Source of the DNA: Candidatus Hodarchaeota archaeon
GTDB taxonomy: Archaea; Asgardarchaeota; Heimdallarchaeia; Hodarchaeales; Hodarchaeaceae
Assembly: GCA_016840035.1 (NCBI GenBank)
Contig: JAEOTC010000159.1
Location: 1-40,688 of the forward strand
Length of the DNA stretch: 40,688 nt
Reading direction: 5' to 3'
The notes below the pieces were generated by a model that saw only the letters and a program-made list of their open reading frames with translations, did not search any database and was not told the origin of the DNA. Of the stretch, positions 1 through 40,688 are shown one piece after another; the stretch's first letter is position 1, and every line of letters begins with the position of its first letter. A program made the position numbers and the translations under genes.

Positions 1-1338
1 CGGTTTTTCTTTAAAAACATAATTAACAGAAAAATTACCACCTGGAGGCAGATTACTAAAGATCCACCGATATAGGGTTGAATCATGAGTAGGAATTCTC
101 ATAGAGCGAATATTTTGTAATGATTCCGCTTTATTTACTTTTAATTCTGGTGGAATTACATCTTCAATGAGAATTTCTTGAATATTTTCCCCTGTTGTAT
201 TAACAAAATCTAATTTTGCTTCTAAACTTTGATGTAATGAATGGTATAAGTTCAATGCTACTACTTGTCGCTCTTTCCTAAGAATGATTGATCTTTCTAC
301 TCTCTTTCGCAATACATATTCGATCTTTCCTTTCTCCCCTGCTACTAATTTCTCTGCCTTCCATGTGAAGACTGTTCCCTCATTAGTTTTCTTTCTGTCA
401 TCTAATTCAAAATTCGTTTGGAAATCAACAACTTCCCATCTATAAGGGATCCTATCAACAATCTCTATGTCCAGAAGATCCTCTTCATATTCATTTGTTA
501 TTTCAGTCCTGGCTGAATACTCAATATCTAACGTATCCGCAAGATTAATTTGATGTTGTTTTGAATCCTCTTTTGGTGTATGTTCAGATTTTTCGACACC
601 TTTATTGGGCTGTGATTTCTCATTATATTTTTCTGTGTCATTCACCTGTCTTTTCGTTTCGATACTAGTGTGTGGTGACATAAATCTGGTTTCTCCCCTC
701 TGATCCTTAACTACTGCATCACTTCGAATTTTCTTTTCAGTTTGTTTCCTTGCAGTTTTGGATACTGCAGCAAGTACTGCAAAAGAATCCATTTTAGAAG
801 GATCATCAGTTTTTAATTGAGGAATTAGGAAATCCTGACGATTGAAATCTAGAGTGGTATCAGTTGAGAATTCATTGCTCTGCAATGGAATTAGCCCTTC
901 TTCCTCTTCTAGGGGTAGAATTTTAATTTCTGGAAGATCTTCACCGATTTGAGCCTGTAAATTACGCCCTTCCTCGATTTCCTCTTCTCCTGTAGAAATT
1001 TTACGATCAAGAGCGTTTAAAGCCATTTTAAATTGATAGGTTGCGGATGTAAACCCATATCTTTTTCCTTTATCAACCAATATTTTCGCCGTATCAACAT
1101 CTTCAGTCATAAGGTGTCTAACTATTGCTTTACCATAACAACTTGCGGCTTTATCCATTTTTTTAAGCTCTAGATAAAAATCTCCCGCTATGGTAAGATA
1201 TTGCCCTGCTTTTTTTCTATCACCTTGTGAATCGAAGCATTTAGCTGTCGATTCGTAGATTTCAGCTGCAATTTCTAGAGAGTGAGTTGTTGCTGCCTCT
1301 GCTTCAGAAGCTAGTTTTTCACAGTCCGTATCTACCAT
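1..1338 (-). CDS. Partial ORF (runs off the left edge, >=446 aa): N-terminal alpha-SNAP/TPR-like helical repeats, acidic linker, tandem DUF11-like Ig/beta-sandwich domains
   Basis: Not in the ORF track. My translation from ATG at 1338 (GGGAG upstream) is open to position 1: MVDTDCEKLASEAEAATTHSLEIAAEIYESTAKCFDSQGDRKKAGQYLTIAGDFY..., then two repeats EITNEYEEDLLDIEIVDRIP...FTWKAEKLVAGEKGKIEY and FVNTTGENIQEILIEDVIPP...YRWIFSNLPPGGNFSVNY. Confidence 0.8.
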   Translation of the reverse strand, partial: MVDTDCEKLASEAEAATTHSLEIAAEIYESTAKCFDSQGDRKKAGQYLTIAGDFYLELKKMDKAASCYGKAIVRHLMTEDVDTAKILVDKGKRYGFTSATYQFKMALNALDRKISTGEEEIEEGRNLQAQIGEDLPEIKILPLEEEEGLIPLQSNEFSTDTTLDFNRQDFLIPQLKTDDPSKMDSFAVLAAVSKTARKQTEKKIRSDAVVKDQRGETRFMSPHTSIETKRQVNDTEKYNEKSQPNKGVEKSEHTPKEDSKQHQINLADTLDIEYSARTEITNEYEEDLLDIEIVDRIPYRWEVVDFQTNFELDDRKKTNEGTVFTWKAEKLVAGEKGKIEYVLRKRVERSIILRKERQVVALNLYHSLHQSLEAKLDFVNTTGENIQEILIEDVIPPELKVNKAESLQNIRSMRIPTHDSTLYRWIFSNLPPGGNFSVNYVFKEKP

Positions 1339-1354
1339 TTTCTATACTCCCTAC

Positions 1355-1738
1355 TTACTTAATTGCTAAAAAAGTGGATTTAATGATCAATACCTCTGAA
1401 ACTCGGGGTGTATAATCATCTAGCGGATCTTTATCATCATAAGGAATTTGTTGAAATGTCCGAGAGAATATTACCCAAGCGACTCTTTTGTTATCACTTG
1501 TAACAAATCGATTAATTTTCTGATAGGCGTCATCTGGATCCTGTGTAAAATATTGATGACAAAGATCTTTAACTTTCTTTAAAGAAGTCTCTTCATTATT
1601 TTGTGCATATAAATGCAAATATTCTAATAAATCGGCTTCTTTGGGATTTATTTTCTTTGCTTTCAGCAATTCGACAATTGTAGATTTATTTGTTAAAGAA
1701 TCCTTTGCTTCTGCAAATGTTATATTAATAAAGGGCAT
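1355..1738 (-). CDS. Divergent RNA polymerase Rpo4/RpoF (Rpb4)-like protein
   Basis: 127 aa; ITFAEAKDSL...ADLLEYLHLYA...SLKKVKDL resembles the Rpo4 N-terminal pattern (vTiaEvkeiL...aLeYl.kfa); C-terminal half weak; 16 nt from the next ORF. Confidence 0.5.
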   Translation of the reverse strand: MPFINITFAEAKDSLTNKSTIVELLKAKKINPKEADLLEYLHLYAQNNEETSLKKVKDLCHQYFTQDPDDAYQKINRFVTSDNKRVAWVIFSRTFQQIPYDDKDPLDDYTPRVSEVLIIKSTFLAIK

Positions 1739-1973
1739 AAATTCTTCACAATTAGTGCAATTGATTCCAGTTTGTTAGTATAGATGAATATTCGTTTAGA
1801 TTTGATAATCGATTTAACGGTTGAATCTACAAATCACTGAATTAAATATATAGCTAATCACCTAGAATATTCGATAATTTTTCCTAAAAGAATTATTATT
1901 TCAAGTGATTTCCTTTATTTTTCAGAAAAATATCTTAAATTATCACTATTATGCGTTTAAATTGGAGATCTAA

Positions 1974-2645
1974 GTGTCTGAGCTTCCACAGTGCCTTCAT
2001 GAATTGCAGGTTGTGCTTCAAAGCTGTACACGCAAAATTCTTGATCTTCCTCAAGGATATCGAAGAGCTGCCATTCTTATTCCACTGTTTCGGAAAAATA
2101 ATGAATGGAATATACTTTTTACGAGAAGAACTGAGAAAGTGTCCCATCATAAGAATGAAATATCTTTTCCTGGGGGGAGATTTGACGAATCCCAGGATGA
2201 GAATTTAGTACAGACCGCCTTACGTGAAGTAAATGAAGAAATTGGATGTGAAAAGATTCTAGTTTTAGGGGAATTGGATGATATTTTCACAGTCAGTGAA
2301 TTTGTTGTTACCCCAATTGTAGGTTTTGTAGCTGAAGATTTCGATTTAGAGTGTTCAAATCATAATTCTGACGAGATAGAATATGTTTTAAAGGTTGCAA
2401 CAAATAAAATATCTAATATTGACCATTACTGGACAGAAGCGGTACCGTATGAAGGAGGAAGATTATTCCATGTTCCTTTTTTTAACTATGAGGGAGAGAT
2501 TATCTGGGGTGCTACAGGACGAATTCTCGCTAATTTTCTGAATGTTTTAACCAAACTCGACAACCAGTGTAGGACAAATATGATCGGTATAGACCAGTGG
2601 AAAGTCCAAGAGAATAAAGATTATTCCAATCTGATAAAGAATTAG
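1974..2645 (+). CDS. CoA pyrophosphatase (Nudix, NudL/Pcd1 family)
   Basis: AAILIPL, LFTRR...HKNEISFPGG (NuCoA motif), Nudix box GG...TALREVNEEIG, IWGATGRIL. Confidence 0.92.
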   Translation: MSELPQCLHELQVVLQSCTRKILDLPQGYRRAAILIPLFRKNNEWNILFTRRTEKVSHHKNEISFPGGRFDESQDENLVQTALREVNEEIGCEKILVLGELDDIFTVSEFVVTPIVGFVAEDFDLECSNHNSDEIEYVLKVATNKISNIDHYWTEAVPYEGGRLFHVPFFNYEGEIIWGATGRILANFLNVLTKLDNQCRTNMIGIDQWKVQENKDYSNLIKN

Positions 2646-2665
2646 ATCTCATCCTTTTGAACTAT

Positions 2666-3988
2666 TCAATGTTCCAAACCTTTTATTTCCTCATAAATCG
2701 ACTTTACGTTGTCGTACGTGACTTTTAAATCGCGACTAGTTAGAAGTTCAATAACCTTATCCAGTTCTTGCCCTTTCGCTCCCATAGATGCTGCAAGATT
2801 ACGAGCGTGAAGTTTCATATGACCTGCTTGTATTCCAACTGATGCTAGAGCGCGAAGAGCCCCAAAATTTTGTGCTAATCCCACACACGCCATAATTTCC
2901 GCTAATTTTAAAGCTCCACCTGGAACTGACAGTTTCATTATCTTGAAGGCGATTTGTGCAATAGGATGGATTTTTGCAACCCCACCAACTAAACCAACTG
3001 CTAAGGGGATTTCAATTGTTCCAACGAGATCGCCATCTGCATTCTTTTCCCAGGTTGTTAATGAAGTATACTTACCAGTTCCTTTAATTGCAGCATATGT
3101 ATGAACCCCGGCTTCAATTGCACGCCAATCTTGGGCTGTGGCTAGGGCAACAGCGTCTATTCCGTTCATGATACCTTTGTTATGTGTTGATGCACGATAT
3201 GGATCCGCTTCGGCGAAAGCGTAAGCGTTAAGGATACCATCCACTACTTCAGATCCAGAGAATTTCTTTGTTTCCAATTCAGAAGTTTTAAAGATAGCTT
3301 TTGCTCTAACAAGCCGTCTTGTAGCCAAATTTGAGATAATTCGGAGAAGTGTTTTACCACCAGATAACTCCTCTAATAAAGGTGCTACAGCTTCATTCAT
3401 TGTATTCACCGCATTTGCACCCATAGCATCACGAACATCTACTAGCAATTCTAGTATGACCATCGGTTCAGTGATCGTATCCAGTAAAACTTTAACATTA
3501 ATGCCTCTGCAACCTCCTCCAAATTTCACTAAAATAGGATCTTGTTCATTTGCAATCTTGATAATTTCATCCTCATGTTCTAAGAATAATTCTCGAATGT
3601 AAAATGGATTTTGTACATTAATGAGCTGGATTTGGCCAATCATTATTGGTGATGTGCTGCTTGTTGTAAATCCACCAGCTGCACGAGTAACTTTGGCTGA
3701 ATTTGATGCGGCAGCAACAACAGATGCCTCCTCTACAGACATTGGAACAAGGACGTCTTCACCATTAATTTTGAAATTAGTAGCAACTCCTAGAGGAATT
3801 TGTTGAACACCTATAGTGTTTTCAATATAAAATCCTTGACCTGCTTTCTCCAGTGTGGCTGAAGAATCAGCTAAATAATCTAAATCTTCTTGACTTAATT
3901 CACATAATTCTTTAATCTTTTGTTGTCGATCTTTCATCGACATTCTAAAGAAACCCGCTAAACGAGAACTGAATTTTTCATTACCCAT
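2666..3988 (-). CDS. mvaA: Hydroxymethylglutaryl-CoA reductase, class II
   Basis: ENTIG, EEASVVAA, DAMGAN, THNKGIMNG and GHMKLH motifs; 440 aa. Confidence 0.96.
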   Translation of the reverse strand: MGNEKFSSRLAGFFRMSMKDRQQKIKELCELSQEDLDYLADSSATLEKAGQGFYIENTIGVQQIPLGVATNFKINGEDVLVPMSVEEASVVAAASNSAKVTRAAGGFTTSSTSPIMIGQIQLINVQNPFYIRELFLEHEDEIIKIANEQDPILVKFGGGCRGINVKVLLDTITEPMVILELLVDVRDAMGANAVNTMNEAVAPLLEELSGGKTLLRIISNLATRRLVRAKAIFKTSELETKKFSGSEVVDGILNAYAFAEADPYRASTHNKGIMNGIDAVALATAQDWRAIEAGVHTYAAIKGTGKYTSLTTWEKNADGDLVGTIEIPLAVGLVGGVAKIHPIAQIAFKIMKLSVPGGALKLAEIMACVGLAQNFGALRALASVGIQAGHMKLHARNLAASMGAKGQELDKVIELLTSRDLKVTYDNVKSIYEEIKGLEH

Positions 3989-4132
3989 TAAAAAACACCT
4001 TATTGAGGATTAATGAGGGGGAGAAAAGAGTATTAAAATTGTTTTTATTCCGAAAAAAACTCTTTATATGTGAAATTCTATAAATAAAAGAACTAAATGA
4101 TTGATAGCACAAAGGTAGTGCTTATTAAATCA

Positions 4133-4990
4133 TTATTCGAGGTTTATTCCAAGGAATGTCTTACCAGGACAGGTGTAATATATTGAGTACCCTGCAGGTA
4201 TGGGTATTTCAAGATCATCAAGAGCTTGCACGTTATTCATGTTTGAGGATATGTAAATCACAAATATTGGTTTAGCCGTCTTACATGTGGCTGTTTTTGT
4301 AGCTCTTTTAAGGGAATATAATGCGATTTTACCTTCTGGAGCACCTGAAGAACTATGTAGCATTGTGAGAGTTGTTTCATCACTTGATGCAGGAAATAGG
4401 AGTTTTGCATTCGATTCTGTGACTTCAGCATCCTCATTTGCTGCAAAATACAGTATTGAGGAATCTTCAACCTGTTTCACAGCTTTTGGGGGCTTCTCTT
4501 TAACTGATTTGGGTTTTGTTTTTGGTGGAGGGGGTGGTGAGACAGGTTTAGTTACTTTTTCTGCTTTAGGCTTGTCTTTCGTTGTCTTAGCTTTTTTAGG
4601 TGGTGTTGATTTAGCAGGAGGTGTTGTTTCAGTAATTGATGCCGCCATTACTGGAGGAGTAACTTCCAGAAGAGCACTAGGAGTAGCTGGTGATGCTTCT
4701 AATTTCATCATAAAATCCCGGAACTTAGCTGTTTCATTCCCTTGGTCTTCAGTTGATATTCTATGGGTCATCCCCTTCTCAAGGCGCATTTGCCTAGCAA
4801 TTTGACTTGAAATAAAGCGTTTTCTTACTGACGAATTCTCTCCAGTCCAGATATAAATATGTCTCGTGTCTTCATCAAGAAAAATCAAGACTTCTGTGTC
4901 TTTTAGATCTTCATCGCGTGAAGAGAACTTAATAGGAACATATTCACCATCCATACTGGGGGTGTACACGTGAATTTTACTTTCAGTCAT
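4133..4990 (-). CDS. Single gelsolin-domain protein with Pro/Lys-rich linker and uncharacterised C-terminal beta domain
   Basis: DLKDTEVLIFLD...IYIWTGENSS...EDQGNETAKF is a gelsolin-repeat signature; linker contains PVSPPPPPKTKP. Confidence 0.85.
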   Translation of the reverse strand: MTESKIHVYTPSMDGEYVPIKFSSRDEDLKDTEVLIFLDEDTRHIYIWTGENSSVRKRFISSQIARQMRLEKGMTHRISTEDQGNETAKFRDFMMKLEASPATPSALLEVTPPVMAASITETTPPAKSTPPKKAKTTKDKPKAEKVTKPVSPPPPPKTKPKSVKEKPPKAVKQVEDSSILYFAANEDAEVTESNAKLLFPASSDETTLTMLHSSSGAPEGKIALYSLKRATKTATCKTAKPIFVIYISSNMNNVQALDDLEIPIPAGYSIYYTCPGKTFLGINLE

Positions 4991-5300
4991 AAATAGTCCT
5001 TCTAACTTCCAAAATCAGCGCTTCCTCTAAAAACATTTTCAAATGTGTAGAATCTTTTGGAAATTCTCTGCTGGAGAGTATTCTCTAAGTGGTAATTTTC
5101 GGGAATATTGGAAATTAAGAATGAAAAAAGTGACATTTATTGATGGACCGATAGTATGGTATCCATTTAATCGAAATTAACTCCAAATTTGGGTTTGTTG
5201 GTCATCTTCTAGCCCATAATGGAAAAATTTGGGATGGAACGAAATAATTTTAATTTATCTAGGTTTACTTAGTTAATGTCTTTAAGACGGTTTACTTCAT

Positions 5301-5403
5301 GCGGAGGTACCAAAGAGTCGTTCATATGCCATGAATTGACTTGGACTGGCTATGGAGCAGCCTGCAAAGCTGTATTACGCGTGTTCGAATCACGCCCTCC
5401 GCT
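5301..5403 (+). tRNA. tRNA-Cys(GCA) with 31-nt intron (5316-5346) at position 15/16; CCA not encoded
   Basis: Acceptor GCGGAGG/CCTCCGC plus U73; anticodon arm GCAGC-CTGCAAA-GCTGT; T arm GCGTG-TTCGAAT-CACGC; removing 5316-5346 gives the D arm CCAAAG-TGGCTATGG and a 72-nt cloverleaf. Confidence 0.93.
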
Positions 5404-5492
5404 CTACTTACTTTTATCCTTTCAAATAGCACAAGATTGTCAATAAATCACAAACTAGTTCCTAATTTAGCTTAGTATGGGAGATACTACAT

Positions 5493-7298
5493 TTGTCTGA
5501 ATCATTATTTGATATTGTTGTCATTGACACTAACTTTTTCATTTCCTTATTAAACGCAGGAGTCTCTGATTCTCTAATGCCTCAACTTCAGAATATCGGG
5601 CAATCAGTTGGAATGGAGATCATGGTACCGGATGAAATTCCGAAATCAGATATTCCAGGTCGATTTAGGCAATTACGCCAGCTCATTCCTAAATATATAC
5701 GCACTGAACCAGTTAAACGAACATCGAAGCTCTGGAATCGAACTGCGGAATATGCGGTCCAAGAACGGATGGTTCGAGTAAATGATGACCCTGCAGATAT
5801 AGACGTAGTAATACTTGCAAAAAAATTCAGTTTGAAAGATAATAACAAGGTAGCTCTAGTCTCTGACGATGAAGGAGTAGCTCGAATAATCAAGGAGAAT
5901 AAGGTATTCAAAGGAATCGAACATCTTTCATGCGGTTCATTTGTCTCAATATTGGCTGCATCTGTATCTGATCAAAAAATGCGTAAACTCTTAGATCAAA
6001 CAGTTGAAAGAGTCTTTCGTGCTTCATGGAGTTACAAAAAGAAAACTCGACGATATATTGATGTGGCAATGCTGATTGATGATTTAACTGATACGGCGAG
6101 GTTCGTTAGATCAGCAGCTGAGGTTGGAGCTGATAGTAGTTTAGCGGAAATCGAAAAAGAAATCGTTGCAATTGCTCCAAAACACGAACCCGAAGTATTA
6201 AAGCCTGAGGATGGGTTAATAATTGCTCAACAGCTTGTTTTAAAGGCTCGTGGAACAAGAGAAACATATCATATTCTACAAGCGGAAGAAATCCTCCTTG
6301 AAATTCTTGCAAAAAGCTCAGAACTAATTTACTCTATAGATGGTTTAGAGCAGCGAGTTATTGTTGAGAGAATGATTAGATCTGAACTATTTGAGCACCA
6401 TAGCTGGCTTCTTGATTATAGAATATCACGTAATCAGATTGTGGAAGCATTAGTCCATGCCGAAGCATGCCGAATATACATGAATTTCATTTCTGTTGGG
6501 AGAGAAGCTATCGAGAATCTAATAGCCTTGCAAGGTTTACTGTATTTGCTTTTAGGAAAATATGAAAGAGCTCTTGAGCTTTTCAAAGCAGTTCCACAAA
6601 TGGATCCTGAACTTTCATCGACACAAATTCTTGGTTTAGCTGTAGCATTGATAGCTACTCAACAGCAAAACGAGGCGGCATTACTCATTAAAAGAAATGT
6701 GGAGATGATTGAAGGTATAATTACATCTATGCATGCCTACGCAAATGATCTTTATTCTCATGACCAGCGTGAACTAGCAATCAATATTCTGAAATTTCTT
6801 GTAAAGAATTTTAGTAAACAAGAAGAAGTTGACCGTTCAATCTACCGTTTATTTGTCCTTACAAGACTTCGCCAGGATTTAGTATCAGGTGAGGCCAAGA
6901 TTAACAATATATTCAAGAAAAGATTAGTAAATAGAGGAAAAGATGATTCCAAGAAGGGGATACCTAAGAGTTTCATGAATAAATTGCCAATAATGTTATC
7001 AACAGGTGAAGATCCAAAGGAAATAGAACAGTTTAAAGGATTTTATCATATTCTTGATTTGGTTGAAAATAAAGAAAAAGATGAGATTTTAGCTGTTGCT
7101 TGGAATGAGAGTAATAATTCTACTTGGTTGTTGAACTTCGATTCTGCATACAAACCTGCCTTAGAGGAAAGTGTCAAAATTAAAATTACTAGTGGAAAAA
7201 TTACCAAAATAAAGAAAGCGAAAAGAACAGATCCGTATCGTGCAACTTTGAGTTTTGAATCTCCCACAATTCAACCTGAACTGGTTAAGCCTTGGTAA
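5493..7298 (+). CDS. PIN-domain ribonuclease fused to TPR-like repeats and a C-terminal beta-rich domain
   Basis: VVIDTNFF, PDE, ADIDVVILAK and LVSDDEGV acidic PIN motifs; TPR-like LQGLLYLLLGKYERALELFKA; TTG start with GGGAG upstream. Confidence 0.8.
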   Translation: MSESLFDIVVIDTNFFISLLNAGVSDSLMPQLQNIGQSVGMEIMVPDEIPKSDIPGRFRQLRQLIPKYIRTEPVKRTSKLWNRTAEYAVQERMVRVNDDPADIDVVILAKKFSLKDNNKVALVSDDEGVARIIKENKVFKGIEHLSCGSFVSILAASVSDQKMRKLLDQTVERVFRASWSYKKKTRRYIDVAMLIDDLTDTARFVRSAAEVGADSSLAEIEKEIVAIAPKHEPEVLKPEDGLIIAQQLVLKARGTRETYHILQAEEILLEILAKSSELIYSIDGLEQRVIVERMIRSELFEHHSWLLDYRISRNQIVEALVHAEACRIYMNFISVGREAIENLIALQGLLYLLLGKYERALELFKAVPQMDPELSSTQILGLAVALIATQQQNEAALLIKRNVEMIEGIITSMHAYANDLYSHDQRELAINILKFLVKNFSKQEEVDRSIYRLFVLTRLRQDLVSGEAKINNIFKKRLVNRGKDDSKKGIPKSFMNKLPIMLSTGEDPKEIEQFKGFYHILDLVENKEKDEILAVAWNESNNSTWLLNFDSAYKPALEESVKIKITSGKITKIKKAKRTDPYRATLSFESPTIQPELVKPW

Positions 7299-7305
7299 GG
7301 AAATA

Positions 7306-8298
7306 TTAGACCATAGTGTAATCAGCATCGTTCCAAGTCTTGCGTAATTTCTCAATTTGATCTGCAAGCGTGCTGGTTTCAATAAAATTTGGTAAATGTT
7401 GCTCGATTGGACTCCTGAATTCTTCTTTGTCCATAATTAAAAGGGATATTAACTTAGGTGATACTACCTCAAAGTATTTGTTCCACGTTTCTAAGTTCGG
7501 ATGAACTATATTTGATACTTCCTTAGGGTTACGTTGAGGGATCACTGGATGCCAACCATGATCTTTCTCAATAATTCCTCGAAGACAAATCTTCGATAGT
7601 GAAGCAGCGACAATAACCTCTTTATTTAGATCTCGAAAAATCTTCGCAATTGTAACTGATCCAATTTTGTTTAAGATTCTCCCATCTACTCGTATCATAT
7701 CTGCACCAAATACAGCTGCTTCTGCACGCTGTGCAAACTCATGAATCGCTAAATCAATCCCCAATACTACATTTTTGAATCCCGCATTAGCTAAAGTATA
7801 AGCTGTTCTCTCTCCTTCCTTTAAAGGTCTAGATTCTAATATATAAACCACTTTATCAGTAAATCCTTCATGAGCAACTTGTAAAAGAGCCTTTATTACA
7901 GTTGAGGAATGGGAAAAGGTTAATATAGATTTTAAAGGTCTTAAAATTTTAACAAGAGTCTCTTGAGTTTGTTTTTCTCCAATTCTTAACTGCTCTCTTC
8001 TTGTAGCGAATATCATTTCGATATTTGGTTTAGGATCGCCATTCTCTAGTCGATGAGAATCTATAAGCTGTACAAGTCTGACGAAAATGGGTAAAAGCGC
8101 GTTTTCAATCGTTGCCATTGGATGAGTGTCTAATAGTAGCTGAATTGCTGTTTTCAAGAACGATCGTGAGATTTTATCACTCGAAGTCAGACACTCTTGC
8201 TTTAATGCTATTAAACAATTTTGTGCTATCTTAGCTGCCCCACTATGAGTATCGCTATGAATAGTTTCCACATCTTTTAGAAAAGTCTTTGATAGCAC
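7306..8298 (-). CDS. IF-2B family protein (aIF-2B / eIF2B regulatory-subunit-like)
   Basis: HSGAAKIA, HPMATIENAL, ILTFSHSSTV, ESRPLKEG, FGADMI, NKIGS, YFEVV; lacks the catalytic Cys of R15P/MTR-1-P isomerases. Confidence 0.85.
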   Translation of the reverse strand: MLSKTFLKDVETIHSDTHSGAAKIAQNCLIALKQECLTSSDKISRSFLKTAIQLLLDTHPMATIENALLPIFVRLVQLIDSHRLENGDPKPNIEMIFATRREQLRIGEKQTQETLVKILRPLKSILTFSHSSTVIKALLQVAHEGFTDKVVYILESRPLKEGERTAYTLANAGFKNVVLGIDLAIHEFAQRAEAAVFGADMIRVDGRILNKIGSVTIAKIFRDLNKEVIVAASLSKICLRGIIEKDHGWHPVIPQRNPKEVSNIVHPNLETWNKYFEVVSPKLISLLIMDKEEFRSPIEQHLPNFIETSTLADQIEKLRKTWNDADYTMV

Positions 8299-8468
8299 TT
8301 TAATTCCAGCAGATAATAATTCTTAAACTTTGATCGGGTCCTTATTCAATGAAATTCAGTTTTTCCTCGGATCGGTTGGTATGAAGGAATATGTATTAGT
8401 TTGGAAAATTCCCTAATACAAGTCTAATTGTGAATTAATGTATAATAAGGGAAATATAAATGTTCTAA

Positions 8469-9164
8469 CTAACGAGATTCGTATCTAGTATGGATTAACT
8501 GATAGTTTTTTGCTAAATCTCCTAGTCTGTGTGCTTCTTCAGGCGTCAAGTGATAAGAGTTAGATTCACCTATCTTATTCGTTGCTTCAATATATGCGAA
8601 TGATGCCCTATCCACAAGACGCTCTGCATTTTTATGATAGCCAGTATCCCCTGTATAAGCCAACCATTTTTCTTTTGATCGGAAAATTGCATAACCTAAG
8701 GAAGGAACTTCATCAGTACCTCCAATGCCAATTATTGACCCCTGATGCTGCATTTGATAACTTTCGACCTCTGTGGCTTCATTAAGCTCCACTTTGTCTC
8801 CATCTGTTAACTTAACATGTTCAAACGGGTAAGAAAGAGGATTTTTCTGGACGGAAAGGAAAGAATCTAGGATAGCATCAATTTCAATACTACCTTCTGG
8901 TGAATAAACACGAACAGGATGACTATGGTTAAGCATACACAAAAATCCTAGGAAGGAATAGAGTCCACCAGAGTGATCATAATGTGAATGAGTAATAAAA
9001 ATATGAATCGGCTTATTAATTGGAAACGATGTCAATTTCTCAACTATATCCCGTATTGTTCCATCTCCAATATCTAATAACATTAGAAAGTTTTCATCGG
9101 TCACAAGAATTTGAGTCGCTATTCCAGCCGTGGAATAAAGAACCTCATGCCTCATTGGGATCAA
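8469..9164 (-). CDS. RNase Z-like metallo-beta-lactamase phosphodiesterase (short form)
   Basis: LLDIGDG, THSHYDH (HxHxDH), YTGDT, EAT, HLTPEEA, LIHT; no flexible-arm segment seen. Confidence 0.85.
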   Translation of the reverse strand: MIPMRHEVLYSTAGIATQILVTDENFLMLLDIGDGTIRDIVEKLTSFPINKPIHIFITHSHYDHSGGLYSFLGFLCMLNHSHPVRVYSPEGSIEIDAILDSFLSVQKNPLSYPFEHVKLTDGDKVELNEATEVESYQMQHQGSIIGIGGTDEVPSLGYAIFRSKEKWLAYTGDTGYHKNAERLVDRASFAYIEATNKIGESNSYHLTPEEAHRLGDLAKNYQLIHTRYESR

Positions 9165-9167
9165 CCT

Positions 9168-10220
9168 TTATTCTGGAAATGAATCCTGTTCTAACAATTT
9201 TTCAATTAAATTACATCGTAGCGCGATTTCCGCTTGTATCCCTGTTTCTCCTCCAAAAATATCCCCCATATGTTGAATATTGAGTATACTCATTAGTATC
9301 ATTAATGCCAGATGAAAATTGATGGGAATATAAGTTTTGGAATAATAATCACGAAGACTAGATTGATTGTGTGCTAATATCTCTTTATAACCTGTCAGAA
9401 ATGATTTTATGTTCATGGCTAATTTGGTTAATGATCTATCACTTCTGTACTGATCCACTGCTTCAACCGCGAAGAAATTACATATATCTTCCAGTCGATC
9501 ATGCTCAAAAGAACCATCAAGATATTCAGGATCAATAATATGAGTTTGAATCATTGGATTCCTCCCAACTTTTACATCGAAAATTAAATTGCCAGGATGA
9601 AAATCCCCGAAAGAAGGACTACCAGAATTTTGTGATGCTTCCTCTGCGCGGGGTATAACTCGATTAAAACAGTTATGCAAATGTGTTTTCTTATCAGTAG
9701 AGATTGGCGCAGAATCAAGACTGCGTGTAATAAGTAGTTTATATTTATCAAACCAAACTCGATTATTCTCAATGCCATGGAATGCAGCCAAACCTCGACC
9801 TGCATACCGGTATTTTTGTGGTTTAGGAATTTTGGAATCACGGAAAACATCTCCTTGTATTCCTTCCATAATAATTACACTCCCTGAAAAGAAAATTACC
9901 GAAGCGGACGCTATACCCATTTTTGAGTATTGCATTAACCGTTTATCCAATAGGTTGATTCGATTAACTACATCTAAAGCCTGATCTGATTGATCATAGA
10001 TTTTAACAGCAATACTAGCATCATCTGAACCAACATCAGAATCAAGAGAAACCCTGACAAGATGAATACCTGTTGCGCCTAATTTCTTTTCTACTGTAAT
10101 GTTTTTAACTTCAATTTTACTAGGCGCCTTCTTATAGGCTTTTTCCAAGTGAGATACGAAATAATCTGAAAACCCCTCAATTATCCTCATCAAAACAATT
10201 TGGATGCGTTCTTGACTCAT
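9168..10220 (-). CDS. Aminoglycoside-phosphotransferase-like / protein-kinase-like fold kinase
   Basis: IAVKIY, IIMEGI, GRGLAAFH, Brenner motif FGDFHPGNL, IIDPE. Confidence 0.85.
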   Translation of the reverse strand: MSQERIQIVLMRIIEGFSDYFVSHLEKAYKKAPSKIEVKNITVEKKLGATGIHLVRVSLDSDVGSDDASIAVKIYDQSDQALDVVNRINLLDKRLMQYSKMGIASASVIFFSGSVIIMEGIQGDVFRDSKIPKPQKYRYAGRGLAAFHGIENNRVWFDKYKLLITRSLDSAPISTDKKTHLHNCFNRVIPRAEEASQNSGSPSFGDFHPGNLIFDVKVGRNPMIQTHIIDPEYLDGSFEHDRLEDICNFFAVEAVDQYRSDRSLTKLAMNIKSFLTGYKEILAHNQSSLRDYYSKTYIPINFHLALMILMSILNIQHMGDIFGGETGIQAEIALRCNLIEKLLEQDSFPE

Positions 10221-10443
10221 AGTCAGGCCACTTAGTGCTTTTTACTGATTCTGGACTAAAAATTTTATGTCAATTCGGAAGCAATCAATTTTAGCTTAGA
10301 ATAAATTTCTTGAGGTTCACATAAATATAAATGTATTTAATTCGATAAAGAGCGGAGTGCAGCATACCACTTCTAAACAAATAGCTTGAAATTTTGTGAA
10401 CTAACTGAAAAGATCTGAGTATCCCATTTTAACATATACTTAT

Positions 10444-11364
10444 CTAGTACCAATTCAGAACAGTATTCAATCGCATAAAGGTATCGGTTTCTAGCTGATG
10501 AATTTTAACGCCTTTTTGAATTTCGATATGAAAGTCAGTTGTCCCCACTCCAACCCATGGACCGGAATCCATGAACTTTAATGAAATTTCGTGTCTTTGC
10601 TCTAGAGTTTCCACTCCTCGAATAACATTCTCCCCTTCGATAATAATGTGTTGAAGTCCCTCTATTCCAGATGTCTCTAAAGAGATCCTAATCTTTAAAA
10701 AGGAAATATTCAATCGGTGTTGTGGATCATCTGGAGAAATGGCCAATTTTTTGATGAGTCGTGCACGAATTGGTTTTGAAGAAACTTTTTCTGGGGTTGA
10801 ACTTAGATAGGGAAGTAGTTCTTCTTTTAACAATGGTTCAGCAAGTGGTTTCATTTCTAGAAGAATTTTGTTTATCGATGGGAGGTAAATAAAACGATAG
10901 TTATCGCGCAATGACCGTGTTCTTGATGAAAATTCAATAACCAGTAAAAGAGCATGTTCACAAAGGTCGATTACAGAAAATTTTGCGGTAATTTTGCTTG
11001 CATCGTTTGGTAAGAGCTTTACAAGATCAATCGTTCTTGGTCTTAGCCGAATCTTTGATAGTGATAATGGATTTGATAGTTGATATACTTGCCACCAAAC
11101 ATTTGTAAGAGTTAGAATCCCTGCAAGTTTCTGTAGATGATTCAACCTATTGGAGCTGAGTGATTCAAGGATATTTTGAGTCTTTTCGAGGTTCTCTGCG
11201 GATAACAATCCGTTAGGTTCCAGTTTAATGGAGGTGTTTTGCCACTTGCCAATTATTTCTGAAAAGACGTATGTAGGAAATTGATCCAAATAACTAGTGT
11301 CAATATCCAATAGAATCATCCTTGTAGATTTTGTGCTATTTTTATTAGGTTCGAACTTGGTCAA
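10444..11364 (-). CDS. Uncharacterised protein; candidate CENP-N/Chl4-like (see findings); alternative start at 11319
   Basis: 306-aa ORF overlapping or abutting the Rab gene stop; motifs FPTYVFSEIIGKW, WWQVYQLS, EHALLLVIEF, IRARLIKKL, IIIEGENVIRGVETL. Confidence 0.75.
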   Translation of the reverse strand: MTKFEPNKNSTKSTRMILLDIDTSYLDQFPTYVFSEIIGKWQNTSIKLEPNGLLSAENLEKTQNILESLSSNRLNHLQKLAGILTLTNVWWQVYQLSNPLSLSKIRLRPRTIDLVKLLPNDASKITAKFSVIDLCEHALLLVIEFSSRTRSLRDNYRFIYLPSINKILLEMKPLAEPLLKEELLPYLSSTPEKVSSKPIRARLIKKLAISPDDPQHRLNISFLKIRISLETSGIEGLQHIIIEGENVIRGVETLEQRHEISLKFMDSGPWVGVGTTDFHIEIQKGVKIHQLETDTFMRLNTVLNWY

Positions 11365-11893
11365 AGAAAGATTGAGCTAATCGCTTGAATGCTTCATCAA
11401 CTTGGAGGTTTTCTTTCGCCGAGGCAGATATATACCCTTGAGCTCCGATTTTTTTTGCAAGGGCTTCGCCCTCATCATCCTCTACCATACGATAGTCTTC
11501 AAGATCTGTTTTATTTCCAACTAATATAGTTTGGATTGCTGACCTTGTAGAATCAGGTTGACTACAAAATTCCATTAGTTCTTTATGCCAAGGATCAACA
11601 ATATTCCTTAGCGTTTCAGCTCTTGTAACATCAAATACAAACATGGCTAGATGAGCACCTTTAAAGAACATGTGGCGTATTGCAGCAAACCGCGCTTGAC
11701 CCCCAATATCATTGATACTAAGGGTCACTGTACGACCATCATTTAATTTGATTAGTTTTGATGATATATCTAAACCAACTGTAAGTTGATACGAATTTCT
11801 AAACTTGGCATGGACAAATTGGGAAATTAAGGAAGTTTTACCCACACCAGGGTCACCTAGAAGGACTAATTTCAGTACTAATTTTTGTTTCAT
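11345..11893 (-). CDS. Rab-like small GTPase (probable start ATG 11893, MKQKLVLK; ORF extends to 11974)
   Basis: G1 GDPGVGKTS, G2 YQLTVG, G3 DIGGQ, G4 GNKTD, G5 SAK; RabF-like RFAAI, FFKGA, FVFDVT; no C-terminal Cys. Confidence 0.95.
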   Translation of the reverse strand: MKQKLVLKLVLLGDPGVGKTSLISQFVHAKFRNSYQLTVGLDISSKLIKLNDGRTVTLSINDIGGQARFAAIRHMFFKGAHLAMFVFDVTRAETLRNIVDPWHKELMEFCSQPDSTRSAIQTILVGNKTDLEDYRMVEDDEGEALAKKIGAQGYISASAKENLQVDEAFKRLAQSFFDQVRT

Positions 11894-12097
11894 AATTTGA
11901 ATCCCCTGTCCTGCCCGATAGTTATCTGTAATTCTGATTCCATCCTTTATGCATTTGAGATAAGTGTATTTCATCCAGTATATAAAAAAATCGAAATAGA
12001 GTTATGAGACAATGAAGTCCGTTCAGAACCTCACATTGGTGAGAGGAGGAGAATCAAGAGTATTTTTGAAATATAAAATGTTGATACAAATCCTTCT

Positions 12098-12856
12098 TTA
12101 TTTTTTAGCGATTCTTCTTATTATCCAAATTCTATGGAAGAATTCAAACTTAAATCCGAATTTCATCCCAAGATAAACCCAACGAAATGTATCTGTAGCT
12201 GGTTTAATCCGCGATCGACGTCTTTGTCCCTCATACGTTGTAGTGACGGGAATTTGAGCTATTTTGATGTCTTTCATCCATGCAATAAACATGACTTCAG
12301 TTTCTAAATCAAACTTCCTTGAAGTAAGTCCATAGTCGATTATTTTCTTCAAACTTTCCACTTTGTAGACCCGATACCCACATTGAAGATCATCAATATT
12401 CCATTTTAACCAATATTTACACCAAGTCGAAGTAAGACGATTAGAAATTCTATTTATTGAAGGCATTTGGAAATACATTCTTCTTCCATTGACTATTCCA
12501 AGATCAGGGTTATTTTTTATGGTTGATATAAATTTTGGGATATCTCTGGGTTTATGTTGTCCATCTGCGTCAATTGTAAAAACCCATTTGATATTTGGCA
12601 TTTGTGAGATAATAGTCATGAAAGCTTTCCTTAAAATAAATCCTTTTCCTTGATTTTTCTTATTTTGGATCATTTTTACTCCTAAACGTTTTGCTAACAA
12701 TGGAGTATTATCACTTGACCCGTCATCTGCTATTAAAATCTGTTTTCTTTGGAAATAATTATCTAGTTGGAGGATTAACCCTTTTAATGCCTGTTCTTCG
12801 TTATAGGCCGGTAAAATTACCATGAATTCTTCTGTTGCCAATGGCGGGATCCTCAT
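12098..12856 (-). CDS. GT2 glycosyltransferase, DPM1/polyprenol-phosphate glycosyltransferase-like
   Basis: ILPAYNEE, DDGSSDNT, NQGKG, DADGQH, DLQCGYR, FDLETE. Confidence 0.92.
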   Translation of the reverse strand: MRIPPLATEEFMVILPAYNEEQALKGLILQLDNYFQRKQILIADDGSSDNTPLLAKRLGVKMIQNKKNQGKGFILRKAFMTIISQMPNIKWVFTIDADGQHKPRDIPKFISTIKNNPDLGIVNGRRMYFQMPSINRISNRLTSTWCKYWLKWNIDDLQCGYRVYKVESLKKIIDYGLTSRKFDLETEVMFIAWMKDIKIAQIPVTTTYEGQRRRSRIKPATDTFRWVYLGMKFGFKFEFFHRIWIIRRIAKK

Positions 12857-13221
12857 TGAAGAAATGTAAAATTCCTTTGAATTTGGAAATATTCTAAAGT
12901 TATTGGAAAACTTATTTATCAGTCCTAATTTGAATTTTGATTTATTTTTCTAAATAGTTTAATTCCTACTAGATTCATTAGGTATCCAAATTACGTATAA
13001 AAATTCATAACACGTAATTTTTTTCAGAAAGAATAAAAACAGATGTAAGAAGCCATCACACGGCGTATATGGACGAATTTGAAACATTAGTATTAGGTTC
13101 TAAATGAAATTGATAGAATTACGTTGATAATTCTGAAATACTAATGACACATTCAAATTTTCTCAAATTAATTCACATATGCCAATTATCATTGGAATTA
13201 AACTACATGCGGAGAATCGAG

Positions 13222-13947
13222 ATGGCAACGGACAAGTCTGTCTCTAAAATAGTACATGAACTTTTAGATCAGGATCCCTCTCTCGTACATGAACTTCAAC
13301 AAAGAAAGAGAGCTCAAAGAGAAATAGCGAAGAAAATCAAAGCTCAATTAATTGACAATGAAGAATTTTCTAATAAAGATCCAGTCAAGTTAGAAGGAAA
13401 TGTAGCGGTTGCAATTACACGATATCTGAAACGACTTCGTGAACAGCAAGAGGAGTTCCTTGGGGTAAAACGGGTTCAAAGTGTACTTAAAAGAGGCACA
13501 ACTGAAGTAATAGATGGGTTAAAGCATTATAAAATCAATATTTTTTCTGATAATGATGGTAAGGAAATATTGGATATAATATTTAAGCAGATAAAAAAAG
13601 ATGATCTGAATTCAGCCTATCTCAGTCAGAATAGTGTCGAATTATATGTAAAAAAGATGGCTGAGAACGGTTTCATTGAGACCATTAAAAATTTTAACGG
13701 AGTGGATCTAATTAAACTACATGATTCTCTTAGTCTTCTCCGATTAATGTTACCACAACAAGCCGCTGAAATTCCAGGTATTCTTGCTCATATTTCTTCT
13801 CTCCTAGCTGACCAGGCAATAAGTATCTATGATACAATGGTGCTTCATGAGGATCATCTCATAATTGTTTTTGTAATAAATGAGCAACATGCATCGAAAG
13901 CACGAGATATTTTATTGAAACTCAACAACGATATTTCAACAAATTGA
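13222..13947 (+). CDS. ACT-domain protein with helical N-terminus (archaeal family); probable start ATG 13222
   Basis: C-terminal ACT motif EIPGILAHISSLLADQAISIYDT...FVINEQH; GGAGA upstream of ATG. Confidence 0.75.
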   Translation: MATDKSVSKIVHELLDQDPSLVHELQQRKRAQREIAKKIKAQLIDNEEFSNKDPVKLEGNVAVAITRYLKRLREQQEEFLGVKRVQSVLKRGTTEVIDGLKHYKINIFSDNDGKEILDIIFKQIKKDDLNSAYLSQNSVELYVKKMAENGFIETIKNFNGVDLIKLHDSLSLLRLMLPQQAAEIPGILAHISSLLADQAISIYDTMVLHEDHLIIVFVINEQHASKARDILLKLNNDISTN

Positions 13948-13962
13948 GGGTAGGATTAGAAA

Positions 13963-14601
13963 GTGAAATTAATAATTCTAGGAGCACCTGGTTCGGGGAA
14001 AGGTACTCAAGCGAAATTTATAACCCAGTTGTATCGAATTCCACAAATAAGCACTGGTGATTTGCTGCGAGATGCGGTGAAACATGAAACACACCTTGGA
14101 TTGAAAGCTAAAGAGTATATGAATACAGGTACTCTAGTACCTGATGCTATTGTACTTGAATTACTGAAAGAACGATTGAATAAGGATGATTGTTCGGCAG
14201 GGTATATTCTAGATGGATATCCACGAAATATTTCTCAAGCAGATTCACTAGCGGAAATTACAAACATTGATCTTGTTATCAATATTAGTGTCGATCACAA
14301 GTTATTAGTAGAACGAATTACTGGAAGACGCACTTGTAAGGAATGTGGGGCGATTTTTCACATCCAGTTTAAACGTCCTTCAAAAGAAAACGTTTGTGAT
14401 AAGTGTTCGGGTGAGCTGTTTCAACGAGCTGATGATACCGAAGAAACTGTAAAGAAACGCCTCAATACTTATGAAAAACAAACTAAGCCATTAATTGACC
14501 ATTACTCATCACAAGAACTACTTCAGACACTTATTAGTGATGGTACGATTGAAGAAATGCGTCAAAAGGTCAAAGATCTTCTGAAAAATACATTTCCATG
14601 A
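13963..14601 (+). CDS. adk: Adenylate kinase (bacterial/eukaryotic-type, Zn-binding LID)
   Basis: GAPGSGKGT, ISTGDLLR, LDGYPRN, LID CKEC...CDKC, QRADD. Confidence 0.97.
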   Translation: MKLIILGAPGSGKGTQAKFITQLYRIPQISTGDLLRDAVKHETHLGLKAKEYMNTGTLVPDAIVLELLKERLNKDDCSAGYILDGYPRNISQADSLAEITNIDLVINISVDHKLLVERITGRRTCKECGAIFHIQFKRPSKENVCDKCSGELFQRADDTEETVKKRLNTYEKQTKPLIDHYSSQELLQTLISDGTIEEMRQKVKDLLKNTFP

Positions 14602-14605
14602 AAAA

Positions 14606-14640
14606 TTGGGATGATTTTCCCAAAATTCTTTTTATTTCTT
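14606..14640 (+). terminator. Hairpin plus T-tract between convergent genes
   Basis: TTGGGA(14606-14611)/TCCCAA(14618-14623) followed by TTCTTTTTATTTCTT just after the adk stop. Confidence 0.55.
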
Positions 14641-14641
14641 A

Positions 14642-16480
14642 TCAGAATAATTGATCAATTCGATTGATAACTTTCACGTGTGAAGAAACAGCAGCTTCAC
14701 GCGGATTTCCTTCAAGAAGATAAATTATTCGTTCTCCTGTTTCAGGATTTGATTGTAAAAGAAAAGAACAGATTTCGGCATCAGGTACATGTTCTGCAAA
14801 GAATATTAATTTCTTCTTTTTTCTAATTAGTCCTTTCTCTGCAAGAATATCGGGTTCAGCACCTTGACGGATATCTGTAGAGAAATTGAGATGAACAGAC
14901 CAACCAGCTCTTTGTAATCGTCTACCAACCTCGTATCGAATATTTCCCTGGAGTTCACTTGGTACTTCTTCACTCTGAGGTATAGATGCTTGTTGGGAGG
15001 GTTGGATTAATTCGAAAATTTCCGAAGAAGATGGTACCCGTGCATCGGAGCTTTCTTGGTGTGCACTAAAAACCCGCTCGATCTGTGATTCGTTCGTCTG
15101 CTGCACACTAATTTCCTCTGTGGGAATCTGCCTTTCGTACTGTGGAGTCTCCATTTCCAGAACCGGTTCTGGCAGTTCTCTTGGTTCATCTGGTAGACTG
15201 ATATCTGAGTCAAATAACGCCTGTAATGATTCTACAGATGGCGGTCTTAGATTCTCTGTTATTCTTTGAGTTTGAAGATTCGAGCTCAGCTCCTCTAGTT
15301 CCAGAGAAGAGGGTTTTTCTGGAGCTGTAAACGTCATTAGCTCTTCATCTTCTTCGAGAAGTTTATCGACTGGTAAATCCAGATCGCTTCTGGAAAACCG
15401 AAGATCTGTTTGTATCAATCCACGCTGTTGCGATTTCTCAAGACTTTGTGAAACTTCCATTAATTTTTGGGATAATTGGGGATTAATTTCTTTTATTCTC
15501 TCGAGTGATAACTGTTCAAGATAAAAAAGCGCCTCACTAAAATTCTCATTCTCTAAAAAGTGAACAGCAAGATGTAAAATAGCTCGCTGTCGAATTCGAT
15601 CCGTTTCTTCAGATTTATCTTCGATAATAATCTGTTTCAAAAGAGTATTCCGTTGCCAAAATTTTCCTATTGATTGGAGAATTAGAGCAGCCTCATACAG
15701 GATTTTAGTTGACGAGACGTAATCCTTTAAGTACCGAGATTTATTAATACAGATTTCTGAATAAGCAACGGCACGTTGAGAGAGACCATGTGAAGCGAAC
15801 TTTTTCATAATTTCATAGGAGATTGTTACCTGAAAGCGCGCAATTTCTATTTGATTATTCAGATCTCCAATAATTCCTGCTTTATCAAATGCAGTCTCAA
15901 GAATATTGAGTGCTTCTTCTCTTACCCCATCCTTATAATATAGAAATGCCGAGTTCTTGTATAAATCTACAGCAGTTATTGCCTGCTCCTCTAAATCCCC
16001 TGAAATTCTAAATAATTTAGCAGCAGCATATAGATTATTAATTTCGCTATAAGAAAATGCTAATTGCCGAGCGATAATCGAAATCAATCTCGTATCATTT
16101 TCAGGTGTGTTTTTACGGGCCAAATCTAAAGCTAGTTTGAGTAGAATAATAGATGAATCATGAAGACTCATTTTCTGAATATCTAATCCTAATCCATGAA
16201 GAATTGAGGTATAAATGAGTGGTTTTTCGGTTATTATTGTTAAATGATCTGCAGCACGAACTATATTATCTAGTACAAGGTCATACTTCCCTTGATGCGC
16301 AAGCGCAAGGGCAATATTCGCAAAAGATATTCCTACAATATTATCCAAAGCAGGAGAAATATTTTTTCCGATAACTGTTGCTTCTTCAAAGGCCTTGATT
16401 GCATTATCATACTCTTTATTGAAAAGGGCCTGTTTACCTTCTTTAATTCTCTGATTAAGAAGTAGAAGCGGTTCTGTCAT
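14642..16480 (-). CDS. TPR/helical-repeat protein with acidic linker and C-terminal degenerate PD-(D/E)xK-like domain
   Basis: EGKQALFNKEYDNAIKAFEEA and further TPRs; E/P/S-rich linker; VGRRLQRAGWSV...EPDILAEKG...LIFFAE. Confidence 0.7.
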   Translation of the reverse strand: MTEPLLLLNQRIKEGKQALFNKEYDNAIKAFEEATVIGKNISPALDNIVGISFANIALALAHQGKYDLVLDNIVRAADHLTIITEKPLIYTSILHGLGLDIQKMSLHDSSIILLKLALDLARKNTPENDTRLISIIARQLAFSYSEINNLYAAAKLFRISGDLEEQAITAVDLYKNSAFLYYKDGVREEALNILETAFDKAGIIGDLNNQIEIARFQVTISYEIMKKFASHGLSQRAVAYSEICINKSRYLKDYVSSTKILYEAALILQSIGKFWQRNTLLKQIIIEDKSEETDRIRQRAILHLAVHFLENENFSEALFYLEQLSLERIKEINPQLSQKLMEVSQSLEKSQQRGLIQTDLRFSRSDLDLPVDKLLEEDEELMTFTAPEKPSSLELEELSSNLQTQRITENLRPPSVESLQALFDSDISLPDEPRELPEPVLEMETPQYERQIPTEEISVQQTNESQIERVFSAHQESSDARVPSSSEIFELIQPSQQASIPQSEEVPSELQGNIRYEVGRRLQRAGWSVHLNFSTDIRQGAEPDILAEKGLIRKKKKLIFFAEHVPDAEICSFLLQSNPETGERIIYLLEGNPREAAVSSHVKVINRIDQLF

Positions 16481-16676
16481 AATCTCAATCCTAATTAATT
16501 AGGGTAATTTCTTAAAATTTTTGATATAGTATCAATTTTTCCGAAGTACGAGTAGTGCTGTTTTAGAACTAAGAGATTGGTAAAGTTAAAAACCATTTAC
16601 TAAAACCCTCCAGATAGATCTTGGAGGACCAGTCTTCCCAGAGATTTGTAAAATATCTTGAAAAAGAACGATTGCT

Positions 16677-19577
16677 GTGAAATCAATGAAATTCCCAAAT
16701 AAGATCATTCCATTAAGTATAATTTTGCTGTTTATTGTCGGAATCTATGGTCAAACCCAACAGACTTCTTTTTCCTTCAACCAGGACTTGTTGAATCAAG
16801 TTCAATTACCAAAGGAGGATAATAATCAGATATCGAATACACGTTTGCCAAATTTTAAGTCAGTTTCTGAAGTGACTTCAGGACCTACAACTTTAACCAC
16901 AGACGCAGATACTTATGCTCCAGGTGATTGGGTAACAATTACAGCCGAAAGCAATACTGATGATATGAATGGATCGCTAGAATGGCGAGTAGAATCACCA
17001 ATTAGCGAGGTAAGTTTTGATTTCAAGAGCTATTATCAGGATGTATTTGTAAATCCTGAGTTTGAAACTGCAATAACAACAGATTGGGAAAATGATGGTT
17101 TTGATTTTATTTCAGCCGCTGATGGATATTTAAATATCACAGAAGAAGCTGATCCTGATTTAAATGCAGTCGAAGTCTATAACAATAATTCTGCTCTAGC
17201 TACAGATACGAAATACCGTGTAACTTTTGATTATTTTTCTCAAGGAGAAAATATGTTAATTAATCCGAGCTTTGAAACTGGAAATCTTACAGGATGGTCT
17301 GGTGTCGGAACAGCGGAAAATATCTCAATAATTAATGAAGCAAAAAACGCAAGTGAAGGGAATTATTATGCCAAAATCAACGCTACTGAAGGATTTATCT
17401 TAAACCAAACAATACCAATTACTGGACAATCTGATGGACGTTCATTTACATTTACTGCACGAGCGACTGGAAATACGGATGCAAATTACTGGCAATTACG
17501 ATTGGAAGCAATAAATTCGTCTGGAGACGTTACTGCTTCTAGACAATCAGCAGATTCAAGAAATCTCGCGACTGATGAGGATGGGTATATCACAATAAAT
17601 CTGGATTGGGCTCTTCCTGAGAATACAACGTCATTAAAAGCAATATTCTTCGGAAGAGATGGTGGTAGTGATGCGGATGGTTATTATACGGGATGGCTTG
17701 ATAACTGCTTGCTAGCTGAAGATCCGACTGTTTTAATATTTTCATATGGTTCAGATGGAAACTGGGAAAATAATACATTAATTGCAGGTACTCATGAATG
17801 GGAATCTGTCGAATTTATTTTCGAAACTTTTGAAAATATTCCTTCTATCACTAAAACATTGAGATTCATCTTAAAAGATTCTAATTCTTATTCAAATAAC
17901 AAAACTTCTTATTGGCTTATTGATAATATTGCAGTTAATATCGTCACCAAGACCGAAGACTTCACTGGCCCGATTTCTAATAATGAGGCGCGAATTTCAG
18001 GATATGTAAATTCAACATTCTTCCATCGTGATTTCCGTGAAGAGTTATCTAGTACATTTATCATTGATATAGACTCTCCAGAGAATACGAGTGTTGCATC
18101 AGAAGCTCGAGCAGAAATAAAAGTGCAGTTACCATCTCACCAGGTATATATGGGAACCTGGATCTTTGTTTTTAAAATACATCAAATTGATACTGCTGAA
18201 CCCCCCACTAGAGTTGCTACAAAAACGGTAAATATCTCCTTCGTAGTGGAAGAACCACTTAATTTTGTTGTGCAGGATTATTATCTTCTTCGTGGTTCCA
18301 CGAATAGAACGGAGAACAATGAAACAATTTTTACGGAATATTTCGAACAAGAAACTGAGATTGAATCATTTTCTCCAGGAGATAATGTTACAGTTCTTGG
18401 ATTTTTAGCAGCCAATTCGACTCCAACCGAATGGTATGACCTTGAATATCTTGATATCAGTGCTGTTTTGACGTCATACATGTGGGAAAGCACTTGGGAA
18501 TCAGAGGAAGTTATATTCTGGGATGTATTTAGCCTCATTCCCTACGATTCATTAGGTAAATACGTTATTGATGGAAATTTCACCTCCCCTCTAAATAATA
18601 CTCAGACCATTGGACTTAACTTCCAAATCCCTAACCGTGGGATATTTGGAAACATTTCAGCGAATATCACCATGAGTCTTACTGGAACAAATGTAAAACC
18701 TAATGGAGTGGGAGATCCACTGTTATCATTAAATGTACCAATTTCCTTACCACGGGTTGAATTTAGAATTAATGTCACAGAAGAAAATTTACCTGAAACT
18801 TCTTACTATTTAACCGATTATATTGGTGGAAATGTTACTTTAGAATTTCTTAATGTCAATAATACGCTGGAAACGAATTATCCGAATAGAAATATTACTA
18901 CAGACCTTCAAATTCCTATCAAAGACATTGATTTAGTTCTATTTCTAGGTAGAAACGAAAGTAGTGAAATTGAGATAGCACAGGAATTTCATTATCATTC
19001 CATTGGGAATAACACAATAGTTTGGTTTGATTACATTGATCCAAATGTTGAGATTGGAATGTATACTTTTCATATACGGTGGAATACTCCATTTTCACAA
19101 AACGCTACGAATTTTGCTGATGTTCCGATTTCTGAAATATCCTTGAATGTTCAGGGAACACTTGAAATCGTATCACCTGGATCAACCCCGACTGTCAAAC
19201 AAGGGGAACAGATAATTGTGAATTTCACTGTCCAACTTCTCGAGACTACAAAACAAATCGGTGGATTGGATCTAATTTCAAGACTAGTTGATGAAGAAAC
19301 TGAAGGTAATCTCATTGTTTATGAACAACAAGGTGTCTACTACATAGATATTGTTGTGGGGAAGACAATGGAAGCCAAGAATTACAATATAGAAATTTTG
19401 GTCTCTGGTAGAACAGAAGCAATTGGTACTATTGAATTTACAGTTCAAGAGCTAGAAGTTGAGCCAGAAAACCAATTAGATTTCTTTGAAATACTCGTAA
19501 ATGTTGCTGGATTCGGAATCTTTGTCGCTCTCGGAGTTATTGTAGTTGTCTTAATGTTCAGACTCAATAAATCTTGA
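16677..19577 (+). CDS. Large secreted, C-terminally anchored surface glycoprotein with CBM4/9-like galactose-binding-fold domains
   Basis: Signal peptide (KIIPLSIILLFIVGIYG); NPEFET and NPSFETGNLTGW...WLDNC motifs; about 30 N-x-S/T sequons; C-terminal TM VAGFGIFVALGVIVVVLMF. Confidence 0.85.
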   Translation: MKSMKFPNKIIPLSIILLFIVGIYGQTQQTSFSFNQDLLNQVQLPKEDNNQISNTRLPNFKSVSEVTSGPTTLTTDADTYAPGDWVTITAESNTDDMNGSLEWRVESPISEVSFDFKSYYQDVFVNPEFETAITTDWENDGFDFISAADGYLNITEEADPDLNAVEVYNNNSALATDTKYRVTFDYFSQGENMLINPSFETGNLTGWSGVGTAENISIINEAKNASEGNYYAKINATEGFILNQTIPITGQSDGRSFTFTARATGNTDANYWQLRLEAINSSGDVTASRQSADSRNLATDEDGYITINLDWALPENTTSLKAIFFGRDGGSDADGYYTGWLDNCLLAEDPTVLIFSYGSDGNWENNTLIAGTHEWESVEFIFETFENIPSITKTLRFILKDSNSYSNNKTSYWLIDNIAVNIVTKTEDFTGPISNNEARISGYVNSTFFHRDFREELSSTFIIDIDSPENTSVASEARAEIKVQLPSHQVYMGTWIFVFKIHQIDTAEPPTRVATKTVNISFVVEEPLNFVVQDYYLLRGSTNRTENNETIFTEYFEQETEIESFSPGDNVTVLGFLAANSTPTEWYDLEYLDISAVLTSYMWESTWESEEVIFWDVFSLIPYDSLGKYVIDGNFTSPLNNTQTIGLNFQIPNRGIFGNISANITMSLTGTNVKPNGVGDPLLSLNVPISLPRVEFRINVTEENLPETSYYLTDYIGGNVTLEFLNVNNTLETNYPNRNITTDLQIPIKDIDLVLFLGRNESSEIEIAQEFHYHSIGNNTIVWFDYIDPNVEIGMYTFHIRWNTPFSQNATNFADVPISEISLNVQGTLEIVSPGSTPTVKQGEQIIVNFTVQLLETTKQIGGLDLISRLVDEETEGNLIVYEQQGVYYIDIVVGKTMEAKNYNIEILVSGRTEAIGTIEFTVQELEVEPENQLDFFEILVNVAGFGIFVALGVIVVVLMFRLNKS

Positions 19578-19647
19578 TTTTCACAGATTATTGAATTTTA
19601 TCTACAATCTCTCCCCTTTTTATTTCCCAACTCATATTCGGGACTAT

Positions 19648-20676
19648 TTATACCACCTCAGAATATAACTCTGCAAGTTCACGAATCGAATTTTGAATAT
19701 CGTGCTCTTTCAGTGTTTCTTTACCGTGTCTCAATAATTTTGAACGGAGAGATTTATTGGAGGCTAATCTATCAATGTTTTTGGAGAATTCTTCAGGAGT
19801 TTTTCCTTTTAGGCAGTCTTTTCCATCGGTTAACCAATCAAAGACTGGATGTTCCCTAACAACAGGCATATTTCCATATGCTATACTCTCAAGAAGAGCT
19901 ATTCCTTGATTTTCCTCCCGACTAACATATAAAAATACATCGGCTGCATTCCATAATGCCTCTAAAGTGTTTTTTGAAATGTAACCAGTGAATTGAATAT
20001 TTGATGAGTTTTGAGCCTTTAAAAAATATTTTCGCAAGTATGGAGAGTGTGCTATTGTTCCCAATGGAAGATATTTTCCTATCCACATAAATCGATGATT
20101 AGGAGTCAAAAGAGCAGTCTCTGTAAATACATCTGGAGCTTTTCGATAGATACACAAACCCACAGAAATGATCAGAAACTCATCTTCATGTAATTGAAGA
20201 CGTTTCCTGGCTTTATTACGGACAGTTGGATTTTGTCGATTATTTGAAAGATCGATTCCATTGGAAATAACGCTAATAGTTGTGCGATCATATCCGTATC
20301 TTACTAAAATATCTCTGTTATAATTACTAACTGCGATTAAATGATCAGCATAAGAATAATATTTTTTAAGGTAAGGAGTCAACGCATAGTCAATTTTATT
20401 CGAGAAGAGAAAACTATTTCGAAAATCCTCTATTGTGGTGTGGCCGGTCATAATAATTTTGTATTTTCGACTGATACGATTGTGGAGGATCCGGGCTTTA
20501 AGTAAGGATTGTGGTAAGGCAGTCTGGAAGTGATATATGTCATAAGGAGGATTCTTTCCATTTATATCTGTATCTATTCCATGTGATTTCAGTTGGTGTG
20601 CGAGACGTACAGCAGAATTATAAACCCCACTACCTATTAGCCCTTTTTCCATATCAAGAATAAAATTTACCTTCAT
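19648..20676 (-). CDS. GT4 glycosyltransferase, CpoA/diglucosyl-glycerolipid synthase-like (probable start ATG 20676)
   Basis: GSGVYNSA, GHTTIEDFRNSF, ISNGIDL, RKAPD, SREENQGIALLES. Confidence 0.88.
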   Translation of the reverse strand: MKVNFILDMEKGLIGSGVYNSAVRLAHQLKSHGIDTDINGKNPPYDIYHFQTALPQSLLKARILHNRISRKYKIIMTGHTTIEDFRNSFLFSNKIDYALTPYLKKYYSYADHLIAVSNYNRDILVRYGYDRTTISVISNGIDLSNNRQNPTVRNKARKRLQLHEDEFLIISVGLCIYRKAPDVFTETALLTPNHRFMWIGKYLPLGTIAHSPYLRKYFLKAQNSSNIQFTGYISKNTLEALWNAADVFLYVSREENQGIALLESIAYGNMPVVREHPVFDWLTDGKDCLKGKTPEEFSKNIDRLASNKSLRSKLLRHGKETLKEHDIQNSIRELAELYSEVV

Positions 20677-20815
20677 GTGATGAATAAACACTATCCCATA
20701 AACAAAAGCTTGTTTAATTACGAAAATCTCTGTTTTTCTTAATAGATAATTCTTTAGCCTATAATTTTTAAATGCAATTACTGCGAAAAGAATTAGATAC
20801 CAAATCTCTACACAT

Positions 20816-21340
20816 TTGAGACTCACTAGAATGCTAAATAATGAAGATACTAATATCTCGGAAAATTCACAGATTTCTTTGCGAAAGGCAACACTTGCAG
20901 ATATGGCCTTTATTAGAGACTTGTTTTATTCTGAAATGGATGAAATCGTCAATGAAGCATGGCAAGGAAGATTCAGATGGGAGGGTTGGTTTAATGATGT
21001 TCAAAAAGCCCTCGAACTCGAATCTCATATAGTTCAACTAATCCAATTCACCAATCAGAACATCGGTTTTCTTTGGATGAATAAAGAAGATAGAAATTTA
21101 TGGATTACGGCTATTGTACTAAAGAAAGAATGGCAAAGACGTAATATTGGCAGTAAAATTATGACTCATCTTGTAGGTGAGTGTAGAAGTGATGGTATTA
21201 ATACAATTGAACTAGGGGTACAGAAAAATAATAATGCAGCACTGAGGTTTTACTCAGAGATTGGGTTCGAAAGATTTGATCAGGTTCGATCTGCCAGAAC
21301 AGATCTGTTACGCTTGAAGCTAATTAACTTGGAAGATTAG
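20816..21340 (+). CDS. GNAT family N-acetyltransferase
   Basis: LRKATLAD, WQRRNIGS, NNNAALRFYSEIGF. Confidence 0.92.
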   Translation: MRLTRMLNNEDTNISENSQISLRKATLADMAFIRDLFYSEMDEIVNEAWQGRFRWEGWFNDVQKALELESHIVQLIQFTNQNIGFLWMNKEDRNLWITAIVLKKEWQRRNIGSKIMTHLVGECRSDGINTIELGVQKNNNAALRFYSEIGFERFDQVRSARTDLLRLKLINLED

Positions 21341-21385
21341 TTTTAATCAATTCATTAATCTTATTTGAAATGGAATCTACAAGCT

Positions 21386-21721
21386 TTACAGCTTAACATT
21401 TGCTAGAGGTTTTCCAGACACGAAGTCTTCAATAACTACAGTCGGACCAGATTCCAAGTATACAGTTAATATTGGAAATCCACCATCATCCTCTACATTT
21501 ATTCTGTCAATTTCTTGCTCATTGAGAAGTTCTAATGCATGGATTATTGTTTTTTGTAGAGAAGAATTCTCCAAATCAAAAAATCTGTATCCCCGACTGA
21601 AAGGTGTCGCTAAATAGTAATATTTTGAATTGAATCGATCAATATCTCGAAGTGTCATGAGAAAATTCTTTAATGAAAAATTTAGGAGGTCAGTTTGGTC
21701 CTCGGTCAAAGGAAGTGACAT
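21386..21721 (-). CDS. Hypothetical protein (111 aa)
   Basis: Clean ATG ORF filling the gap; no motif recognised. Confidence 0.65.
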   Translation of the reverse strand: MSLPLTEDQTDLLNFSLKNFLMTLRDIDRFNSKYYYLATPFSRGYRFFDLENSSLQKTIIHALELLNEQEIDRINVEDDGGFPILTVYLESGPTVVIEDFVSGKPLANVKL

Positions 21722-21836
21722 CTTTGAATCGACCTATATTCTATTAGAATAATTGCTTATTCTTATTGATAATTGGCCCTTAAAAACTTTTATCTCAGTT
21801 CTTTTTACGAATTCAAATTAGAAAAACTGTTCTGAA

Positions 21837-22655
21837 TTACTTCAATATTAAAGGAGCTCCAATGAAAGCAAAATCCTTTGCAATTCTTGACACTTCTCTA
21901 CGTAAACCCTGAATATATACCTCATTGCTCCATTTATCTGGGAAAAAATCAAGAAGTTCAGCATTTATTGATTGAATTCCTGGTATTGCCATTTCATAAT
22001 TTGGATTAGGCTTTTCGAGAGCAATTTGGTTTACTCTTTTTTCATCATCGAATTCAGATACTAAAACACGCATAGGTGAGTCGGGTGAGTCAAATTCAAT
22101 ATACCCTTCTGTAGCTTTTCGTAGCATTTGTAGAGGTTCCTTATAGGGAAAGACTAGTTGAGCTAATAAAATTCCTCGTCCAAAAGCTCGTCTTCGCTGA
22201 CCTGCAATTGTATTTTGTTCCCCTAATGATGTGAAAGGAAATTCTAGGAGATGGTCACTTACGATAAAGTCATTTCCTGGAGGGAAAATAAAAGGTTCGG
22301 TGTTAAAATGATTATCTAACCAATTATTTTCGGGGATTAAAAGCCCAGTCAAAAAACGATGATCTGTGGTAATCGAATGGGGACTGATCACGGAGAATGT
22401 TGTCCAATAAATACCTGCTCCATAGAGAAGGATATAAGACTTACCATTTTGGATCACACGTGCGAAGTCAACTGGAATAAATATTACACTTGTATTTTTA
22501 ATTGAATTGATACTTTGAGTTTTGTAAGACCAATGAGTTGTTGAGGAACTCAATTTATCAGCAAAAGAAACCCAATCTGAGATGACTACTAAAGATCGAA
22601 GAAGCCCCAAGGGATGATTTGAATATCTAGAGCTGGAACGTGCGAGTCTATGCAT
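21837..22655 (-). CDS. Hypothetical protein (272 aa)
   Basis: Long ORF with globular composition and AAGGA upstream; no motif recognised. Confidence 0.75.
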   Translation of the reverse strand: MHRLARSSSRYSNHPLGLLRSLVVISDWVSFADKLSSSTTHWSYKTQSINSIKNTSVIFIPVDFARVIQNGKSYILLYGAGIYWTTFSVISPHSITTDHRFLTGLLIPENNWLDNHFNTEPFIFPPGNDFIVSDHLLEFPFTSLGEQNTIAGQRRRAFGRGILLAQLVFPYKEPLQMLRKATEGYIEFDSPDSPMRVLVSEFDDEKRVNQIALEKPNPNYEMAIPGIQSINAELLDFFPDKWSNEVYIQGLRREVSRIAKDFAFIGAPLILK

Positions 22656-22820
22656 TTTCTATTATCCTTTCCGCTTACTAAAGATGTAGATTGTCAATGA
22701 AATTGCTGATGTACCTTAGTGCAAGGGTATATATAATAAAATCTATATTAATTCTTTCTTAATAATCATCTCTACGAATTCAGTTATGGATATACAGTAA
22801 ACTCCGATAAAAATGGGGGG

Positions 22821-23276
22821 TTAAATCCCCGCATCAATAAGCGGAGGAAAACCTAATTCAATAGCAACTGCATTTATCAAGTAGATTAGGAATAGGGTAA
22901 TTACTGCTATCCAGACCGAAGCATGCCAGTTGGTTGACTCTGATTTTTCTGGAATGAGTAAATATTTGAGTAAATACACGATTGCGAGATAGATTAAGAC
23001 AGGTACTAGCTGATACGCCGCGGTTGACACAAAAGGTATCGAGCTGACAGCACCAACAATCGCGCCGATCACTACTGCAACTAAAATTACGATAATAATT
23101 GCTATAACTATTAATCGAATTATATAGCCGGTATCAGTACTTTTTTTACCTGCTATTAATCGCGCACCAATGTAAAGAATTATTGTAACAAGAACAATTG
23201 CTATTATTAGTAACAAGAGTGTTTGAATGTCATCTGTATTATTCTGGAGTAATGCCATGTTCTTCACTTTTTCCAT
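22821..23276 (-). CDS. Small integral membrane protein (about 4 TM)
   Basis: Four long hydrophobic segments. Confidence 0.8.
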   Translation of the reverse strand: MEKVKNMALLQNNTDDIQTLLLLIIAIVLVTIILYIGARLIAGKKSTDTGYIIRLIVIAIIIVILVAVVIGAIVGAVSSIPFVSTAAYQLVPVLIYLAIVYLLKYLLIPEKSESTNWHASVWIAVITLFLIYLINAVAIELGFPPLIDAGI

Positions 23277-23405
23277 ATGGTAATGGATTAAATCAATCCA
23301 TTCGTTGGTAGGACATGTCTTATATTAGACCTAAATAAAAATCTATAGCATAGAGTTCAAAATTAGGATATAAAAATGAAATACTTGTATGGGGAGTACA
23401 CAATT

Positions 23406-24608
23406 TTATAATCTCTTTGCATGAAGGTTATCGGCTAAACGAAAAGCCTTTTCGAGTAAAGAGGTATATCCTTTTGCTGAGAACTTTTTTGCAGTTTTTG
23501 CGGCAGCTTTTGAATATTTTTGTAATGTATCAGCTTCATTCAATAGGGTTCTCATGGAGAATGCAAAATCATTTACTTCTCCTGGAGGAGATAGAAGTCC
23601 ATTTTGTTTATGGAAAATATAATCAACTACACCTCCTCCAGCTACTCCTATGACTGGTAAACTCTGACTCATCGCTTCCAAAACTGTTAAACCCTGAGTT
23701 TCAGTGTCACTTGGAGTAACCATAAAATCCGCCATCCGATATACGGCTGGTAGTTTTGTATGACTGATAAAACCCGTAAAACCATAATTTCTTAGTTTCA
23801 ATTCAGTGGCTAACTTCTGGTATGTCTGAAGGTGCGGTCCGTCGCCCACAATTAAGAGGAAACAATCTTGAAACTCTTCTTGAATTGTTTTATAAGCCTC
23901 CAACAGTACTTCAAGCTTTTTCTCATAAGATACACGCCCACAATAAATAATTATTTTGGATGATGGTTTGATTCCGTAATCTTCACGAATTTTATTTTGG
24001 AGCTCGATATCATTTTTCGTATCTTTCGTATTGGTTAAGAATACCTTGGAAATCATATTAGGTAAGGAATAAACAGGGGGTTTAACTCCATGTGTTATTA
24101 GGTCGTATTGAAGGGTTTTAGATGGAGTAACAACTACATCTGAGTGCTTATAAAACCAACGAATATATAACCAAACCAGCTCTTCAAGAATTGCAGTTGT
24201 TTTCTCTGCATAATGTCCCCCAACTAGATGAGCAGAATATTCCACAAGATGAGTGTGGTAGGTGTTAAGAAGGGGAAGATCGTAGAATTTTCTTGCAGTC
24301 AATGTAGCGAAATAACCAAGTGAAAAGGGAGAGTGACAATGGATTAGATCAAATTTTTCTTTACGTAGTATTTTTGAAAAGCCAATGCTTGGAAAAGCAA
24401 CATTGTAGCCGGGATATGGTGGAAAAGGGACGCTAGGTAACTCGTAGATTGAGACATCGTCTATATGAAAGGGAATACTTTGCTTTAATTTAGGTGCAAA
24501 AACAGAAAATTCATGTTTGGATTTTAAGGATTGAATCTCATTGATAATCGAAATAACTACACCATTAAGATTTGGAACCCATGAATCTGTAAAGATGCCA
24601 ATTTTCAA
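23406..24608 (-). CDS. GT4 glycosyltransferase, monoglucosyl-glycerolipid synthase (MGS/LafA)-like
   Basis: MKIGIFTDSWVPNLNGV, IHCHSPFSLG, TYHT, GRVSYEK, SDTETQGLTVLEAM. Confidence 0.9.
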   Translation of the reverse strand: MKIGIFTDSWVPNLNGVVISIINEIQSLKSKHEFSVFAPKLKQSIPFHIDDVSIYELPSVPFPPYPGYNVAFPSIGFSKILRKEKFDLIHCHSPFSLGYFATLTARKFYDLPLLNTYHTHLVEYSAHLVGGHYAEKTTAILEELVWLYIRWFYKHSDVVVTPSKTLQYDLITHGVKPPVYSLPNMISKVFLTNTKDTKNDIELQNKIREDYGIKPSSKIIIYCGRVSYEKKLEVLLEAYKTIQEEFQDCFLLIVGDGPHLQTYQKLATELKLRNYGFTGFISHTKLPAVYRMADFMVTPSDTETQGLTVLEAMSQSLPVIGVAGGGVVDYIFHKQNGLLSPPGEVNDFAFSMRTLLNEADTLQKYSKAAAKTAKKFSAKGYTSLLEKAFRLADNLHAKRL

Positions 24609-24751
24609 ATTGAATTACCTATACTAGAGATGGTTTCATTATTTTTTACGGAAGGAGACTAGTATAGTCGAAATCTCTAGTTTTTGTTTATTAAGTTGTA
24701 CTCAGATTCTGTATCTTATTTTTCTCAGTACGTATAATAATCAAAACTCTT

Positions 24752-25657
24752 TCAATTATTATCCAATATAAAAAACTCGATTGTGTCAATGGGTTTCATG
24801 ATTTTTTTGAGTTGTTTGATTACTTCGTGAGGGATATCCACAGCATTAGGCGTACAAGCTGCAGCCATCCGATGTCCACCCCCTCCAAAATGCTTAGCTA
24901 CTATTGAAACATCATAATTAGACTGTTCGACTTTAGTTACCCTAAAACTGATTCTTATAGGTTCGGAAACTGATTTTTCATAAATCAATGCAATAATAAT
25001 TGCCCCATTGTGAAAAAAGGGTTTGAAAACTTCTTTAGCTAGTTTTCCTGGGATATAATTCCTTGAATCGATGAGTACAACTCGAGGTAATATAGGGTGA
25101 TGTTCTAAAAAGTTAGTAATAACATTCTGAGTCTTCTGATGAATAGAAACAACCTTTTCATGCCGGTTCTCCAACCATTGAGTCTGGAGAATACTTTTTC
25201 CCAAGGACGCAAGTTTTTCACTAAGTTCTCTAAGAAAGGATGAATCTTCCACATTCATGTTTAGAACGATATCAAGAGGCTTATATTCAACTGGGAGAAG
25301 AGCAGTGTCCGCGAGATGGCCTAATTCCTTAATTTCTTCAGCGATCGGATCATTAGAAAAGGCTAAATGATCAAAAACTAATTCTGTTGCTGAAGCAGCT
25401 CTTGGTAGTACAACATCCCTCTCCGTGAGACGATTAGTCTCCGTTAAGTTATCATAGTTAGTTTTATGGTGATCAATGTTTACCGAATGAGAAACTTTGG
25501 GTAAATCGCAAGTATAATCAGCTGGGAAGTTCTCTTCGGAAAGTTGCTGTGCTTGTTTAATAGTAGCAAACGTGATATCAATTGAAGAACCAAATTTTCG
25601 TATAAAAAGCGCTGCACAGCATATTCCATCGAAATCGGTATGTGTGACTATTCTCAC
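24752..25657 (-). CDS. DHH/DHHA1 phosphoesterase (NrnA-like)
   Basis: HTDFDG, IDHH, ISFR, GGGGH motifs; GTG start overlaps the upstream TGA. Confidence 0.9.
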   Translation of the reverse strand: MRIVTHTDFDGICCAALFIRKFGSSIDITFATIKQAQQLSEENFPADYTCDLPKVSHSVNIDHHKTNYDNLTETNRLTERDVVLPRAASATELVFDHLAFSNDPIAEEIKELGHLADTALLPVEYKPLDIVLNMNVEDSSFLRELSEKLASLGKSILQTQWLENRHEKVVSIHQKTQNVITNFLEHHPILPRVVLIDSRNYIPGKLAKEVFKPFFHNGAIIIALIYEKSVSEPIRISFRVTKVEQSNYDVSIVAKHFGGGGHRMAAACTPNAVDIPHEVIKQLKKIMKPIDTIEFFILDNN

Positions 25658-28374
25658 AGTTCTTTACCACATTTATAGCAATATTGGGAATTGTTATTGT
25701 GACGAGGAGTACGACAACGAGAGCATATTTCCCCTCGTTCAATAGTTCTGGTTCCAACATGAGTTTGCGGTTTTTTATATTGCATGGTAAGTTGTTCTTG
25801 CAGTGTTAGTCTGGGTTTATTTCGACGAGATGATATCCAATAATATACGACCGCAAATATTACAAAACTCGAGAGGATAAAGAAGAAAAAGAATTCTTCT
25901 CCAGCTGGATCATTCACTGCTAGAAAATAGAGACCATTTGATGGAGTAGTTCCTTCTATATGAAGATTTAACCAAAGGATCGCAGTTCCAAGTTTTTTAG
26001 GTTTCCAAGTTCCTACATAGGTATTGTGAGATTTTTCAAAACTTATTTGTGAATATGATCCATTTGCTTCATGTATTGTACCATTGAAGTTTGTATCTGG
26101 AGCTACGGATTGAAAAGTAATTTGAATTTTTGTTGATGTTCCCAAACTTGGATTAGTTGCCAGATTAATCTCCATGGGGATTTCATGGGTTCTAATCAAC
26201 CATCGAAAAGTCTGGGAGGCAATATAGAAATTTTCCTCCGCAATAGGAGAAAAGTAGCTTATATCCGAGAATGGCTCTAAACCTCCAAAAACAACGACTT
26301 TTCCATTACTTTCAGGATCATGCCAGTATCCTGCAATTGAAATATCATCGGGATCATTTTGCGGAAATTTTGCGGTAGCTAATACTTCAGCATATCCTCC
26401 CGGGCTTACTGTAACAGATGTACCATTGAAATCGAACATTAAATTTTCCATATTCTCGATTGGACTTGAAGGAGCTAGAGAGGCCTGTGAAAACCGAGTC
26501 ATATGTGGTTTAGAGGGATCGTCATCGACAGAAAGGTCATAAGGTTCTAAAAGCTCATTTATGGAGTTACGATTAGAAAGATACTCAGTCTGGCCCTCAA
26601 TTAAGGAGGGGTACGAAAGAATAAGTAAGGAATGCCCTTCATCTACCCATTTCTGAATAATGGCAATATCATCTGTTGTTAAATCCATTTCTATGTCAGC
26701 TAGTACAAGAATTTCAAAATTCTCTAAGTCTTCTGCAGAAATGTTTCCCTGAGAAGAAGAAATTCCTTGAAGGGGTCCAACAACTGATAATACAGAATTA
26801 GAACGAATCGCTCCTGTTACTTGCATCCCAAAAATGTTTTCCATAAGAAAATGTAATTGACTAAATCTACCTGTTGGACCATCAGGGATAAAACTATCAT
26901 TATCATAACCCTGATAGAAAAGAATACGACTTCCAGGATATCGATTCTCCAGATGAACTGGAAGAATTCCTTTGATTAAATAAGAATTTGTCAAATTGTG
27001 TTTGTTAGTTTTTTTGTAAATAAAATTAAAATCAAGAGTTCCTTCCCATGTCTCCATAGGTAAGTCTTTAGGAATTGAGAGTGAGATCTGGAGTTTATTA
27101 AAACCTTTATAGATTGGGATTGAAAGATTTGAGCTCACATTATTTGGAACTATTACATGAATAGGTAATGAAGTGCTAATATCCATGCTTGATAAGTTAC
27201 AATTGAGTGAGGAATACACTCCTAGGTTATAAGTTTGATCTTGACCGTTTATGGATTGACCGAAATAGATGAAGTCAGATGAAATCTTTCGTGGAGTAAA
27301 TGTGAGTAAAGGTAATTCATTTAAACGTTGTAAAGCAGTATAGGCCAGCTCTACATTAAGAACACCGTTACCTTGTTGAGATGGAGAGACATTTTCAATA
27401 AAGCTTGCCGAAGAAAGCAGAGCAGTCTTTATGGTCATCGGAGAAATATCTGGAAACGCTTGTTGTAAGAGTGCAACAGTTGCCGTTACAAATGGAGCAG
27501 CGAACGAGGTTCCTGAAACATTTTGCGACTCATCTCTATTGACATATGAGGGAATATAAACACCCGGGGCCACAATATCAGGGCCCATATTACCTTCCGG
27601 TCGCGGGCCTACTGAGGAACTATAGGGAATATAGGTTTGATTATATGTCATGCCGACAGCAATTGCTTCATTGAAGATAGCAGGTGAAGTAATACTACCC
27701 CCATATGGGCCACTATTTCCTGCTGCAACAACAAGTGAAATATTCTTTTTAACTATAGTTGAAATTAGTGTCGAGTTAAGAACATTTATATCTGATGCTC
27801 CGAGTGAAGCATGAATGATTGAAACATTATTTGTCAAAGCATACCTTAGACCGGCCTCTATATTTTCTATAGTTGGAATACCTGATTCATCAGTAACTTT
27901 TATACTTAATAAACCAGCTTTGGGAGCAATTTTTGCAATGATACTCGCTACTAGAGTGCCATGGCCAATTTGATCGGAGACAGACGCATTTGATTGGTCT
28001 ACATTAATACGGTCCAAAATTGTGTTTGGATGAATCCAATTGGAATCATTTATCCCAGAATCCAGAACAGCAATAGAAACATCTTCTCCTGTTATATCTG
28101 GATTGTTTATTGGATTAATTATGCTTAACTTCTCTTCAAAACTCTCATTAATATTTAGAGCTGCTATTGAAAGGGGTGATTTAATTGAAAGTAAATCGGA
28201 AGAAATAGAATTCATTTGATTGGAAAGATTGGAGGTTTCTTGGAATATATTCTGATTAGATGGAGTGAATACTAGGGTAAACATAGGTTTAGGAACAAAA
28301 TTGCTTAAGAGGGGGAAAGTGAAGAATAGTAGGAAAATAAGGTAGTTTTTGTGCTGATATCGAATTTTTCGCAT
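25654..28374 (-). CDS. Membrane-anchored S8 subtilase with site-1-protease-like architecture and C-terminal zinc ribbon
   Basis: Signal peptide; triad VLDSG/GHGT/GTSFAAP and oxyanion AAGN; GATase-like (GIFT) domain; TM [20 protein letters not shown]; CSRC...CYKC. Confidence 0.9.
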   Translation of the reverse strand: [906 protein letters not shown]

Positions 28375-28410
28375 GAAATTTCAGTCCTTGAATAAAATCA
28401 ATACGCCATT

Positions 28411-29202
28411 TCAAATCAATTGGTCTATCTGTGCAAGTGACTCAAGAGTATATGTTGGTAATATTGTTTTTTTCAGATGAAAATCAGAAATTCCAGTTTG
28501 GACTAAAATAGTATCCATCTCAGCGTCAATTCCAGCCTTGATATCTGTCGATAATCGATCCCCAATAAATACAGCTTTTGTGGAATCGGTACAACCCATC
28601 TTTTTTAAGCATAAATTTAGTAGGTAGGGGTTGGGTTTACCAATAATGATGTCAGGATCCTTCCCACATGCATTAGCTAGAGCAGCTATTCCTGCACCAG
28701 CCCCTGGGACTAATCTGTCGGCTGATGGAAAACTATTATCGGGATTAGTTCCAACAAATCCCCCTTCATTATTTAGGATCACCCACATCGCATCAGCTAG
28801 TTTAGTCCATGTCAATTTCCGATCCCAGCCGATACAAACAGCTTGAAGATCAGGTTGGTACAGTTCTTCAACAGATAAGCCTTGATGGATTAATTCGTGT
28901 CGCAATCCCTTCTCTCCAATCATGAATATCTTGGATAACATATTTTCGCGAAGGTAGATAGCCGCCCCATAACCAGAATTCACTATTACATATTTTTCTG
29001 ATTCAAATCCAAGAGAAATAAATTTATCAATAAATCCTTGCCGAGAAAGACTAGAATTATTTGTTACGAAACCTAATTGATAACCTAATGCTTCTAGATT
29101 TTCTAATGCCTCTTTAGAACCAGGAATTGGTTTATTTCCTTTCCAAACTACTCCATCACAATCCATTAGAATGTGTGTCTTATCCTGTATATTAAAAGTC
29201 AA
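28411..29202 (-). CDS. HAD-IIA hydrolase (NagD/phosphoglycolate phosphatase-like)
   Basis: DCDGV, VTNNS, TNPD, IGKP, IGDRLSTDI. Confidence 0.95.
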   Translation of the reverse strand: MTFNIQDKTHILMDCDGVVWKGNKPIPGSKEALENLEALGYQLGFVTNNSSLSRQGFIDKFISLGFESEKYVIVNSGYGAAIYLRENMLSKIFMIGEKGLRHELIHQGLSVEELYQPDLQAVCIGWDRKLTWTKLADAMWVILNNEGGFVGTNPDNSFPSADRLVPGAGAGIAALANACGKDPDIIIGKPNPYLLNLCLKKMGCTDSTKAVFIGDRLSTDIKAGIDAEMDTILVQTGISDFHLKKTILPTYTLESLAQIDQLI

Positions 29203-29212
29203 GTTTTCTTCC

Positions 29213-30637
29213 CTACTTATCTAGGAATTGATCAAAGAATGCAATAGATTTAAGTTGAGTAGGTAGATCCTGATGTGCATTTAAAAGTTCAGTCATAAAG
29301 GTATGCGCTTTTTCAGGTTGGCTAAGGATAAGCCACGCATTTAAAAGCATCTCAAGATCTTTTGTTTGAGAGGGATCCGTTCTGACAAGTGGCTCAAGAA
29401 TTTCCACTGTTCGACGAAAATCCCTTAGATCGAAAGCTAATTGAGCTGTAAGTCGCATTGCTATGATATTAGTGGGATCTAAGGATAATATTTCACTTGT
29501 GATGGAAAAAGCTTCATTATATTTCTTCTCGTGAACTGCAATAAGAGCTAATTGTATCTTACTATCGTGAAAAGAAGGATCTAATTCAATACTCTGCTTA
29601 AAGCACTTTTTTGCCTCATCATACGATTCTAGCCTTATAAAAGTCATTCCGAGGTAGTATCGTAAAGCTGGATTGGTTTTCTCCATCAAGATTGCTTCTT
29701 CTAGGGATCTTTTTGCTCTCTCTGGACGATCGGTATCCAAGTAAAGATCTGCTAGTAACAGCGAAATTTCTAATGTTGGTTTTCCCAGTTTCCTCGCTCT
29801 AAATAACGCGTCTATAGCCTCTTTTGGCCTTTTCAGTTCTCTTAAAACTCTCGCAATGTTGATATAAAGACTCTGAGGTGGTTTGATAGACCGGTTCTTC
29901 GTCACTACATTTCGATAACTTTCTAACGCTTTATGATACTTTCTATCAGCGTGATATGCAACTCCGATTCCATATTGAGCGTGATATGCATCTGGAAATC
30001 GCTCAATCACTGATAGATAGGTCTTTATTGCCTTATCATATTCTTTATTATCAAGATAAAGCTGACCCAGTAAAAGACCAGGATCTGGATGATTTGTTTC
30101 GTTTAATGCCTTAATTAGAACTTGTTTCGATTTTTCGAACTCGTTCTGTTCCTCCCAAATTCGAGCAAGCTCAATCGGAATTTTTGCAGATTCAGAATAG
30201 TTTTTCCTAGCAGATTCTAATATTTTAATCGCTTTCTTGAATTCATTCTGTTTTAATAAACTCCTTGCTGTAAGAATAGGTATTTCATCATTCGATTTGT
30301 CTAGCTTTTCTGCTCGCTTAAAACTTTTTTCTGCCTCGCGATAAAGCTCCAATTGGTACTCTACAAGACCTTTTTTAGACCAAAGCGTGAAATTTTTATT
30401 ATCTAATTGGACAGCAACAGTGAAAGCATTTAAAGCGTCTGTAAGTCTTTTTAAGTTGGTCAACGCAATACCATAATTTGCCCAAACAATCGAATTATTT
30501 TGCATTTCTTCGTCTTTTAATGCAGCCTCAAATTTACGTACGGCCTTTTTCCACTTTTTATTATTTAGTGCAAAAACTCCTGATCGTACAAGTTTAACAG
30601 GATCTTTCGTTGCTTTAATTCGAGGAGGCACTATCAT
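29213..30637 (-). CDS. Tetratricopeptide repeat protein (about a dozen TPRs)
   Basis: Repeated TPR motifs such as WANYGIALTNLKRLTDALNAF and YYLGMTFIRLESYDEAKKCFKQSIELDP. Confidence 0.93.
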   Translation of the reverse strand: MIVPPRIKATKDPVKLVRSGVFALNNKKWKKAVRKFEAALKDEEMQNNSIVWANYGIALTNLKRLTDALNAFTVAVQLDNKNFTLWSKKGLVEYQLELYREAEKSFKRAEKLDKSNDEIPILTARSLLKQNEFKKAIKILESARKNYSESAKIPIELARIWEEQNEFEKSKQVLIKALNETNHPDPGLLLGQLYLDNKEYDKAIKTYLSVIERFPDAYHAQYGIGVAYHADRKYHKALESYRNVVTKNRSIKPPQSLYINIARVLRELKRPKEAIDALFRARKLGKPTLEISLLLADLYLDTDRPERAKRSLEEAILMEKTNPALRYYLGMTFIRLESYDEAKKCFKQSIELDPSFHDSKIQLALIAVHEKKYNEAFSITSEILSLDPTNIIAMRLTAQLAFDLRDFRRTVEILEPLVRTDPSQTKDLEMLLNAWLILSQPEKAHTFMTELLNAHQDLPTQLKSIAFFDQFLDK

Positions 30638-30767
30638 TCAACGGTTTAGAGAGAATTGGAAGGGACTACAAAGAAGTTACCAAGGAGGAGGAAAAAATTG
30701 AAATTTTGATTCTAACTCGAAATTCCTCCTCTCCAGTTTTATAATTGTTTTCAAATTCCCTTAAATC

Positions 30768-31044
30768 GAATCAGTAGCACTCAGGTAGTAACGTTCTTTA
30801 TTAGCAGATTTACTCCAATCTATGCTGGACCTTTGAGAGAGTAAAAGTTCGAAAAGGACCTAGGAATGAGAAAAGGTGGAACCATCTACTGATGAGAAGG
30901 CGGATGAGATGATTCTTAAGAAGGGACCGCAAGACAACAAGAATCTTCATCCTTTAGAGTTAAAGTACGGACTGGAACCTAAGATTGAGCCTACAGAGCA
31001 ATGGCATTGGCATTAGATTATTTCCATTCCTTTTTTTCTTTTTT
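30768..31044 (+). ncRNA. Candidate structured non-coding RNA of unknown family
   Basis: 548-nt intergenic gap with no ORF; many helices whose G-U pairs fit the + strand; loop-loop complementarity; ends in TTTTTTTCTTTTTT. Confidence 0.55.
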
Positions 31045-31185
31045 ATAAGTAAAATCAATTCCTCTCACTCACTGTTTAGTGTTCCTCCTCGCAAAAATTC
31101 GATCCAAGAGAGTAAGTAACTTTATTAATAGTATTTTCTCCAAGTGAGGGAAATTAGTTCATTTTACCTGTTGGTAGGTTAAAAT

Positions 31186-32934
31186 ATGGTCAATCCGAAT
31201 GATATTCCCTTGTACCCCGAAAAGGTACCAAAAACAATGGATTATCCCGAAATTCCTCTTTACCAGTTTCTTGATGATGCAGTAAGGGATTTTCCTGAAA
31301 ATGATGCTTTCGTTCTTGAAACTACAAGCTTTGATAGAATTGCCAAGGTCAATTATGCCGAATTGGGGGAACAAACTGACAGATTTGCTTCATTTTTAGC
31401 CAGCAAGGGGGTAAAGAAGGGAGACAAAGTAGCACTATTTCTTCCGAACATGATTGAATTCGTAGTAGCTTATTACGGGATTCTAAAGGCAGGTGCTACT
31501 GTTGTAAGCCTGAACTTTCAATATCCTGCAAGTGAATTAGCAGGACAACTCATCCAAAGTGAAGCTCGAGGGATAGTATGTGCGGATATGATTACTAAAG
31601 CAGCATCCCCTTATGAAATATGTAAGCAAGTAAGAGATGAAGGAAAGACAAATCTCGAATTTATCGTCGTAACAAGCGTTAAACCCTATCTTTCCAAGAT
31701 AAAAGGAATATTAGGAGGATTTATGGGAAAAATCAGTAAGTTAGATAAACGTGATATTTATATAAATGACATCTTTGCTAGCTTTTCATCTGAAAATCGT
31801 CCAAAGGTGATAATTCATCCTGATGACATCGCCGTAATTATTTTTACTGGGGGGACAACTGGGACACCAAAAGGTGCCATGCTAACGCATAAAAATCTTG
31901 TTAGTAATTTGGTTCAATGTTCATTATGGATGGACCCGCCTCCAGAAAGGGGTACGATGGTAGGCATTGGAAGTCTACCTTTTTTCCATAGTTATGGATC
32001 AACCACATCAATGAATTTAGGAATCTTTTTCGGTGGATTAATGGTCTTGATGCTTGATCCCAGAGAGAATAAGTTTAGTCAGATTCTTTACCTCCTAGAA
32101 AAATACAAGGTGCAACTCTTCAATACTGTCCCCACTCTCTATATGGCTTTACTTAACCACCCTGATTTACAAAAATATGATTTAAGCTCACTATTGACCA
32201 GTACAAGTGGGGCTGCCCCTCTTCCAGTTTCTGTCTTACAAGAATTTGAGGCAATCTCAGGTGCTAATCTAGCAGAAGGATATGGTCTTACTGAAACATC
32301 TCCCGTGACACATATTATTCCTATGGCCCCCGCTCCAGGAATGGACAAACCATTAAAAAAGGAAGGATCAGTAGGGATTCCAGTTCCTGATACAGATGTA
32401 TTAGTTGTTGATTTGGAAACAGGTACAAGGAAATTAGGAGTTGATACTGAGGGGGAAATCGCGATATCTGGACCCCAAGTAATGAAAGGTTATTACAATA
32501 AACCGAAAGAAACTGAGGAAGTTATGAAAGAAATTGATGGAAAAACCTATTTCTTGACCGGAGATATTGGAAAATATGATTCGGACTTTTATTTCTATAT
32601 CACAGATAGGAAAAAAGATATGATTGATGTATCTGGATTTAAGGCCTATCCAAGTGAAATTGAGGAGGTAATGATAGGTCACCCGAAAATCTCGAACGCT
32701 GCATGTATCGGTGTCCCTCATCCCAAGGTGGGGGAGACTGTGAAACTCTTTATTCTTCCCAAACCCAACGTTGAAATCACCAAGGAAGAAATTTTGGAGT
32801 ATGCACGTAGAAAGCTTGTTAAATATAAACAACCACATAATGAGGACTATATAGAGATCCGAACTGAACTTCCCCTCTCTGATATTGGGAAAGTACTTAG
32901 ACGCGTCTTAAAAAATGAGGAACATAAACAATAA
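31186..32934 (+). CDS. fadD: Long-chain fatty-acid--CoA ligase
   Basis: FTGGTTGTPKG, LPFFHSYG, EGYGLTET, TGDIG, DRKKDMI, GKVLRR. Confidence 0.93.
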   Translation: MVNPNDIPLYPEKVPKTMDYPEIPLYQFLDDAVRDFPENDAFVLETTSFDRIAKVNYAELGEQTDRFASFLASKGVKKGDKVALFLPNMIEFVVAYYGILKAGATVVSLNFQYPASELAGQLIQSEARGIVCADMITKAASPYEICKQVRDEGKTNLEFIVVTSVKPYLSKIKGILGGFMGKISKLDKRDIYINDIFASFSSENRPKVIIHPDDIAVIIFTGGTTGTPKGAMLTHKNLVSNLVQCSLWMDPPPERGTMVGIGSLPFFHSYGSTTSMNLGIFFGGLMVLMLDPRENKFSQILYLLEKYKVQLFNTVPTLYMALLNHPDLQKYDLSSLLTSTSGAAPLPVSVLQEFEAISGANLAEGYGLTETSPVTHIIPMAPAPGMDKPLKKEGSVGIPVPDTDVLVVDLETGTRKLGVDTEGEIAISGPQVMKGYYNKPKETEEVMKEIDGKTYFLTGDIGKYDSDFYFYITDRKKDMIDVSGFKAYPSEIEEVMIGHPKISNAACIGVPHPKVGETVKLFILPKPNVEITKEEILEYARRKLVKYKQPHNEDYIEIRTELPLSDIGKVLRRVLKNEEHKQ

Positions 32935-32978
32935 TTACACCGAGGGGGATATTCAGTAAGTATTTACTTTTTGGAGAT

Positions 32979-33689
32979 TTGTACATGAATCCAAATGATA
33001 TTGAACGGGCAAAAAATGCTGCTGCAGTTTTAGCTGTTCGAGAAAATCTTAGAAACAATATGATTTTGGGAATTGGAAGTGGTTCAACAATAATTGGGGC
33101 GGTGCGGGAAATTGCTAACATAGTAAACAGTAATAATTGGAATATAATTTGTGTACCAACTTCCTATCAAGCAAAATCACTTATTACAGAAAAAAATTTA
33201 TTTTTGGGATCATTGGATCAATATCCTGAATTAGATTTAGCAATTGATGGAGTTGATGAGATCACATATAATTTGGAAGCGATTAAAGGAGGTGGTGGGT
33301 GTTTGGTACAAGAAAAAATAATTGCTACTTGTGCAAAGAGAGTAATTGCTATCGGTGATTGGCGAAAAATCTCAAATCAACTTGGTGAGAACTGGAAAAA
33401 AGGAGTTCCAGTAGAAATAATACCAGAAGCACAAGTTCCCCTAACTCACAGACTGGAAAAAATGGGAGGTAAAGCAAAATTAAGAGAAGGAAAAGCAAAA
33501 ATCGGACCATTAATAACTGATAATGGAAACTTCATTTTAGATGTAGATTTTGGGAAGATTTCTGATCCCGAAAAATTGGATTCTCAATTAAAATCGTTAA
33601 CTGGAGTAGTAGACTCGGGTTTATTCATAAAAATAATAGACAAAGTATATATTGGTCTAAAAGACGGAAATGTTGAAATTCTTGACTAG
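32979..33689 (+). CDS. rpiA: Ribose-5-phosphate isomerase A
   Basis: GIGSGST, DGVDEI, KGGGG, EKII, TDNGN. Confidence 0.96.
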   Translation: MYMNPNDIERAKNAAAVLAVRENLRNNMILGIGSGSTIIGAVREIANIVNSNNWNIICVPTSYQAKSLITEKNLFLGSLDQYPELDLAIDGVDEITYNLEAIKGGGGCLVQEKIIATCAKRVIAIGDWRKISNQLGENWKKGVPVEIIPEAQVPLTHRLEKMGGKAKLREGKAKIGPLITDNGNFILDVDFGKISDPEKLDSQLKSLTGVVDSGLFIKIIDKVYIGLKDGNVEILD

Positions 33690-33715
33690 TTTGAATAGAA
33701 TATCTCCCTCATCAT

Positions 33716-33901
33716 CTAATCACAAGCGTCCATCCAGTCATCGAAGCACTTCCGGGCCTTTAATTCGTTACACTTCTCTTCAGGTATATCACACTCTTGG
33801 CATTTTTTTTTAATGAAGAGAATCCAAAGCTCGTTACTAGAAAATCGTTCGAGAATTGCAGAATCAGATTTTTGGGCATCTAAATTGTTTGTATGAACCA
33901 A
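33716..33901 (-). CDS. Small Cys-rich protein (61 aa)
   Basis: TTG start with GGTGA 7 nt upstream; CQEC...C...C...C. Confidence 0.55.
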   Translation of the reverse strand: MVHTNNLDAQKSDSAILERFSSNELWILFIKKKCQECDIPEEKCNELKARKCFDDWMDACD

Positions 33902-34109
33902 AGCTTGATCACCAAGACTTAAAGTAGATTATTAATTGTAGTTTTGTGATGGTTATGTCCTCGTTCCTTAAGCTATACTGTTTAATCACTTCTTTAAGTT
34001 TTTTTGATTACGAAAAAGAAAATCTCGTTCCCTCGTGCCGTTTTTTACGAAAACCACCCACCAAGAATTATTAACTATTGTTAATTTTCAATGCATAGGG
34101 GATAGTATC

Positions 34110-35186
34110 GTGAGTATGATCAAAATCTTAGATTCCACAGGAAAGGCCGATCCTGAGCTTGAACCTAATATTTCTAAGGAAAAATTAGTAAAAATGCTGG
34201 AATATATGATACTGGTTCGGCTTTTAGATGAAAAAGGAATGCGTTTACAACGGCAAGGAAGAATTAGTTTCAGTATTCCAAGTACAGGGCAGGAAGCTAC
34301 TCAAATCGGAGCGGTTGCTGCGTTATCTCCTGAGGACTGGATTTTCCCAGCTTATCGTGAACCAGGAATGGCGTTCTATCGCGGTTTACCTTTAGAGGAT
34401 TTAGTGAATCATTGGTTTATCAATGAGAAAGATCCCCAAAAAGGTCGTCGACTCCCAGGACTTTTTGGTTCAAAGCAATTCCGTTATGTTAATCCTTCTG
34501 CACCGATAGGTACCCAAATAATTCAAGCTGCAGGGGCAGGTTACGCGCATAAGTATTTATCTGAAAATTTAGTGGACATCGTATTTTTCGGGGATGGTGC
34601 TACATCTTCAAGTGATTTTCATTCAGGATTAAATTTTGGGGCAGTATTTAAAACTCCTACAATATTTTTTTGCCAAAATAATCAATGGGCAATATCTGTA
34701 CCACTTTCTAGACAGACTGGCGCCACATCTTTGGTTGATAAAGCACAAGGCTACGGGTTACCTGGTGTACAAGTAGATGGAAATGATATTCTTGCTGTTT
34801 ATAATGTTGTAAAGGAAGCTGTGAAACGTGCGAAAGCAGGAGATGGGCCAACTTTTATTGAAGCAGTTACTTATCGTGCTGGTCCTCATACATCATCTGA
34901 TGACCCAACTCGCTATCGACCAAAGGAAGAGCTTGAAAAATGGAAAAAATTGGATCCTATTTCCCGTTTTGAGAAATATTTGAGAGCAAAGGGTTATATT
35001 ACACAGGAAGGAATAGAAGAAATACGATCCTCATTCGATAACAAATTGAATAATTTAATTTCCGAAGCAGAGAAGCTCAAGCCACCATCGTTAAAAACAC
35101 TATTTTCTGATGTTTATAGTGAATTACCATGGCACTTAGAGGAACAATTTAATGAACTAAATGCATTAAAAGGGAGGAATGCCTGA
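34110..35186 (+). CDS. 2-oxoacid (probably branched-chain) dehydrogenase E1 alpha; probable start GTG 34110
   Basis: QRQGRI, GQEA, GDGATS...QNNQWAIS TPP motif, YRAGPHTSSDDP. Confidence 0.93.
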   Translation: MSMIKILDSTGKADPELEPNISKEKLVKMLEYMILVRLLDEKGMRLQRQGRISFSIPSTGQEATQIGAVAALSPEDWIFPAYREPGMAFYRGLPLEDLVNHWFINEKDPQKGRRLPGLFGSKQFRYVNPSAPIGTQIIQAAGAGYAHKYLSENLVDIVFFGDGATSSSDFHSGLNFGAVFKTPTIFFCQNNQWAISVPLSRQTGATSLVDKAQGYGLPGVQVDGNDILAVYNVVKEAVKRAKAGDGPTFIEAVTYRAGPHTSSDDPTRYRPKEELEKWKKLDPISRFEKYLRAKGYITQEGIEEIRSSFDNKLNNLISEAEKLKPPSLKTLFSDVYSELPWHLEEQFNELNALKGRNA

Positions 35187-36163
35187 TGTCGGAGCTGACA
35201 ATGGTTGAATCCGTTTGTTTTGCATTAGATGAAGAATTAGGACGCAATAGTAAATTAGTAATTTTAGGGGAAGATGTAGGCCCAAATGGAGGAGTTTTTA
35301 GAGCTACTCAAGGATTACTGGAAAAGCACGGACCAAAACGGGTACTAGATACTCCATTATCGGAAAATGGGATTATCGGTTTTGCTATTGGAATGTCACT
35401 GATGGGGTTGACTCCTGTTGCAGAGATCCAGTTTGTAGATTTCATATATCCTGCCTTCGACCAATTGATTTCAGAAGCCGCCAAATTTCGTTATCGAAGT
35501 GGTGGAATGTTTACCACTCCAATGGTGATTCGATCTCCTTATGGGGGTGGAGTTCGTGGAGCCCATTATCATAGTCAGTCTCCTGAAGCCTATTTCACCC
35601 ATACACCGGGATTAAAGGTAGTTATTCCAAGTACTCCCTACGAAACCAAAGGTTTACTAACTTCAGCCATGCGTGAAGACGATCCAGTTATATTTTTAGA
35701 GCCCAAAAGATTATATCGTGCATTTAAAGAAGAAGTTCCAAAGGGAGATTATACTATTCCATTGGGAGAAGCAAGAAAGGTACGAGTAGGAGGAGATGTT
35801 ACTTTACTAGCATATGGTGCAATGGTTCATGTGGCACTCGAAGCTGCAAATATCGCTTCTACTAATCATCAGATTGAATGTGAAGTGATCGATTTACGAA
35901 CTTTAGTTCCTTTGGATATTAAAACGATTGAGAAATCCGTGAAGAAAACAGGACGAATGATTTCTATTACTGAAGCTCCTAAAACTAGTGGTTTTAGTGC
36001 AGAACTTTCAGCATTAGTCGCTGAAAGATGGATAGAGTATATGGAAGGACCAATAATGCGAGTTACAGGGTATGACACTCCATTTCCACTTTCTCTTGAA
36101 CAAGAATATCTTCCAACAGCCCAAAGGACTTTGGAGACCATAATGAAAGTCTATAATTTTTGA
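35186..36163 (+). CDS. 2-oxoacid dehydrogenase E1 beta (BCKDH-like)
   Basis: GEDVG, DTPLSE, EIQF, GAHYHSQSPEA. Confidence 0.94.
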   Translation: MSELTMVESVCFALDEELGRNSKLVILGEDVGPNGGVFRATQGLLEKHGPKRVLDTPLSENGIIGFAIGMSLMGLTPVAEIQFVDFIYPAFDQLISEAAKFRYRSGGMFTTPMVIRSPYGGGVRGAHYHSQSPEAYFTHTPGLKVVIPSTPYETKGLLTSAMREDDPVIFLEPKRLYRAFKEEVPKGDYTIPLGEARKVRVGGDVTLLAYGAMVHVALEAANIASTNHQIECEVIDLRTLVPLDIKTIEKSVKKTGRMISITEAPKTSGFSAELSALVAERWIEYMEGPIMRVTGYDTPFPLSLEQEYLPTAQRTLETIMKVYNF

Positions 36164-36183
36164 AAAAATCGGAGTGAGAAGTA

Positions 36184-37449
36184 ATGACTTATGAATTCAA
36201 GTTTGCTGACCCAGGGGAAGGTGTACATGAAGGAGAAGTACTCCAATGGCATGTAACTGTAGGTGAAATTGTAAAGAATGAACAACTTCTAGTCGAGATA
36301 ATGACAGAAAAGGTAACTGTTGAGTTGACATCACCTATTAGTGGTAAAATTCTTTCTCTTGAATTTCAAGAGGGAGATATAATCAAAGTGGGGGATATAC
36401 TAGTGAGAATCGAACCAAAAAGTACTGGTGGGAAGAATCTAGAATTAATTAAAGAAGACCTCAAAAAAGTGGAGGAAGACGATTCGCTCTTTACCGCGGC
36501 AACTCCTTTCAAAAAAATTGAAACTAGTGATTTAAACCAATCTGAGGTAAAAAAAGAACCCATTGCTGCTCCTTCCATAAGAAGACAAGCAAGAGAACTT
36601 GGGATTAGTTTATCTGATATACCTGGAACAGGCCCAGCCGGAAGGATTACTCGTGAGGATTTTCAATCATTTTCCGTGCAAAAATCAACTAGTAGAGTAG
36701 TGTCCAGCGGAAGAAATGATATCATCCAAAGAGAAGATCAATCAATTCCATTAAGAGGATTACGTCGAAATATATCGAAAGCAATGCGTAAATCCAAGGA
36801 TACGGCTGCACATTATACTTACTTCGAAGAAGTCGATATGACAGCTTTAGAAGCTCTTCGTCAGGATGCTAAACCCTTAGGTGAAAAAAATGGGATTAAA
36901 ATAACCTATATCCCGTTAATCATTAAATGTTTAATACCTACTCTCCGTAAATTTCCCTATCTCAATTCCTCCCTCGATGATGAGAAAGGTGAGATAGTTT
37001 TGAAAGGAGCAATTAATATTGGAATTGCAGTAAATACTGACAATGGTCTGGTAGTCCCTGTCATCAAAAATGCCGACCAAAAAGGGATTTGGGATTTAGC
37101 TCAAGAAGTACAATCACTTGCTGAAAAAGCAAGAAACGGATTGCTTTCTTTAGATGATGTGACTGGAGGATCATTTACAATTACATCTGTAGGGAATATA
37201 GGAGGATTTGCTGCTACACCTATTATTCGTTGGCCTGAGATCGCAATTCTCGGCCTCATGCGTAATAAATTACGACCTGTTGTAATTGAACAAAACGGGA
37301 AACCTGAAATTGCCATTCGTAAAATTATGATGCTTTCTTTGACTATTGATCATAGAGTAGTGGATGGAGCAGTTGGGGCAATGTTTACAAATGAATTAAC
37401 AAAGTATATGGAGAATCCCGCGTTGTTATTACTTAATGAGGGATTATAA
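36184..37449 (+). CDS. Dihydrolipoamide acyltransferase E2 (one lipoyl domain)
   Basis: Lipoyl motif MTEKV, E3-binding AAPSIRR...GTGPAGRI, catalytic DHRVVDG. Confidence 0.95.
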   Translation: MTYEFKFADPGEGVHEGEVLQWHVTVGEIVKNEQLLVEIMTEKVTVELTSPISGKILSLEFQEGDIIKVGDILVRIEPKSTGGKNLELIKEDLKKVEEDDSLFTAATPFKKIETSDLNQSEVKKEPIAAPSIRRQARELGISLSDIPGTGPAGRITREDFQSFSVQKSTSRVVSSGRNDIIQREDQSIPLRGLRRNISKAMRKSKDTAAHYTYFEEVDMTALEALRQDAKPLGEKNGIKITYIPLIIKCLIPTLRKFPYLNSSLDDEKGEIVLKGAINIGIAVNTDNGLVVPVIKNADQKGIWDLAQEVQSLAEKARNGLLSLDDVTGGSFTITSVGNIGGFAATPIIRWPEIAILGLMRNKLRPVVIEQNGKPEIAIRKIMMLSLTIDHRVVDGAVGAMFTNELTKYMENPALLLLNEGL

Positions 37450-38871
37450 ATGGAAATACTAGAAACTGATGTACTTGTAATTGGTGCCGGCCCAGGAGGT
37501 TATCCAGCTGCTATAAGAGCATCTCAACTTGGAAATAAGGTCTTCTTAGTTGAGAAAGGGTTTATAGGTGGTGAATGTTTAAATTGGGGATGCATCCCAA
37601 GTAAGGCATTAATTTCTGCAGCAAAATTCTACCATAAACTGAAGCATGACGCACCAAAAATGGGTATCACCGTGAAAGATGTTGAAATAGACTTTTCCAT
37701 AATGCAAGAGTGGAAAAGAGGAGTTCAATCTAAATTAATAAACGGAATCAAACAGTTACTGAAAGGAAATGGCGTTACTACTGTATTAGGCACTGCAAAG
37801 TTTGAAAAACCAGGCTGGGCCCTCATTACAAAAGAGGACGGTACTCAAATACATGTAAAATATACCAATGTGATTCTTGCAACGGGAACAGAGTTCATAT
37901 CTCTACCCGAGTTTAAGATAGATGAACAAGATATTCTCAGTGCAAAGGGATTGTTATCAATCAAGGAGATTCCTAAAGAATTAGTAATAATTGGAGGAGG
38001 AGTAATAGGACTTGAACTGGGTACACTCTTTGCTAAACTTGGATCAGTAGTAAGTATCATAGAATTACTCTCTGAAATTCTACCTGGAGTGGATCCTCCG
38101 ATTAAAAAGCTTTTGAGTATGAAAGCCAAACAACTTGGGATAACAATCTATACATCAACTAACGCCGAGGGATATTCTAGGGAAAAAAATGGAAAGTTGT
38201 CTATTAAAATAAAAACAAAAACTATCAACAAAGTTATAGTTACAGATAAAATTCTATTAGCAGTAGGAAAGAAACCTCAAGTGAATGAACTTAATCTATC
38301 AGCACTTAATGTAAAAATAGATGATAAAGGTTACATAATTGTAAATAAGAAGCAGCGCACATCTGCTTCAGGTGTGTATGCTGTTGGGGATTGTACTGGT
38401 CCACCATTTTTAGCTCACCGTGCAACAAAACAAGGCATTATTGCAGCAGAAGTAATTAACAGATTGCCTTCTGAAAGTGATTTTAAATCTATGCCAGTCA
38501 CGATTTTTACGGAACCTGAAGTGTCATATGCAGGTTTATCGGAAAAACAAGCTAAACAAGCTGGATTTGATGTGGTTTCCGGAAGAGCACCGTTTGCTAC
38601 TTCTGCAAAAGCGATGTCTAGTCTTAGCGAGGATGGATATGTTAAAGTGATTGCAGATAAGGTTACCAAACAACTCCTGGGAGTACAGATAGTTGGTCCT
38701 AATGCATCTGATTTAATTTCTGAAATATCCCTAGCCTTAGAAATGGGTGCGACGGTAGAAGATTTAGGTTTTACTATTCATCCTCATCCCACGCTTCCAG
38801 AAATGATTATGGAAGCTGCAGATGCTGCGCTCAATAAAGCTATACATCAAGTCACTCTTGTGAAGAAATGA
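37450..38871 (+). CDS. lpdA: Dihydrolipoyl dehydrogenase E3
   Basis: GAGPGG, GGECLNWGCIPSK, GGGVIG, HPHPTLPE. Confidence 0.96.
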   Translation: MEILETDVLVIGAGPGGYPAAIRASQLGNKVFLVEKGFIGGECLNWGCIPSKALISAAKFYHKLKHDAPKMGITVKDVEIDFSIMQEWKRGVQSKLINGIKQLLKGNGVTTVLGTAKFEKPGWALITKEDGTQIHVKYTNVILATGTEFISLPEFKIDEQDILSAKGLLSIKEIPKELVIIGGGVIGLELGTLFAKLGSVVSIIELLSEILPGVDPPIKKLLSMKAKQLGITIYTSTNAEGYSREKNGKLSIKIKTKTINKVIVTDKILLAVGKKPQVNELNLSALNVKIDDKGYIIVNKKQRTSASGVYAVGDCTGPPFLAHRATKQGIIAAEVINRLPSESDFKSMPVTIFTEPEVSYAGLSEKQAKQAGFDVVSGRAPFATSAKAMSSLSEDGYVKVIADKVTKQLLGVQIVGPNASDLISEISLALEMGATVEDLGFTIHPHPTLPEMIMEAADAALNKAIHQVTLVKK

Positions 38872-38885
38872 AACTCAGAAACTGC

Positions 38886-39671
38886 CTAAGGGGAGGAAAA
38901 TTCTTTTTCTATTAATTTTCTTTTTTTTTCCTGAATCCATGAATTCTTGGAATACATTTCACGAGTCAAGTAGGTTCCTAAGCGTTTCTCTGAGAGTGTT
39001 GGCTTTTCAGTTTTAAAATCAAGGTTAAATTTCTCTTCAATTTGGTTGACAAAAGTATCTATCAAACTTTTTCTTGACAGAGGGGGTAAATTCGTTGTGG
39101 GAAATGAAAGACTAGGCCTTCGACTCTGGTAGGTAAGTTTCCCAGCAAGCAGAGCATTCTCTATATGAGTCAAATCTGCATTAAGAAGTAAAGTTAAGTG
39201 ATGTAAGAACCAAGAACTCCTAAAATATCCTGCAGAACCTGATATTTTCTTCTTCTTATATAAGATCGAGGTATCTTTGTAAATTGTAAAAGAATCTCCT
39301 TTTAATTCTCTGCTTAAACAATCCACCATTAATTTTGTAAATAATCTAGAGATAGAGTTAACATCCTGAAATTTTGGAACTAGTAATGACTTTGGAAGAA
39401 AAATTGATATGTTTAGCACGCCTAAATCATGAAAAACGGTTCCTCCACCTGATATTCGACGTCCTATAATTATCTTGTTATCAGAACAATAGGTAACATT
39501 AACTTCCTCTTCAATGTGCTGATTTCGACCAAGAATCACTGCATTCGGGTTATTCCAAGAGCGAATCGTTCCAGAAAATTCACTCTGTGCGTGGAGATAA
39601 AGAATAGCATGTTCTAAAGCAAGGTTAAAATGGACGTCTTTGAAATCTGTGTCTAACCATCTTCCTTTCAT
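38886..39671 (-). CDS. lplA: Lipoate-protein ligase A family (catalytic domain)
   Basis: FNLALEH, LGRNQ, RRISGGGTVFHD, KISGSA. Confidence 0.88.
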   Translation of the reverse strand: MKGRWLDTDFKDVHFNLALEHAILYLHAQSEFSGTIRSWNNPNAVILGRNQHIEEEVNVTYCSDNKIIIGRRISGGGTVFHDLGVLNISIFLPKSLLVPKFQDVNSISRLFTKLMVDCLSRELKGDSFTIYKDTSILYKKKKISGSAGYFRSSWFLHHLTLLLNADLTHIENALLAGKLTYQSRRPSLSFPTTNLPPLSRKSLIDTFVNQIEEKFNLDFKTEKPTLSEKRLGTYLTREMYSKNSWIQEKKRKLIEKEFSSP

Positions 39672-39768
39672 GAGTGAGTACCCATAGTCATAGGTAACTT
39701 AACTGATTTTTCCCCATTCCAAATATGTAAAAAAGGGTTTAGGCACAGATTGCACAAGAGGTAGAAAT

Positions 39769-40455
39769 TTGTATCTCAAAAAAGAACAGGCACTATCTGT
39801 AGTAATTGTAGGGACAATTCAATTCCTAATCCTAAGCACAATCGCCATGCTATTCTATACGGGGGGAACAAGAATTGATGAAACAGCTCAGGGATATGGT
39901 TTTTTTACCAATTTCTTTAGTGATCTGGGTAGAACTACTGCTTATTCTGGAGAAGGCAATTTAATTTCAACTATATTATTTGTTACAACTCTTGTCGGAT
40001 TAGGACTCACCTTCCTAATTTTTTTCCAGTTAATTCCAGAAATTTTTGATCGCACTGACGAAGAACAAAAACTAAGCAATTATGTCTCGATTCTGGGCAC
40101 GATATCTGCTTTTGCGTTTATAGGAGTGGCTCTCACTCCTGCAAATATTATACCAATTATCCACGATGCTTTGGTAATACTAGGATTCTCACTTACGACA
40201 CTTGTGTTAGGAATATTGCTTATCCTTACGTTGAAAGATCCTGTATTTCCAAAATTCTATATAGTAATATATTCTACTCTCATCATCATTATACTAGCCT
40301 ATGGCGGATTATTTTTCTTAATTCCAAAAATAGTAACTCTTGAAGACCTGATCTGGAGAGTAACAATGCAGAAAATTGTGGTATATAATCTTCTTTATTG
40401 TTTTTTAAACCAAAGTTACGGTATTTGGCGTCATAGAATAAAGAATGAAAATTGA
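39769..40455 (+). CDS. Integral membrane protein, DUF998-like
   Basis: About 6 TM segments; YGFFTNFFSDLG and IHD motifs. Confidence 0.75.
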   Translation: MYLKKEQALSVVIVGTIQFLILSTIAMLFYTGGTRIDETAQGYGFFTNFFSDLGRTTAYSGEGNLISTILFVTTLVGLGLTFLIFFQLIPEIFDRTDEEQKLSNYVSILGTISAFAFIGVALTPANIIPIIHDALVILGFSLTTLVLGILLILTLKDPVFPKFYIVIYSTLIIIILAYGGLFFLIPKIVTLEDLIWRVTMQKIVVYNLLYCFLNQSYGIWRHRIKNEN

Positions 40456-40669
40456 ATAGTAGTTGACAATATACTTTTTCCACTTTATAATGGGAACTGA
40501 CATTATTAGAGAAATTCGGCACATTAAATGAACTTAGCAAGGGAGATCTTTAACTTTCATCGTTTTTTTTTGGAAATTTCACAAAGAAATTGCCTACATC
40601 AAAAGAATTTTAATTAAGCAATCATTGACAATACTAGACATCCGAGACTCAATGGAAAGGTAATTAATT

Positions 40670-40688
40670 ATGCAACTAGAAATAGCGA
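40670..40688 (+). CDS. Possible start of a CDS truncated by the window edge (MQLEIA...)
   Basis: ATG preceded by GGAAAGG and an AT-rich promoter-like region; only 6 codons visible. Confidence 0.3.

Follow-up and report, generated by a model that had tools for sequence, protein, structure and literature searches.

The reading that we favour, with a probability of about 0.6, is that one minus-strand gene in the window (the whole 40,688-nucleotide stretch of Hodarchaeota DNA analysed here) encodes an Asgard-specific member of the RdgC/CENP-L/CENP-N superfamily, as its predicted structure suggests, and that this protein, referred to below as LN-like, acts as a DNA clamp working with a dedicated GTPase. 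A specific ancestry of CENP-L/N in this family is plausible but unproven.

Gene boundaries and the adjacent GTPase

The open reading frame in which an initial annotation had seen a candidate archaeal homologue of CENP-N/Chl4 is present on the minus strand at 10444-11364 and comprises 306 aa when counted from TTG. The true start is most likely not TTG 11364 but ATG 11319, because about 75 database homologues (286-296 aa) all begin at the Met encoded there; the protein collection entry for the window's product is 291 aa long, and the 15 additional codons from TTG 11364 reach into the 3′ end of the GTPase gene that lies upstream. Every relative of the LN-like protein bears the annotation ‘hypothetical protein’ and derives from a Hodarchaeales or Heimdall-type Asgard MAG. 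The gene and its immediate surroundings are arranged as follows:

10444..11319, minus strand: LN-like gene, 291 codons plus stop, with ATG at 11319
11320..11344, minus strand: spacer of 25 nt from the GTPase stop codon TAA (11345-11347) to the LN-like ATG
11345..11893, minus strand: Rab-like small GTPase, 182 aa from ATG 11893, without a C-terminal Cys

The GTPase and LN-like genes are probably co-transcribed. The GTPase matched the Pfam Ras family (PF00071) at 1.4e-43, the best PDB matches of its profile were Ypt7/Rab7 (3.5e-40), and its G motifs are intact (GDPGVGKT, DIGGQ, NKTD and SAK), with GDPGVGKT, DIGGQ, NKxD and SAK found in all orthologues. This adjacent Rab-like GTPase, which the initial annotation missed, is the strongest contextual feature of the LN-like gene.

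Sequence comparison with CENP-N, CENP-L and RdgC

The proposed homology to CENP-N had been argued from a series of short motifs matching the human protein, and this argument stood in part: the quoted motifs are real on both sides, but the similarity does not rise above chance in BLASTP, shuffles or hhalign. The window motifs (DQFPTYVFSEIIGKW, NVWWQVYQLS, EHALLLVIEF, RFIYLPSINK, PIRARLIKKL, LNISFLKIRI, IIIEGENVIRGVETL and GPW) were all found in the open reading frame. The human motifs set beside them were genuine CENP-N, a 71-residue bait made of them having pulled out only PF05238 proteins named centromere protein N, and they occur in the mammalian CENP-N consensus in the order given. The best BLASTP segment against CENP-N was WQVYQLS/WDVFQMS at E 1.1, and both local (Smith-Waterman) and semi-global scores against CENP-N and RdgC fell between -1 and +1 SD of shuffled sequences (z ≤ 1).

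A Pfam search with the LN-like protein returned no family at E ≤ 10 (PF05238, PF13092 and PF04381 were all without a match), and phmmer and family-profile searches of PDB sequences gave no significant match, the sole match being an LRR protein at E 1.2. The RdgC Pfam model PF04381 found no match at E ≤ 10 in the six-frame translation of the whole genome, and nothing significant emerged from hmmsearch --max on the sequences of CENP-N and RdgC. In hhalign, the close-family profile reached a probability of 0.3% against the mammalian CENP-N alignment. The Asgard-wide profile gave 2.9% against mammalian CENP-N (E 0.015), compared with 0.08% for the enterobacterial RdgC alignment, a shallow profile. 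The 2.9% is below any accepted threshold; the segment aligned family columns 78-137 with CENP-N 80-139, in the register of the second and third motifs of the initial annotation, and may be taken as a hint of a relation to CENP-N, not as evidence for it. These profile-profile tests are weak because the alignments, covering mammals only for CENP-N and enterobacteria only for RdgC, are both shallow. Membership of the CENP-N family is not shown by sequence and, with no sequence-level link to CENP-L/N or RdgC found, kinship therefore rests on the predicted structures.

Predicted fold and structural neighbours

An AF2 model of the window protein, made with 33 family members, had a pLDDT of 81.8 and a pTM of 0.80. 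In a Foldseek search of the PDB its best 18 matches were all CENP-N, CENP-L, Iml3 or Chl4 (E 3.6e-6 to 3.2e-4, probability 1.0), RdgC came next (7e-4) and no other family scored below E 0.03. When compared with many individual chains, this model scored 9.2-11.1 against CENP-L/Iml3 (ten chains), 8.3-8.6 against RdgC, 6.8-7.8 against CENP-N and 5.7-6.5 against Chl4; PDB structures of these families are 7XHN_L, 7PKN_L and 4IT3 for CENP-L/Iml3, 6EQT, 7XHN_N and 6QLF_N for CENP-N/Chl4, and 2OWL and 2OWY for RdgC. Confidence in the window model dropped to a pLDDT of just 49-75 over residues 190-260, the most conserved segment thus being the least confident one, and the equivalent positions of a second model had pLDDT values above 89.

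The second AF2 model was that of a 19%-identical member from another Asgard family, encoded by a gene without a GTPase neighbour, and was made with a 39-sequence Asgard-wide alignment (pLDDT 86.1; all five models 82-86). Its best 26 Foldseek matches consisted only of CENP-L/Iml3, CENP-N/Chl4 and RdgC (E 7.1e-8 to 1.9e-4, probability 1.0). In VIA it scored 13.6 (191 of 207 residues), 13.1 and 12.2 against CENP-N, 12.3 against Chl4, 11.9 against CENP-L, 10.8 against Iml3 and 10.6 against RdgC, followed by 7.3. The N-terminal helical domain of this second model aligned as well, a domain that RdgC and Iml3 are without.

The structural matches have 9-14% identity and TM-scores of only 0.3-0.5. It is highly improbable, in our view, that AF2 merely produced a generic alpha/beta arrangement whose matches reflect a common fold and not kinship: the assignment of the predicted fold to the RdgC/CENP-LN superfamily is reproducible, because the two AF2 models give the same exclusive top list. 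As modelled, the protein has the LNHD plus C-terminal dimerisation domain fold of CENP-L/Iml3, the RdgC fold, and the TBP-like curved sheet with a basic face that marks the RdgC/CENP-LN superfamily.

A structural match to CENP-N/L in AF2 and Foldseek, on which the initial annotation had staked its proposal beforehand, was present, and no unrelated family matched better. Its choice of CENP-N in particular was not borne out, since the window model is nearer to CENP-L than to CENP-N. That the protein is a full-length CENP-N/Chl4 orthologue, reading a specialised nucleosome and paired with a CENP-L-like partner, is very unlikely; the ranking of the window model speaks against it, as do the lack of a PF05238 match, the lack of a second paralogue in the organism's own genome and the fact that the gene is linked to a GTPase, not a histone.

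RdgC belongs to both top lists, and the protein could possibly be a prokaryotic DNA ring protein of the RdgC type, not specially related to the kinetochore. The Asgard family, RdgC, the RdgC-like proteins of Halobacteria and Bacillus, and CENP-L/N would then be branches of an ancient superfamily or partly convergent, and CENP-L/N need not descend from the Asgard lineage. In both models RdgC lay 1.5-3 Z behind the leading kinetochore proteins.

Domain organisation and proposed mechanism

The following domains and signature were delimited in the LN-like protein:

11110..11319, minus strand: N-terminal helical domain, residues 1-70, with helices at 16-27, 44-53 and 56-69
10735..11109, minus strand: LNHD-like domain with a TBP-like curved beta-sheet, residues 71-195, basic, the presumed nucleic-acid-binding surface
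10447..10734, minus strand: C-terminal alpha/beta domain, residues 196-291, acidic, matching the CENP-L/N dimerisation domain
10540..10698, minus strand: family signature motif, residues 208-260, LKIRISLETSGIEGL..IIIEGENVIRGVETLEQRHEISLKFMDSGPWVGVGT

The LNHD-equivalent domain is basic throughout the family, with a mean net charge of +8.9 and ten conserved Lys/Arg positions, and the C-terminal domain carries a net charge of -5. The latter aligns with the C-terminal parts of CENP-L/Iml3/RdgC, its model range reaching residue 291, and shows the highest conservation of the three domains (majority fraction 0.76 vs 0.57-0.61 in the other domains). It contains the signature, which can be written out as ETSGxEGL...G.NVIRG.ETLEQRHE...SGPW and whose columns are invariant or nearly so in two alignments (A1 and A3) and conserved Asgard-wide in another (A5). 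Matches in distant Asgard lineages are mainly to the signature region (profile positions about 200-275).

If the LN-like protein is a clamp, its C-terminal domain would pair two protomers, as in CENP-L/N and RdgC, and the two basic LNHD sheets of the pair would close around double-stranded DNA or grip it. The nucleotide state of the GTPase could then be coupled to the loading, release or localisation of the clamp, as the gene linkage suggests. Such a role is suggested by the top-ranking families, which are DNA-embracing dimers, by the basic LNHD and by the Zn-ribbon/winged-helix neighbours described below. Against it stand the lack of a sequence-level link, the absence of the GTPase neighbour from 10 of the 14 distant lineages and the weakness of the window model at the conserved segment.

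Linkage to the Rab-like GTPase

In 26 of the 27 loci examined by script (20/20 from species-representative genomes, and 6/7 loci reached through protein look-ups), an intact Rab7-like GTPase gene precedes the LN-like gene on the same strand at a distance of 20-69 nt. This linkage extends to LN-like homologues that are about 30% identical and have otherwise unrelated neighbours, and the GTPases are 82-85% identical where their LN-like partners are 45-50% identical. Scores of 229-370 bits set a clear orthologue of the GTPase apart from generic Asgard Rab-like paralogues, which level off at 160-180 bits; the orthologue is confined to this archaeal order and in every case adjoins the LN-like gene. 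GTPase adjacency, either co-directional or head-to-head, was seen in at least four further Asgard families (f17, f26, f27 and f32), and in f26 three further genomes have the same adjacency by coordinates. Among 14 distant loci a GTPase was adjacent in three (one co-directional, two head-to-head), and the neighbour was absent in 10 of the 14. When the LN-like protein was modelled in complex with GTP and the GTPase, without controls, the ipSAE values were 0.29 and 0.18, the mark being 0.32; this speaks neither for nor against binding.

An alternative is that the LN-like protein primarily regulates the neighbouring GTPase or acts as its effector (a GAP, a GEF or an effector scaffold), with the TBP-like sheet binding protein and DNA uninvolved. 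We regard this as doubtful: in 10 of 14 distant lineages the LN-like protein is kept with no GTPase gene beside it, DNA clamps alone are matched over both domains, the LNHD is strongly basic, and no known GAP or GEF family appeared in any search.

Four Asgard lineages that lack the GTPase neighbour have, directly upstream of the LN-like gene, a gene for a small protein (98-161 aa) with a Zn-ribbon and a winged helix, at the following positions:

L058:2868-3275, Zn-ribbon plus winged-helix gene
L055:2871-3356, Zn-ribbon plus winged-helix gene
L056:2621-3049, Zn-ribbon plus winged-helix gene
L008:17-313, Zn-ribbon plus winged-helix gene

One of the products matched the Pfam models PCI (1.3e-7) and FeoC (6e-7), and the others gave weak MarR/HTH matches. 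The Zn-ribbon plus winged-helix protein may be a DNA-binding partner of the LN-like protein.

Distribution and copy number

The LN-like profile detected the family in 71 of 400 Asgard genomes, 69 of which have a single match. The gene is single-copy in its own genome (87% complete), where a search for a CENP-L-like partner, as the initial annotation had recommended, found no second family member. Weak matches of 24-31% identity had been considered as a second paralogue, which would have made an ‘L’ and ‘N’ pair; this was rejected, the matches being orthologues in other lineages, each with its own GTPase neighbour.

The two genomes with two matches differ in kind. In one (G078) a single gene is split over two contigs, and in the other (G079, a relative of the same order) the LN-like genes form a tandem pair on contig C187 (L064):

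1724-2296, minus strand: GTPase
743-1678, minus strand: LN-like copy 1
3-737, minus strand: LN-like copy 2

Copy 1 (311 aa) has a degenerate C-terminal signature, copy 2 (at least 245 aa) keeps the signature and runs off the contig, and the two are 27% identical (E 7e-12). This tandem duplication shows that a second LN-like gene next to the first, downstream of the GTPase, is readily tolerated, and is a lineage-specific parallel to the duplication proposed for CENP-L/N.

Other genes in the window

The remaining genes of note in the window are the following:

5493-7298, plus strand: 601-aa open reading frame with no Pfam family at E ≤ 1e-5
7306-8298: IF-2B family gene, after the metallo-beta-lactamase-fold gene
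8469-9164: metallo-beta-lactamase-fold gene, after the 350-aa kinase-fold gene
9168-10220, minus strand: 350-aa protein with a weak APH/kinase-fold match (E 0.012), 223 nt downstream of the LN-like gene
12098-12856, minus strand: family-2 glycosyltransferase
13144-13947, plus strand: 267-aa protein with weak ACT-domain matches
13963-14601, plus strand: adenylate kinase
16677-19577, plus strand: 966-aa open reading frame with no Pfam family at E ≤ 1e-5, also found near this region in L001
25654-28374, minus strand: S8 subtilase, 906 aa, with a sub-threshold IFT52 GIFT-domain match (26.9 bits vs the 27.2 cut-off)
29213-30637, minus strand: 474-aa TPR protein matching ANAPC3 (2e-24), with several TTC21/IFT139 ARM-repeat models below their cut-offs

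The adenylate kinase, ACT-like and glycosyltransferase genes are located upstream of the GTPase/LN-like pair in a synteny common to L001-L003, and L001 keeps the kinase-fold, metallo-beta-lactamase-fold and IF-2B genes in the same order. In L001 and L005 the LN-like gene is immediately followed by an S8 subtilase gene (819-845 aa); in the window this place is taken by the kinase-fold gene, and the S8 subtilase is 14 kb away. The position of the subtilase would fit a local rearrangement, if those of the window and of L001/L005 are orthologous. The 474-aa TPR protein is a eukaryote-like TPR scaffold.

Significance

The kinetochore is seen as an invention of eukaryotes. Judged by the predicted structures, RdgC would be more distant from CENP-L/N than the single-copy Asgard protein, whose conservation is highest in the order presumed to be nearest to eukaryotes. 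A proposal from structural work derives CENP-LN from an RdgC-related, DNA-binding homodimeric singleton (PMC9235857), and the apparent structural closeness and the conservation in that order therefore make the LN-like protein a concrete, bench-testable candidate for this singleton. In the same model-based sense it is a testable candidate for an archaeal relative of part of the inner kinetochore. The fixed linkage to a Rab-like GTPase is new for this fold, suggests a nucleotide-switched archaeal DNA clamp and offers a possible origin for the pseudo-GTPase CENP-M. Should kinship hold at the level of the superfamily only, the family would still be a new, Asgard-specific and GTPase-linked one.

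Comparison with known systems

The resemblance of CENP-L/N to RdgC and TBP was known before, the kinship of RdgC to CENP-L/N has been published, and the CENP-L/Iml3, CENP-N/Chl4 and RdgC families are all DNA-embracing dimers (PMC9235857). Our literature search found no published archaeal or Asgard relative of CENP-L/N.

RdgC, the bacterial recombination-associated DNA ring (PF04381), lacks the N-terminal helical domain of the Asgard protein, always ranked below CENP-L or CENP-N, gave no sequence or profile signal and has no GTPase linkage. Histone operons of Halobacteria and Bacillus likewise encode RdgC-like proteins (PMC11390915). In common with the Asgard protein, these ‘RdgC histone’ operon proteins, from archaea and bacteria, have an RdgC fold with additional N- and C-terminal domains and come from a conserved operon, in their case with a DNA-binding partner; they differ in that their partners are a histone and a transmembrane protein and not a Rab-like GTPase, and in that they belong to other lineages, a distinction that we draw from their description.

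CENP-L/Iml3/Fta1, a component of the inner kinetochore CCAN (PF13092), has no detectable sequence similarity to the Asgard protein. In contrast to CENP-L, the latter is a singleton with no CENP-N-type partner, no other CCAN subunits are known in the organism, its gene is paired with that of a GTPase predicted to be of active type from its intact G motifs, and its C-terminal motif ETSGxxGL...RGxETLxxRHE...GPW is family-specific.

CENP-M, a Rab-like pseudo-GTPase, is seated on the dimerisation domains of CENP-LN in the human CCAN (PMC9235857, PMC4080450). From this position, an ancestral pairing of GTPase and LN-like protein is an attractive but speculative idea. It is unlikely, though worth stating, that the gene pair is a surviving prokaryotic sub-module of the kinetochore, in which a homodimeric GTPase-controlled clamp was duplicated in eukaryogenesis to give CENP-L and CENP-N and the GTPase became CENP-M. 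CENP-M has a small-GTPase fold closest to Rabs and is placed against CENP-LN, much as the Asgard Rab-like gene is linked to the LN-like gene; its G motifs are lost, whereas the Asgard GTPase keeps all of them.
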